Positions 1 through 53,638 of a DNA stretch of 53,638 nt are shown piece by piece. The DNA lies in IMG/VR virus record IMGVR_UViG_3300023174_000219, positions 1 through 53,638 of that record; one strand, written 5' to 3'. Both the position numbers and the translations under genes were made by a program. The stretch's first letter is position 1; each line of letters starts with the position of its first letter. The stretch comes from a virus. Its lineage: Duplodnaviria; Caudoviricetes. The notes below the pieces were generated by a model. That model saw only the letters and a program-made list of their open reading frames with translations. It was not told the origin of the DNA and ran no database searches.

Positions 1-2
1 CA

Positions 3-356
3 GATGGTGATGACAACTGGCTTGTATATAAATATGAGACTGCTTGGTCACCTGCTGTAACTATTCTAACTAAACTATCTAATCTTGTTCCTAACTGCTT
101 GCTCACATTAGAGTATGAAGAAGAAACAGGCTGGGGTGGGGAATATGAGATTGTCCGTGGTGAAGTAAAAGAAATCATGGACTATGAGAATCGTTGCTAT
201 GCATGTCAGTCATTTAATACATTAGATTATTGTGAAGATGGATGTGGTGAATTCTGCTCTGAATGTAACCAAGGCTCTTGGCAAGATGAAGAGGCAATGG
301 CAAAATGTCAGACCCACATGGTACTATTGGAAACTACAGAAAAGGTGGAAGCATAA
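3..356 (+). CDS. 5'-truncated protein, YubB/DUF1281 ferredoxin-like C-terminal domain followed by Cys-rich tail
   Basis: Frame is open from base 3: ...YKYETAWSPAVTILTKLSNLVPNCLLTLEYEEETGWGGE matches the TAWSP...L.Y.E pattern; tail has CxxC and CxxxCxxxCxxC. Confidence 0.6.
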   Translation, partial: DGDDNWLVYKYETAWSPAVTILTKLSNLVPNCLLTLEYEEETGWGGEYEIVRGEVKEIMDYENRCYACQSFNTLDYCEDGCGEFCSECNQGSWQDEEAMAKCQTHMVLLETTEKVEA

Positions 357-574
357 TGGCTAGTTTTTTAGAAGATGTAAATCAAATGGTTATAGATGCT
401 GTTATCTCAGATATAAGCGAAGCGCTATTTGACGATTGGATGAATGCTAATTTAGACGAAGGTCAATATTATGCAGACAAACGATTTGCTGAAATGTCAG
501 GAGATAAATTCATTATGGATGAATTTAATAAGTTTTATAATCTTAAAGAGGAAGATGAGGATTACCAATGCTAG
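356..574 (+). CDS. acidic hypothetical phage protein
   Basis: ATG at 356 overlaps upstream TAA (TAATG), preceded by AAGGTGG; shorter than the ORF-track call. Confidence 0.7.
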   Translation: MASFLEDVNQMVIDAVISDISEALFDDWMNANLDEGQYYADKRFAEMSGDKFIMDEFNKFYNLKEEDEDYQC

Positions 575-741
575 GTTATACAGTAGATGATTTAGATAGA
601 ATGATTAATGCTATACATGATGCTAAGTTATTCTATCTCCGTTCCCCGTCCGATTTAATGGACAAGGCACCATTAAAGAAAGACCTTGAAGATGCAGTTA
701 GTTTCATGCAAGGCTTATGGGCGGAGGGTTATTTTGACTAA
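568..741 (+). CDS. 57-aa hypothetical protein (not in ORF track)
   Basis: GAGG RBS, ATG 568, MLGYTVDDLDRMINAIHDAKLFYLRSPSDLMDKAPLKKDLEDAVSFMQGLWAEGYFD; fills the gap between neighbours. Confidence 0.7.
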   Translation: MLGYTVDDLDRMINAIHDAKLFYLRSPSDLMDKAPLKKDLEDAVSFMQGLWAEGYFD

Positions 742-964
742 ATCCTCAGCTTTCCTAGAGTATATGAAGATACACAAGATTAGTTTAGAACAAGATAAGT
801 TTAAGGTATTTGACCAAATGCTAGAATACGAGGAGGAGGAGTCAAATGAATTTAGGGCTCTTGACTATGAGTATAATAATTTAGCAGGACAAATTGAGGC
901 AACAGAACATTTGTTGTCAGTGGCTACTGATATAATGAACTCTTCTAACGAAAGGTATGAATAA
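734..964 (+). CDS. hypothetical coiled-coil protein
   Basis: GGAGG RBS then TTG 734 (MTKSSAFLEYMKIHK...), overlapping upstream stop. Confidence 0.65.
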   Translation: MTKSSAFLEYMKIHKISLEQDKFKVFDQMLEYEEEESNEFRALDYEYNNLAGQIEATEHLLSVATDIMNSSNERYE

Positions 965-1242
965 TGAATGCAGAAGATATTGGGCTACCGCCCCATTTGC
1001 AACGTATGGTTAATGCAGGTTGTACTGGATTAGATATAATGCACGGAGAACTAAAGAATCTAATGTTAATTGCTGAGCAAGAACTGACACATGCCCAAGA
1101 AGTTGAAGATGAAACTGAAGAAGCAATAGATTCAATGGAACGCAAGTACTGGGAAGGTGTCCTAGATACTTATGGACAATTATATAAACTAACATATGAT
1201 TTATCATTTGCGATTGACGAAAAGGAGAAGCAAAATGTATAA
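964..1242 (+). CDS. hypothetical helical protein
   Basis: TAATG coupling, 92 aa. Confidence 0.75.
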   Translation: MNAEDIGLPPHLQRMVNAGCTGLDIMHGELKNLMLIAEQELTHAQEVEDETEEAIDSMERKYWEGVLDTYGQLYKLTYDLSFAIDEKEKQNV

Positions 1243-1453
1243 TCCTAGTCTAGAAATTCTAGAAGTAAATTATTCAGTATCCCCAGGAGGTGTTGATGAG
1301 TTTGAAGTCTATAGTCTTGATGAACGTGATAGTTTTGACCCTCCGATTTTTAGTACTACCAGTCTTCACGAAGCCGTCCAGTACTGCTACGACCTCGGAA
1401 GAGACTTTGTCGTCAGAACATTTGCGGAATGGGAAGCGAGAGAATTAGCATGA
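1235..1453 (+). CDS. hypothetical protein
   Basis: AAGGAG RBS before ATG 1235 (MYNPSLEILEV...). Confidence 0.7.
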   Translation: MYNPSLEILEVNYSVSPGGVDEFEVYSLDERDSFDPPIFSTTSLHEAVQYCYDLGRDFVVRTFAEWEARELA

Positions 1454-1764
1454 AACCACAAGATAAAGAGAAGTTGAATGCATGTTTAGAAATTTTAGAT
1501 TCAACAGATCTAGGACTGTCCATGGTCTGGCTATGGACATGGAGCACAATTAAAAATTTTATGAGTGATGAGACATTCATAATGAAATGCTCTGAGCAAG
1601 ACATGTGGGACCACCTGTGTGAGGCTGTAGAAGCAGGTCACGGGTTCTCTCTGGAGTACGGGGCAGAACAACATCATGATGATGTTATGGAGTGGATGTT
1701 AAATAGAGATTATATGGTCGACTCTATGTTTGAAGAAGAGGAAGACGAAGATGAAGATGAGTGA
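1450..1764 (+). CDS. hypothetical protein with acidic C-terminus
   Basis: ATG 1450 overlapping upstream stop region; ends FEEEEDEDEDE. Confidence 0.7.
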   Translation: MKPQDKEKLNACLEILDSTDLGLSMVWLWTWSTIKNFMSDETFIMKCSEQDMWDHLCEAVEAGHGFSLEYGAEQHHDDVMEWMLNRDYMVDSMFEEEEDEDEDE

Positions 1765-1903
1765 TCAGTACGTAGACTCAGTCCTCGCAGAGGCCCAACG
1801 GCTTCTGTGGGGTGGGTCCGAAACAGAGAACATCCAAGCTCACAATCTTATATCTAAACTAATTAGAGATAGGATGCAGGATTCCGAACCAGGGGCAGAA
1901 TGA
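1757..1903 (+). CDS. 48-aa hypothetical protein (not in ORF track)
   Basis: ATG 1757 overlapping upstream gene end; MSDQYVDSVLAEAQRLLWGGSETENIQAHNLISKLIRDRMQDSEPGAE. Confidence 0.55.
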   Translation: MSDQYVDSVLAEAQRLLWGGSETENIQAHNLISKLIRDRMQDSEPGAE

Positions 1904-1940
1904 CCTGGTTACGGGGACAATTAAATATAGGCGGAACCTA

Positions 1941-1969
1941 TTTACAAATCCGTAAATAGTTGATATAAT
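1941..1969 (+). promoter_or_regulatory. sigma70/SigA-type promoter for the Lsr2-like gene
   Basis: TTTACA(1941-1946)-N17-TATAAT(1964-1969) with TG extended -10. Confidence 0.75.
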
Positions 1970-1995
1970 AAATATGATCATCGAAAGGATCTAAA

Positions 1996-2145
1996 ATGAC
2001 AACAAAGCGTGAATATCTAAAGCAGCAAGGCATCACAGTAGGTGCCCGTGGACGTTTCTCAGGTGCAGCTAAGACAGCTCTCCAGGAGGCGGTAAATAAG
2101 GGTGTAGTCTTCACACCAGAAAAGCCTGCACAAAAGGCTAAGTAA
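1996..2145 (+). CDS. Lsr2-like DNA-binding protein, C-terminal AT-hook domain only (49 aa, not in ORF track)
   Basis: GAAAGG RBS; MTTKREYLKQQGITVGARGRFSGAAKTALQEAVNKG matches Lsr2 pattern IREWAxxxGxxVxxRGRI. Confidence 0.8.
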   Translation: MTTKREYLKQQGITVGARGRFSGAAKTALQEAVNKGVVFTPEKPAQKAK

Positions 2146-2152
2146 ATAGATC

Positions 2153-2186
2153 GGAGGGGCTGGCAGGGGAACTTGCCAGCCTTCTC
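2153..2186 (+). terminator. GC-rich hairpin after the Lsr2-like gene
   Basis: GGAGGGGCTGGCAG...TTGCCAGCCTTCTCC inverted repeat; no clear U-tract. Confidence 0.5.
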
Positions 2187-2227
2187 CCCAATGTGGTAGA
2201 ATTCAAGGTTACAGAAAGGCGGAGACC

Positions 2228-2509
2228 ATGAGTAAAGAACTAAAAGTAGGCGAAGCCATTGCAAATGCAGTTGAGGACCATTGGTTCAATCCAGCAACAA
2301 TTGGTAGATATCTAGCAGAACAACCATATTATACCATTGACAGAGTTTTGGAAATGGTTACATGGATTATTGAGAAGCAAGCACGGCGACATGAATTGGA
2401 GTCGGCAGCGGGGAACTCCTCAGAAGGCCTATTCCTTGCATATGAACTAGATAAACATATAGACAAACTCAAGAAACAATATATCTTGGATAACATCAAG
2501 TTACCATAG
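2228..2509 (+). CDS. hypothetical protein
   Basis: GGAG RBS, 93 aa, last + strand gene before the convergence zone. Confidence 0.75.
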   Translation: MSKELKVGEAIANAVEDHWFNPATIGRYLAEQPYYTIDRVLEMVTWIIEKQARRHELESAAGNSSEGLFLAYELDKHIDKLKKQYILDNIKLP

Positions 2510-2574
2510 ATTGAATATAATATATCAAACCGAACAGATTTAACTATCTTAGTATTACTTTGATATAGCCCAAA

Positions 2575-2618
2575 TTATCCACAGGTTTATCCACAGCCTG
2601 TGGATTTTTTGTGGAAAA
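2575..2618. promoter_or_regulatory. cluster of four DnaA boxes
   Basis: TTATCCACA 2575-2583 and 2587-2595; inverted TGTGGATTT 2599-2607 (2 mismatches) and TGTGGAAAA 2610-2618 (= TTTTCCACA). Confidence 0.7.
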
Positions 2619-3066
2619 ATTAAGGGCAGGATTCGCCCTTTACGACAGCATGTAAAAAATCCCTGAAATTTCTGCAGAATGCAGTATATTTAATCTATTA
2701 TTATATAGAAATGTCGACAAATCTATATATATCTATGTCGAATTGTGGGCAAATTTTCCCCTTTACGGGGACATATTTTAAATCCTGGAAGCTCCAAAAT
2801 GTCGACAAAATGCTTGACAAATCCGCATGTATATGCATGCATATTAAATTGGCGCAAATGGTTGACATTACGTCTCATATAATGGTATGCTCAATTACAC
2901 ATATAACTATTTATCGACAAATCAATAATTAATTGAATAGTATCTATAGTATAAATTCTCCACTTTGCTCCACTTTACTCCATAGAATAAGCCTTCTAAG
3001 GGGGTTTTAAGCCATGTTTATGGGAGGGGGGATACTAGGATATGGCTCCATATATGTAGGCTTGGC

Positions 3067-3333
3067 CTACATAACTCCGTATCGGTCATCATCTTGCAGT
3101 ATTTCTTGAAGCAAGTTAGTAGGCATATCATGACCTTGTTTGGAGTGAGCTTTCAAATGTCTGGCAAGATCGATATCATTGTCTATTTTAACATTATCCA
3201 AGAATAGGGAATACGCAGTATCCTTGGAATACTCCTCTTTGTTCTCATTTAGCCAGCATGCACAACATTCTATATATCCATCTATATGGGGATATATGTA
3301 TATATCGCTATTGGTAAATCTGCTATATGCCAT
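3067..3333 (-). CDS. hypothetical protein with CCxC and HxxxH motifs
   Basis: MAYSRF...IECCACWL...HLKAHSKQGH. Confidence 0.7.
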   Translation of the reverse strand: MAYSRFTNSDIYIYPHIDGYIECCACWLNENKEEYSKDTAYSLFLDNVKIDNDIDLARHLKAHSKQGHDMPTNLLQEILQDDDRYGVM

Positions 3334-3345
3334 TGGTTCCCCGCC

Positions 3346-3639
3346 CTATTTGTGGGGATTCTGTATTTGAAGTTCTAAATCAGAATCTGAATATTCTAGT
3401 TGACTAGGATTATGTTTAATTGGATTGACTGGTTCTTTAGACCAATGTATATAAGATCTAATATAAACTGCTGCATAGGCAAGGGCAGAGAATATGAAGC
3501 CATATTGGTCTGTAATTAGGGCATATGTTATCCATAGACACTCATTAAATAATAGGACAAACCATCCCCATTTATCTTTTCTTCCGACAAAATATATTCC
3601 TGCTACGCCGATTATAGCAAGGATCCAGGACCACATCAT
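3346..3639 (-). CDS. short PnuC-like membrane protein (about 3 TM helices)
   Basis: WSWILAIIGVAGIYFVGRKDKWGWFVLLFNECLWITYALITDQYG: half-PnuC pattern. Confidence 0.6.
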   Translation of the reverse strand: MMWSWILAIIGVAGIYFVGRKDKWGWFVLLFNECLWITYALITDQYGFIFSALAYAAVYIRSYIHWSKEPVNPIKHNPSQLEYSDSDLELQIQNPHK

Positions 3640-3905
3640 TTATACATCAATCCCCACTCCATATCTCTAGTCCACAAATTGTCCCAGAGATCAGTTAAGC
3701 TTTCTTCTCCCACATCATCAAATAGGTAGGTTCTGTGCATCTCATTATAGGTATATCCATACCATAGCCCATTTTCCTGCCATGAAAGATTAGTTGTAGG
3801 CTCATTCATTGCCCTATCCACTTCATCATAAAAGTGGACTTCGGCAAAGATTGCCTCTCTTAATCTATCTGACTTAAATAACACATTTACTAGCCAATCG
3901 ATCAT
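3636..3905 (-). CDS. hypothetical protein
   Basis: AAGGAG RBS, 89 aa. Confidence 0.7.
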   Translation of the reverse strand: MIDWLVNVLFKSDRLREAIFAEVHFYDEVDRAMNEPTTNLSWQENGLWYGYTYNEMHRTYLFDDVGEESLTDLWDNLWTRDMEWGLMYK

Positions 3906-3963
3906 TTCTTCTCCTTATTGTCAGGTACTGACTGGGTGTCTCTACCGCCGCACTTTTTTCGCA

Positions 3964-4137
3964 CTAATTGCGATCAATATGTACTAGATTTAGTCTACTC
4001 TTAATATCTGACATGGTCTCATCTAATGTATCAAAATTTCCTATAATGAATCTCCAGTTAGATTCTTGTTTCTCCCATGCTGACCAAAGATATCCATCTG
4101 TGTAGGTATCTTCTACCTGTAATCCCATAATATCCAT
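3964..4137 (-). CDS. 57-aa hypothetical protein (not in ORF track)
   Basis: TAATG coupling at 4137; MDIMGLQVEDTYTDGYLWSAWEKQESNWRFIIGNF...HIDRN. Confidence 0.6.
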   Translation of the reverse strand: MDIMGLQVEDTYTDGYLWSAWEKQESNWRFIIGNFDTLDETMSDIKSRLNLVHIDRN

Positions 4138-4619
4138 TATAACTCCGCAACATTTCCATATGTATCGCCCAGATACACCTTACCTACAGTAATTGTAGTT
4201 GTGCTAGATGTATCTTGGTTTAAAAGTACACCGTCTAGTTTTGTATAGTATTGAAAGTCATACTTGCACAATACATCTTGCCACCTGCCAAAATATACTG
4301 CACCAAAGGTTATCTCGTCTTTAATGTACAGAGTCCAGTAATCAGATCCTGGCGTCTTAAATGCAACTCTTTCCTTGAAGCTTGGGTCTTTTTCATATCT
4401 GAAGTATGCGACTGACTCTGAGTTTTCATATAGGGTCTCAAGGGTATCTTCTTCTTCATCTACCCGCTCTGCTTTTTCCAGGTCGATAATATCATTGATG
4501 GCTTTAGTATAACCCTGTAGCCAATAGTCTTTATCTATGGAATCTTGATCCCTACCCTCAATACGAGCATCTCTTACTTCTCGTAGTTTACTTAAAATAT
4601 CGCTGCTATGTATTTTCAT
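4137..4619 (-). CDS. hypothetical protein
   Basis: 160-aa ORF, translationally coupled on both sides. Confidence 0.75.
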   Translation of the reverse strand: MKIHSSDILSKLREVRDARIEGRDQDSIDKDYWLQGYTKAINDIIDLEKAERVDEEEDTLETLYENSESVAYFRYEKDPSFKERVAFKTPGSDYWTLYIKDEITFGAVYFGRWQDVLCKYDFQYYTKLDGVLLNQDTSSTTTITVGKVYLGDTYGNVAEL

Positions 4620-4810
4620 GGTCGTGAGCTTCTTTCTAGATAATCAATAACATCACACTCTATATCACAAAGATCCAAGGAAATAATATCTGCAACAATA
4701 TTTGATCTAATTGAGTTCATTATTGCCCTCGTCATTTGCTGATCAATATCTAATTCAAGGTTAATATATTTAACCCAGGGCTTACGTAATGTATATGAGC
4801 CTATTTTCAT
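4616..4810 (-). CDS. hypothetical protein
   Basis: 64 aa, coupled. Confidence 0.65.
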   Translation of the reverse strand: MKIGSYTLRKPWVKYINLELDIDQQMTRAIMNSIRSNIVADIISLDLCDIECDVIDYLERSSRP

Positions 4811-4974
4811 TACAGCCCCTCATTTACATAAGACACGCTTGCAATACTGGTCATAGTAGTTGAAGGGTTAGTCTTCATTAGCTCTGCTTGCTTTCTATAA
4901 TGATCTCCACTATGAATTTCAAAGTTTTGCTTATTGACCTCTTTGTTGCACCAGGTGCATTTGTATTCTGTCAT
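4810..4974 (-). CDS. 54-aa C2H2 zinc-finger-like protein (not in ORF track)
   Basis: MTEYKCTWCNKEVNKQNFEIHSGDHY...; ATGA/TAATG overlaps with both neighbours. Confidence 0.65.
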   Translation of the reverse strand: MTEYKCTWCNKEVNKQNFEIHSGDHYRKQAELMKTNPSTTMTSIASVSYVNEGL

Positions 4975-5219
4975 CCCAATTCCTTTTCAATAGCCTGAAC
5001 TTCTCCACATGGATAAAGTTCATCATCTATCTTACAACGATACCCACGAATAGAATTTTCTGGAGTATGTCTTTTTACTACCGCTTCAAGGGCATTGCTT
5101 TGAAACCAATGCTGTCTTGCTGTATTGATTGTTATGTCACCGTTAATTAGACCATGATTTAAATACTTAGTGATTTCGTGATCTGTTTTTACCTTTTTTA
5201 ATAGTTCATCGTGTGTCAT
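4971..5219 (-). CDS. hypothetical phage protein (MTHDELL...H-x-P...C...YPC family)
   Basis: C-terminal HTP...CKID...YPCGEVQAIEKEL metal-binding-like motif. Confidence 0.7.
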   Translation of the reverse strand: MTHDELLKKVKTDHEITKYLNHGLINGDITINTARQHWFQSNALEAVVKRHTPENSIRGYRCKIDDELYPCGEVQAIEKELG

Positions 5220-5388
5220 TATCTAGGCTTTCTAAGTTGTAAATACCTTGAAAAATTGCCCAGGTAAGTGGGAATGCTAATAAAACTATAAAACTAATAC
5301 CAAATAATGGCGAAATAAAAGCAGTCACTGCCATCCCCTTAAGCATTCCTTTTGTTAAATCTTTATCATGTATCATTCTTTGCTCCAT
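5206..5388 (-). CDS. small membrane protein
   Basis: hydrophobic stretch MAVTAFISPLFGISFIVLLAFPLTWAIF. Confidence 0.6.
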   Translation of the reverse strand: MEQRMIHDKDLTKGMLKGMAVTAFISPLFGISFIVLLAFPLTWAIFQGIYNLESLDNDTR

Positions 5389-5546
5389 TCTTCACACTTG
5401 ATTTCATGAAACTGCAAAACTATTGGATCATCAACTAAGATGTTTGCTCCACAGATATTACAGGTCTTACCTGCAATAGGATCATCAAGCATTTGATTTG
5501 TCCAGTTTATTTGTTTATCATTAATCTTTTTCTGTAAACTATCCAT
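5373..5546 (-). CDS. 57-aa zinc-ribbon-like protein (not in ORF track)
   Basis: MDSLQKKIND...KTCNICGANI...FHEIKCEEWSKE; TAATG coupling. Confidence 0.6.
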   Translation of the reverse strand: MDSLQKKINDKQINWTNQMLDDPIAGKTCNICGANILVDDPIVLQFHEIKCEEWSKE

Positions 5547-5923
5547 TATTTTACCTCCGCCTTTAATATGCTAAGAATATCATTTGCTTCCGATTCCGTC
5601 AACCCTGATAGCTCATATGCTGGAAACCCAACTTTATCATCTTCATTCCAATATTCAGTTCTTTCTAAATATCTAATAGCACCATCAATTTCATGCCTTA
5701 GTTTGGCAATTAGCCATAACATGGCATCTTCTTCTGTATCAAACTTTGGGGTATCATAATGATTTCCAATATATCCATGATGGTGAGCAGAATATTTTGG
5801 CGGGTTTCCATAAGACCACATCTTCTCAATCCAAAAATGACAATCTCTATCTTTATGATGCTCTACGCTTACATATGTATACCATTTACGAGTTAAAACA
5901 GTTATTTGTTCTTCAAGCGTCAT
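5546..5923 (-). CDS. hypothetical protein
   Basis: 125 aa, HHKDRDCH motif, coupled. Confidence 0.75.
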   Translation of the reverse strand: MTLEEQITVLTRKWYTYVSVEHHKDRDCHFWIEKMWSYGNPPKYSAHHHGYIGNHYDTPKFDTEEDAMLWLIAKLRHEIDGAIRYLERTEYWNEDDKVGFPAYELSGLTESEANDILSILKAEVK

Positions 5924-6186
5924 TTAGGTTCCTTAATTGATTGTCTATCTAAACTAAAATAGTTCTCGTGATAGCCGTAAGACATTTTCTTTAGCTTCTT
6001 ATCAATAGCTCTCCACATACCCCATTCAGTATATGCTAAGCCACCTTTACAGGCTCTACTCCAATATCCGCCTTCTGCTCTTTCATACCACTTTTGAATC
6101 TCCCAGAATCTGGCTCTCTTGCCATATCTCCAGTCACGGGTAACTTTAATAATATATTTTGGTCTTTCAATTTTCTTTTTGCTCAT
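5920..6186 (-). CDS. basic Trp-rich hypothetical protein
   Basis: 88 aa, ATGA overlap. Confidence 0.7.
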   Translation of the reverse strand: MSKKKIERPKYIIKVTRDWRYGKRARFWEIQKWYERAEGGYWSRACKGGLAYTEWGMWRAIDKKLKKMSYGYHENYFSLDRQSIKEPK

Positions 6187-6662
6187 GCTAAACCCTTAAG
6201 ATGTTTTACCAATGAGGCAAAGGGCCTTCCATTGGTTTTACTAGCTAAATAAAATTTATCTTCATGCTTTCTGTCTCTATCATATTTCACCTCTACCCGC
6301 CATTCGTTGCTTGTATAGGAAGGCACTACAAACATGCCTCCCGTCCTCTGTGAGACCATTACATAGGCAAGGGGCTTGTTGGCCTTACCCTCAAACCCAG
6401 AGACTGTGTCTATGATTAAATCATCATATGGGAATGTTGCGGGATCATCTGTAAAGTAAAGATTTCTAGACTTAACCTCCAGTATATGGTTACCAATTAT
6501 AATATCCTTTTCATTGGCCGTGAAGTCTTTAATCTCTTCTTTAGTTTGAGCAAACTCTAGGTCTGGAACTATGCTTTCAATGCCCTCGCTTTTAAGTCGC
6601 ATTGAAACTACTTTATTATACTTATGCCCTTCTGACATAGCCGTCTTATAATCAAACATCAA
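6183..6662 (-). CDS. PD-(D/E)XK superfamily nuclease-like protein
   Basis: N-terminal helix then KDIIIGNHILEVKSR (D...ExK). Confidence 0.55.
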   Translation of the reverse strand: MMFDYKTAMSEGHKYNKVVSMRLKSEGIESIVPDLEFAQTKEEIKDFTANEKDIIIGNHILEVKSRNLYFTDDPATFPYDDLIIDTVSGFEGKANKPLAYVMVSQRTGGMFVVPSYTSNEWRVEVKYDRDRKHEDKFYLASKTNGRPFASLVKHLKGLA

Positions 6663-6838
6663 TTACGAACCTTTGGCTTTGGCATTCTATCTTTAATTAA
6701 AGATATCGCTATATCCAAATTACCAGTATTTTCAAACAATTCAATGAGTTGCTTACGCTCCCATGCCACCGCTTTTTGACATCCTTGGCATGGACATGCC
6801 CAGTCACCCCTGGCTGGTGTTTGTGTTGGATCCGCCAT
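6659..6838 (-). CDS. 59-aa Cys-motif protein (not in ORF track)
   Basis: MADPTQTPARGDWACPCQGCQKAVAWERKQLIELF...; GAGG RBS. Confidence 0.6.
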   Translation of the reverse strand: MADPTQTPARGDWACPCQGCQKAVAWERKQLIELFENTGNLDIAISLIKDRMPKPKVRN

Positions 6839-6980
6839 AATTATTAAACGCCTCTTCGATCTTTCTTACTAGGACTGGCCCGTTCTTGGATTCCCACTCC
6901 CGTTGTTCAGCTTCACGACGACGCTTCTTTTCTGCGCCATTTATTGTTTTGTATATAGGTACATTGAATGACATAATTCA

Positions 6981-7009
6981 ATTATATAATATTTAAATGG
7001 GCGAGTCAA
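6981..7009 (-). promoter_or_regulatory. sigma70-type promoter driving the 3-7 kb gene run
   Basis: TTGACT(7009-7004)-N17-TATAAT(6986-6981); ATG at 6974 suggests a leaderless first gene. Confidence 0.75.
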
Positions 7010-7079
7010 GGGTTTCGTCTATTGAATCGTCTATAGTTCTTGAATGTTCTTTTGAACAATTCCCGCATTCTTTACACAT
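6993..7079 (-). CDS. 28-aa Cys-rich peptide
   Basis: AAGGA RBS; MCKECGNCSKEHSRTIDDSIDETLDSPI. Confidence 0.5.
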   Translation of the reverse strand: MCKECGNCSKEHSRTIDDSIDETLDSPI

Positions 7080-7095
7080 TCTTATCCTTAAATAA

Positions 7096-7124
7096 ATATA
7101 GCCCCACTGTTTGTGAGGCTATAT
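7096..7124 (-). terminator. intrinsic terminator closing the small-peptide operon
   Basis: ATATAGCC-T-CAC...GTG-G-GGCTATAT stem followed by TTATTT on - strand. Confidence 0.6.
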
Positions 7125-7135
7125 CCAGTTTATAA

Positions 7136-7336
7136 TTAAACCTTTTTACGTCCAGTTTTCTTTGGTGGCTTTGGCGTTAGACTTGTTTCTCTACGAATAC
7201 CATGTCTATTTGTATCCACTTTAATACCAGATCTTAATCCCTGAGTAGGTCGCTTTCTTGTAGCTTCCTGACTAGTAACCGCACCAGATGCTGAACCATT
7301 TGGTGGCGGGGTCATACCAGTTCCGTCCATTGACAT
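7136..7336 (-). CDS. 66-aa disordered, basic-tailed peptide
   Basis: TAATG coupling; K/R-rich C-terminus PKPPKKTGRKKV. Confidence 0.65.
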   Translation of the reverse strand: MSMDGTGMTPPPNGSASGAVTSQEATRKRPTQGLRSGIKVDTNRHGIRRETSLTPKPPKKTGRKKV

Positions 7337-7521
7337 TAATTCATCCCAACTTGAGGAGCACTTGTAAGAGGGAATTCTCTTACTGTGCCTAGTGTGTCTT
7401 CTGACTCTGTGTTAAACATAGCAGGTGACGCAAGTTGCCCTGGAGCAACATCATAAACATTTTGGTTTGGCATTTCTACGCCCATGAAGGCTTCTGAATT
7501 ACATCCACACATAGCGCACAT
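7336..7521 (-). CDS. 61-aa peptide with N-terminal MCAMCGC metal-binding motif
   Basis: ATG 7521 lies 1 nt after the upstream stop; shorter than ORF-track call. Confidence 0.7.
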   Translation of the reverse strand: MCAMCGCNSEAFMGVEMPNQNVYDVAPGQLASPAMFNTESEDTLGTVREFPLTSAPQVGMN

Positions 7522-7522
7522 A

Positions 7523-7675
7523 TTATTTACCTGCCCCAAAATTTCTCATTGATTCAATGGTATTTACCATTGTTGCAGTTGTTCCAGATGGCCCCTGTGA
7601 AGAAACGTCTGTTGCTGGAAATGCTGCTGATAAAGCTTCTGTATATGTAGCCTCTGGCACATTATTTGTAGTCAT
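7523..7675 (-). CDS. 50-aa peptide with AFPATDVSSQG motif (not in ORF track)
   Basis: MTTNNVPEATYTEALSAAFPATDVSSQGPSGTTATMVNTIESMRNFGAGK; starts 2 nt after upstream stop. Confidence 0.7.
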   Translation of the reverse strand: MTTNNVPEATYTEALSAAFPATDVSSQGPSGTTATMVNTIESMRNFGAGK

Positions 7676-7677
7676 AG

Positions 7678-7890
7678 TTACATATTCTCTGATTCTGGAT
7701 AAGCATTTGATTCTGCACGGTTGCCCATGTCATATGAGCCTTCTGCATTAAATCCTGCGTTACCTTGTCTTGATACATCTTGTGCTGGAAATGCTGATCC
7801 AGGATTTGGAGAGTACTTTCCATCAATTGTGTTTGAGCCAGACTGTTCTCCAGTATTGGCAAATCCGTCTGTATTAATTCCGTTTGTCAT
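7678..7890 (-). CDS. 70-aa Gly/Asn/Ser-rich peptide with AFPAQDVSRQG motif
   Basis: AGGAG RBS, own promoter at 7948-7956. Confidence 0.75.
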   Translation of the reverse strand: MTNGINTDGFANTGEQSGSNTIDGKYSPNPGSAFPAQDVSRQGNAGFNAEGSYDMGNRAESNAYPESENM

Positions 7891-7916
7891 TTTATTACTC
7901 CTATAGGTTTGTTATT

Positions 7917-7956
7917 TAGATGGGTCTAGAAGTCCATCTATGAATCTATTATAGCA
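7917..7956 (-). promoter_or_regulatory. extended -10 promoter plus 5' leader hairpin
   Basis: TGCTATAAT (7956-7948) then TAGATGG-ACTTCTAGAC-CCATCTA hairpin. Confidence 0.7.
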
Positions 7957-7965
7957 TTTAGTTGA

Positions 7966-8088
7966 TTAGGATCTATAATGCTTATGCCAACATTCATCGC
8001 AAATATCTATGATTCCGCCCTCTGGTTTTGCTGCAATTCTAGTAGCTTTATTATTACAGCCACCCCATTCACATATATCAGCAAACAC
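7966..8088 (-). CDS. 40-aa zinc-finger peptide (not in ORF track)
   Basis: GTG overlapping upstream TAG; MFADICEWGGCNNKAT...DICDECWHKHYRS. Confidence 0.6.
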   Translation of the reverse strand: MFADICEWGGCNNKATRIAAKPEGGIIDICDECWHKHYRS

Positions 8089-8231
8089 TACTTAGATCCT
8101 TTGGCTTTTTGGCCACGATATCCTGTCTTCTTCTTATTCATTGACCCTGGCTTCTTGAATGCTGGACCGCTAGGCGTTGCAGCAATTCTTTGCTCTAATG
8201 CTTTTTTAATTTTGTCGTGGTGCTTGCCCAT
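8088..8231 (-). CDS. 47-aa highly basic peptide (not in ORF track)
   Basis: AAGGA RBS; MGKHHDKIKKALEQRIAATPSGPAFKKPGSMNKKKTGYRGQKAKGSK. Confidence 0.65.
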   Translation of the reverse strand: MGKHHDKIKKALEQRIAATPSGPAFKKPGSMNKKKTGYRGQKAKGSK

Positions 8232-8349
8232 GCTCTATCATCCTTAATATATATCTTATTACTTCGTGAGGCTTCCAATCTGGAGGCAACTCTAAATATC
8301 TAATTTCATCCGCTATCTTTTGTCTTACTAGATCTTGAACGTAATCCAT
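8206..8349 (-). CDS. 47-aa hypothetical protein, probably leaderless
   Basis: TGATAGAAT (8364-8356) 6 nt before ATG 8349; MDYVQDLVRQKIADEIRYLELPPDWKPHEVIRYIL. Confidence 0.55.
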   Translation of the reverse strand: MDYVQDLVRQKIADEIRYLELPPDWKPHEVIRYILRMIEHGQAPRQN

Positions 8350-8372
8350 TCCACAATTCTATCATTTAAATA

Positions 8373-8408
8373 TTAAAGGGGCAAGACCCTGAAGTCCTGC
8401 CCCTTTAA
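8373..8408 (-). terminator. intrinsic terminator after the surface-protein gene
   Basis: TTAAAGGGGCA...TGCCCCTTTAA inverted repeat. Confidence 0.75.
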
Positions 8409-8417
8409 TTAGAAGAT

Positions 8418-9434
8418 TTACTTCTTTAGTGTAACCTTTAGCTTAGGGAACTTGGCATTCCACTTTTTTGCTAGAGCGTTATACTCTGCTACATATGTAG
8501 CCTTTGCAAGGTCCGCTGCTGCCTTAGCTGTTGCTGCATCGGTCAACGCCTTTGCTGCTGCAGTTGCTGCTGCTGCCTTTGTTGCGTCATGTGCAGCCTT
8601 TTCTGCTGCAAGGGAAGCGTTTGCTGCTGCAAGCTGAGCTGATACAACCGCAAGTTCTGATGCTAGATCACGAACTACAATTGTTGCATTTACTGCACCA
8701 ACTGGTGCTGATAGACCAGTTACTGCTGATGCTACTGTTGCATATGCTGTAATAGCAACTGAACCTGAAGCAGGAAGTGTTAATGTCTGTTCCTTTGTTC
8801 CTAATGTTGCTACCGCTGAATCTGTTGTAAGCGCTGTTGCTGTTGCAACACCATTTGAAGATACCAAAGTGTTAATTGTTGCGCCACTCTTTAGGTTACC
8901 AAATACATCGTATCCTGATACCTTAAGGGTTGCTACTGTTCCTGCTGCGCCTGATGTAGGTGCATTTAGGATAATTGAGTTCAAAGCACCTGCTGTGCCC
9001 TGTACGTAATATGTAGTTGTGTTTCCACCAACAGTAACTGCTACTGTTCCTACTGCAGTAGTTTTAGTATATACATAAAACTCCGCTGTTGTTCCTGTTC
9101 CAACATTAATTGTTAGAGACGATGATCCGCTTGAAGCGGTTACTGGAGCAGTTGATGTTGCAAGTGCTGGAACAATAGTTGCATTTGTTGCAACTGCTGA
9201 AACAGCTGTTCCAGTGTCAACAGATGTGACAGCAATCTTCAATGCATCTGCTGCATCTACACTGTTGTCTGCTGGTACTGGGAGTGCTACAGGAGCTGTT
9301 GCTGCTGTACCACCTGTTGCTGCACTACCATTTACTGTAAGAGTAATGGTTGCCGCATTAGCTGCAGTTGATACAAGCATTGTGCTAGTCAGGGCTGCAG
9401 CGATGATTAGCGATACTTTCTTGAATGACTTCAT
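8418..9434 (-). CDS. secreted Ala/Thr-rich surface protein (Ig-like beta domains, C-terminal coiled coil)
   Basis: Signal peptide MKSFKKVSLIIAAALTSTMLVSTAANA; DVFGN Ig-like motif; Ala-rich helix ending YNALAKKWNAKFPK. Confidence 0.75.
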   Translation of the reverse strand: MKSFKKVSLIIAAALTSTMLVSTAANAATITLTVNGSAATGGTAATAPVALPVPADNSVDAADALKIAVTSVDTGTAVSAVATNATIVPALATSTAPVTASSGSSSLTINVGTGTTAEFYVYTKTTAVGTVAVTVGGNTTTYYVQGTAGALNSIILNAPTSGAAGTVATLKVSGYDVFGNLKSGATINTLVSSNGVATATALTTDSAVATLGTKEQTLTLPASGSVAITAYATVASAVTGLSAPVGAVNATIVVRDLASELAVVSAQLAAANASLAAEKAAHDATKAAAATAAAKALTDAATAKAAADLAKATYVAEYNALAKKWNAKFPKLKVTLKK

Positions 9435-9535
9435 TCTATTTATTTCTCCTTAAATTAATCTGCCTCTTTAAGAGCACAGAAGTTTGTGACATGTTCACAC
9501 TATGTAAGACGCTTTTGTAATTAAAATGTCGCTGT

Positions 9536-9736
9536 CTAATGTAACATATTTATTCTTACTTGAAATGAACACGGATCTCCGCCCTCATCCCATTCTTGCA
9601 TTTCTTCTTCGTCCATTGGCGGACCATCATGAGTATTGCAAAATACATCTGATATCCATCCACGATCAAAACCATTCTTAAGCCAAATATCAAACTCTAA
9701 AGCATTAGAGTCCGTGGCATCAAAATCTATAACCAT
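9536..9736 (-). CDS. acidic hypothetical protein
   Basis: CNTHDG...GGDPC motif, 66 aa. Confidence 0.7.
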   Translation of the reverse strand: MVIDFDATDSNALEFDIWLKNGFDRGWISDVFCNTHDGPPMDEEEMQEWDEGGDPCSFQVRINMLH

Positions 9737-10029
9737 TCTTCTAACTCCTTAAGCATTAAATGCTTTGGTTTAGCTCCAATTATAGTTTTAACTGGTTGAC
9801 CATCCTTAAATAATACCATAGTTGGTATAGAAGATACTGAGAATTCAAGAGGTTTTCCTGTATTCTCATCAACATTTAACTTACCAACCAGTAGGCCAGT
9901 CTCATTTGAAATTTCATCTAAAATTGGTGAAATCTTTTTACATGGACCACACCATTCAGCCCAAAAATCTATCAAGACTATGTTATTATTTTTAATTGTT
10001 TCATCGAATGTGCTATCTGTGACTATCAT
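9727..10029 (-). CDS. trxA: thioredoxin
   Basis: DFWAEWCGPCK active site, SIPT cis-Pro, FKDG. Confidence 0.95.
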   Translation of the reverse strand: MIVTDSTFDETIKNNNIVLIDFWAEWCGPCKKISPILDEISNETGLLVGKLNVDENTGKPLEFSVSSIPTMVLFKDGQPVKTIIGAKPKHLMLKELEEWL

Positions 10030-10499
10030 TATGCCTCCACATGTGTAGGCCAGAAATAGTTACAGGCCTCGCAGCAAGTATATCCCATGTCCTTATAGTC
10101 TGCATAATCACTATAGAAATAATAGTGGTCAGGATCCTTTTCAAACAATCTTCCCTTATGAGTATAGTGCAACTGATGATTATTTAACCACCATGGAGCA
10201 TCTGTCTCAAGACCTAGAAAGTTTTCTTTAAATATCTCATCAAACTGAATATGCGTGGTATTTTTATAACCACGTAGGACTATATCACGAATGATGGCTT
10301 CATTGTATAGGAACAACCAATCTTCATGTCCCCGCCACATTTTAACTGCTGGGTGATTACGCCATGCGCCTGTCTCTCCGTACAGTCCAGCTAATGATTT
10401 AAGTATTTGTAGGTTCTCTACACTTTGTTTAATTAAACGCTTACGATCAAGGTTACGTGCAGTTTCTTGAAAGTCCGCCTCTGGTAAGAATGTTTGCAT
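10029..10499 (-). CDS. pyrimidine-dimer DNA glycosylase-like protein (MSMEG_6728/endonuclease V family)
   Basis: MQTFLP...LDRKRLIKQ.VE..QI...HPAVKMWRG; start at MQTFLP 10499. Confidence 0.8.
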   Translation of the reverse strand: MQTFLPEADFQETARNLDRKRLIKQSVENLQILKSLAGLYGETGAWRNHPAVKMWRGHEDWLFLYNEAIIRDIVLRGYKNTTHIQFDEIFKENFLGLETDAPWWLNNHQLHYTHKGRLFEKDPDHYYFYSDYADYKDMGYTCCEACNYFWPTHVEA

Positions 10500-10549
10500 G
10501 TTATCTATTCTACTAAATATGAGAAGATTGGTCAATACCAATCTAATAA

Positions 10550-10759
10550 TTATTTATCTTTAAGTTCGTCTGCTGCTGAATTAAACCTATTCATAAAATT
10601 TTGAATTACAAATATGGTTGTTTCATGAGCATTTTTAGATAATGCCTGAAACGCTAAATCGTTTCTTTCATTTTCTGGCACTGCTGCCGACCATTTGTTG
10701 TAAAGATCTGTTGCAACTTCTTCAATGATAGACTCTAAAACCGTCATCTGTTTATCCAT
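10550..10759 (-). CDS. hypothetical protein
   Basis: AAGGAG RBS, 69 aa. Confidence 0.7.
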   Translation of the reverse strand: MDKQMTVLESIIEEVATDLYNKWSAAVPENERNDLAFQALSKNAHETTIFVIQNFMNRFNSAADELKDK

Positions 10760-11675
10760 TTATAGCTCCTTGTAGATTAATTAGCTTACCAGTATTTGAT
10801 TTGCTATTTACTGTTACTGATGTTTTTGAAACTAATGAGTATATATCATTCAAAGACATGGTAGGCTTTGCCTGCTTAATGGCAATCCACTGAGATGCTG
10901 CTACCTGAGTAGATACCGATGTACCAGAAGCATTTTTAGTGGTACCGCCTGGTAAAAATACCTTCATGGCACCATTTGCATAAAAATCTAAAAGAGCATT
11001 ATCACCATTTGAATATAACTCAATGCCATATTTAGTTGCAGCACCAATAGAAATAGATTCTGGGATGCATGAAGGCCAATCAATTCTTGTATAATCTCTA
11101 TTGTTTCCTGCTGCAAAAAATGCTGGGATATTAGAAACAGCAAGAGACTGAATCAGTCCTTTAGTTTTAGGCGTAATTGGGCAGTAATCTTTATATAATG
11201 ATAACTCATGGTGACCCTGAGACATTGAAACAGCTTGAATGTTAAATCGATCTTTATTGTCTGAGACCCATTTTAATGCATTAATTACAGTATCTTCATA
11301 AGAGATTTGTCTGTCACCATTAATATTTTGTCCAATAATACGTATAAATACAATCTTCATATTTGGATTAGACTGTACTGCTACTGATGCCATTTGAGTT
11401 CCATGATCAAACCCGCCCTTGGAATACATTTCTTTTTTTAGGGTTGCGGATCCTGGACCCTCCATAAAAGTCTGACCATTTGGACATGAAGCCCATTCAA
11501 GAATGCAAACTTCATAAGCAATCTTGTCTTTAAAAATAGGTAAAGATGTGTCTAGAGCCGTATCAAGTATGGCAAGCGTGGGTAGGTCTGTTGTTTGATT
11601 TTTAAGGGCAGCATTAGCTGTTGTAGGTATTAGTAGTGTTAGGGCAATTAAGGCCGCTGTTATTTTTTTATTCAT
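10752..11675 (-). CDS. secreted subtilisin-like serine protease (S8)
   Basis: Signal peptide MNKKITAALIALTLLIPTTANA; catalytic motifs ILDTA, HGTQMA, AAGN, SGTS. Confidence 0.9.
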   Translation of the reverse strand: MNKKITAALIALTLLIPTTANAALKNQTTDLPTLAILDTALDTSLPIFKDKIAYEVCILEWASCPNGQTFMEGPGSATLKKEMYSKGGFDHGTQMASVAVQSNPNMKIVFIRIIGQNINGDRQISYEDTVINALKWVSDNKDRFNIQAVSMSQGHHELSLYKDYCPITPKTKGLIQSLAVSNIPAFFAAGNNRDYTRIDWPSCIPESISIGAATKYGIELYSNGDNALLDFYANGAMKVFLPGGTTKNASGTSVSTQVAASQWIAIKQAKPTMSLNDIYSLVSKTSVTVNSKSNTGKLINLQGAING

Positions 11676-11707
11676 ACAACCTATTCTACTAAATAGGTTG
11701 GGATACG

Positions 11708-11887
11708 TCAAGACTTATCTTTAAGATCTTTTAGTTTTTTTGCATACCATTTTCCAGCGTCCATCTCTGGTGCTTTTAGGCTTTCTTTGTCTAAAATAAG
11801 CCCAACGGATGCTCGCAGAATCTCAATTTCAAATTGAGTTCTAAGAAGTTCCATTTCAAGTAATCTGATTCTTTCTGACTTTCTCAT
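11708..11887 (-). CDS. 59-aa coiled-coil protein (not in ORF track)
   Basis: ATGA overlap; MRKSERIRLLEMELLRTQFEIEILR...GKWYAKKLKDLKDKS. Confidence 0.6.
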   Translation of the reverse strand: MRKSERIRLLEMELLRTQFEIEILRASVGLILDKESLKAPEMDAGKWYAKKLKDLKDKS

Positions 11888-12192
11888 TCCATTTTCTCTC
11901 TATCTACTGGGGTTGGAGCAGTTGCTAAATTTCCGCATTCTGCACACAACATGTCTAAGAAATATGTTGCTATTTCGTAGTCTTCAAAAACTGTTCTGAC
12001 ATACCATTGGCTTGAGCCACAGGTGCAGACATGCGTAGGTGTTCCACGAAGGTCTAGCGCTGTAGGTGCTTCGTCTTCACCTAGATCATTTTTATCAAAA
12101 ACAAGTAGCTCGTACTTGCTAAAGAAATTTCTGATCGCTCCAACTGATAACAAACCAAGAAGGAGGGCAGCTAATCTATTTAGCCACTTCAT
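11884..12192 (-). CDS. membrane-anchored zinc-ribbon protein
   Basis: N-terminal TM; DLRGTPTHVCTCG...CAECG. Confidence 0.7.
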   Translation of the reverse strand: MKWLNRLAALLLGLLSVGAIRNFFSKYELLVFDKNDLGEDEAPTALDLRGTPTHVCTCGSSQWYVRTVFEDYEIATYFLDMLCAECGNLATAPTPVDREKME

Positions 12193-12206
12193 GTATCTAT
12201 TATACT

Positions 12207-12764
12207 CTATACCTGAATGTATGTAAAGGGAGGCGCAACGCTCATAGAAAATTCTGCTGCAGCCTCTAAAGCTGCTTTTATTCTTAACTTAGGGTTTTTT
12301 TGATTCTTTGTTGTGTGTAAAGAGCCTAGCGCAAAGAATGCTCCACTTCCCTCTGCCATGTAGTTAACTATATTTTCTCCGACATGGAAGTCTTCATCTA
12401 TTGTAAAGATTCTACCCTCTAGTCCAACTATGAATACTCCGCCTGAATCCTCATCAGAATTCTGCCCTATTGCTCCATACCCACCGTCTTTAAATGCAGA
12501 TTTAACTGAATCAATAAACTTAGTTCTCATAAACTTATCTAAGCCAGAATTGGTTTTAGTTGGAGTATATTTTGGAGGTGTCCAAGAGTACTGAAGGATT
12601 TGTCCCATGCGAAATGAATCAGTAAATGCAACAGCATACTGACCAACTTTAAAACATTTTGGTTCTTTTCTGGACAATATCCATCCGCTTTTGTCGTCTG
12701 ATGCAGCATGATCTGAACCCATATAAACGGTCCCGTTTTGAGCAATAGCAACTATGCAGGTCAT
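12207..12764 (-). CDS. proteasome beta/HslV-like Ntn peptidase
   Basis: N-terminal MTCIVAI (Thr nucleophile), GSD...K, GSGA, KAALEAA...SVAPPF. Confidence 0.85.
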   Translation of the reverse strand: MTCIVAIAQNGTVYMGSDHAASDDKSGWILSRKEPKCFKVGQYAVAFTDSFRMGQILQYSWTPPKYTPTKTNSGLDKFMRTKFIDSVKSAFKDGGYGAIGQNSDEDSGGVFIVGLEGRIFTIDEDFHVGENIVNYMAEGSGAFFALGSLHTTKNQKNPKLRIKAALEAAAEFSMSVAPPFTYIQV

Positions 12765-12796
12765 AATACTAGTATACTATTTTTAAATTCGAAGGG

Positions 12797-13111
12797 CTAG
12801 TCTATTTTTGAGTTAAATTCCATATCAATTAATGATAATTTAATTAAAGTTTCCTCAAGCTCAGACTTTACGCTTATTAGTTCCTGTATGGCAGAATAAT
12901 ATTTATCTTTCCATTCAGTAAGATCTCTTTCAACTTGATATAATTGAATTTTTAGATCTTTTAATTCCATCTTAAGATGGTCCTGCTCACGCTCACGCTG
13001 GCGAGTTTTTTCATTTTTATTTTCTTTTATGCCAGCAATTATTGCCGTACCCATGCCAGATAATACGGCTGCAGAAATAGCAATAATAATAGAGGTATAA
13101 TCTAAACTCAT
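12797..13111 (-). CDS. single-TM coiled-coil membrane protein
   Basis: IIIAISAAVLSGMGTAIIAG then heptad repeats. Confidence 0.7.
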   Translation of the reverse strand: MSLDYTSIIIAISAAVLSGMGTAIIAGIKENKNEKTRQREREQDHLKMELKDLKIQLYQVERDLTEWKDKYYSAIQELISVKSELEETLIKLSLIDMEFNSKID

Positions 13112-13139
13112 AATAGTTTAATTATACCGTGAAATAGTA

Positions 13140-13376
13140 CTAAATTAACAGCTCAGATGCAGCAATCTCATTGCCAATATATTTCTTTTTCAATACAAAT
13201 TCTCTAACATGCTCTGGGCCCATAGATCTTCCTGCTAATATAACAACCCATCGTGGCTCAATTTTAGAAGTTATGCATGTCTCGCACATAAGCAAATTAA
13301 TCGGCAATAAGCTGGACTTTTTTACGTTAAGCTTATTCTTAGACTTATTACAAGAATAGCACAATATTTTTTCCAT
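13140..13376 (-). CDS. zinc-finger protein
   Basis: CYSC...CETC. Confidence 0.7.
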   Translation of the reverse strand: MEKILCYSCNKSKNKLNVKKSSLLPINLLMCETCITSKIEPRWVVILAGRSMGPEHVREFVLKKKYIGNEIAASELLI

Positions 13377-13573
13377 TATTTTTCTTCCTCAGCGTGTTCA
13401 AATACGATTTCGTCAACTATGGCGAATTCGTCGTTCTCAATCATTTCTTTATAATCAATACCATCTTTAGTATATTTTACCACAGATGCATAAGTTCCCA
13501 TTTTTTCTATTGTTCCATATACACGAAGATCGTGTATGTATACAACATTGATAATCTCATAGTACTCTTTCAC
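13376..13573 (-). CDS. hypothetical protein
   Basis: probable GTG start 13573; coupled to downstream gene. Confidence 0.6.
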   Translation of the reverse strand: MKEYYEIINVVYIHDLRVYGTIEKMGTYASVVKYTKDGIDYKEMIENDEFAIVDEIVFEHAEEEK

Positions 13574-13877
13574 TTGGCACCCCAACCAGTTCGCATCTTA
13601 CTCCAAACGATTCAATTACCTTCTTAACTTTTCCAACATAATCAATAACCATTTCCTTTTGAGTACCTTGGTACTGGATAAAGTTATCTTCATATAGCTT
13701 AATAGCTAAGAAATCTGGATATTTGGCAATATCCATTTGTAATCCCATGACTGGCGCTTTGATCTCTTTGATCTTCTTGGCCATCGCTTGACTATAAAAT
13801 ACTGGCTTGTTAGGTTCTCCTGTAAATTGATTAATGCCATACTTAAAATGCTTGTTGTCAAACATGCTAGATGCCAT
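13557..13877 (-). CDS. hypothetical protein
   Basis: AAGGAG RBS, 106 aa. Confidence 0.75.
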   Translation of the reverse strand: MASSMFDNKHFKYGINQFTGEPNKPVFYSQAMAKKIKEIKAPVMGLQMDIAKYPDFLAIKLYEDNFIQYQGTQKEMVIDYVGKVKKVIESFGVRCELVGVPSERVL

Positions 13878-14178
13878 TTTTTCTCCTTATTTTTTTCCAG
13901 GTTTCCTGTGTTTTATGAATATTCCTTGCTTTATCAATTGAACCTGCATTCAAGTATATCCCGCCCCAAATACCGTGTTCATTATTTTCAACTCCTGCTT
14001 CGTAGCACATTTTAGAAACTGGACAGCTCAAACAAGCCTCGTCTATGTTCTTTGCAATGTTTATATCTGACTCATACTTTTCGTAAAATAAATTTGTATC
14101 CATACCACGACATATTGCTAAGTGGTACCAATCAAAATCGTCTTCGTCTACGCCTAGATCATTTAAAATGCTTGACAT
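13867..14178 (-). CDS. whiB: WhiB family transcriptional regulator
   Basis: W...AIC.G.D..LF...CLSCPVSKMC...GIWGG: four Cys plus G[IV]WGG. Confidence 0.92.
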   Translation of the reverse strand: MSSILNDLGVDEDDFDWYHLAICRGMDTNLFYEKYESDINIAKNIDEACLSCPVSKMCYEAGVENNEHGIWGGIYLNAGSIDKARNIHKTQETWKKIRRKNGI

Positions 14179-14392
14179 ATTTTGTCGGTAACTTCCAAAT
14201 TCCTTCGTCGCTTACAGATATTCTTTCTGCAATCCCCCAAGTATCTTTTCTAAATAAACCTTTTATATTAGTAAATCCGTTATGATCTTTTTTCCAAATC
14301 ATTAAGTCATAGTTATCCCAGTATGAATCTTGATTTTTATTCTTAGATCTTTCTATAAAAACTTCTACACCTTTTAGTGTAAGATTAAGCAC
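14159..14392 (-). CDS. hypothetical protein
   Basis: 77 aa, Trp-rich. Confidence 0.7.
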   Translation of the reverse strand: MLNLTLKGVEVFIERSKNKNQDSYWDNYDLMIWKKDHNGFTNIKGLFRKDTWGIAERISVSDEGIWKLPTKYVKHFK

Positions 14393-14426
14393 TTTGTTTC
14401 CTATCTAGTAAGTCCGCCTAGATTTG

Positions 14427-14499
14427 CTGGCCCACTAGGATTCGAACCTAGGACCTAGAAGTTAACAGCTTCCCGCTCTGCCTGCTGAGCTATGGGCCA
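14427..14499 (-). tRNA. tRNA-Asn(GTT)
   Basis: TGGCCCA/TGGGCCA acceptor, TAGCTCAG D arm, CTGTTAA anticodon loop, GGTTCGAATCC T arm; CCA not encoded. Confidence 0.95.
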
Positions 14500-14527
14500 A
14501 AAGCAGAAACCGCAGTCTCTATGTATT

Positions 14528-14557
14528 ATTATACAGTAAAAACTACGGCCCTGTCAA
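14528..14557 (-). promoter_or_regulatory. promoter for tRNA-Asn/whiB run
   Basis: TTGACA(14557-14552)-N18-TATAAT(14533-14528). Confidence 0.75.
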
Positions 14558-14564
14558 CGATTAT

Positions 14565-15200
14565 TTAGTACTTCTTTTTTGTAAAAATTCCATCCCATAT
14601 TGATTTATTTACAGACTTTTCAACAGGAACACAATTAGGAACCATTCTGCCATCCTTTTCCTTCATACCACGTTGAGTATATCCAGTCCAGCATTTCTGC
14701 ATTTCGTTATCCCATTTATCTTCGTCTTCATTTTCTGATTTATAAATTTCTTTTTCATTATCCATTTTTTCAACCAAATCATCTTCAATTTCTATTTCAT
14801 TAGTAATTGGATCAATGGCGTCTTCTAAAATAGATTTAATTTCTTCTACAATTTCGTTGCTTTTTATCATTTTTTCAGCATTCTTCTCTCTTTGAACAAT
14901 TTTTCTGGACCATGAGAATCCTGCATCGCCACCCCATGCAAGCCACATAATCTTTCCGTTAGATGGATTTTCTGCGTTATCCCAGTCTTTACCCTTTTTA
15001 TCTACTTCATGACGTGAAAAAAAAGAATACATTCTTTTTACTGTATCAAGGCTTAGTGTTTCACCTCTAGCAAGTTGCCCAGCCCTTGTCCAACCAACAG
15101 CAGTTCCTGCGCCTTTAGCCTTACCCTGCTCTTTTAATTTAAGAGCTCTACGTGCAGCAGATTGCATGCCCGATGTTGGTTTATATCCATCTTTAGCCAT
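14565..15200 (-). CDS. conserved phage protein with C-terminal CWxGY...VPNCVP module
   Basis: GGAG RBS before ATG 15200; GTAVGWTRAGQLARG...TVKRMYSFFSRH...WLAWGGDAG domain. Confidence 0.75.
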   Translation of the reverse strand: MAKDGYKPTSGMQSAARRALKLKEQGKAKGAGTAVGWTRAGQLARGETLSLDTVKRMYSFFSRHEVDKKGKDWDNAENPSNGKIMWLAWGGDAGFSWSRKIVQREKNAEKMIKSNEIVEEIKSILEDAIDPITNEIEIEDDLVEKMDNEKEIYKSENEDEDKWDNEMQKCWTGYTQRGMKEKDGRMVPNCVPVEKSVNKSIWDGIFTKKKY

Positions 15201-15201
15201 A

Positions 15202-15345
15202 TTACTTCTCCAAAATCTTGACGATATTAACGTGCTTAATTTCGTCATCAATATTAAATATGTCTCCTACGTAGTCTCTAGCATCAGCCTCATTAAAAGC
15301 TTCTACTTCAACCTCAACACTTAATTTAACTTTGTAGGTATTCAT
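15202..15345 (-). CDS. 47-aa hypothetical protein, probably leaderless (not in ORF track)
   Basis: TGATATACT 6 nt upstream; MNTYKVKLSVEVEVEAFNEADARDYVGDIFNIDDEIKHVNIVKILEK. Confidence 0.65.
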   Translation of the reverse strand: MNTYKVKLSVEVEVEAFNEADARDYVGDIFNIDDEIKHVNIVKILEK

Positions 15346-15371
15346 ATAACTAGTATATCATTTTCTTGACT

Positions 15372-15722
15372 TTAATTATAGTTTGGGTCATCTTCAGGCG
15401 ATACTTGTGTAATTGTACCTGAATTTGCTGAAATTAATATATCTTGTCCAGACTGCTTAGCCTCAACCTTAAGGTCTGCTTCGCTCTTAGCCTTTGTGTC
15501 TACTGATGCAAATGCTGCATTAATTTCATCTAGATCCAACTTGCCATCGTTCATAAATCCACGAGCAAGTTTTTCTACAACAGCCGCAACTGCCGTTAGT
15601 CCAGCCACAGTTACTGCTTTTACTACTGAGATACCAGCAACTGCGCCAGCACCTATTACTCCCAAACCGCTAGCTGCAAACACAGCAACAATTCTCAATA
15701 AAATATTTCCAATTGATTTCAT
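15372..15722 (-). CDS. holin-like membrane protein (2 TM)
   Basis: RIVAVFAASGLGVIGAGAVAG / AVTVAGLTAVAAVVE then DGKLDLDEINAAF EF-hand-like loop. Confidence 0.6.
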   Translation of the reverse strand: MKSIGNILLRIVAVFAASGLGVIGAGAVAGISVVKAVTVAGLTAVAAVVEKLARGFMNDGKLDLDEINAAFASVDTKAKSEADLKVEAKQSGQDILISANSGTITQVSPEDDPNYN

Positions 15723-15724
15723 AT

Positions 15725-15922
15725 TTATTCCTCCCCGCTAAAATCTTTTATTCTGTTACGAATAATCCATACGATAAAACCTATCATTATGACTTTTCCA
15801 ATAACTACCTTTGCTGACCCTGTAAGAACTAGCCATCCAGCAAATAGACCGATTAGCGTGTATATCTCATCAATTATATCAGAGATAGTTCCCTTGATAA
15901 TTCTCCAAAGATTGTTAATCAT
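15725..15922 (-). CDS. small 2-TM membrane protein
   Basis: YTLIGLFAGWLVLTGSAKVVIGKVIMIGFIVWII. Confidence 0.7.
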   Translation of the reverse strand: MINNLWRIIKGTISDIIDEIYTLIGLFAGWLVLTGSAKVVIGKVIMIGFIVWIIRNRIKDFSGEE

Positions 15923-18914
15923 TTCCGAACCTCCTTCTGAAAGCCACTATAGCTGCTGTAAGTACCAGCACCTTTTTAGCCTTCTTTCTTGTTACTGGAC
16001 TCATATCGTTTCCAATGTTAGCCATAGCAGCATATGCTGCCCCTACTGCCTGTATTGCCTCACCAGCGCCTGGAATGGCATCTAGGGCCGCTGGAAGAAA
16101 TGTACACTGCTCTATTGGGTGTTCATTACCATCTATATCTATATGAATTTCCTTATCGTTTCTAACTTCTGTTTTACATACGTATGTCATAAGTACTGGA
16201 ACCGCAATATCTGGTGAATTAAATGATGTTCCTCCAGGCTGTCCAATGAATGTATCTTGTGTTGTAATTGCTTCTGCAGGAATTGGAAGTCCAGATCCTG
16301 GAGGTGGAGGAGGAGGAGTTAATTTACCGTCTTCTCCTATAACTTGTGGAGCAGACTTTGTGCCAAAGAATTGAATTCCACCATTTTCAATACCTGGCTT
16401 ATCAACTTGAACTTTTGCAACTAAGTCTTGAGGATCTGGTAGCTTTGGCTTATCTGTTGGTAATTGATCTGGGTTATTTGACTTTACACCAATAGCATCT
16501 TCTAATTTCTTTGCTTCCGCCGCTTTTTCTGCAGCTATTTTAGATGCCTCTGCTTTAGCAGCATCTGATTTTGCTTGTGCATCTTTTGCTGCCTGAGCTG
16601 CCGCTTTTTCTTCTGCTAACTTGTTTGCTTGATCTTGTGCTTCTTTTGCTGCTGCATCCGCTGCTGCTTTATCCGCTGCTGCTTTATCCGCTGCTGCTTT
16701 ATCTGCTTCTGCCTGTGCAGCTGCTGCTGCTTCTGCAGCGGCTTTGTCTGCTTCTGCCTTTGCTGCAGCTTCGGCCTGTGCCTGTGCCTCTGCTTCTGCT
16801 TTTGCTGCAGCTTCCGCTGCTGCTTTATCTGCTTCTGCCTGTGCAGCTGCTGCTGCTTCTGCAGCGGCTTTGTCTGCTTCTGCCTTTGCTGCAGCTTCCG
16901 CTGCTGCTTTAGCTTCTGCTTCTGCTTTAGCCGCAGCTTCTGCGGCTACCTTAGCTTCCGCTTCTGCCTTTGCTGCAGCTTCCGCTGCTGCCTTAGCTTC
17001 TGCAGCGGCTTGAGCAGCTGCTTGTTCCGCTGCAGCTGCTGCTGCTTCTGCGGCTGCTTGTGCTGATGCAGCTGCAGCTGCCTGAGCTGCCGCTACTCTA
17101 GCAGACTCTTCTGCAGTTTTTTGTTCAATAATTGAAGTTAAATTAGATTGTATGCTTTCAATATTAGATGATTGTACAGTTACTGTTCCCACTGCTTGTG
17201 AGACTGCAACAAGGCTCTCTGTTTTTGTTTGCAATGTAGCTGTTGCTGTTTCTACTGTAGATGCATTAATAGCAAGGGTTGTGCTTGCTTGAGCCAATGT
17301 ATTAGAGGCTGAATTTAATGTGCTTGTCTGTAATGTAGTTTGTAATGGTCTTGGTGCAGTTACAGATACTGCATTATTAGCATTATTATTTGCCACCACA
17401 TTGGTTATGGCAGCATTTAATGTTGCAATTTGAGCATTGGCATTATCAATTGCTGTCTGAATTGCTGCTGTTGATGGATCTGGAGTAGGTGTAAAAGATG
17501 CACCCTGACTTAATGTTCCATTAAATCCAGGTCCTGAATTTGTATCTGCTATTGCAGTAACTGTGCCATTTGTGGTCTCTCTATAATTAAATCTTGCCCC
17601 ATTAGGAATTGGGCCAGTCACACTTACATCCGCCATCCAAGCACCATCTGCTGGATTAACATCAGCATTGAATCTAATTTGTGTCATTTGAGTTTCTGCG
17701 GTTGTAAGTGGATATACTCTAACATCCCACGCAACATTTAAAGTATTTGTAGTTGTTGAGTATGTAATACCAGATCCTGAAGACCAGGTGGTCCAGTCAT
17801 ATCCAGCAATAGAAATTGACGGGGCAGAAGGTGTTGAATAATAGTTTGATCCTTCATTAACTCCAAATGTTATTGTGCCGTTTGAACCAACATAGACATT
17901 TGTATAAACAGTATTTCCCATACGTAAATTAAATGGAAGATTCATTCTAACGCCAGCATCATCTACTCCAGCAAGTACGTTTGTTGATGCTCCAATTGTT
18001 GCTGCTAATGCATTAACCGCATCCTGAGCATTATTAATTGCAACGTTAGCTTCTGTTAATTGGGTTTGAGCATTTGTTCTAGCAGTAGATATTGCTGCTA
18101 CCGCAGTATTAGCATTTGTAATTGCTGTAGCAGTATTTGTTGCTGTAGCAGTAGCAGATTCAACTGCTGTATTTGCTGCAGTAATTGCAGTTTGAGCAGA
18201 CTCAACTGCTGTAGAAGCATTTGTAATTGTAGTATTTGCTGTTTCTATAGCTGCTTGAGCGGTTGCAACAGATGTCGATGCATCAGATACTACCTGTGAA
18301 ACTTGAGCAAGTGTGGTGGGGTCTGGATTTACTTGAGTTGCAACGCTAGAAATTATTGTAGCTGTAGAAGACTCAACTGCTGTTATCGCAGATGTAACTA
18401 CTGATTGAGCGGCATTTGCTGATTCTAATGTATTTGCATTTGTTACAGCAGTTTCTGCTGAATTTACTGCTTGAGTTGCTTGTGTAGCAGATTCAGTAAC
18501 TGTGGAGACTACTGGTGTTAAATTTGTAACTTGACTTACAGCAGTATTAACATTTGTTGTTGCTGTAGTTGCATCTGATACCGCAGTATTTGCTGTGGAC
18601 ACAGCTGTTGATGCTGCTTGAATTGCTGTATTTGCTGTTGCAACTGCAGTAGACTGTTGTTGAATAGCTGTGTTTGCTATTGCAACTGTTGCTGTTGCAG
18701 TATCTATTACTGCAGTTGTATTAATTGAAGCAGCAACAGCTTGGTTTACTTCAGATGTAGCTGTTGATAATGCTGTATTAACAGCCTGTTGTGCTGGGCT
18801 TACAACAACTTGTTCAACTGGTGCTGGATCATCTGCATACGCATAAGTTGGTCCAACAAAAAGCAACCAGCCCATAACAAATAGGCTGGCAAAAGTTAAT
18901 TTAATTCTAGTCAA
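15915..18914 (-). CDS. 999-aa secreted/membrane-tethered protein with Ala/Thr coiled coils, globular beta insert and TolA-like AEAAAK repeats
   Basis: AGGAG RBS + TTG; signal peptide to AYA; NVYVGSNGTITF (nidogen-like) segment; C-terminal KKAKKVLVLTAAIVAFRRR anchor-like. Confidence 0.85.
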   Translation of the reverse strand: MTRIKLTFASLFVMGWLLFVGPTYAYADDPAPVEQVVVSPAQQAVNTALSTATSEVNQAVAASINTTAVIDTATATVAIANTAIQQQSTAVATANTAIQAASTAVSTANTAVSDATTATTNVNTAVSQVTNLTPVVSTVTESATQATQAVNSAETAVTNANTLESANAAQSVVTSAITAVESSTATIISSVATQVNPDPTTLAQVSQVVSDASTSVATAQAAIETANTTITNASTAVESAQTAITAANTAVESATATATNTATAITNANTAVAAISTARTNAQTQLTEANVAINNAQDAVNALAATIGASTNVLAGVDDAGVRMNLPFNLRMGNTVYTNVYVGSNGTITFGVNEGSNYYSTPSAPSISIAGYDWTTWSSGSGITYSTTTNTLNVAWDVRVYPLTTAETQMTQIRFNADVNPADGAWMADVSVTGPIPNGARFNYRETTNGTVTAIADTNSGPGFNGTLSQGASFTPTPDPSTAAIQTAIDNANAQIATLNAAITNVVANNNANNAVSVTAPRPLQTTLQTSTLNSASNTLAQASTTLAINASTVETATATLQTKTESLVAVSQAVGTVTVQSSNIESIQSNLTSIIEQKTAEESARVAAAQAAAAASAQAAAEAAAAAAEQAAAQAAAEAKAAAEAAAKAEAEAKVAAEAAAKAEAEAKAAAEAAAKAEADKAAAEAAAAAQAEADKAAAEAAAKAEAEAQAQAEAAAKAEADKAAAEAAAAAQAEADKAAADKAAADKAAADAAAKEAQDQANKLAEEKAAAQAAKDAQAKSDAAKAEASKIAAEKAAEAKKLEDAIGVKSNNPDQLPTDKPKLPDPQDLVAKVQVDKPGIENGGIQFFGTKSAPQVIGEDGKLTPPPPPPGSGLPIPAEAITTQDTFIGQPGGTSFNSPDIAVPVLMTYVCKTEVRNDKEIHIDIDGNEHPIEQCTFLPAALDAIPGAGEAIQAVGAAYAAMANIGNDMSPVTRKKAKKVLVLTAAIVAFRRRFGND
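16657..16898. repeat. intragenic tandem and direct repeats
   Basis: 15-bp TCCGCTGCTGCTTTA x3 from 16657; 86-bp exact direct repeat 16687-16772 / 16813-16898. Confidence 0.85.
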
Positions 18915-18995
18915 TTAAGACTCTCCTCAGTAAAACAATATTTTTGTTTACTTAAGGATTATATCAGACTAATTATAATAATTTAAATTAGTTAA

Positions 18996-19181
18996 CTATT
19001 TTGGGTTATCTGTTTTGTAAAAACCAGTACCGTTAAACTGTATTCCGAACGATCCGTAGTGTCTTGTAAGGTTTGCATTACACTTTTCACAGCCATAAGT
19101 TGGCTCATCTTCACTAATGCTACGCTCAAACTGTACAATGTCTTCTGGAGAACACTCACACTTATATTCGTAAATAGGCAT
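18996..19181 (-). CDS. FmdB family zinc-ribbon protein
   Basis: MPIYEYKCEC...CEKC...FNGTGFYKTD. Confidence 0.9.
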   Translation of the reverse strand: MPIYEYKCECSPEDIVQFERSISEDEPTYGCEKCNANLTRHYGSFGIQFNGTGFYKTDNPK

Positions 19182-19588
19182 TACTTACCGCTTTTCTTCC
19201 TCGCTTTTGCTAAGGCATCAAAGTCCTTGACCTTAGTATCTCCTAAATAACCCCATGCATATCCATCTTCAATCATCTTTTCATTCAATGATACTTTAGC
19301 ATCATCAAGGTAAACCCACCCTAAAATTCTTCCATACTTTTCTGAGCTGTCCATCTTTTCTGTCTTAATTACAACAGTCTTAGCAGCTTCAATTTCATGC
19401 TTCAGATAAGCTTTTGCCTCAAGCCCAAGAGCTTTCTCCATCTTATCTGCAGTTCTGCTTTCTGGTGTATCAATACCAGCTAAACGAACTCTAGAGCTAA
19501 ATGAGATATCAAATCCGAGATCAATATCTACATCAATTGTGTCTCCGTCCACAACTTTTGTAACCTTCTTTACATAATACTCAAACAT
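19181..19588 (-). CDS. thermonuclease (SNase-like) family nuclease
   Basis: KVVDGDTI...VRLAGIDTPE...KYGRILG; AAGGAG RBS before ATG 19588. Confidence 0.9.
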   Translation of the reverse strand: MFEYYVKKVTKVVDGDTIDVDIDLGFDISFSSRVRLAGIDTPESRTADKMEKALGLEAKAYLKHEIEAAKTVVIKTEKMDSSEKYGRILGWVYLDDAKVSLNEKMIEDGYAWGYLGDTKVKDFDALAKARKKSGK

Positions 19589-19592
19589 GATT

Positions 19593-19686
19593 CTCCTTAA
19601 TATTAAGGAGCAGTTTATCGACATGCTCAGGTCCATCCTCGGGTAGCGCCCGAATGGTCTGCGACTCCCCAGTGACGGGGTGCAGA
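19593..19686 (-). ncRNA. candidate structured cis-regulatory leader RNA
   Basis: Nested stems TCTGC/GCAGA, CCCC/GGGG, CCAT-TCGGG/CCCGA-ATGG, GAGCA/TGCTC and perfect palindrome CTCCTTAATATTAAGGAG over the RBS; -10 TATAAT at 19697-19692. Confidence 0.65.
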
Positions 19687-19701
19687 TCTTTATTATACTA
19701 T

Positions 19702-20121
19702 TTATTTTATCTTGATGGTCTTTGGCTTCTTTTCTTCAGGCACAATGCGCTCTACTAATACAGATAGCATACCATTCTTAAATTCAGCCGAAATTACTTC
19801 CATATACTCACCAAGCGCAAATGTGCGTGTGAATTTACGTGTAGCAATTCCCTTATGCAGTACTTCTTCTGTTGTTTCTGATCCAACTTCTCCCTTAATA
19901 ATCAGAGTTCCGTTATCTACAGATACATCTACGTCCTTCTTATCGAATCCAGCAACTGCTAGATCTACACGATACGAGTCTTCGTCAATCTTTACGATAT
20001 CGTAAGGTGGATATGATTGATGCACTGATGCATTATGAATTGAATTTAAGCGGTCCAATGTGTGATTGAAACCAATAAAAAATGGATCCTTAAAAAGATC
20101 CAATGTGTATGATGTTACCAT
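19702..20121 (-). CDS. Hsp20/IbpA-like small heat-shock protein
   Basis: YPPYDI...LAVAGF...HKGIATRKFTRTF.L...A.F.NGML. Confidence 0.95.
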   Translation of the reverse strand: MVTSYTLDLFKDPFFIGFNHTLDRLNSIHNASVHQSYPPYDIVKIDEDSYRVDLAVAGFDKKDVDVSVDNGTLIIKGEVGSETTEEVLHKGIATRKFTRTFALGEYMEVISAEFKNGMLSVLVERIVPEEKKPKTIKIK

Positions 20122-20148
20122 TTTATTTCTCCTTTAAGCAAATAAATT

Positions 20149-20190
20149 AATATACGGGCCCCTAATGGCGACCCGTATATTATTATAGCA
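20149..20190 (-). promoter_or_regulatory. hsp20 promoter with 5' hairpin
   Basis: TGCTATAAT (20190-20182) then AATATACGGG...CCCGTATATT 10-bp stem. Confidence 0.7.
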
Positions 20191-20196
20191 AATGTT

Positions 20197-20940
20197 TTAT
20201 AAAAACTTAATAAGTTCTGCCCAAGTTTTTGGACCAATAATTCCGTTTGAATCTACTAAGTCATGATTATCTTGGAATGCAATTACAGCCTTCTTTGTTG
20301 CTGGGCCGTAATCTCCGTCTGCAAGTAGTCCGAGTGCCTTCTGTACTACCTTAACTCCCTCACCCTTAGCGCCAGGCTTAATCTGTCCTGGGAATGCTGG
20401 TGCTTCTGGTGCTGGAACTTTTGCTGTTACGTCGTTACCCTTATAATTTGGGCGACCCCATCCAACAATTGAAACCATAACTTTCTTTTTATTAGACTTA
20501 TATGCACGAACCTGCTCACAAACTTCTCCACCATTACGCTGTGATCCAGATTTCTTTGAAGATGTATTACCTTCTAGTGCTGTTACTGTTCCGTCTCCGT
20601 TATCTTTTACGCAAATTCCAACATGGGAAATTCTATCGACACCATCTCCTGGAAAATCAAAATAAAGAATATCTCCTGGCTGAGGAGCTGTTCCATTATC
20701 TGCCTCAAACCATGTGCCCATCTTTTTAAATGCTGCTGCTCCTGCAACAGTTGAAACTGTATTTGGAACCTTTACTCCAGCCTGATTAGCGCACCACATT
20801 ACATAGCTTCCGCACCATGGCAAAAAGTTAGCCTTTGTAAATGCACCGTATTTTGTTTCATTATCCTTCGGGCCTTCAATAACCCCTACTTCTTTATATG
20901 CAACTTCAATTATAGCTGCAGCTGTTCCTTTATCTGCCAT
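20197..20940 (-). CDS. endolysin: CHAP amidase domain plus peptidoglycan-binding domain
   Basis: PWCGSYV...PQPGDI...SHVGI...EGNT; C-terminal VQKALGLLADGDYGPATKKAVIAFQ...GIIGPKTW. Confidence 0.92.
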   Translation of the reverse strand: MADKGTAAAIIEVAYKEVGVIEGPKDNETKYGAFTKANFLPWCGSYVMWCANQAGVKVPNTVSTVAGAAAFKKMGTWFEADNGTAPQPGDILYFDFPGDGVDRISHVGICVKDNGDGTVTALEGNTSSKKSGSQRNGGEVCEQVRAYKSNKKKVMVSIVGWGRPNYKGNDVTAKVPAPEAPAFPGQIKPGAKGEGVKVVQKALGLLADGDYGPATKKAVIAFQDNHDLVDSNGIIGPKTWAELIKFL

Positions 20941-20941
20941 T

Positions 20942-21121
20942 TTATTCTCCTTTTAAAATTGATTTTTTAATTTTTTTATTATCCGCTTCAGATGCGTACA
21001 GTGCTCTCATGTGAGCAACTGCACGAGACTTGCTTGGATGGCACCCTACAAGCTCTCCTGTTTCTTTAACAACTGCGAATCCTTTACAGCCAGCAGCACC
21101 CTGCTTTACTTTCCAAGGCAT
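20942..21121 (-). CDS. 59-aa conserved phage peptide (not in ORF track)
   Basis: TAATG coupling; MPWKVKQGAAGCKGFAVVKETGELVGCHPSKSRAVAHMRALYASE. Confidence 0.7.
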   Translation of the reverse strand: MPWKVKQGAAGCKGFAVVKETGELVGCHPSKSRAVAHMRALYASEADNKKIKKSILKGE

Positions 21122-21576
21122 TAGAAATTCACCATGCTTTTAAGAGATGCTGTAATTTTCCATCTCCATTTTTCATGAGATGTAATTCTATCTGCAAAGA
21201 AGTTTGCAACTCCCTGCTCGTTTGCATCATTTGCAATTATAAATCCAGCCTTTAAATCTGTAATAATTTGCTCATTAGAAGAAAGCAATGACTGAAGCAT
21301 CTCAATAGGGCTTGTTACATTCATATCTAAATCATACTTAACATTAGATGTCTCATAAATCTTTACTGTATCAAACTCTGCCTTCCCGCCAAAAGATCTG
21401 ATCCATTCTGCAAACGTATCCACGGCTCCGTCTGCATCCTCGTAGATTTCCCCAAACATCTCATGAAACTGATCAAACAAGATGCCTTCCACATTCCAGT
21501 GGTATCCGTGTGCCTTTGTCCCATAAATAAATGAATTTGACTGAAGTACTCTTAGTGCTTGAATTAAAGATTCCAT
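21121..21576 (-). CDS. dps: Dps family ferritin-like protein
   Basis: KAHGYHWNVEG..F...HEMF.EIYE....AVDTFAE; HEKWRW; start ATG 21576. Confidence 0.92.
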   Translation of the reverse strand: MESLIQALRVLQSNSFIYGTKAHGYHWNVEGILFDQFHEMFGEIYEDADGAVDTFAEWIRSFGGKAEFDTVKIYETSNVKYDLDMNVTSPIEMLQSLLSSNEQIITDLKAGFIIANDANEQGVANFFADRITSHEKWRWKITASLKSMVNF

Positions 21577-21629
21577 TTGTCCCCCTAAAATTATATATAT
21601 CAATTATAGCATTTGTACCGTTACACAAG

Positions 21630-21702
21630 CGCCCTCGGCAGGGATCGAACCTGCGACGCAGACCTTAGAAGAGTCTCGCTCTGTCCACTGAGCTACGAAG
21701 GC
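21630..21702 (-). tRNA. tRNA-Arg(TCT)
   Basis: GCCTTCG/CGAGGGC acceptor, CTTCTAA anticodon loop, GGTTCGATCCC T arm; CCA not encoded. Confidence 0.93.
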
Positions 21703-21708
21703 TTAAAA

Positions 21709-22020
21709 TCAATTGTTTGGCATATCTGGTATATCCATTTGAACTATACCAAACTCCTTAGCCATGGCCTTTCCTTCTTCTGTTAACTCTAGGGTTGCTT
21801 CTAAATTTTCGTTATATGAAACAGATACTAATCCCATATCATATAGCGACATGAGCGACTCGTCTACATGCTTTTCGTGAGCCTCCCATAAATCTGGAGC
21901 TAATTTTTTAGCTGCTTCTGTAATAGCATATATAAATTCACCATCTTCAGATATACCAGCCACTTCTACTGCGCCTATTTCAATATAATAATTTAAAATA
22001 TCATCTGCATCGTCTTTCAT
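21709..22020 (-). CDS. winged-helix-like hypothetical protein
   Basis: LYDMGLV...LELTEEGK pattern. Confidence 0.7.
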   Translation of the reverse strand: MKDDADDILNYYIEIGAVEVAGISEDGEFIYAITEAAKKLAPDLWEAHEKHVDESLMSLYDMGLVSVSYNENLEATLELTEEGKAMAKEFGIVQMDIPDMPNN

Positions 22021-22034
22021 ATAACACCTTTCTG

Positions 22035-22109
22035 TGCAACAGGTAGGACTTGAACCTACGAATAACCGAATTATGAGTTCGGGGCCTTAACCAACTTGGC
22101 TACTGTTGC
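22035..22109 (-). tRNA. tRNA with CAT anticodon (elongator Met or Ile2)
   Basis: GCAACAG/CTGTTGC acceptor, CTCATAA loop, GGTTCAAGTCC T arm; paired 1:72 argues against initiator; promoter TTGACA-N18-TACAAT at 22148-22119. Confidence 0.9.
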
Positions 22110-22116
22110 CAAGTGT

Positions 22117-22368
22117 CTATTGTAACGTGCCGTCTTCGTTTTTGTCAATAGTTTCTTCAACTATTTGTTGTACATATTCAGAAAAATGTTTTCTAATATT
22201 GCCCATTGGCCTAGACCCAGATGCTTTCCATATTCTTTTATATTCAATTACATTTGCAAATGTGGTAGGGCATAACATTGTTCCATTATACTCTTTAAGT
22301 ACAGTTGGTAGCGGAACATGTTTACCGCAACATTTGCATTCTTTAGCTTTTTCTTGATATAGGCTCAT
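22117..22368 (-). CDS. zinc-binding hypothetical protein
   Basis: CKCCGKH...LCP; coupled to terminase. Confidence 0.7.
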   Translation of the reverse strand: MSLYQEKAKECKCCGKHVPLPTVLKEYNGTMLCPTTFANVIEYKRIWKASGSRPMGNIRKHFSEYVQQIVEETIDKNEDGTLQ

Positions 22369-24170
22369 AGTATCATCATTCTTTCCATCGATTCTCTTAG
22401 GTCTTCTGGCATTCTAGGTGCACGAATCATATTTTGAACATACTCCTTCTCGCCATCTGCGTCAGTATTAAAGTCATTATCAAAACTCATAGACTCGTAT
22501 GTATGAATTTTAATTTCTTCATTTGTATCAAACTTACTTCTACTTATTGAATTAAAAATTGATCCGCATACAGCATCCGCCAAGTCCTTTGAACCCTTTC
22601 TTGGGTGGTCAACTCTATCACGCATAATTTTTAACTGAAGTAATTCATCTATAAGTAATTTAATATGTGGTCCAGTTAATCTTTCTTCTGCAACTACCAT
22701 TGCCATATCATCGTAATGTTTTTTAGCAACAGACAGAATCTCTGTGTTGATGCCATATTGTTTTAGTTGCTGCATCATATCATGAGAATTCCATCTGTCA
22801 AAAGTACAGACACGTATCTTAAATCCACGAGTTCTTAAAGACAGAATGTAGTCTTTAACTTCTGTAAAGTCTACAGATTTATCTGCAGTCGGCGTCCAAT
22901 ATCTAACTGCATCTACTTCAACCATTGGAGCTGGTTGAGAATAAGTATCTGTAACTTTTATGTTAACCCATTTATTAACGTGTGACATTGCTACAGCACA
23001 ATGGTCATGCTTCTGTGCAAGGTCTACGTGTATGAAATACTCTTTGTCTGGGTCTGGAATAAACCACTCTTCAAGTCTTCCAAAATTATCTACAGCAAGG
23101 TGCGCCTTATTAAATGCTTTTTCAATCTTTTCTCTTGACTTAAAGAAAGCATCTACTGCATCTGGTGGCATACATGCAAATCTGGATAGGGCATCTAGAG
23201 GGTTTGTAAAGAAAGCAACTTTAAAATCATCAATCTTTCTAACTGGATTGATCTCCCATGTAGGTCTCTTTAGAGCATATACTTTAGGAATCTTGTATGA
23301 AACAATATGATCTTCTTCCCACTCAACACTAAATTCATTGCCTTCCGTTCCATCTGGAAGATCCTCATCCATTTTAAATTTATGATCACGAATAATTGTT
23401 TGCTTCTCTGCCACAACAGCGTCGTAGCGCTGTTGGATATAATCATTCTTATATCTTGGGAATGAAAGCAATATGACTTTACCAAAGTCTGGGAAACGTG
23501 AGTCTACTGACGCCCTGTACATATCATATATAGCCGCACCAGTCTTTGCCTGTTCATGACCAGTTGTATTTTCAATGGCAAAACCTGAAATCTCATCAAG
23601 GATGACAACAATAACGTTATACCCTTCCCATGCTTCACGCTCAGAGTGTCCAGAGTGTACGGTTATAGCTTTATCAAATTTAATTTCCGCTGCTTTATCG
23701 CTATACTTTCCAGCAAACCACGGTGACTTTTCAATACGTGTTTTAAATCCTTTAAAGAAAACATTGCTTGCCTGTTGAGAGTTGATAGCGATATTAATAA
23801 TATCAATTGAGTCTCCAGGTGGCTTGCCATAATATGTTGCTGGATCTTTTAGACACAATAGCAAATAAACTATATAGGCAACTGCGATTGTAGAACAGTA
23901 GTCTTTACCGCTACCTTTACCTAATTGTGCGACAACTTCGTTTGCAGTCTGCTTAAACCTAACCTTGCCTTCTTGTTCCCCAAATAATTTAATTAAAGTA
24001 GATTCTTTATATATCTGTGAGCTTTTTTCAATTAATGTATATTGGTAATCTGAAAGAGGTGGTAGCCCTAAGTAGTCTGGATGATTTACAAATGTTTTTA
24101 AATCGACTGGCTTTTCATCAAACTCTTCACCGTCAAGTAAATCAATTAGATCACCAAAATTAAGATCCAC
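22365..24170 (-). CDS. terL: terminase large subunit
   Basis: Walker A LGKGSGKD, Walker B VILDEISG, LLSFPR motif, nuclease IHVDLA...FDRWNS...DHP..GSKDLADA. Confidence 0.92.
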   Translation of the reverse strand: MDLNFGDLIDLLDGEEFDEKPVDLKTFVNHPDYLGLPPLSDYQYTLIEKSSQIYKESTLIKLFGEQEGKVRFKQTANEVVAQLGKGSGKDYCSTIAVAYIVYLLLCLKDPATYYGKPPGDSIDIINIAINSQQASNVFFKGFKTRIEKSPWFAGKYSDKAAEIKFDKAITVHSGHSEREAWEGYNVIVVILDEISGFAIENTTGHEQAKTGAAIYDMYRASVDSRFPDFGKVILLSFPRYKNDYIQQRYDAVVAEKQTIIRDHKFKMDEDLPDGTEGNEFSVEWEEDHIVSYKIPKVYALKRPTWEINPVRKIDDFKVAFFTNPLDALSRFACMPPDAVDAFFKSREKIEKAFNKAHLAVDNFGRLEEWFIPDPDKEYFIHVDLAQKHDHCAVAMSHVNKWVNIKVTDTYSQPAPMVEVDAVRYWTPTADKSVDFTEVKDYILSLRTRGFKIRVCTFDRWNSHDMMQQLKQYGINTEILSVAKKHYDDMAMVVAEERLTGPHIKLLIDELLQLKIMRDRVDHPRKGSKDLADAVCGSIFNSISRSKFDTNEEIKIHTYESMSFDNDFNTDADGEKEYVQNMIRAPRMPEDLRESMERMMIL

Positions 24171-24696
24171 TAGCGTCCTCTACTACAATAGCCTCTACTA
24201 CTCCAGTAATTTGGGACAATCTTTTAGCAACATCCATTTTGCATTTAGGGCAGGTAGATGTAACTTCTTTTAATATCTTAACTAAAACTTCTTGTTTACG
24301 TTCTGCCTCAGCAATTTGAGAAGCTATTTCATTATTTTCAAGTACGCCAACAGATTGAAGCATTCCAATTCTCTTAGCTTCAATATCTGCAATTAATTTT
24401 AATGTTCCAGACTTAACATTAAGTTGACCCTGTGTATCGGCATCCTCAACTGTTTTCCAGGCCTCTTTAATCAGCATGGCATAATGTTGATCAGCACCAG
24501 AGATCGCCTCTTTAGCACGGTCTCTAAGGCTTGTATCGTTATGGATTACAGACTTCCACTCATCAATAAATTCAATTACCTCCTTACGGGTAAAACCCGT
24601 AAGGGTGGCAATTTGAGTTGGGCTGTTACCCTTAAGTAATTCTTCTACAACCTTATTCATTCGGTCATAATGTATAGCTGGCTCTAATTCAGTCAT
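24160..24696 (-). CDS. probable terminase small subunit (N-terminal HTH)
   Basis: LLKGNSPTQIATLTGFTRKEV HTH; overlaps terL start. Confidence 0.65.
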   Translation of the reverse strand: MTELEPAIHYDRMNKVVEELLKGNSPTQIATLTGFTRKEVIEFIDEWKSVIHNDTSLRDRAKEAISGADQHYAMLIKEAWKTVEDADTQGQLNVKSGTLKLIADIEAKRIGMLQSVGVLENNEIASQIAEAERKQEVLVKILKEVTSTCPKCKMDVAKRLSQITGVVEAIVVEDASGS

Positions 24697-24711
24697 ACAT
24701 ATATTATACTT

Positions 24712-25053
24712 CTAGTCGACTGAAATAGCAAGTCGCTTAGCAATTTTAAGAAGTATTAAATAACCAATCATATCGTCAATATCGTTATCTCCTGCAAATC
24801 CTGAGCCATTTTTAATTCTATTTATTTTGTCGTCAATACGAATTTTAATTTGCTCTTGATTATCTGCTTGAGAAAATATACGAATTGGGCTTAATGCCGA
24901 ATCTCCGTATGATATATTTTTTTGAATTAACATTTCTGCAATTTCAAGACACTCTCTAATAATTCTATGACCAGAAGGAGCGTCTGTTGCTATTAATTGT
25001 AGATCTGTAATCCAAGTTTGATAACCGCTATCCTTATTTGGATACCCCGCCAT
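24712..25053 (-). CDS. DUF1599/nucleotide-modification-associated domain 1 protein
   Basis: LIQKNISYGDS...RIDDKINRI...DDMIGYLILL. Confidence 0.75.
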   Translation of the reverse strand: MAGYPNKDSGYQTWITDLQLIATDAPSGHRIIRECLEIAEMLIQKNISYGDSALSPIRIFSQADNQEQIKIRIDDKINRIKNGSGFAGDNDIDDMIGYLILLKIAKRLAISVD

Positions 25054-25061
25054 TTTTTCTC

Positions 25062-25679
25062 CTATTCGTGAATATGCTCTGGTCGTACGTAATCTGGATT
25101 CTTACGTACCCAAACCTGCCATCCCTTTTCAATAACTGTAAGATGTTCTGAATACATGCTAACAAACATATCTATGGCTGGTCCTGGATTATATCTGGCT
25201 CCTCGTGGATGTGTCCATGCATAATCATCAATAGCCATAATTCCACCTGGCTTTAAAAGCTCCCAGGATAGTAGGGCATCCATCATAAATGCTTGAGGCA
25301 TGTGGTCACCATCAATATAGATAAAATCATATTGGGTTGATCTATTTTTCATCAACCATTCATCACTGTATGCCTTATGTTTAATTAACTGATCTTTAAA
25401 TGGTTCAAGTTGTTCATCAAATGCTGACTCTACATCTGAAAAATCAAATGCCTCGTGTGCAACATTTCCATTCCACGGATCAACACAAGTTAACTTGGAT
25501 GTCTTGTTTGTCAAAATATTTTCAATTGTCCATGCAGCACTATTGCCACAGAATGAACCAATTTCTAAAAACTTTAGGTTTGGCTTTCCCCTAAACTCAT
25601 CAAGTAGACGATCAAAGTCGTCCTGTGTTTTATTTCCTAAAAACCAATTAGGTAATTTTTCTGCTAGTTCTCTGCTCAT
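25062..25679 (-). CDS. class I SAM-dependent methyltransferase (Methyltransf_24-like)
   Basis: LEIGSFCGNS...CVDPW...FIYIDGDH...LKPGGIMAIDDY. Confidence 0.9.
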   Translation of the reverse strand: MSRELAEKLPNWFLGNKTQDDFDRLLDEFRGKPNLKFLEIGSFCGNSAAWTIENILTNKTSKLTCVDPWNGNVAHEAFDFSDVESAFDEQLEPFKDQLIKHKAYSDEWLMKNRSTQYDFIYIDGDHMPQAFMMDALLSWELLKPGGIMAIDDYAWTHPRGARYNPGPAIDMFVSMYSEHLTVIEKGWQVWVRKNPDYVRPEHIHE

Positions 25680-26389
25680 GTGTTTCTCTTTTCTGGCACT
25701 GGATGGCCTATTTCTCTAGTTTGAAATGTCGATACCATATCATACAATTTACATCCAATTTCCGCAAGGGGGTGGATGGTGTAGCTTTTAAATAAGTCTG
25801 GCTGCCTATAAATATACCAATCGATAGGCATTGTCAACCCAGTATGTTTAACTAAGTTTAACATTTTTTTTGCTGATTTTCTATTTAATACGTAGCATAG
25901 CATTGACCAGTCTTGGTATGCTTTAACTATGTATGTATTGCTTTCTATGCCATGATTAGCCTGACTAAACCTAGGCAATTGATCATCATGTACAAAATAA
26001 CTAAATACGTCCCAATCTTCTGGCAACCCGCCCATATATTTTTCTAAAAGATATATAAATCCTATTTGATCTGGTACATGAATATCGTCTTCCATAAGCA
26101 TCAGGTATTCTTTGTCTGTATTTAAAAAGTTCTTAATTGCCAATAAGTTACTGGCCCATATTCCTAGTTCGCCCCATTTAAATTCACGTTCAGTTTTAAT
26201 TAAATTATGCTTTTCATTAAAATCAAAATACTGTTCCTCATTGCTTATTAATACAGTCTCTGTATCCAGCCTACTCATTTTATTAGAAAGAAATTCATCT
26301 AATGTATTAAATAGCTCTTCCCTTTTTTCATGAGATTCTCCATATCCTGGAATATGAAAAATTTTGTAACACATTTTGTTAGCTATCAT
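25676..26389 (-). CDS. glycosyltransferase family 25-like
   Basis: GELGIWASN...LMLMEDD...LPEDWD...YVLNRKSAKKML...PIDWYI. Confidence 0.85.
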   Translation of the reverse strand: MIANKMCYKIFHIPGYGESHEKREELFNTLDEFLSNKMSRLDTETVLISNEEQYFDFNEKHNLIKTEREFKWGELGIWASNLLAIKNFLNTDKEYLMLMEDDIHVPDQIGFIYLLEKYMGGLPEDWDVFSYFVHDDQLPRFSQANHGIESNTYIVKAYQDWSMLCYVLNRKSAKKMLNLVKHTGLTMPIDWYIYRQPDLFKSYTIHPLAEIGCKLYDMVSTFQTREIGHPVPEKRNT

Positions 26390-26532
26390 CTTTTTTTAAT
26401 TAGCCCAAACTGTTCTAAATATCTCTGTATGGTCATAGCAGAGACACCACACTCTTTACCAATTTCTGTTACTGTTTTTTTCTGTATTACATATCTTCTA
26501 TGTAACCACTCTTTACTTTGATAAAGTTTCAT
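26386..26532 (-). CDS. 48-aa HTH protein (not in ORF track)
   Basis: MKLYQSKEWLHRRYVIQKKTVTEIGKECGVSAMTIQRYLEQFGL; ATGA overlaps both sides. Confidence 0.8.
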   Translation of the reverse strand: MKLYQSKEWLHRRYVIQKKTVTEIGKECGVSAMTIQRYLEQFGLIKKR

Positions 26533-27095
26533 CGTTCCGTCAACACCGTATTAGAATAATGTGCAATGCCGAATGCATCTGCCACATCAAAATCATCTAG
26601 GGAAAGACTATATTTAGAATTAAAGTAGTCTACTGTTCTTTGCTTACGCATATTCCTTAATTGATTTTTATACCATGAGTCTGCATAACCTGGATTCTCA
26701 AATCTTATTTTATCTTTTTCAAACTTTGTAGGATTTTTATTTCCAATATGTGCTTGCCAAGCAGTGGGTGATATTGTTATAACCTTAGCCCCTGTCGACA
26801 TTAACTCTGCAATAACAACACCATATACATATGATAGTTTAATTACAGCATCTGGAGACCTAACTAAAATAGCACCCTCAACAACGATATAATCTGATTT
26901 TAATTCATCAAGCATTAGAGCCATCTTCTTTTTTGCATCAAATATCTTATCATATATATCTGATCCAACTAAGTTTATCTTTCCCCATTTTAACGGTTGA
27001 TCATCTTCCATTAGGCAGAATGCTATAGAGTTAGTGGACGCATCTATGCCAAGAACTCTGTGCGCTTTTGTTTTAACTAGGTCAGCTAATTTCAT
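26529..27095 (-). CDS. ruvC: RuvC-like Holliday junction resolvase
   Basis: VLGIDAS...IVVE...DVADAFGIA. Confidence 0.85.
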   Translation of the reverse strand: MKLADLVKTKAHRVLGIDASTNSIAFCLMEDDQPLKWGKINLVGSDIYDKIFDAKKKMALMLDELKSDYIVVEGAILVRSPDAVIKLSYVYGVVIAELMSTGAKVITISPTAWQAHIGNKNPTKFEKDKIRFENPGYADSWYKNQLRNMRKQRTVDYFNSKYSLSLDDFDVADAFGIAHYSNTVLTER

Positions 27096-27360
27096 TTATC
27101 ATTCCTAGCAGGTTACTTTTAGTTTTTAAATTAATATTTTTTTCGCATGTTGCACAAAAGTTTGACTGATTGTATCTGCTAAGCTGAGCACCACATTTTT
27201 TACATGGTCTTAACGCACCATTTCTAATAGCCTTCTTCTCATAATACTTTTCCATGATCCTACGATTTGTAGCAATACGGCAGCACTCATCAGTACAATA
27301 TTTTTGATTATGTGTTTTAGGCTCAAAGTCTTTTGCACACTCTTTATTCCCACAGATCAT
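27082..27360 (-). CDS. double zinc-finger protein
   Basis: CGNKEC...YCTDEC and CKKC...CATC. Confidence 0.75.
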   Translation of the reverse strand: MICGNKECAKDFEPKTHNQKYCTDECCRIATNRRIMEKYYEKKAIRNGALRPCKKCGAQLSRYNQSNFCATCEKNINLKTKSNLLGMINEIS

Positions 27361-28148
27361 ACTTTTGGAACCTCAAATGATTCTATCTGTACAGTTCCAA
27401 GTTGTGCTGATTTATCCCAACATTCTTTTTTAATTGGGCAGTATGTACACGGCATCTTGGACTTTGTTGCTCCAGCTGGTCTCATTGGGAGATCTCCGTC
27501 TTTAAAATTATCCCAGACTTCGCACATCCATAGAAAAGCATCCTCAATTATCTTAGTATTCTTTTCATTCATAGAGATAGGAATAACAAGGATCTCTTGA
27601 GTATTCTTATTTTCATATAAGAAAAAGCCTTCTTTAGCATTTTTAAGCTTCATGTATGTAAGTAATTGAAGCATGTGGTTTGCTGTTGGTTTCATTTCAG
27701 CCTGTCTAGAATCCCAGACCTCTTGCTTAGCCGTTTTGATTTCACCAATTACGGTTTCTCCATCATACTCCATAATTAAATCTATAAAGCCACGGATAGG
27801 TGGATATTCATTAACAATCTCTTCTTCTTCTGCCTTAAATTGTGGCATAGTTGAAATAAGTTTTTGAAGTCTTTCATGAGCTTGCGTTCCCTGCGCCATA
27901 TTAGCTACCGCAACCGCATCATTGTCATCGATAAACATTGCTCCGCTAAATGCCATATACCAATATCTTGGGCATGTTCCATGACCATACCCCAAAGAAC
28001 TCGGGCTAAATGACTTCTTTGTCATTTCTCCATCTGCACGTTTAGTATTTCTGTATGATTCGTCAAGAAGCTGAGCAAATAACTCTGGGTCAAAGTGCTT
28101 GCCTGTATGCTTTTTAAACTTAAGGTTCTTTACTATATCTCTACCCAT
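27357..28148 (-). CDS. Cas4/RecB-like PD-(D/E)XK exonuclease with Fe-S motif
   Basis: CPR...GTQAHE...GFIDL...GEIKT...QLLTY...CTYCPIKKEC. Confidence 0.9.
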   Translation of the reverse strand: MGRDIVKNLKFKKHTGKHFDPELFAQLLDESYRNTKRADGEMTKKSFSPSSLGYGHGTCPRYWYMAFSGAMFIDDNDAVAVANMAQGTQAHERLQKLISTMPQFKAEEEEIVNEYPPIRGFIDLIMEYDGETVIGEIKTAKQEVWDSRQAEMKPTANHMLQLLTYMKLKNAKEGFFLYENKNTQEILVIPISMNEKNTKIIEDAFLWMCEVWDNFKDGDLPMRPAGATKSKMPCTYCPIKKECWDKSAQLGTVQIESFEVPKV

Positions 28149-28486
28149 TATGAATTGTACCTAACGACATACTTAAGTGCATCTACAAGCTTGTCTATGG
28201 ACTCCTTTACTGAATAATAAATGTTCTTCTTATTGTTATTGACAGTACCAGCCTTGTCCTTTGCAACTGTTGAGTAAACAGAAGCTAGAACGGCAAATTT
28301 AGTAGACATAGCCTGTAGTTCCATAATTAAATGCGGTGCCTTTGCCGAAGGAACATCTGGATTCATTAATAATTTTACCACAATAGCCAGCGCTTTATCT
28401 AGATGCTCATCTTTCATGAAATCATGTAGATCATTAAACTCTGTAATGGTGCTAATTAATTCTAGAGTATTCTTATCGTCCGCCAT
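28148..28486 (-). CDS. hypothetical helical protein
   Basis: 112 aa, coupled to the exonuclease. Confidence 0.75.
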   Translation of the reverse strand: MADDKNTLELISTITEFNDLHDFMKDEHLDKALAIVVKLLMNPDVPSAKAPHLIMELQAMSTKFAVLASVYSTVAKDKAGTVNNNKKNIYYSVKESIDKLVDALKYVVRYNS

Positions 28487-28577
28487 TTTTAATTTCCTTA
28501 TCTAACTTATCTATAAATAATCCTAACCCATAGCCGATAACTAGGCCAAGGCCAAAACCGCAGAGGAATGTAATCAT
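28473..28577 (-). CDS. 34-aa single-TM peptide (not in ORF track)
   Basis: MITFLCGFGLGLVIGYGLGLFIDKLDKEIKNGGR; TAATG coupling. Confidence 0.6.
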   Translation of the reverse strand: MITFLCGFGLGLVIGYGLGLFIDKLDKEIKNGGR

Positions 28578-28735
28578 TAGAATAACCTTTGCACTATTCC
28601 ATATCCAAGCCAAAGCCCAAATATTCCCATAAGCCCAGCAAATACTGGTGGTGCTGGAACTGGAAGTTTAAATATGCTAAATACAGCACCAACTCCCATG
28701 CCAGTAAGCGTAGTTAAAAACACTTCTCTAATCAT
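28577..28735 (-). CDS. XapX/DUF1427 domain membrane protein (not in ORF track)
   Basis: GGAGG RBS; G.GVGAVFSIFKLPVPAPPVFAGLMGIFGLWLG. Confidence 0.85.
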   Translation of the reverse strand: MIREVFLTTLTGMGVGAVFSIFKLPVPAPPVFAGLMGIFGLWLGYGIVQRLF

Positions 28736-29033
28736 GATTCTCCTCCCAAAACTGAATTAGATCTTCCAATACAGTCCATTCAATAATTCCTAATCTAACT
28801 TTAGACTCAGTACCAATTATAATTTTTAATGCTGGATGCATGTCTCTACTAACTTTAAATGTATCAGTACAGATCTTTGACCATACTGGTTTATTTAAAG
28901 TAAAAGATGCAGACGCTTCTTTATAATCTACCAAAAACTGATTCCATTTGGCATCACCTTTTTGATAATCTCCACGGCCACTATTTTTTTGAGCCTTAGC
29001 GCCATCTCTTTTAACTTCAGATCTTTCTGACAC
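28728..29033 (-). CDS. PD-(D/E)XK resolvase-like nuclease
   Basis: NSGRG..KGDA...LVDYK...SFTL. Confidence 0.7.
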   Translation of the reverse strand: MSERSEVKRDGAKAQKNSGRGDYQKGDAKWNQFLVDYKEASASFTLNKPVWSKICTDTFKVSRDMHPALKIIIGTESKVRLGIIEWTVLEDLIQFWEENHD

Positions 29034-29221
29034 TATTCAACCTTAACCTGATTTTTATGACCGTTTGGGCACTCCCAAGCTAATATTAATGTGGCTGGAT
29101 CCCAAAAAGCTTCTTCAACATCCGCATTACACTTTCCGCATGGCTTAATTCCATGAATTTTTTGTAATTCAGCTTTATGAATTATCTCTGGCTTATGAAA
29201 AAATTCATTAAGATTTGGCAT
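29033..29221 (-). CDS. zinc-ribbon protein
   Basis: CGKC...WECPNGH. Confidence 0.7.
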   Translation of the reverse strand: MPNLNEFFHKPEIIHKAELQKIHGIKPCGKCNADVEEAFWDPATLILAWECPNGHKNQVKVE

Positions 29222-30212
29222 TTATCTCTCCAACTAAGCTGTCTACAACATCTGGATTTTCTCTTAAATATGCGACAGCCTTTGCACGTCCTTGAAAACG
29301 TTCTCCATTTACTGTATACCATGCTCCACCCTTTTCTACGACGCCACACATTTCTGCAACATCTAATGTTTCACCGACACGATCTACACCAAGAGTTTCC
29401 CCTTGGTAGTAAAAGTCGTATTGTCCCGATAAATTTGGGGGGCCAAGTTTGTTGTAATCAATAATCCAGTTAACTGGCCGTCCAACTCTTTGTTCAATGA
29501 TCTTGTCGCCAACCTTAATCCCAGCCTTAATAGCATTCGCCTCAGCTTCAGACGACCAGAGTTTAATGACAGTGGAAGAAAAGAACTTGACTGCCATGCC
29601 ACCTGTGGGGATGTGACTAGCATGCATAGATCCAAATTGATTTCGTTGTTGTGAGATGAGAACAAGTAGTGTGTTTTTGTTTGCATAGTTTAACATCTTG
29701 ACTGCGTGGGTCATATCCTTTGCTTCTGCGCCGATTTGCTTAGTATCTTGCAAATCCTTCATTTCATTACCATCTTTTTCAAAATAGATGGCTGGTAGCA
29801 ATGCTGAAATAGAATCAACTACAATCATGTCAACTCCAGCATCCATAAGTTTTGTTGCAACGTCAACCATATCGTTAACTGTTTTTGCTGGTGAATAAAT
29901 TAATTTGCTTGAATCAACACCTAAAGACTCAGCCCATGATTGGTCATAGGATGCTTCTGCATCAATCCATGCACAAGTTTTACCTTCCTTCTGTGCCATT
30001 GCTATCATTTGTAGGCAGAAAGAAGATTTTCCAGCAGACTTATTTCCCCATACCAGAACCTGTCGTCCATATCCAAGCCCACCCTTCAAAGCCATATTCA
30101 GGCCAATTGATGGTGTTAGTTGTTTTTCAACCTTAACATCTTGTGCTGATTGAACTCTTGCTCTTGTTTTTGGGTCTAACTTTGCTAATATATCATCTAA
30201 TACAATTGTCAT
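29208..30212 (-). CDS. recA: RecA/UvsX-like recombinase
   Basis: WGNKSAGKS, WIDAE, IVVDSISAL, TGG.AVKF, KGGAWY...FQGR. Confidence 0.95.
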   Translation of the reverse strand: MTIVLDDILAKLDPKTRARVQSAQDVKVEKQLTPSIGLNMALKGGLGYGRQVLVWGNKSAGKSSFCLQMIAMAQKEGKTCAWIDAEASYDQSWAESLGVDSSKLIYSPAKTVNDMVDVATKLMDAGVDMIVVDSISALLPAIYFEKDGNEMKDLQDTKQIGAEAKDMTHAVKMLNYANKNTLLVLISQQRNQFGSMHASHIPTGGMAVKFFSSTVIKLWSSEAEANAIKAGIKVGDKIIEQRVGRPVNWIIDYNKLGPPNLSGQYDFYYQGETLGVDRVGETLDVAEMCGVVEKGGAWYTVNGERFQGRAKAVAYLRENPDVVDSLVGEINAKS

Positions 30213-30245
30213 TATTTATCTTTTCTCTATCTACTAAGTATAGCA

Positions 30246-30593
30246 TTAAAATGCGTTTCCGTGAAGCCTTGGTCTTTCTTTATTAATATTAATTTTATTT
30301 TCTAGAACTTCATCTAGACTATGAAGAACTGCCTCTTCATTTCTCATTGCTGCATAAATATCTAATAGCCTAATAATTACATCAGCCATTTCTTCTACAA
30401 CTGCCTCAGATCCTTTATTTTTTCTAATTGCCTCAAGAACTTCTGTTACTTCTGAATGCACTAATGCAAGTTTGTTGCCAACCTTATCGTATGTGTATTC
30501 TCCGTCCCAAAAACCTTTTCCCCTAGCAATTTCATGCAGCACTGCAGACAATGCATCTAATCCATACTCAGTTAGAACTTGATTCGTTTCCAT
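30246..30593 (-). CDS. MazG-like nucleotide pyrophosphohydrolase
   Basis: LALVHSEVTEVLEAIRK...EEMADVIIRLLD. Confidence 0.85.
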   Translation of the reverse strand: METNQVLTEYGLDALSAVLHEIARGKGFWDGEYTYDKVGNKLALVHSEVTEVLEAIRKNKGSEAVVEEMADVIIRLLDIYAAMRNEEAVLHSLDEVLENKININKERPRLHGNAF

Positions 30594-30783
30594 TTTGCTC
30601 TCTTAAACTAAAAGTAAATGATGGGATTGTCTCATCATAATCAATAACTAATTCTTTATTATTAGTATTAGCATCTAAAAATCTTAATGTTGGAACAGTA
30701 ATCTTTTTATGCTCTTCTAATATTGCAACCAATATCTGGTTCATACTAATAGAAGTAACTAAACCCTCTATATCTTCTGTCAT
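30568..30783 (-). CDS. hypothetical protein
   Basis: 71 aa, ATGA overlap with dnaE. Confidence 0.7.
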   Translation of the reverse strand: MTEDIEGLVTSISMNQILVAILEEHKKITVPTLRFLDANTNNKELVIDYDETIPSFTFSLREQNGNESSSN

Positions 30784-33700
30784 TTTATTTCCTTAACCAT
30801 CAACGTTCCGTCATCTAATTTAGATAGGACTGGCTTACACTTCATACCCTCACGCATTTTTGCTAAGGACATTTTATACATTGTAGGGAAAACAATAACT
30901 CTAGTAAGCTCTTTATCACGATTTGCCAAAACTATATGGCTCATTGTTTTACCAGCCTTAGTTGTATATGGAGTAAAGTTTACTACAATATATTCATCTT
31001 CTTCTAAATCATATTCTTTTTTATAAAGATAATCAACAAACAGATCTGAGCCACTAGCGTCTATATCGCTTACTTTAATATACCTTGCAATACGGTTATC
31101 TCCGACAAGGATGAAGTACATCTGTCCAGTTTCAATCTGTGTTTGTTCTGTGTGAAATAGACCAATAGACCCAGTTTCATCTACTAATTCTACTCTGGCC
31201 CAGCCATTGCCACGCTTAATTCCCTTTACCATTCCAAACATTACAAATGAACCAAGGTCTTCAAACTCCTCAATTGGACGTGCTTGTGCTTTAATACGTG
31301 GTGGTATTCCTTCTAAATTAAATGTAGGAATGCCTAGGTATTCGTAGTAGTTGTCTTTTTCTGATCCCGACCTAGGATTATCTTCGAAGGCAGCGCCACC
31401 AATCGAATTAAGGGCAGCAATAGCCCTACTGTTAATACCGCTACCTTTCGCAGATGCTTTTTCAATGAACTCGGCATAATTTTTAAACGGCCTTCTTTCC
31501 ATTATTTTATTTGCAATGCTATCTGAAATAAACTTTACTTCTGCAAGTCCAAATCGAATAGAATCTTCCTGCAACGAGAAGTATATATCAGACTCATTAA
31601 TATGAGGAAGCTTAATCTTAAGCCCTAGTCTTTTAGCCTCAATTAAATATTCTGTTCTTGCGTCCTTGTCATTTTCGTTTTTAAGAATCGAAAACATGAA
31701 TTCCAAAGGATAAAAAGTCTTAAGCCAAGCAGTGTAATAAGATAGCATGGAGTAAGCAACAGCATGAGAGCGATTAAAGGAATACCCAGCGTGAGCCTCA
31801 AAAGTATGCCAGAGATCTTCGGCCTGCTTCTTAGAAATGTGTTTTGAAGCCCCATCAATAAAGCGATCCTTGAACTGGTCGAATTCTTTTGCATCCTTTT
31901 TCTTTCCGATAATCTTGCGAACTTTATCAGCCTCTGACCAAGACATACCACCTAAATGTACGCAGGCCTGCATAACCTGCTCTTGATATATGATAACACC
32001 ATATGTATTTTCTGTAAAAGGACGTGTAATTGGGTGCGTATACTGAACCGCTTCACGACCATGCTTACGATTAATATATAAAGCACCCACCGTATTCATG
32101 GCACCTGGACGAACTAAAGCATTCGATGCAACAAGGTCTTCAAACTTATCTACACCCATCTTCATAAGAAGATTGGTATATGGCGTAGCTTCTGCTTGGA
32201 AAACACCCTTTGTATATCCTTCGCTCAACATCTGATAAACCTTTGGATCATCAAGTGGGAGCTCAGAAAGATTGATATCTTTTTTATGTCGCCTCTTAAT
32301 TGAATCTAATGTATCAGATATAACAGATAAAGTCTTTAGACCCAATGCATCAAGCTTGATAAGACCAATATCTGCAACTGTGTCCATATCATATGCTACA
32401 ACTGGAATACGACCAGAAACCTTATCCTGTGCATCCTCACGAGATTCTACTGGAGCAAATTTTCTAATATCATCTTTTGCTACAACAACACCCGCTGCGT
32501 GTACGCCAACAGAACGAATACGACCACGTAATCTTTCGGCTAGCCATACTACTTCTGGATATCGCTGTCTAAACTCTTTTGTATTTGGTGACTCTATAAA
32601 GTCTTCAAACGTATCGATAGACTTCATTGCACGGTTAACTTCTTGAAGTGGAACCATAAATACACGAGCAGCATCACGCACAACACCCTTATCTTTAAAA
32701 TAAGTATAAGTTGAAATAGATGCTACATGCTTAAATCTTTTCTTTAAATAATCTTTAACTTCTTTACGACGACGATCTTCAAAGTCTGTATCAATATCTG
32801 GAAAATCGTTACGTTCTGGGTTGATGAAACGGAAGAATAGCAAATCGTATTTGATTGGATCTACGTCTGTAATTCCAAGGGCGTAGCAAACTAGGGAGCC
32901 TGCTGCAGAACCACGTCCAGGACCAACTTTAATATTATTATCTTTAGCCCAATTAATCATATCTGCTACAACTAGGAAGTATGAGGCAAAATTCTTAGAT
33001 GCGATAACAGACAATTCTTCCTCTAGGCGCTCCTTATAAATAGGATCTGAAGCCTTCTGAAGGCCCTCTAAGCCCTTTTCAGCCAGTTCCCGTAGTCTTT
33101 CATCGGCATCCGTCTTTGGAACGGGCAGAAGGTCTAGCCCCTGATAAAAGTCATATTCTCCAACCTTATCTGCAATCTCCATAGTATTATCATATATATC
33201 TGTACGAGTTATATTAGATTTATTAAAGTCTGCCTGAATTTCATCACGAGTTTGGATAAATAGATTATAGTTCTGGAAAGAAATTCTACGATCTGGATAT
33301 AAATAGTTTAATCTATCATTAATATCTTTAATCTGTCTAGACATATCAAAATCAGCATCCTTATCCATCTTAGGGGATGTTGATAGAATAAGCATTGCTT
33401 CTTCTAAAACTCTATCTTCTTCTTTAGCAAAGTGGGCATCTCCAGTTGCAACCGCCTTAATTTTAAGCTCATCGGCAAATTCTAGGAGCTTTGAATTTAT
33501 TTCTTGCGGATTGTGAGATTGAACCTCAATATAAAAATCATCACCGAAAGTTTTCTTAAAATCTTTGAGAACCATTTTAGCTTCGGAGAACTCATTCTTT
33601 TCGATAGCCTTAGAGATGAGCCCATTAAGGCATCCAGAAAGGACAATAATACCTTCAGCATATTCTTTAAGCACCTCTCTATCAATACGTGGCTTATGAT

Positions 33701-34049
33701 AAAAACCTTCGTTCCAAGCAAGTTCCTGTAACTTATTTATATTCTCTAGGCCCTTTTTATTTTTGGCCAATAAGATAATATGATTATACGCCTGAATTGA
33801 TTTATCTGTTTTAGAGGAGCGGTCAAATCTATCTGTGGGAGATATGTACGCTTCTACTCCAAGGATGGGCTTTACGCCCTGCTCTTTACATGCAATTTGC
33901 ATTTCACGATGTGATGATAATGTTCCATGATCTGTAATTGCTAACGCTGTCTGACCAGCGTCTTTTGCTGCCTTTACAAGTTCGGCAGGAGAATTAAGGC
34001 CATCCATTAACGAATAATATGAATGAACGTGTAAGTGTGTGAATGACAT
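30780..34049 (-). CDS. dnaE: DNA polymerase III alpha subunit
   Basis: PHP HLHVHS..SLMDG, TDHG; GRGSAAGSLV; PDIDTDF; YSFNRSHA. Confidence 0.97.
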   Translation of the reverse strand: MSFTHLHVHSYYSLMDGLNSPAELVKAAKDAGQTALAITDHGTLSSHREMQIACKEQGVKPILGVEAYISPTDRFDRSSKTDKSIQAYNHIILLAKNKKGLENINKLQELAWNEGFYHKPRIDREVLKEYAEGIIVLSGCLNGLISKAIEKNEFSEAKMVLKDFKKTFGDDFYIEVQSHNPQEINSKLLEFADELKIKAVATGDAHFAKEEDRVLEEAMLILSTSPKMDKDADFDMSRQIKDINDRLNYLYPDRRISFQNYNLFIQTRDEIQADFNKSNITRTDIYDNTMEIADKVGEYDFYQGLDLLPVPKTDADERLRELAEKGLEGLQKASDPIYKERLEEELSVIASKNFASYFLVVADMINWAKDNNIKVGPGRGSAAGSLVCYALGITDVDPIKYDLLFFRFINPERNDFPDIDTDFEDRRRKEVKDYLKKRFKHVASISTYTYFKDKGVVRDAARVFMVPLQEVNRAMKSIDTFEDFIESPNTKEFRQRYPEVVWLAERLRGRIRSVGVHAAGVVVAKDDIRKFAPVESREDAQDKVSGRIPVVAYDMDTVADIGLIKLDALGLKTLSVISDTLDSIKRRHKKDINLSELPLDDPKVYQMLSEGYTKGVFQAEATPYTNLLMKMGVDKFEDLVASNALVRPGAMNTVGALYINRKHGREAVQYTHPITRPFTENTYGVIIYQEQVMQACVHLGGMSWSEADKVRKIIGKKKDAKEFDQFKDRFIDGASKHISKKQAEDLWHTFEAHAGYSFNRSHAVAYSMLSYYTAWLKTFYPLEFMFSILKNENDKDARTEYLIEAKRLGLKIKLPHINESDIYFSLQEDSIRFGLAEVKFISDSIANKIMERRPFKNYAEFIEKASAKGSGINSRAIAALNSIGGAAFEDNPRSGSEKDNYYEYLGIPTFNLEGIPPRIKAQARPIEEFEDLGSFVMFGMVKGIKRGNGWARVELVDETGSIGLFHTEQTQIETGQMYFILVGDNRIARYIKVSDIDASGSDLFVDYLYKKEYDLEEDEYIVVNFTPYTTKAGKTMSHIVLANRDKELTRVIVFPTMYKMSLAKMREGMKCKPVLSKLDDGTLMVKEIK

Positions 34050-34073
34050 TAATTCTCCGCCTTTAACCTTGTA

Positions 34074-34745
34074 TTACCAGTCTACACTGCTAGATGATGC
34101 AGAAGACTCTTCTTGCCCGCCATTTTCACCTGCGAAAAAGGCTTCCTGCTCTGTGTAAGGTAGGTCACGTACAGCAGTTTCTTCAAGTTTAAACAATTCA
34201 AGAGCTGAGGAATCAAATGGTGCCTCGTCCTTCGCCAATGGGATAATTGTATAACTTGTGTCAGTCTTGGTACCAGTACGCTTAATGCGCCACATCAAAT
34301 TAGTGATGCTTCCCATTTCGCCTGCATACTCAATTAGTGTTGGGGTTACAGTCTTTCCGCTTGAACCCTGTGAAAGAATTGCGACATATGGATCTTCTTT
34401 ACCATCGTCAACAAGCACGTTGATATAGAGTCGTGAACGACCCTTCCAGCCTGCCTTATAATCTTTGCGATGTTGCTCACAACCATAGCACTTACCTTGG
34501 TCTTCCATTGAGCAGAGAGCCTTACGGCGATAATCCTTTGGATTAGTATGTTCTACGGCAATAAATCCTAAGCCGTTTTTTTCATTGTATGTTGGTGAAT
34601 CTGGATCTAGTTCCTGAAGGAATCGAACCTTTACGCTCTCTCCATCTTCTAGCTTTACCCAGCGACCTTTGCTTCCGTCTCCGCCTGAAGCCTGCGGTTT
34701 ATCCATTACTTTGTTGAGGTCTTTAAGACCTTTCACGATACCCAT
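34074..34745 (-). CDS. single-stranded DNA-binding protein (gp32-like)
   Basis: KVRFL...H...C...CYGC zinc motif, acidic C-terminus ending in W; between primase and polymerase. Confidence 0.75.
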   Translation of the reverse strand: MGIVKGLKDLNKVMDKPQASGGDGSKGRWVKLEDGESVKVRFLQELDPDSPTYNEKNGLGFIAVEHTNPKDYRRKALCSMEDQGKCYGCEQHRKDYKAGWKGRSRLYINVLVDDGKEDPYVAILSQGSSGKTVTPTLIEYAGEMGSITNLMWRIKRTGTKTDTSYTIIPLAKDEAPFDSSALELFKLEETAVRDLPYTEQEAFFAGENGGQEESSASSSSVDW

Positions 34746-34766
34746 TTATATCTCCTTAGTATAGTT

Positions 34767-34801
34767 GATGGTATAGATCCATCTGTATTTCTATTATATC
34801 A
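34767..34801 (-). promoter_or_regulatory. SSB promoter with 5' hairpin
   Basis: TGATATAAT (34801-34793) then GATGG-ATCTATA-CCATC and AAGGAG RBS. Confidence 0.7.
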
Positions 34802-35797
34802 CGAGTTCCAAGACCTATATTCGATATCAGATACTGCATTTTTAATACAGTCTTTAATCTCTTCATCAGTCATGTCGCCTGCATCTTTTGCATCATGTGG
34901 ATATATCTTACCATATTGGTAGGAAGACCACAAGAGGTCTTTCATTCTTAATTTATTGGCTATGCTAAATCCAAGTTCTCTGCCAGCCAAATCTGCGTCT
35001 GTCATTATTGTTATTCTATTGAAATGTCTATTTAATAAAGACTGCTGTTCTTTAGATAAAAATCCTCCGAGAGTGGCGACAACGTTTGGGAATCCAGCCT
35101 GATGAACACGAATTGCATCAAAGCTTGATTCTACAACTATGACATGATCTCCAACCTTTTTAGCACGGTGGATATTAAATAATGTTTTGCTCTTAGGCAA
35201 GTTTGTACTATTCTTAAATGCCTTTCCTTCAATAGATCTTCCAACAAGTCCAATAGGCATACCGTCTGGACTATGTACTGGAACTGTTACCATTCCCATA
35301 TTTTTAGAGTAACCTAATTCAAAATCTTTAATTGACTGCTGGTTAATGCCTCTAGACTTAAAATACTCTATTCCAATATCATTAGATACTAATTCTGAAT
35401 GTAATTTAAAAAGAGTTTCACTAGAAAATTCTTCAAACATAGGCTTATCTTCCATAGTATCTGCAAGCAGCTCATCAAAGTTTTCTAATGCTTCTGTTTC
35501 TTTGGTGGAAACAAATCTCATAGCTTCAAAATCATTCTTGTGCATGGTGCGCTTAACTAGCTCTAATAAGGTACCAGCTTCTCCGCATGAAGGATTAAAA
35601 CAAATAAATGCGCCCTTCTCACGGCTTACGCTAAAACTTGATGTATGTCTATTAGAATGAAAAGGGCAGTAGCATAGAAAGTCATTTGAAGTCTCACCAA
35701 CAATCTCAAGCCCTATGGACTTTAAGACTGACTTGATATGCGCTGGGGCATACTGCGTGGTATCAACTTGCTTTGTATTATACCCTCTGATTGCCAT
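34799..35797 (-). CDS. dnaG: DNA primase (CHC2 zinc finger + TOPRIM)
   Basis: CPFH...CFNPSC; VVESSFDA; MTDADLAG; KDAGD; likely start ATG 35797. Confidence 0.92.
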   Translation of the reverse strand: MAIRGYNTKQVDTTQYAPAHIKSVLKSIGLEIVGETSNDFLCYCPFHSNRHTSSFSVSREKGAFICFNPSCGEAGTLLELVKRTMHKNDFEAMRFVSTKETEALENFDELLADTMEDKPMFEEFSSETLFKLHSELVSNDIGIEYFKSRGINQQSIKDFELGYSKNMGMVTVPVHSPDGMPIGLVGRSIEGKAFKNSTNLPKSKTLFNIHRAKKVGDHVIVVESSFDAIRVHQAGFPNVVATLGGFLSKEQQSLLNRHFNRITIMTDADLAGRELGFSIANKLRMKDLLWSSYQYGKIYPHDAKDAGDMTDEEIKDCIKNAVSDIEYRSWNS

Positions 35798-36024
35798 GCC
35801 TTCTTCTTTCCAACATATACACCGTGAAGAGTCATTAAGAACTTCCACGTCTCGCCCGTAAATTCTACAGAAAACGCTGGGTCTATGTCAAGTACCCTGA
35901 CGTATCCTTTAGATCTCATATCATGTGTTAGCAGTGTTTCGTATTGTGGACGAAGACTAATCAGCTGACTGTTATCATGAAACTCTACGTTTATTTGAAA
36001 TCTTTTAATTCTTTTGTGCGTCAT
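35722..36024 (-). CDS. hypothetical protein overlapping primase start
   Basis: MTHKRIKRF...MRSKGYVRVLDIDP; likely start 36024. Confidence 0.7.
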   Translation of the reverse strand: MTHKRIKRFQINVEFHDNSQLISLRPQYETLLTHDMRSKGYVRVLDIDPAFSVEFTGETWKFLMTLHGVYVGKKKAWQSEGIIQSKLIPRSMPQRISSQS

Positions 36025-37252
36025 TCTGGAAAGGATTTTCATAAATCTCTTTAACGATACCACGGTTGATATCCCAGTCTAGGAAGAAATTAAACTCCGT
36101 TCCGTGACGATTCTTTCTTGAAACAACTTCGATCATATTTGTATTCGGATACCTATGGATAGCCATAGCCATATCAGCATCATATTCAATAGCCTTAGAC
36201 CAAGCAACCTGGCTCATCATTGGCGGGTTATCTTGATCTGATACATCATCTGCAGTTGCAGCAGTAATATCAATAATAGGGATATTGTTTGCAACAGCAA
36301 GCAGCTTAAACTCACGGGAAATATTTCTATTTCGCTCAACTTCCGACATGCTTCGCTTATTATCATTAAATAATTGATGGTAATCAAGGATAACTAGGTC
36401 AGGCTTATGCTGATCAATCTTGCCCTGAATAGTTGCTGGAGTAACTTCTGTATTACCCTCATTAGAGATAAGAATAAAACTATTCTTATTTTCAAACTTC
36501 TTTGTAGACCATGATCTAAAATCATCTACATTTACCGCACCCTTTGAAAAGTCGCTGGCCTTAAACATTCCAGAACCCATCATTGTATAGATACGATCAC
36601 GCATATTTTCTGGTGACATTTCAAGTGATACAATCATTGGCTTGAATCCTTGCTCCCATGCCTTGCATGCAAGATAAGATGTAAACCATGTCTTACCACG
36701 TCCTGGCCAACCAATAGCAACAATTAAATGTCCTGGTGCCATGCCAGTTGGATATGCTTTATCAATAGCATCGAACCCAGTTGTAATTCCTGGAGCTCCG
36801 CCCATCATAGCAGAACGTGCCTGAACCGCTTCAAAGTGTCTGATAGCAGACTCTGCATCAATTACATCTAGGTCACGCACATTGTTTGTATATCGACTTA
36901 GATTTGCTAACTGAGATTGCATTTCTGCAAGGACTCTTGATGCCGCATCTTCTTTCAACATAGATCCGCCCTTAAGAATAATATTTTTAAGTCTATTGGT
37001 AAGGTATTCGTTCTTAAGCTTATCTAAGTAATACCCAGTCTCTGCTTTTGGCGTAGGGTCTGGTTCAAAATCTTTAAATTTTTCCTGCAAGATTCCAACT
37101 TCTGGAACTGCTTTAAACTTATAGTAATATGACTTTAAGCCTTCCCATATATCTCTATGAGAAGTAAATAACTCATCTACGTTATCGGCAAGTAGGGTGC
37201 TGATATCCTTATTCTTACATACAGCAGAAATTAATGTTGCTTCTGTATTCAC
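36005..37252 (-). CDS. dnaB: replicative DNA helicase
   Basis: GWPGRGKT, SLEM, VILDY, IEYDAD, KNRHG. Confidence 0.95.
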   Translation of the reverse strand: MNTEATLISAVCKNKDISTLLADNVDELFTSHRDIWEGLKSYYYKFKAVPEVGILQEKFKDFEPDPTPKAETGYYLDKLKNEYLTNRLKNIILKGGSMLKEDAASRVLAEMQSQLANLSRYTNNVRDLDVIDAESAIRHFEAVQARSAMMGGAPGITTGFDAIDKAYPTGMAPGHLIVAIGWPGRGKTWFTSYLACKAWEQGFKPMIVSLEMSPENMRDRIYTMMGSGMFKASDFSKGAVNVDDFRSWSTKKFENKNSFILISNEGNTEVTPATIQGKIDQHKPDLVILDYHQLFNDNKRSMSEVERNRNISREFKLLAVANNIPIIDITAATADDVSDQDNPPMMSQVAWSKAIEYDADMAMAIHRYPNTNMIEVVSRKNRHGTEFNFFLDWDINRGIVKEIYENPFQNDAQKN

Positions 37253-37572
37253 GCTATGCCGCCTTCTTCAACCATCTTCTTCGTTTGTTCTAGTAATAAA
37301 CGACGCTTTTCTTTATCTCTTTCAATCTCAATATTTAATGCATCCATCTTATCAAAGTTATAGAAAAAGAACTGTAATGGATGCCCGTTTTTATTTAGGC
37401 TAAAGTAGTATATCAAAAGGTCCTTGGCTCGGTCAAACCCAACGCTATCGATAACATCTTGCATGGCCCATTTTTCACGGAACTTATTCATAGTAGGAAC
37501 ACGCCCATACTTTTCTTTATATAAAGACTGGTACAGACTAATTAGAATATACGGTTGCTTATCACTTGCCAC
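37249..37572 (-). CDS. hypothetical protein (possible helicase loader/initiator by position)
   Basis: 107 aa directly upstream of dnaB. Confidence 0.65.
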   Translation of the reverse strand: MASDKQPYILISLYQSLYKEKYGRVPTMNKFREKWAMQDVIDSVGFDRAKDLLIYYFSLNKNGHPLQFFFYNFDKMDALNIEIERDKEKRRLLLEQTKKMVEEGGIA

Positions 37573-37768
37573 GCTTTAGCTCTTCTTCTACTTCACGAGT
37601 TTTTTCAATGAGCTTATTCTCTACAAATGCATATACTCTTTCTGTTGCAGTATCTACATTTTCGCCCTGCCTAACATTATCTTCAACGCCAATACCGATC
37701 TTAATGCTCTCATAGTTACCTAGATTGCGTGTAAAAGATAGGTCAACCTTAACCTTAGTCTCTGACAT
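37562..37768 (-). CDS. conserved phage protein (TxNLGNYES family)
   Basis: SFTRNLGNYESIKI. Confidence 0.75.
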   Translation of the reverse strand: MSETKVKVDLSFTRNLGNYESIKIGIGVEDNVRQGENVDTATERVYAFVENKLIEKTREVEEELKRGK

Positions 37769-37881
37769 TATTTATGCTCCGCCTTCTTGTGTCTTGATAA
37801 TGTATCGTTAGCGAAAATACCCCAACGAACTTCTATTCCCTTTTTACATATATCACAAATTACTACTCTGCCTTTTTCCAC
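37768..37881 (-). CDS. 37-aa C2H2 zinc-finger peptide (not in ORF track)
   Basis: GTG start; ICDICKK...LSRHKKAEH. Confidence 0.6.
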   Translation of the reverse strand: MEKGRVVICDICKKGIEVRWGIFANDTLSRHKKAEHK

Positions 37882-38366
37882 TATTCCGCCTTCCATACTG
37901 GAACAAACCTTCCCTCTTCTGTCTTAGTATACAATATTAAATTGTGTTTGAGAAGAGCCTGCAATTCGGTTCTAGACGGAAGGGCGCTGGAATGTCCAGA
38001 ATCTAATATATATTGATGTAAATCTAATATATCAGATTCCTTAAACATATACTTGTGCCAATTTTCATGGTCTGGATTGCTAATAGGATAAACTTTTTGC
38101 GGCGACTTAATCTTACCCTGAATTATATATTCCTGTATTGTAACCCTATGCTTATTCAACATAGATGCAACTTCTACAAGGGTAAAAGCGTTTTCCATAT
38201 ACTTATTAACCTGAGAATAAGAATATAAAACTCTTTTTCTATCTGGGTAGCACCAAGCAACCAGCTCATCTTTAGATCTAGAAGATCTAATTACCTTATG
38301 TATTTTATCGTTTAAGAAGAAATACCGTAATTTTTTGAGTTTATTGTCTCTTTGTTTTCTAGCCAT
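37881..38366 (-). CDS. MerR/excisionase-like HTH DNA-binding protein
   Basis: FTLVEVASMLNKHRVTIQEYIIQGKIKSP. Confidence 0.75.
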   Translation of the reverse strand: MARKQRDNKLKKLRYFFLNDKIHKVIRSSRSKDELVAWCYPDRKRVLYSYSQVNKYMENAFTLVEVASMLNKHRVTIQEYIIQGKIKSPQKVYPISNPDHENWHKYMFKESDILDLHQYILDSGHSSALPSRTELQALLKHNLILYTKTEEGRFVPVWKAE

Positions 38367-38497
38367 TTACCGAAAGCACTCGTTTCCTTGTTGATCATAC
38401 TTCTTTTACCACACAGAATACAAAATACTTCTACGTGAAGCTTTTGTGAAAATACTCTATCGACAAATACTCTGCCTCCACATTTTCTGCACCACAT
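38312..38497 (-). CDS. zinc-ribbon protein
   Basis: MWCRKCGGRVF...FCILCGKR; start 38497. Confidence 0.75.
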   Translation of the reverse strand: MWCRKCGGRVFVDRVFSQKLHVEVFCILCGKRSMINKETSAFGKWLENKETINSKNYGISS

Positions 38498-39297
38498 TAT
38501 AAAGTAAATACCTTTCCGTCTACTACGCATGAGTAGTCTGGAGATACGTGAATCATTTGAATATGAGGATAATCATTTACAATATGTGCAATGGCAAAGC
38601 CCTTTTGCCAGTCATGGTGCTGGGTATACTTCATACCTGGACCCTTTTCATCGCACATGTGACCGATTTCATATCCACGAAGCGTTTCTCCTTCGCCATT
38701 ATTTCTAAGTTCATATGTTACCATATGTGAAGCAATTCTGTGTGAATGTCCACGAATTAAAGAAACCTGTAGGTCTTCCATATCTTTTCTAACTGATCCA
38801 GTTGCAGATATTGATATACCATGGTGTACATGAACATCTCCGAATCGACGCTTAGGCAATGAGTCATAATAAATATATTCATATCCCAATGAGTCTAGAT
38901 TCCATAATGTTTCTGGAGTTACATCATTTAAATAATCTGGAAGCTTTGCATCCATGTAATTAAAAATTCTAATGTCGTGATTTCCTAGAGCGGAAAAAAG
39001 TTGAGCATCTGGAAGCATCTCACGAGTCTTTGTATAAAAATCTCTTGCACCCTTTGCTTCATGTCTCATCATTGGAACAATAAGATCCTTGCTGTCTGTT
39101 TTATGTAGCGCAAGGAATTCTGAAGACAATCCCTCGTTATACTTGCTGTAGCAAGCTTGATCGTCTGTATCTCCAAGATAGTCTACGACGTCTGGCTTAA
39201 ACCATTTCATGACCTTAAACCATAAAGCAATCATCTTATCATCCTGATATGGGAATTGCTGATCGGATGATAGCATCCACTTTAAATCGTTACTCAT
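38497..39297 (-). CDS. calcineurin-like metallophosphoesterase
   Basis: SDQQ, LGDTDD, GNHD, HHG, GHSHR. Confidence 0.88.
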   Translation of the reverse strand: MSNDLKWMLSSDQQFPYQDDKMIALWFKVMKWFKPDVVDYLGDTDDQACYSKYNEGLSSEFLALHKTDSKDLIVPMMRHEAKGARDFYTKTREMLPDAQLFSALGNHDIRIFNYMDAKLPDYLNDVTPETLWNLDSLGYEYIYYDSLPKRRFGDVHVHHGISISATGSVRKDMEDLQVSLIRGHSHRIASHMVTYELRNNGEGETLRGYEIGHMCDEKGPGMKYTQHHDWQKGFAIAHIVNDYPHIQMIHVSPDYSCVVDGKVFTL

Positions 39298-39316
39298 TTT
39301 TTACCTTAATACGAAA

Positions 39317-39380
39317 AAAGTCACGGGTGCGTGACTTTGATGTTACACCGTAAGTGTAACATATATTACTGGGTTGTCAA
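39317..39380 (-). promoter_or_regulatory. promoter, palindromic operator and hairpin between tail and replication modules
   Basis: TTGACA 39380-39375, TACACT 39358-39353; TGTTACAC-N5-GTGTAACA 39341-39361; AAAGTCACG/CGTGACTTT hairpin with T-run. Confidence 0.6.
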
Positions 39381-39382
39381 TA

Positions 39383-39820
39383 CTATACTATATCTCTCAT
39401 GCAGATTGCTATTACATCCACATATATACTTGCACGAGTTCCGTCTCCGCTAAAATTAACAAATAGGGTTGGTGTTGTTGTAACACCACCCACTGTAGCG
39501 GTAATAACGTCTTTATCGCTTACTGAGGTTTTAACACCAGTAGCAACATATACTTTACCTCCAGAAATTTCAGCCTGGGTAAATTTACCGCCGAAGCTGA
39601 ATGTTGTATTCTGTGGCTTACCAGCAACTACATTTTCAAATTTATGTCTAAATGTAAATATTACTGGTGTCTGCAGGGTAGTACCATCTGAATTTGTTGA
39701 ATTTGCTAATGCTGCTGATTGATATACATTATTTACATTCTTAACTAAATTGTTAAGCTTTGTAGGATCTAGGGGCTCTCCGTCGTTAAATACAACGGGA
39801 ATGAATTCATTTGTTGTCAT
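39383..39820 (-). CDS. probable minor virion protein
   Basis: FNDGEPLDPTKLNNL N-terminal motif typical of tail-associated proteins. Confidence 0.6.
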   Translation of the reverse strand: MTTNEFIPVVFNDGEPLDPTKLNNLVKNVNNVYQSAALANSTNSDGTTLQTPVIFTFRHKFENVVAGKPQNTTFSFGGKFTQAEISGGKVYVATGVKTSVSDKDVITATVGGVTTTPTLFVNFSGDGTRASIYVDVIAICMRDIV

Positions 39821-40224
39821 TATAAATCTTCTCCTAAATCGTGCATATTTGCCTCAACATCGCTTACTTCAATAACCAAAGACCTGTCTAGCCCGTACTT
39901 ATTAAATGTATCTGGGTCAACTATATGCCTACGCTTATTCTGCGAGATTAAATACAGTTTACCATCTGCTATGTTTTTAATCAAGGTGCCGTCTCTAAAA
40001 CCGAGCTTACCTACAATCTTCATAGCAGAAACAGCATTTTCGGTTGCATGTACAGTAGGAAAAGACCATGAGGTCTCCGCCCTATCTGATATCAACCTAA
40101 AACGTTTTCCGTCTTTAATCCAATAAGTGGCCTTTTCCGTTTTTACTGCAAGGCCCGTAGGGAAATTAGTTGGTGATGTTATTAAGATGTTCTGAATAGG
40201 CTTCAACCGCTTCAACTTTAGCAT
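39820..40224 (-). CDS. two-repeat beta protein
   Basis: GLAVKTEKATYWIKDGKRFRL / GTLIKNIADGKLYLISQNKRRHI. Confidence 0.7.
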   Translation of the reverse strand: MLKLKRLKPIQNILITSPTNFPTGLAVKTEKATYWIKDGKRFRLISDRAETSWSFPTVHATENAVSAMKIVGKLGFRDGTLIKNIADGKLYLISQNKRRHIVDPDTFNKYGLDRSLVIEVSDVEANMHDLGEDL

Positions 40225-40348
40225 CTTTTTCTTCCATTAGTTTAGTAATTTCTGCTCTTAGAATTGCAATTTGAGTCTCATAATTTGAGACAATTTCTCC
40301 AATGCGCTGTTGTAGAGCCGTAATAACTAATTCTGCTTTATCTGCCAT
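40166..40348 (-). CDS. small coiled-coil protein
   Basis: AAGGA RBS; ALQQRIGEIVSNYETQIAILRAEIT. Confidence 0.75.
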   Translation of the reverse strand: MADKAELVITALQQRIGEIVSNYETQIAILRAEITKLMEEKDAKVEAVEAYSEHLNNITN

Positions 40349-40366
40349 TTTATTTCCTTTAATCTA

Positions 40367-40579
40367 TTAAGCTGTAAGAGTAGCCTTCTCAGCAAGTAGT
40401 GCGTCCTTCTTTGCATTTTGATCATCAAGTCTAGCATTTAAACCAGAGATTAATGTTTCATCTTGAATCGATACAGAGTTTGCTTCAATTAAATCAAGCT
40501 CTATGCCGTAGATTGAATATTCAACATTCTTTAGGTGTTGATCCAATACTGCCAGTTTTTCTTCATTTGTTAGAATCAT
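40367..40579 (-). CDS. small coiled-coil protein (possible fibre chaperone)
   Basis: AAGGAGG RBS, own TGATATAAT promoter. Confidence 0.75.
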   Translation of the reverse strand: MILTNEEKLAVLDQHLKNVEYSIYGIELDLIEANSVSIQDETLISGLNARLDDQNAKKDALLAEKATLTA

Positions 40580-40606
40580 TGTTTTCCTCCTTTCCTATTA
40601 TATCAT

Positions 40607-40816
40607 TTAACCCTGATTAGTCAAGGATAATTTTTCCTGTTCCAAGGCCGCTATTTTATTAGTATAGTTTTCTATATTTAATAAATTACTATCTATTTTA
40701 ATTTGATTTCCCAAATCATTAAGCATAGATATAGCGTCATTACTTTCTTGTAGGCGCTGTCTCCAGAAATCTAATTTTAAATTAACTAAATATAACTTTT
40801 CTTCATAGTTTATCAT
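40607..40816 (-). CDS. small coiled-coil protein, paralog-like to neighbour
   Basis: MINYEEKL...KIAALEQEKLSLT vs MILTNEEKL...KKDALLAEKATLT. Confidence 0.7.
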   Translation of the reverse strand: MINYEEKLYLVNLKLDFWRQRLQESNDAISMLNDLGNQIKIDSNLLNIENYTNKIAALEQEKLSLTNQG

Positions 40817-40823
40817 ATTATCA

Positions 40824-43800
40824 CTAATTCATAAACGTAGTTTGACTTGACACCACGCTAGACCCTCCAGAGTTTGTAGCGGAAACATAAATTGTATAGT
40901 TTCCAGCACCTTGCCATCCAGTTCCATCATATCCTGGCCTAAATGATGTTCCAGTATATGTATAAGCATTATTTGTGGTAAACACCGTACCAGTAGGCCC
41001 CTGACAGAAAATAGAATAACCTGTAGGTGAGTTTGTGTAGCTCCAAGAGAATGTTCCACCTAATGAAAGTGAATTGTTTCCAGATATGCTAGATAGCACT
41101 GGTGCAGGTACGCTAGGTGCAGATGGAGTTGCTGATCCCCTTGGACTTGAAGAATATGCTGTCCATACGTTATTCGTATTAGATGCAGAAACCCAAAAAT
41201 AGTATGTAGTGCCATTACTTAATCCGCTAAATGTATATGGCGAACTTGTTGTTTCTGCGTCATAAGAGCTAGCTGGATCTACTCCGTTTCCAGTAGAACT
41301 TGTACTCCACCAAATTCTATACTTAACAGCATTTGTTGCACCAGACCAACTTACTGTAGCAGAACCATTTCCTCCGCTTGCACTAACAGAAGTAGGGGCC
41401 GTAGCATTTGATATCGGGGCTACTCTTGTTCCAGTTATACCATTTGTTTGATAAGGATACCAATCTGAAACACCTCCAGAATTTTTTCCTCTAACCCAGT
41501 AATATCTTGTACCGCCAGAAGAAATGGTTGTGTCCAAATATGGAGAAGAAACACCAGAAAAATCTGGAGTTGCGGTAGGAGCAGGATATGCTGATATAGA
41601 TGTATTCCAAAATAGGTCGTAACTTGTGGCATTAGTTGATCCACTGAATGTTAAATTTACACCATCTGTTCTAGTAGTTGTTGCTGACAGAGATGTTGGT
41701 ATTCCTGGCAATGTCAAAGACCATCTTGCCGACATTGTTAAATTATTTTCAGGAACTAGCCAATAATAATTAGCTGGTATTGGTCCATAAGTATAATCTC
41801 CAGCCGTAGTATTGTACCAACCCAAGAAAGTGTATCCGCTTCTTGTTGGCGTAGGAGTTGTAACATATCCAGACGAATCTGTAGTTGATGACGGGATAGA
41901 GACCGTTCCTGAATTTCCATTCCAGTAAACTGTATAGGTTTGACGGGGTGTTGTGACAGATCTTACTAAGCTCCAGTCTCCTAATGTTCCACCAGAACTA
42001 ACTCCTCTAACCCACCAATAGAAAGTCGTATTATATGCAAATGCATATGGGGTTGTAAATGATGTTGATGTTAAATCTTTATAGTCAGCATATGTCTGAC
42101 CATTAGTTGGAGCAGTATTATTTGAATTAAAATAAAGCTGATATGTTGCGGCATCTGTTGCTGCATTCCAAGATAAGGATATATAGGCAGTTGAATTTGA
42201 TGAACTAGAAACCCATGTAGGAGTACTTGGCTTTGAGACCAATCTTGTTCCAGAAATACCACTTAATGATGGTCCTGGATACCAATCTGAAGCATTTGAA
42301 CCAGAAGATGTTATTTCGTTTCTAGCTCTTACACGATAGTATCTAGTAGCCCCTTCTGCAATTGTTGTATCTAAATAAGAATTTGTTGTTATAGAATTAT
42401 CTGAACCAAAATCTGCAAATGTGGACTGATTTATTGGCCCAGTCCCAGAGGAAGATTGCCAATAAATTTCATAATAATTTGCTCCAGTATTTGTCCACTG
42501 CAAATAAACTCCGTCTTTTCTATTTGAAGTGGCAGTAAGAGATGTGGGTGCGCCCAATGTAATAATTGGGTTTGCATATGTTGTTGTATAATATGGAGTT
42601 GTTGTTATTGATGCTGTATAGGTTCCAGCAGAAGAATATGTATGACTTATTCCACTAAATGTAGGATTTGGTGTGTTATATGAAAATGTACCAGTATATG
42701 GAGTAGATCCATCGCCAAAATTTATCGTATATGATTTTGGATACGCTTTATAGCCAGAAGGATATCCTGAAATAGAACCAGAAAAGGTTACAGTTAATGG
42801 TGGGCTTCCGCCAGTGACATTTGAAGTTAAAGTAGGATTTGATGCAGCATGTATATCATATATTAAATTATTTGTTGTTGTAATCCCATTTCGAATAGCA
42901 GCAACTTCCATTTCAATTCCCCACCTTGCTGCATTTGTAACATATGCATCAGTATATGTAGAACCGTTATATGTTCCAGAATCTATGGCAAAGCTATCAG
43001 ATATTGTGGCTGTTCCATTACTTATGGATACGCTACTTATTGATCCAACTCCAGTAGAATTTGCAGTATATGTTGTCCAACTTGTTATTGCGCTAGTTTG
43101 CCAGTTATAATATCTATAGCGAACCCTATATGTAGTACTTGAATTAACTCCACTAATTGTAGATCTAAATCTTAAAGATGTTGCAGTTGGTAGGCCAAAG
43201 TAGTTATCCACTGCAGAATTATCTCTGGTGTCCTCCACCCTCACATTTGAAATAGAAATTGGTGCAGTTACTGTACCAGTAGTTGGATCGCTGGCATAAT
43301 AATTAGTATCATTATAATATCTTGTCCATGAGTTAACAACCTTTATTTTTGCAACAACGTAGTATCCAGCATCAGCATTTGTTAAAGTATATGTATCTGT
43401 ACCTTGTAAACTTGTACTATTATTTGTTGTAATGTTTGTATTTGATACTAAGGTAGATTTTATGAGAGTTCCTTGTGGATCGGTTGTAGTAGATCTCCAC
43501 CATTCTATTACAGAATTAGACCTTTCAATACTATTGTAATAGTAGTTTTCTAAATTATATACCGCAGTTAATGTGTTTCCTACAGTTGGATCAGTTGTTC
43601 CTGTAGTAAAACTAGTAAATATTGGATAATCTTTAATAAGAAAAATTGGTCCAGCCGAAGCTGTAACCGTATCGCCATAGTTAGTAACTGATATTTTATA
43701 ATATAAATACGATTCGTCCGCTTGAGATTTAATAGTACTGCTTGCTGTACTTAGATCAAATATGTCGTTACTATCTATTGTAAATCTTACTGACCCATCT

Positions 43801-44183
43801 GGAATATCTGAAGCCATAAAGCTTCTTGAAACAGATATTTCATTTCTTGGTGTCCAAATGCCATCTTTTCCATAAAGAACGGCATTTAATTTTCTTGGAC
43901 TTGATACTGTTATGCCATCATTTGGACCATATGGATTTGATGCTCCGCCATATGTATGAATAGCTGGTCCAGTTGTAAATACAACACCAGTTGAAGTTTT
44001 AGTATGTACTCTTACCCAGGTTCCATTTCCTTTTCTATAATAAAAGGCAGAATGTCTTCTCCACTCCTTGGATGAATCTGTAAAATTTGAGGCAGCTAAA
44101 TTTGGGTATGACGCTGGATCTGTTTTTCTATAAACATTTTTTATTTTTTTCCATGATGTACCAGTATATCTATATAGAGCCAT
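40824..44183 (-). CDS. tail fibre/receptor-binding protein with multiple FN3, a PKD and a Listeria-Bacteroides-type repeat
   Basis: APTSLTAT...YYRVRARN, YYFWVSASN; INFGDGS...HTYSSAGTYT; PTPTRSGYTFLGWY. Confidence 0.85.
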   Translation of the reverse strand: MALYRYTGTSWKKIKNVYRKTDPASYPNLAASNFTDSSKEWRRHSAFYYRKGNGTWVRVHTKTSTGVVFTTGPAIHTYGGASNPYGPNDGITVSSPRKLNAVLYGKDGIWTPRNEISVSRSFMASDIPDGSVRFTIDSNDIFDLSTASSTIKSQADESYLYYKISVTNYGDTVTASAGPIFLIKDYPIFTSFTTGTTDPTVGNTLTAVYNLENYYYNSIERSNSVIEWWRSTTTDPQGTLIKSTLVSNTNITTNNSTSLQGTDTYTLTNADAGYYVVAKIKVVNSWTRYYNDTNYYASDPTTGTVTAPISISNVRVEDTRDNSAVDNYFGLPTATSLRFRSTISGVNSSTTYRVRYRYYNWQTSAITSWTTYTANSTGVGSISSVSISNGTATISDSFAIDSGTYNGSTYTDAYVTNAARWGIEMEVAAIRNGITTTNNLIYDIHAASNPTLTSNVTGGSPPLTVTFSGSISGYPSGYKAYPKSYTINFGDGSTPYTGTFSYNTPNPTFSGISHTYSSAGTYTASITTTPYYTTTYANPIITLGAPTSLTATSNRKDGVYLQWTNTGANYYEIYWQSSSGTGPINQSTFADFGSDNSITTNSYLDTTIAEGATRYYRVRARNEITSSGSNASDWYPGPSLSGISGTRLVSKPSTPTWVSSSSNSTAYISLSWNAATDAATYQLYFNSNNTAPTNGQTYADYKDLTSTSFTTPYAFAYNTTFYWWVRGVSSGGTLGDWSLVRSVTTPRQTYTVYWNGNSGTVSIPSSTTDSSGYVTTPTPTRSGYTFLGWYNTTAGDYTYGPIPANYYWLVPENNLTMSARWSLTLPGIPTSLSATTTRTDGVNLTFSGSTNATSYDLFWNTSISAYPAPTATPDFSGVSSPYLDTTISSGGTRYYWVRGKNSGGVSDWYPYQTNGITGTRVAPISNATAPTSVSASGGNGSATVSWSGATNAVKYRIWWSTSSTGNGVDPASSYDAETTSSPYTFSGLSNGTTYYFWVSASNTNNVWTAYSSSPRGSATPSAPSVPAPVLSSISGNNSLSLGGTFSWSYTNSPTGYSIFCQGPTGTVFTTNNAYTYTGTSFRPGYDGTGWQGAGNYTIYVSATNSGGSSVVSSQTTFMN

Positions 44184-44184
44184 A

Positions 44185-46977
44185 TTAGTCCACCGTCATC
44201 CATATATCTCCACTTGAAAAAGGCATATAAACAAAAGTTGATGGGTTCGATGGGTTTCTGACATATCTTCCAGTATTTGAGCTACTTGGAATATCTGTAC
44301 TTCCATAATGAAATGCTCTACCTCTTGTTAATTGATTATTATAATTTAATACTGCTGTTGGGTCTCCGCCATAATTATTATCATCACCACTTACCGCTAC
44401 TGATGTTCCAGTAAATCTAAATGAAGCTCCATTTACGCTAACGTCTCCGCTTCCACTCCATGTCATTACTCCGTTGCCAAGTCTAAATGTTCCGTCTGAT
44501 TTCAAATAATCTGTTCCCGCTGTAAACTCAAATGACGAGGCCACAATTCTAGTACCAGTAATTAGTCCGCCAGATATTTTACCATTCTCTCCGTCTAAGA
44601 TAATTTTTCCATACCCAGATCCTTGCCCAGTTGATTCTAAAGTTGCAGATGAAATAGTCCAACCTTTAGATAGTACGCCATCTGTATATGTTCCAAATCC
44701 TCCGCTTGATGCATCTATCTTTCCTAAAATTGTTGCTCCAGTTGCAGTCAGAGCACCAGCGCTACTTACAGTAAATTGACCGCTTGTTCCAGCTGTAATT
44801 GAACCATCAGAATTTAACGATGTATAATTTTTTGATATTGTTGTTGTGTTAACAGTCCATCCACCAATTGTTCCTTTGTTAACTAAAATACCATTTATTG
44901 TATCTAATTGAAAATATTTACTAGCTCCGTTTGTTCCCTGGATTCCAATATCATTCATCCAGTTTCCATCAATGTCTTTTAATCTTCCTATTTCAAACTT
45001 ATTTGAACCAGCATAAAGGGCCAGTTGGCCATTTACTGTTGAACTACCAATACTAACTGTTCCAGTAAATGTTCCTGCTGTAGCATTAACTGTTCCAGTT
45101 ATTGTTGCATCTGTAGCTTTAAATGTTCCGCTTGTATTTACTGCAAATGGTGACCCAGCATATGTTCCATTTCCGCCAACTGTAAGTTCTCCGCCAACTA
45201 TTTTAATGTCTCTTGCTGTTAATTGACCTAATTGATCTACTGTAAATTTTGCAGTTGAGTCTCCACCTGCAGTTGTACTTCCAGCCCAAAAAGCATAAGT
45301 TCCAGCTGGTGATAGTCCAGCATACTTTGTTATGCTACCAGGTATTAAAGTGTTTTCAATTTTATTTGTATAGATATTCCAATTAGCAATTTTAGCATTT
45401 GTAGTAATAAATGTTGGCATGCCATTACCAGCATTACCTAAAATTTGAGTAGACGGTCCAGTGCCAACTGTTGCTGATGCATCATAAAGATACATTCCAG
45501 TTTCATTTAAAAGTAATCTTGCACCAGATGTAAGGGTATCTCCAGCAAGGATTGAACCGCCTGTTTGGATCTCTACTGGATTGTCAATAACAGAAAGCAT
45601 TCCAGCATCTATTGGTGTTACTGGATACCCAGTAGAAGCATTTGAAGCCCCTCCAAAATTACTGAAATATTTAATCTTTACATAAACTTGTGAATACACT
45701 GTATTGATAACAATTGCTGGACTTGTACCAGAATAAACTAAATTTGTTGAATCGCTTGGCGTAAACCCAGAAGTAGAACCCTCATAAACTTTTGCATAGT
45801 CTGCACCAGATGGCAATGTCCATGTTACTGTATATCCATTAGATATAGCAGTAACTGATGCTGTCGGAGTTACATTGGAAAGAGGGTTAGATCTTTGTGG
45901 AACGCTAAATGCAACGCCATTAGATTTATTTTCATATTCATCTACACTTGATAAAATTCCAGTATATGAAGTATAATATTCTCCAAAAGCTCCGTATAGG
46001 TCTGCGGCCAGTATCTTTGTAGATACTGGATTTTCTGTAGAATTTATGTACTTATCAAAAAATACTGTTTGCCCAGAGCTTGTTAAGAAAATTCTAAATC
46101 TTTTTCCAGCATCAGAATTAGGAAGATAAAAAGAAATATTTATATCGTTCCCAGACCATGAAGCAGATACATTTGTTACTTCTTGTGGCGGAGTTATATC
46201 TGTCACAATTGGATCATAAGCTGCAACGGTTCGTACATTTGATTCTTCAGATGCACAACCAGATTCAGAAAGATGTTTTATTTTAACATAAACAGTTGCT
46301 AGTGTAGTTACTTTAATTGTAGCTGGCCCCACACCAGAATACTCTTTTGTAAACGGTCCTGTTGCAGATTCTGATATGTATACTTCTGTATATTTATATG
46401 TTGGAAATATAATTGGATTTGCTTTCCATGCAACAGTAAATCCATTTGCAACTGGTGTTAATGTCCAATCTAAATCAGAAATAGTAGCAGAGCATAATGA
46501 ATCTGAATATGCTGGTATTGTAAATGCCGATCCAGAAGTTGTATTATCTATATAAGTTGTTTTAAGTACACCAGTTAAGGATCCCCTAAAAATACCGTTA
46601 AAGTTTGCTATGTTATTTTCTTTTGTTAATATAAACGTTTGTTGTGTTTGAGACTTATCAATTGCGCTTGACCATGACATGGTTGTATTATCTGCAGTTA
46701 AATATATCTGAAAAGATGTTGCCAATGGCGGAGCATCCCAAGTTACTTTTAAATTAGACCCTACCCATGTTGCTACGATATTGGTAGCCTCTGGTCTTGC
46801 AACATCAGGGGTATTTAATAGTTTAGATACTGACCATTCGCCAACTGTTTTATCAGCAAATTGCCATCTAAATTGAATAGGATATGCGGTATTTGGATCA
46901 AGATCTGGAATGACTACATCAAACGTATCGCTGCCTGCAGCGCCTACGCTATAATCGTCTAGATCTTCATATGCCAT
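44185..46977 (-). CDS. minor tail protein (FN3-like N half, Gly-rich beta-repeat C half)
   Basis: FAVNTSGTFKATDATITGTVNATAGTFTG, GTIGGWTV repeats. Confidence 0.85.
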   Translation of the reverse strand: MAYEDLDDYSVGAAGSDTFDVVIPDLDPNTAYPIQFRWQFADKTVGEWSVSKLLNTPDVARPEATNIVATWVGSNLKVTWDAPPLATSFQIYLTADNTTMSWSSAIDKSQTQQTFILTKENNIANFNGIFRGSLTGVLKTTYIDNTTSGSAFTIPAYSDSLCSATISDLDWTLTPVANGFTVAWKANPIIFPTYKYTEVYISESATGPFTKEYSGVGPATIKVTTLATVYVKIKHLSESGCASEESNVRTVAAYDPIVTDITPPQEVTNVSASWSGNDINISFYLPNSDAGKRFRIFLTSSGQTVFFDKYINSTENPVSTKILAADLYGAFGEYYTSYTGILSSVDEYENKSNGVAFSVPQRSNPLSNVTPTASVTAISNGYTVTWTLPSGADYAKVYEGSTSGFTPSDSTNLVYSGTSPAIVINTVYSQVYVKIKYFSNFGGASNASTGYPVTPIDAGMLSVIDNPVEIQTGGSILAGDTLTSGARLLLNETGMYLYDASATVGTGPSTQILGNAGNGMPTFITTNAKIANWNIYTNKIENTLIPGSITKYAGLSPAGTYAFWAGSTTAGGDSTAKFTVDQLGQLTARDIKIVGGELTVGGNGTYAGSPFAVNTSGTFKATDATITGTVNATAGTFTGTVSIGSSTVNGQLALYAGSNKFEIGRLKDIDGNWMNDIGIQGTNGASKYFQLDTINGILVNKGTIGGWTVNTTTISKNYTSLNSDGSITAGTSGQFTVSSAGALTATGATILGKIDASSGGFGTYTDGVLSKGWTISSATLESTGQGSGYGKIILDGENGKISGGLITGTRIVASSFEFTAGTDYLKSDGTFRLGNGVMTWSGSGDVSVNGASFRFTGTSVAVSGDDNNYGGDPTAVLNYNNQLTRGRAFHYGSTDIPSSSNTGRYVRNPSNPSTFVYMPFSSGDIWMTVD

Positions 46978-46978
46978 A

Positions 46979-47902
46979 TTAGAATCCTAGGTCCAATCTG
47001 TATTCTACATCTACCTGTCTTCCAGCCAATTTTACTAAAGGTGTTGACAAAACTGATCTACTAATTAGACCAAAGTCTGGGCTAAACGTATCTTCATCAT
47101 TCACTCTTAATGCATCTAAACCAACTGAAGTTGATTGTCCTGTAGTAGGAGTAATAACTATTCCAATTTGATTAATATTAGAAGCATCAACATTTGATGT
47201 GCTAGCATTTGAAAATAAGTTATCTAAAGTTATATCATCAGATATTTTATATCCAGTTCCAGATGCTGGTATAATTGTAACTGAATAATAGTCTAATGCT
47301 GAACTATAGAACTTAATAGTAATGCTTGCCAAATTTGCATCATTTTTAATGTAGGCAAGTCTAAGTGTATCATTTATGCTATAGCCAGACAAGTCTATCG
47401 ATTGCACAGAGTTTTTATATTCTTTTGCGGATGTGCCATTTGATGACATATTTAAAAGGTATTGTCCTACACGTACACCGTTGGAAGTAATTAGTGGAGT
47501 ATTTGTCCAGTCTAATTGATTATCAAAATCTCCTAAGAATTTACTATCATATGAGCTTATTGATTGTTTAAATTCTGGATAAATTCCAACCTCTGTAATA
47601 TATCCAGCCACATCTTGTGGAATTGTAGCCTTATATACTACGGCATAAGTTGTTATATCATTTGATGTCTGTATATCTGTGCTTCCAAAAGATACTGGAA
47701 CTCTATAAAATTCAAAACCAAGTCTTGTATCTGTATCTGCCGCCGCTGTTGAATCAATACCAAATGCCATAGACTTTGAGCTAAAAGAGTCTCTGCCAGC
47801 CAAAAAGCTAGTTAAAAAACGCTTGCCATATTTAGTTATGACGTTTGAAGAACGGTATATCTCTTTACCGTTTTCGTAATATATATATGTTCCTTTTAGC
47901 AT
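46979..47902 (-). CDS. minor tail/baseplate protein
   Basis: NVITKYGK...L...E...ITEVGIY pattern; position in tail module. Confidence 0.75.
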   Translation of the reverse strand: MLKGTYIYYENGKEIYRSSNVITKYGKRFLTSFLAGRDSFSSKSMAFGIDSTAAADTDTRLGFEFYRVPVSFGSTDIQTSNDITTYAVVYKATIPQDVAGYITEVGIYPEFKQSISSYDSKFLGDFDNQLDWTNTPLITSNGVRVGQYLLNMSSNGTSAKEYKNSVQSIDLSGYSINDTLRLAYIKNDANLASITIKFYSSALDYYSVTIIPASGTGYKISDDITLDNLFSNASTSNVDASNINQIGIVITPTTGQSTSVGLDALRVNDEDTFSPDFGLISRSVLSTPLVKLAGRQVDVEYRLDLGF

Positions 47903-47910
47903 GCTTCTCC

Positions 47911-48672
47911 TTAAATTGGTACTGAATACCCTGAATAATATATTTTACCATCTGTAGCAACAACTACTGTTCTTACACGCAACCATCTTTCTGAGGCTGT
48001 TGCTGGCGTGTCGCCCTGTGCTGAGCTAATACGATAATCTTTATAAACCCCGCTATCGCCAACCTGTAGGTTTCCATCTGAAGTATAAGTCTTTGCTCCA
48101 GAACTGATTTTTGTGCTTGTTATGCTTGATGAAGATCTAATTTCCCACTCATATGATACGGACTGATAGGATCCGAGTCCAGTTACGTTATCCCATCCCC
48201 ACGCAATTGCTGTCCCAGTTCTATCAAACTTTACACTCGGTATAGCTGGTGAAGGCATAATAAATCCAGAAGGTGTTGCGGTAGCAGTTGCTGAAGCCTG
48301 ACCCTTTGGCTCATTTCTAGCATCTACTCCAACTACGTTGGGTTTATTTTTACTTGAATTTCTAATTTTAATTATTGCTTTAATTCTTATTGAATTAAAT
48401 GTATCATAATACTGTTGATAAGTTATATTTTCAATATCGGTTAATTGTGGAATGTCCGTAACTGGTCCTGGAAGATTGGGATCTTCAGGTGTTGTTCCGC
48501 CTCCTGAACCACCCAAATAAAACGGTGTGGCTAATTGTGAAGATGAACCCTCTTCAATATCAAGACCCACTGTTTTTCTAACAAATACACGGTCAGGAGA
48601 ATTTTTTGGCAAGACAATTGGAGGGCCTACAACAATTGATTTGCCGTCAATTCTATTTTCGTCTATTGTCAT
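47911..48672 (-). CDS. virion-associated protein
   Basis: 253 aa, FN3-like C-terminus; leaderless promoter 48679-48687. Confidence 0.7.
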   Translation of the reverse strand: MTIDENRIDGKSIVVGPPIVLPKNSPDRVFVRKTVGLDIEEGSSSQLATPFYLGGSGGGTTPEDPNLPGPVTDIPQLTDIENITYQQYYDTFNSIRIKAIIKIRNSSKNKPNVVGVDARNEPKGQASATATATPSGFIMPSPAIPSVKFDRTGTAIAWGWDNVTGLGSYQSVSYEWEIRSSSSITSTKISSGAKTYTSDGNLQVGDSGVYKDYRISSAQGDTPATASERWLRVRTVVVATDGKIYYSGYSVPI

Positions 48673-48696
48673 TTTATTATTATATCATTTAGTCGA

Positions 48697-50409
48697 CTAC
48701 AAGGATCGACATGTGATCTCCGTATCTAAGCCTTGATTAAAACTATGTCTTACATTTGTAACAATAAATTTTTGAGTTCCGTCTAAGCCCTGATATGAAT
48801 ACTTAACAGAAACAATGTCTCCTACTGCAATAAATGGGTTTCCAAATACTGAAAGATTAATTAATTTTCCTTTATTAACAATATTATTTTTAATCCATTT
48901 TCCAAGAGCCTCAACGTCAGATAAGTTTTGCAACCAGGATGACTCAAAGACTACTGGCTCCTGATTTATATATTCTGAAAGAATATCTGTTTTATATTCA
49001 AGAGTTCCAGATGGTGCAATTGTATCTCCATACAGATAAAAAGTTGCTGACTGTTCATCATTTAATGGTGTTAGGGCTGCGCTATTATTTAATACATAGG
49101 CCTCGCCTCCAAAATTACTTAACTTAGATCCTAGTACCTTTACTGATGTATTTACACCCGTTGAGAATTTAATCGGATATGCTGGTGCACTATTATATCT
49201 TAATGATACTTTTCTAATTTCTCTTACAGATGTTCCAAACTCATCCAATGCACTTGGCTTTGCTTGGTTATCCTGTTCTGAAGAATTATTATAGACAATA
49301 TCTCCAAATCCTAAATTTAAATAATCATTAGAGAATGTACCCTGATACATATTTTTTACAAACTCTGAATCATTGTATGCTTTTTCAAGTATGTCTGTAC
49401 CATATACGTAATCAAACATGGCCTCGCCATATTTACAAACAACGGCTATGGTTTTTGTAGGTTTAATGATTTGATTAAGTACATCTTTCCCATTATCGTC
49501 TTCTATTAATCCGCTACTATCTGTTGCAGTAATTAAAAATCCATTTATATAAGCATTTATTTTAATACTTGTTAGATTTATTTGAACCTTTATATCAATA
49601 TCATATGATCTTCCGCCATAAACTCCGTTAAGGGTTGTAACAGTGCTTTTTTGTGTATCATTTAAAACACGAATATCCCCTCCCTTTACCTTACATATTC
49701 TAACTTCTTTTTTATTTATAGCGCCTGCTGTTTCTGTGCTATCAATTAAAATATAATATCCGTCGTTTCCTTGGCCGTCTACAAAGAATCCGAAGCCAGC
49801 TGATTGTCTAGTCCTATCAATAATTGAATCTAAAAATAGCTTGGTGCCAAAGGCATAGTATTTTGTTGAATATGAATTTAAATTTTCTTGAATATATGAT
49901 GGCAACCCATAGGATGAAGATGTAACGGCTGGAAGTGTAATTGCATCAAATGTTCTATAGGCTACCGAATATTCTTTTGGGCTTGTTGAGCTATTTGCCA
50001 TTCTTAAAAATGATTTAGCCGCAGCCGCTTTTGTTGGATCTATAAAAACACCAGCATATCCAGCCACATTATATTCTATTGGTGTTGTAAATGTTCTATA
50101 AACAGAGTTACCAAATCTTGTTCCGTCCCAGGCTTTTACTGAAATTCCATAGGATTGATTTGAAGTAAGCCCGTCTATGGTAAATGGATTAGTTGTTTTT
50201 GTAACAGTCTGGGATGTTCCATTTATCATAACTCCAGAAGAATCTATTTTATAATAAGTTACAGAATAATTTACTGGTTCCGTTGTCATATTAACCTTTG
50301 AAATTTTTACAGAAATGGATGTTGTTGATTCAAAGGTAACCTCTGGGATACTGCTAATGTTTGTTGTGGCAGCACTTACATACGGATCATTTTTATAATA
50401 TGCAGCCAT
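48697..50409 (-). CDS. tail tip protein, C-terminal hub-like part
   Basis: TAATG coupling at 50409; FN3 domain; ends GNPFIAVGDIVSV...VTNVRHSF. Confidence 0.8.
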   Translation of the reverse strand: MAAYYKNDPYVSAATTNISSIPEVTFESTTSISVKISKVNMTTEPVNYSVTYYKIDSSGVMINGTSQTVTKTTNPFTIDGLTSNQSYGISVKAWDGTRFGNSVYRTFTTPIEYNVAGYAGVFIDPTKAAAAKSFLRMANSSTSPKEYSVAYRTFDAITLPAVTSSSYGLPSYIQENLNSYSTKYYAFGTKLFLDSIIDRTRQSAGFGFFVDGQGNDGYYILIDSTETAGAINKKEVRICKVKGGDIRVLNDTQKSTVTTLNGVYGGRSYDIDIKVQINLTSIKINAYINGFLITATDSSGLIEDDNGKDVLNQIIKPTKTIAVVCKYGEAMFDYVYGTDILEKAYNDSEFVKNMYQGTFSNDYLNLGFGDIVYNNSSEQDNQAKPSALDEFGTSVREIRKVSLRYNSAPAYPIKFSTGVNTSVKVLGSKLSNFGGEAYVLNNSAALTPLNDEQSATFYLYGDTIAPSGTLEYKTDILSEYINQEPVVFESSWLQNLSDVEALGKWIKNNIVNKGKLINLSVFGNPFIAVGDIVSVKYSYQGLDGTQKFIVTNVRHSFNQGLDTEITCRSL

Positions 50410-52652
50410 TATTCCCACGTAGCCTTTCTTTGTGACCAATTTGCTAAACCAGTAAGTGCTGATGCTGGATGATATGCTGGAGTTGTGCCAAAAGCTCCTC
50501 TAGTTTTTACACGATATAATCCTGTGGGCCTAAAGAAAGCATCCTTTGTTATAGTATCATATCCTGGTTTTGCAAGATATCTGTATTTATTTACATCTGA
50601 CGAAGATTCTATCCATACATTAATATACGAACTTCCGCCAATTGGCATATACTGATATTGAATAGCATCATATTCAATAATTTCAGAATCAATCATAACA
50701 TATCCAGCATAATTGTAAAGTGTAGAAGAAGGACTATACTGGTCCAATGTTTCTACATCTATTGCAAGAGTGGTATTCTGTGGAGAAGTATCTGCTGCAA
50801 TATCTGATCTTAGTCCGCCAGCACTTAAATAGGAAACCTCGTCTGTCCATAGGTCTCCAGAGTTTCCAGCATAGTTAGATGTCAGCTGGCTTTGCCATAA
50901 AATTTTAACTTGATTTGCTGATGGAATTTCTTGTTTCTCAAATGATATTATATTTGGAAGAGTAGTTCCATCTGCATCATATGTAAATGACCAGTCTATT
51001 CCAGCTTTTTGATAAATATAGTCACGGCTTGTAAACTGAAGAATATTGCTCTCATCAAAGAAAGCGTTCATCTGAATATCACGGCATAGCTCCTGTAAAG
51101 ATTGCCATACTGTCTTTGAACCATTTGTCCACCAATAATTAATTACTGGAATTGATTTGTCATCAGTAGCAATTCTTATTTCATAATTAGTAAATCCAAC
51201 AGAGTCAAGAAGTCTTCTAATAATACTAGTAACGGGATATGATTCACATAGCATATCTGGAGCAATTGTTTCCATCAAGTATTTTGCACCATCTAGAGCA
51301 TTTAAAGTAACCTCTCCCATTTCTCCTATCGACCATGAATCAATATAATATGATCCCTGCGGCACTTTATCATAAAGGCTACCAGATGATCCATATGTAC
51401 CAGCAGAATGGTACACAGAGAAATATGGCTTTAGTTCTGCATTTTTAACCATATATGTTTTTGTAATATCAAAATTTTGTGATCTATTATATGGTAAATA
51501 TTCTAATGCTGACTCATTATACTTTACAAGCTCAATGTTAATATTGTTTGCAGTTATTTTACCAACTGGCAAGATATCTTCTGAGCTTGCCGACGATTCT
51601 TTTTGAATATCAAACGATACTATGTCTGAAGAAATATCTTTAATCCATCTGGCTGAAACTTCTATAACTCCTATTACCTTACCCCCGCCTGGGTTTGATG
51701 CCTGTAGCCTTATTGATTTAATTAATTTAGGTGAAGAATATGATGATGGTTCTGTTGCTGACCAGGCGGTTCCGTTGTAGAAAAGCGTAATCTGTCCAGA
51801 AGAAGATACCGATGTGGGACCTACAGAATCGGTTGTTGAATCTGAATAAGTTATTGTCATAGTATAGGTACTTGGCAAAGCATGTGTTTTTTCAAATCTG
51901 GCCACTATTTTATTTGCAACTGCTGGTTTTGTTGCAGATGATAGTGTTGCTGTACCCGACTGTTCCCTTGCCCATGATCCTGTTGCAGAATTAGCAATTG
52001 TAAATGATGTAGGTGTTGGAGTAGAAGCAATTATTGCTGAAGAAAGATTAAAAGCAGATGTAGATAATCCAGTTATAGTCACAGTTTGTCCAGATGTAAA
52101 TCCATGATTATTTAAAGTATTATATGTGACAAGTGAGCCTGAGCTAGATGCTTCTTTGATTGTTGCCGATGTAACCGAATATGTAACCGTAAGATCGGCA
52201 TTTTGATTTATTGGTGTAACCCAATATTTATATGAAGTTGTCACGCCAGGGTAATAAAGTCTTGGATAAAGCGTAGATACCGCTGACTCATACCCATCTG
52301 TTTGTGGAGAAGTTGCTCTAGGATATGTCAAGGTGCGTGGTGAATAAAAACTATTTGTTGGAGTATCTGTCATTGCAGTTGTCCAAATTAAATATTTAAT
52401 TCCTGGGTATAGCGGTCTAAATGGCTTTATAATAGAATCAATTGGAAAAAGCTTTTTATAAGTATTTATTTTTCCATCTTCTGACTTAGCATAATACTGA
52501 TCCATTGAGGATGGATAGCTAACAACAATATTGTCAAGCATTGAGTTCATATTATATTCGATGGTGCAGCCTACATTAATCTTTACAGATGATTGCTGTT
52601 TAAATAAATTTTGAACTGTAGTATTATTTGATGATGGAACTGAGGTAATCAT
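50409..52652 (-). CDS. tail tip/hub protein, N-terminal part
   Basis: ALDGAKYL...TVWQSLQELCRDIQMNAFFDE.NILQF hub motif; RGAFGT. Confidence 0.8.
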   Translation of the reverse strand: MITSVPSSNNTTVQNLFKQQSSVKINVGCTIEYNMNSMLDNIVVSYPSSMDQYYAKSEDGKINTYKKLFPIDSIIKPFRPLYPGIKYLIWTTAMTDTPTNSFYSPRTLTYPRATSPQTDGYESAVSTLYPRLYYPGVTTSYKYWVTPINQNADLTVTYSVTSATIKEASSSGSLVTYNTLNNHGFTSGQTVTITGLSTSAFNLSSAIIASTPTPTSFTIANSATGSWAREQSGTATLSSATKPAVANKIVARFEKTHALPSTYTMTITYSDSTTDSVGPTSVSSSGQITLFYNGTAWSATEPSSYSSPKLIKSIRLQASNPGGGKVIGVIEVSARWIKDISSDIVSFDIQKESSASSEDILPVGKITANNINIELVKYNESALEYLPYNRSQNFDITKTYMVKNAELKPYFSVYHSAGTYGSSGSLYDKVPQGSYYIDSWSIGEMGEVTLNALDGAKYLMETIAPDMLCESYPVTSIIRRLLDSVGFTNYEIRIATDDKSIPVINYWWTNGSKTVWQSLQELCRDIQMNAFFDESNILQFTSRDYIYQKAGIDWSFTYDADGTTLPNIISFEKQEIPSANQVKILWQSQLTSNYAGNSGDLWTDEVSYLSAGGLRSDIAADTSPQNTTLAIDVETLDQYSPSSTLYNYAGYVMIDSEIIEYDAIQYQYMPIGGSSYINVWIESSSDVNKYRYLAKPGYDTITKDAFFRPTGLYRVKTRGAFGTTPAYHPASALTGLANWSQRKATWE

Positions 52653-53134
52653 TATACCTCTTCCATTGCGATAGATACATTCCAGAATTCTTGAGCTGGA
52701 TTGCCTACGACATCTTTAACATTTCGTTTTACTATCTCAAAACTGCATGAGGTAAAGGATACTGTAAATATCTCTTCTCTGTCTGCAAACGGTGATGTTT
52801 GATTCTTGCCATATACTACCTTGAGCTTAAAAACTCCCTGTCCTTTACTTCCTTCAAAATAGGTCTTTAGGTCTACTGCACCGTACCCGCCGTCTAATGT
52901 CATATTTGAAAATGACGGCAACATATTCCACGATGTGCTAAATTCTTTTTTATCTGCAATAAAGAACTTTCTAAGAGTTCCGTTGCTCATTCTAGTTACT
53001 TTTTGAATACGGTTTTGTCCAATTGATACTGGCTGTCTATTATGTTCTGTAAGCTTAACCCATGTTGGAGTATCTGTATCTGATGTGTCAACAAATAGGA
53101 GGGAGCCTACTGGTAAATATACTGTGTGTGCCAT
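52652..53134 (-). CDS. distal tail protein-like
   Basis: directly downstream of tape measure; RMSNGTLRK...SWNMLP. Confidence 0.7.
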   Translation of the reverse strand: MAHTVYLPVGSLLFVDTSDTDTPTWVKLTEHNRQPVSIGQNRIQKVTRMSNGTLRKFFIADKKEFSTSWNMLPSFSNMTLDGGYGAVDLKTYFEGSKGQGVFKLKVVYGKNQTSPFADREEIFTVSFTSCSFEIVKRNVKDVVGNPAQEFWNVSIAMEEV

Positions 53135-53637
53135 TATCTTGATCCTCCCATTACAATATTTTCTCCAATTTTTGCACCTTCTGCACGAGCCATATTCTTA
53201 AATTCTTTCCATAGCTCTCTACCATTTTTAGGTGCTTCCGCAAAATTAAGTGTAGCATTAATTGTAACATTTGATTGGCCAAATGCTGCTCCACCTGTTT
53301 CATACTTCATTCTTCCACCAGTAGAATATGCTGGAACATCAAATCGTGTTGCTAGTCCACCAGCAGCCATTCTATTAATTTTATCTAAGTTGCCGTATCC
53401 AAATGCTGACGCTGATCTTGCATTGACTACATACTCTCCATTTGAAAGGTATGCTGGAATAGAGTCTGACGTTCCAGTTCCTGGACCATATATTGTACCT
53501 CCGTCTGCCTTTTGTAAAATAGCTGGAAGGAAGTCGTTGGCGCCGCCACTATTACCCTTATATGTTTTTCCTTCATATGTAAAGTATTGTCCAGATCCTA
53601 GTTTAAATTTTTTCATAATTGCACTTCGACCTTGTGC
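53134..53637 (-). CDS. tape measure protein C-terminus (5'-truncated)
   Basis: Frame open to window edge; ADGG.I.GPGTGTSDSIPAYLSNGEYVVNA, MAAGG, YSTGG, YETGG repeats. Confidence 0.85.
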   Translation of the reverse strand, partial: AQGRSAIMKKFKLGSGQYFTYEGKTYKGNSGGANDFLPAILQKADGGTIYGPGTGTSDSIPAYLSNGEYVVNARSASAFGYGNLDKINRMAAGGLATRFDVPAYSTGGRMKYETGGAAFGQSNVTINATLNFAEAPKNGRELWKEFKNMARAEGAKIGENIVMGGSR

Positions 53638-53638
53638 G

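Follow-up and report, generated by a model that had tools for sequence, protein, structure and literature searches.

The window analysed here is a 53,638-nucleotide stretch of viral DNA (IMG/VR record IMGVR_UViG_3300023174_000219). On its minus strand, a gene encoding a Staphylococcal-nuclease-like protein of 135 residues (19181-19588; Pfam SNase, E = 7.8e-18) is preceded by an hsp20 gene (19702-20121; Pfam HSP20, E = 3.8e-19) and followed by a gene for a 61-residue, FmdB-like zinc-ribbon protein (18996-19181). The start of the zinc-ribbon gene overlaps the nuclease stop codon, coupling the two genes; its Pfam Zn_ribbon_8 match (E = 1.7e-6) scores 28.4 bits, under the curated 34.4. The nuclease start at the ATG at 19588-19586 is fixed by 80 relatives beginning with MFEY, and the start of a longer reading frame, at 19636, is not conserved. 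Cultured phages resemble the DNA of this locus only in short matches inside the nuclease gene. The 110-nt region upstream of the nuclease is a composite 5' leader of modular construction, and it is a genuine structured RNA. Among the related nuclease genes, 44 of 80 carry this leader and the other 36 have no leader at all. A zinc-ribbon gene follows the nuclease at 36 of 39 leader-bearing loci, compared with 14 of 35 leaderless ones; these loci are related, so the counts are not independent. In some relatives the leader directly precedes the zinc-ribbon gene.

The GC content is 0.563 over 19620-19699 and 0.33-0.41 in the flanks, in agreement with the initial annotation, which described a GC-rich island behind a TATAAT box (19697-19692). 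The minimum free energy (MFE) fold of 19580-19690 has an energy of -36.2 kcal/mol (z = -2.10; 4 of 200 shuffles were equally stable). The TATAAT is part of a -10-like element, TAGTATAAT (19692-19700, minus strand), the putative promoter of the leader transcript. It was left unflagged in a sigma-70 promoter scan of the window because there is no -35 match. In relatives, TAGTATAAT lies 5-6 nt before hairpin 1 or its replacement whichever gene is upstream, with the variants GGTATAAT or GATATAAT in a few of them; the box is kept ahead of hairpin 1 in 84 distinct contexts.

Hairpin 1 (UCUGC-A-CCCC-GUCACU-GGGG-AGUC-GCAGA; 19658-19686, minus strand) lies at, or next to, the 5' end predicted for the leader transcript. 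It had been recognised before, in a spelling without the bulged A or the internal loop AGUC. Its 27-nt core occurs once in the window. The hairpin is invariant in 61 of 61 aligned leaders, and since it never varies, covariation is uninformative for or against it. In viral contigs, each of its 84 distinct contexts has the pseudoknot described below downstream. Hairpin 2 (CCAUUCGGGCGCUACCCGAGGAUGG, folding as CCAUUCGGG-CGCUA-CCCGAGGAUGG; 19633-19657, minus strand) is variable with a conserved YUAC loop edge. Across the 61 leaders 90.8% of its alignment cells are paired, and one pair (columns 48-63) clearly covaries, with UA in 35 leaders, GC in 14, AU in two and GU in one. GGGCA/UGCCC, UGGG/CCCA and UUGAGC/GCUCAA are found as alternative stems in relatives. 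Both hairpins are private to the leader family of the nuclease and zinc-ribbon genes.

The last module of the leader is an H-type pseudoknot (core 19608-19633, minus strand). In stem 1 (S1), GAC at 19633-19631 pairs with GUC at 19622-19620; in stem 2 (S2), GAGCA at 19628-19624 pairs with UGCUC at 19612-19608. The loops are CU (L1, 19630-19629), U (L2, 19623) and GAUAAAC (L3, 19619-19613). The S2 pairing (with AAAC-UGCUC at 19616-19608), hairpin 2 and the 18-nt palindrome discussed below are all present as initially written. S1, previously mentioned only as a possible 3-bp pseudoknot, is the best-supported helix of the whole leader. Its covariation score over 131 distinct copies is 0.382, compared with 0.122 in shuffled alignments (none of 500 reached 0.382) and at most 0.10 in slid controls. 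One S1 pair is GC in 63 of the 131 copies, AU in 25, CG in 25, UA in 17 and otherwise in one; the second listed pair is AU in 70, UA in 51, CG in seven, GC in one and otherwise in two. In S2, all eight two-substitution variants outside the AAAAGGCUC subtype are compensatory (G-C to A-U three times, A-U to G-C at four sites, G-C to U-A once), and two further compensatory A-U to G-C cases were found. Covariation of the stems among homologs, the check initially proposed, is thus seen in S1, in compensatory form in S2, and at one pair of hairpin 2, and the pseudoknot is strongly supported. The idea that the conserved blocks form a sigma-54 or other promoter was rejected because both helices covary or compensate and the U.G wobbles fit only this strand as RNA.

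The motif spans ~32 nt and contains ~16 near-invariant nucleotides. S1 is free to covary and is closed by a C-G pair; the 2-nt loop CU, a near-invariant S2 (GAGYA/UGCUC) and a loop ending in AAAC make up the rest. Loop 2 can be any base, and it tolerates an inserted hairpin at one locus (L157, 6632-6670). Because the search pattern behind most copies already specifies the conserved letters, conservation in the main pseudoknot alignment is circular in part; the protein-anchored set (44 of 80 loci) and the fuzzy and covariance-model searches support it independently. The GCUC/GAGC of stem 2 presumably resembles a permuted tRNA D-stem. The window pseudoknot scores 42.4 bits against the covariance model (E = 7.5e-11). 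No second copy was found in the window with this model, the next best score being 7.1 bits, and a single copy in 53,638 nt sits uneasily with a role at gene boundaries in general.

Downstream of the pseudoknot is a perfect 18-nt palindrome, CUCCUUAAUAUUAAGGAG (19593-19610, minus strand), that contains the Shine-Dalgarno (SD) sequence AAGGAG of the nuclease gene (19598-19593). Its anti-SD arm shares the CUC at 19610-19608 with S2, so the pseudoknot and the full SD hairpin cannot coexist. The 7-bp SD hairpin (-7.0 kcal/mol) and the S2 duplex (-5.4 kcal/mol) have similar predicted energies. As expected of an SD-masking switch or thermometer, the SD lies in a helix here, and another fold competes with that helix. 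The competition between two structures put forward in the initial annotation therefore stands as far as their mutual exclusivity is concerned, but the anti-SD hairpin is without covariation support: 25 of 61 leaders have a mismatch at its fourth pair, and the fraction of paired cells in the palindrome is 84.5%, the same as in shuffled alignments (84.5%; reached by 285 of 500). SD masking in the window is thus energetically plausible, without the backing of covariation. In MFE folds, at least three bases of the SD core pair with the CUGCUC region in 58 of 70 leaders of SNase genes. The same was found at only 22 of 57 sites upstream of other genes, an observation that speaks against the boundary reading proposed below.

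The pseudoknot lacks specificity for the nuclease. Searches of viral contigs located its core, [stem]CUGAGYA-N-[stem]-N2-6-AAACUGCUC, on the gene strand at 176 distinct intergenic sites, 170 of which are outside same-strand open reading frames (ORFs). The upstream stop codon is at a median distance of 39 nt from the motif (within 30 nt at 77 of 165 sites), and a downstream start is within 30 nt at 46 of 149 sites; many sites are 5-25 nt ahead of a ribosome-binding site. At 14 sites a tRNA gene begins 4-13 nt downstream, and at three loci (L157, L128 and L133) a promoter and an operator lie 3' of the pseudoknot. Flanking genes are mostly on the same strand as the motif (132 same and 9 opposite upstream; 111 and 6 downstream). 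Only four convergent and six divergent gene pairs were found at motif sites, too few to tell a 3' from a 5' role. The neighbouring genes are diverse and include those for helicases, a clamp loader, thymidylate synthase, PhoH, scaffold proteins and Hsp20, and other viral records hold 2-8 copies each. The carriers are equally varied: freshwater relatives of Streptomyces phages, cultured temperate Lactobacillus phages, and a contig with one gene that has homologs in many T4-type and jumbo phages. In the cultured Lactobacillus phages AQ113 and Lj771, a single copy is located 60-70 nt upstream of the head scaffolding gene. The Streptomyces phages NootNoot and Gilson, close cultured relatives picked out by their terminase or a neighbouring gene, contain no copy, and Pseudomonas phage PA5oct has none. 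A scan of bacterial and archaeal genomes used a gap of 8-11 nt, which misses the main 7-nt class; among the 89 matches listed, only 25 have a stem 1 that reaches 4 bp, and many are likely to be fortuitous. The matches listed include some in Saccharibacteria, Methanobrevibacter, Bacteroidota and Proteobacteria, which are assignments of MAG bins and not a host range, and the ORFs adjoining the Methanobrevibacter copy are uninformative.

The same pseudoknot thus lies between varied genes of unrelated phages, and it is therefore probably a general gene-boundary RNA device rather than a nuclease-specific riboswitch. The initial annotation had proposed a switch that times expression of the nuclease. 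The core is found beside diverse genes at 176 sites and 36 of the 80 related nucleases do without the leader; a ligand-specific riboswitch would not be spread in this way. Given these diverse neighbours and the multi-copy distribution, a metabolite riboswitch timing the nuclease is unlikely. The annotation of the window shifts accordingly from a nuclease riboswitch to a composite leader, with private 5' hairpins and a generic boundary pseudoknot.

The pseudoknot appears to be a new RNA class, absent from Rfam 15; the initial annotation had not recognised it as a known riboswitch class either. A search of the whole window at the gathering threshold returned three tRNAs only; a search of 19400-19900 at E values up to 10 gave only a noise match to mir-5470 (E = 7.3), and eight other multi-copy loci at E values up to 0.1 gave only two tRNAs. 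In a full-text literature search with the motif letters and genomic context, no published description of the motif was found, nor does one appear in a coevolutionary-mining preprint outside its supplements. The presence of 16 near-invariant nucleotides across such a spread of phages suggests a specific, portable RNA function. Whether it acts as a barrier, a processing signal, a variant terminator or an aptamer, the motif would add a new class to the known signals of phage gene expression. Its compactness makes it a possible part for synthetic biology, and cultivable Lactobacillus phages allow it to be tested directly.

We tentatively propose that the motif is a compact, triplex-type boundary or insulator RNA, a reading to which we give a probability of roughly 0.35. 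The conserved -10-like box would start a transcript that opens with the invariant 5'-terminal hairpin and the second hairpin, and the last module of the leader would be one copy of the widespread phage motif. The conserved letters cluster at the helix junction, where CU may lie in the deep groove of S2 and AAAC in the minor groove of S1; such tertiary contacts would resemble those of triplex-type pseudoknots. The motif resembles the BWYV-type frameshift pseudoknots of luteoviruses in its tiny size, its 2-nt loop 1, an A-rich loop that would occupy the minor groove, and conservation at the junction. Pseudoknots have reportedly been studied as 'ribosomal roadblocks' in earlier work. The motif could therefore be a ligand-independent, mechanically robust element set between phage genes that defines and protects the ends of RNA segments, by acting as a barrier to exonucleases, ribosomes or helicases. 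It would sometimes be associated with a terminator, and it would shield the following ribosome-binding site from the sequence upstream. In the window, S2 would sequester the CUC and block formation of the full anti-SD/SD hairpin, which may keep the nuclease ribosome-binding site accessible; unfolding of the pseudoknot by any agent would let the SD hairpin close. On the other hand, a plain barrier should not need ~16 near-invariant nucleotides, and such conservation is more typical of ribozymes, aptamers and binding sites for a partner.

This conservation leads to a second, doubtful possibility, that the motif is a 'punctuation' site for RNA processing, either a self-cleaving minimal ribozyme or an RNase P substrate that mimics a tRNA acceptor arm and is cut in loop 1 between U and G. 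If so, it would split polycistronic transcripts and free downstream tRNAs and mRNAs. The conserved core has variable helices and optional insertions and recurs in multiple intergenic copies among phages that infect different hosts, a pattern suggestive of an activity of its own or of a partner present everywhere, and 14 of the sites abut tRNA genes. The topology is that of TYMV-type acceptor pseudoknots: a hairpin loop pairs with the 3' strand, and loop 1 is single-stranded. Bacterial RNase P RNA is reported to cleave a small H-type pseudoknot in loop 1 in vitro (PMC12710915). A U precedes stem 2, the first pair of which is G-C, and after UGCUC there is an A at 111 of 176 sites, ACC at 24 and ACCA at 14. 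However, cleavage there depended on a 3' RCCA (PMC12710915). The ACC of such an end follows at just 24 of 176 sites, and the window copy has CUU instead. The stacked helices measure 8-11 bp rather than the 12 of tRNA, and the motif is internal to the transcript with no mimic of the T-loop. No match to the hammerhead, twister, twister-sister, pistol, hatchet or HDV-like classes of self-cleaving RNA, or to any other Rfam ribozyme family, was found at the window or the other loci. The CUGAGYA of the motif also departs from the CUGANGA of hammerheads at G8, an essential position, and natural self-cleavers are not known to be as small as 32 nt. The stronger form of this proposal, in which the CUGAGYA...AAACUGCUC pseudoknot is an unrecognised, widespread class of autonomous device that punctuates polycistronic transcripts in phages of several bacterial phyla, either a ~32-nt ribozyme or an acceptor-arm mimic recruiting RNase P, likewise has a small chance of being right.

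Seven small-share matches were found in freshwater metatranscriptomes, and four of them were aligned to the region; all are Logan contigs from relatives, and none provided a usable joint, start or end. One contig from an RNA library runs uncut across the motif, which argues against cleavage, although it could be DNA or an uncleaved precursor. Apparent contig stops near 19605-19608 have loose ends or belong to diverged relatives, and depth over the leader is uneven and uninformative.

The motif could alternatively be an operator at many transcripts for a specific RNA-binding protein, a phage translational repressor like T4 RegA or gp32 or else a host factor. Hairpin 1 would then be another operator, confined to the leader, and the zinc-ribbon protein encoded alongside might bind it. 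Sequence conservation in the loops and stem 2, the strict invariance of hairpin 1, the many sites shortly before a ribosome-binding site, the early and replication genes among the neighbours, and the association of the leader with the zinc-ribbon gene are all compatible with protein binding. The autoregulatory leader of T4 gene 32, mentioned in PMC10690425, likewise places a pseudoknot ahead of a ribosome-binding site in a phage 5' leader. That pseudoknot serves a single gene and nucleates binding of its own product, whereas the motif here is dispersed over many genes and phages. No candidate protein common to the carriers was identified, and these phages differ widely in host and type; some genomes have a single copy, and the motif also precedes tRNAs, promoters and U-tracts. 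We therefore regard an operator as improbable.

A translational ON switch sensing a ligand, a protein or temperature, in which a ligand-stabilised pseudoknot would free the nuclease SD, is in our judgement rather improbable as well. The preQ1-I aptamer combines an A-rich 3' loop with a short loop 1, and translation signals overlap its 3' strand. The window motif shares the size and architecture of this class (RF00522), a ~34-nt H-type pseudoknot with an A-rich 3' loop beside a ribosome-binding site; its conserved core is compatible with a binding pocket, its two folds are mutually exclusive with similar energies, and a protein could bind the invariant hairpin 1 in a leader that tends to accompany the zinc-ribbon gene. 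But the region has no match to RF00522 even at E values up to 10, loop 2 is unconserved where preQ1-I holds the ligand-pairing C, and the pseudoknot would open the SD here instead of hiding it. The core adjoins unrelated genes, tRNAs and promoters, in up to eight copies per record, and has no link to queuosine or preQ1 genes. Neither a coherent set of downstream genes nor a conserved expression platform was found, the platform lacks covariation, and no riboswitch family in Rfam is matched. The zinc-ribbon association, moreover, was counted in related loci.

An unusual intrinsic terminator or attenuator, with the pseudoknot in place of the terminator hairpin, is also improbable. A U-rich tract directly follows the motif at 24 of 174 sites, compared with 6 of 657 controls; the two copies in a Saccharibacteria MAG come after ORF ends and are each followed by U6-7, as in Lactobacillus phages, and the motif is often just past stop codons and ahead of the next promoter. 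However, the other 150 sites have no U-tract, including the window copy, in which UGCUC is followed by CUUAAUAU. At some sites tRNA genes or ribosome-binding sites are downstream with no promoter between, and termination just before the scaffold and capsid genes of Lactobacillus phages would be counter-productive. Hairpins of terminators are also not normally conserved in sequence. A stimulator of read-through or frameshifting was rejected because there are tandem stops and no extended frame downstream: the motif comes after stop codons, often in tandem, and not 5-9 nt past a slippery site within an ORF as in the BWYV type. A site of the boxA/nut type (which we take UGCUCUUUA to be) was rejected too, with UUU after UGCUC at only 13 of 176 sites.

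Short conserved intergenic modules repeated within one genome are familiar from the promoter-early stem-loops of T4-type phages and the start-associated sequences of cluster K mycobacteriophages. The unit of promoter, hairpin 1 and hairpin 2 resembles these in behaving as a cassette inserted upstream of the pseudoknot. The T4-type and cluster K modules are lineage-restricted sequence repeats, whereas the pseudoknot has covarying helices and crosses lineages.

The 113-nt gap between hsp20 (19702-20121, minus strand) and the staphylococcal-nuclease-like gene (start 19588, minus strand) contains a pseudoknot (19633-19608). GAC pairs with GUC in stem 1 and GAGCA (19628-19624) with UGCUC (19612-19608) in stem 2; loops 1 to 3 are CU, U and GAUAAAC. 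The initial annotation described the gap sequence and its folds correctly overall, including a GC-rich island (G+C 0.56 versus 0.33-0.41 around it; predicted fold -36.2 kcal/mol, z = -2.1), but omitted a bulged A and an AGUC internal loop from hairpin 1 (19686-19658). The GAC/GTC pairing, noted there as a possible pseudoknot, turns out to be the main helix.

Comparative data show that the pseudoknot is real. Stem 1 covaries across A1, our alignment of 131 distinct 34-nt copies, with a score of 0.382 versus 0.122 ± 0.009 for shuffled alignments (0 of 500 reach 0.382) and at most 0.10 for slid controls. Its closing pair is C-G in 127 of 131 copies, while columns 6-19 hold GC 63, AU 25, CG 25, UA 17 and other 1, and columns 7-18 AU 70, UA 51, CG 7, GC 1 and other 2. 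Because the search pattern had fixed stem 2, this stem was examined by a separate fuzzy search (up to two substitutions, 1.43 Mb of loci), which returned 195 sites, 23 of them carrying substitutions. Among the 17 two-substitution sites, nine form a concerted subtype and the other eight are all compensatory in stem 2, changing GAGCA/UGCUC to AAGCA/UGCUU (three sites), GGGUA/UGCCC (four) or UAGCA/UGCUA (one). Single changes yield G.U or convert U.G to U-A, and two further GGGCA/UGCCC cases occur among hairpin 1 contexts. Flanking genes lie mostly on the motif strand (upstream 132 same versus 9 opposite; downstream 111 versus 6). This strand bias and the G.U wobbles show that the structure functions as an RNA of the gene strand.

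Two variants were observed among motif-bearing loci from other viral contigs (L-numbers). The nine-site subtype ends in AAAAGGCUC instead of the main-form AAACUGCUC (for example L126 3328 and 3678, L022 3436, L066 3464); two adjacent positions shift together and A.G replaces A-U. The other variant, with six base pairs in stem 1 (AUAGAC/GUCUAU) and a lengthened loop, CUGAGCAGUC, comes after a conserved, structured-looking 60-nt region and before a -10-like TATGCTATAAT (L084, L087, L136, L149, L159, L184, L193).

The motif is widespread. A pattern scan of viral contigs found it in at least 120 stretches, and all retrieved loci together hold at least 176 distinct sites, 170 of 176 outside same-strand ORFs. 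The upstream stop closest to the motif is at a median of 39 nt (lower quartile 9 nt), 46 of 149 sites have a downstream start no more than 30 nt away, and a tRNA gene starts 4-13 nt 3' of the motif at 14 sites; still other sites are followed by a sigma-70-like promoter and an operator-like palindrome. Downstream genes include primase/helicase, clamp loader, thymidylate synthase, PhoH, endonucleases and scaffold, and upstream genes an uncharacterised family (16 of 76), Hsp20 (7 of 76) and others. By the covariance model R1 the window has only one copy, and five other viral records have 7, 6, 8, 5 and 2. The motif is also carried by additional freshwater relatives of actinophages, by a contig one of whose genes has homologs in many T4-type and jumbo phages, and by cultured Lactobacillus phages (AQ113, Lj771, KC5a, phi jlb1 and L. 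helveticus phages), which have the motif region at the head scaffolding gene; AQ113 and Lj771 each have a single confirmed copy 60-70 nt upstream of that gene. No copy was found in Streptomyces phages NootNoot and Gilson or Pseudomonas phage PA5oct. Matches in MAGs of other phyla are leads only.

In multi-copy phages, a TGTGATC..GATCACA operator-like palindrome recurs by TTGACA/-10 promoters downstream of motif copies (L157 4397-4412 and 6716-6731; flanks of L172 and L089). Tandem TTATCCACA-like words, which we take to be DnaA-box-like, occur in L157 (6690-6712) and after motif copies in L091, L096 and L108; they are intergenic, just downstream of the pseudoknot and beside promoter-like sequences.

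Among the best 80 of 594 nuclease relatives from a protein search of viral contigs, 44 loci have a leader with the pseudoknot; it is absent from 36, since there the gene directly follows another ORF. The leader consists of a TAGTATAAT box, 5-6 nt ahead of the first hairpin whatever the upstream gene, then hairpin 1, hairpin 2 (19657-19633) and the pseudoknot. Hairpin 1 is unchanged in 61 of 61 aligned leaders and is thus conserved in sequence rather than covarying; hairpin 2 stems vary (pair 48-63 is UA 35, GC 14, AU 2). Hairpin 1 (27 nt) occurs once in the window; elsewhere, in 84 distinct contexts, the pseudoknot invariably comes after it. Hairpins 1 and 2 thus belong to this leader family alone. 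Some relatives keep the pseudoknot with both hairpins replaced or missing, and in several it lies 7-10 nt after the hsp20 stop without a promoter box. An optional module, GUCGGGGGAGACAGCGAC..UAAAUAACUG, resembling a second hairpin-plus-tail unit, is inserted after hairpin 2, ahead of the pseudoknot, or takes the place of that hairpin (L017, L110, L327, L339, L345, L346, others). The leader directly precedes the zinc-ribbon gene in some contigs, and that gene follows the nuclease gene at 36 of 39 leader-bearing loci versus 14 of 35 others, which is weak evidence of association because the loci are related to one another. RNA-library contigs from freshwater metatranscriptomes covered the leader of relatives and gave no usable RNA ends.

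The invariant letters (closing C-G, loop 1 CU, stem 2 and the 3'-terminal AAAC of loop 3) all lie around the helix junction. Such clustering would follow if CU were lodged in the deep groove of stem 2 and the adenines in the minor groove of stem 1, the arrangement of compact triplex pseudoknots. Folds of this type are mechanically robust relative to their size, and the motif sits at gene boundaries; on both grounds our first choice, at a probability of roughly 0.35, is a ligand-independent boundary or insulator element. The motif would be a barrier protecting RNA ends, sometimes joined to a U-tract (directly following at 24 of 174 sites versus 6 of 657 control positions), and would shield the ribosome-binding site that comes next from upstream sequence. 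The chief argument against this reading is that 16 fixed nucleotides are more than a simple barrier should require, and four rivals are therefore retained.

A processing site, through self-cleavage or RNase P, is doubtful. RNase P RNA is reported to cut, in vitro, within loop 1 of a small H-type pseudoknot, provided that a 3' RCCA is present (PMC12710915), but ACC follows only 24 of 176 motif copies and not the window copy. A protein operator seems unlikely. Less likely still is the ligand- or temperature-responsive switch of the initial annotation, proposed to hide the nuclease Shine-Dalgarno sequence (AAGGAG, 19598-19593). A metabolite riboswitch is expected to have a coherent downstream gene set and a conserved expression platform, whereas the core, far from nuclease-specific, is generic (176 distinct sites beside diverse genes). 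Loop 2 accepts any base and even an inserted hairpin. The two proposed structures, stem 2 and the 7-bp Shine-Dalgarno hairpin, do compete physically, since both contain CUC (19610-19608), but the hairpin platform has no evolutionary support: its palindrome (19610-19593) is paired in 84.5% of cells of the aligned leaders, a level that shuffles equal, and 25 of 61 leaders have a mismatch at its fourth pair. A pseudoknot terminator is the least probable.

Calculated energies are -7.0 kcal/mol for the Shine-Dalgarno hairpin, -5.4 for the stem 2 duplex and -2.3 for stem 1 alone. Pairing between the Shine-Dalgarno core and the CUGCUC region is possible in 58 of 70 nuclease leaders versus 22 of 57 for other genes. 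Given this pairing and the shared CUC, it is reasonable that the folded pseudoknot may locally hold the nuclease ribosome-binding site open.

The putative aptamer of the initial annotation matches no Rfam 15 family: the window leader gave none even at E up to 10, and eight other loci with many motif copies gave only two tRNAs at E up to 0.1. No description was found in full-text literature by motif letters or genomic context. We therefore consider the motif a new class among the cis-acting pseudoknots already known from phages, with a candidate function. PMC10690425, a bulk catalogue of IMG/VR candidate RNAs, may contain it.

The viral record (53,638 bases, estimated completeness about 50%, G+C about 38%) encodes a large terminase with 64% identity to those of large Streptomyces siphophages. 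Upstream of hsp20 on the minus strand are genes for a lysin with CHAP and peptidoglycan-binding domains (20197-20940) and a Dps/ferritin-like protein (21121-21576); three tRNA genes share this strand (14427-14499, 21630-21702, 22035-22109). An ATG inside the leader (19636-19634, minus strand; GGAUGGAC) that would extend the nuclease ORF is not conserved as a start, relatives having GGAUACAC, AAAUAGAC or similar. The zinc-ribbon gene overlaps the nuclease gene downstream on the minus strand. Directly downstream of this pair is a 999-aa ORF (15915-18914, minus strand) whose N-terminus resembles a signal peptide and which has long Ala/Thr/Gln-rich and AEAKA-type repeats and a hydrophobic C-terminal anchor; a terminator-like hairpin (18890-18866) lies near where this ORF ends.
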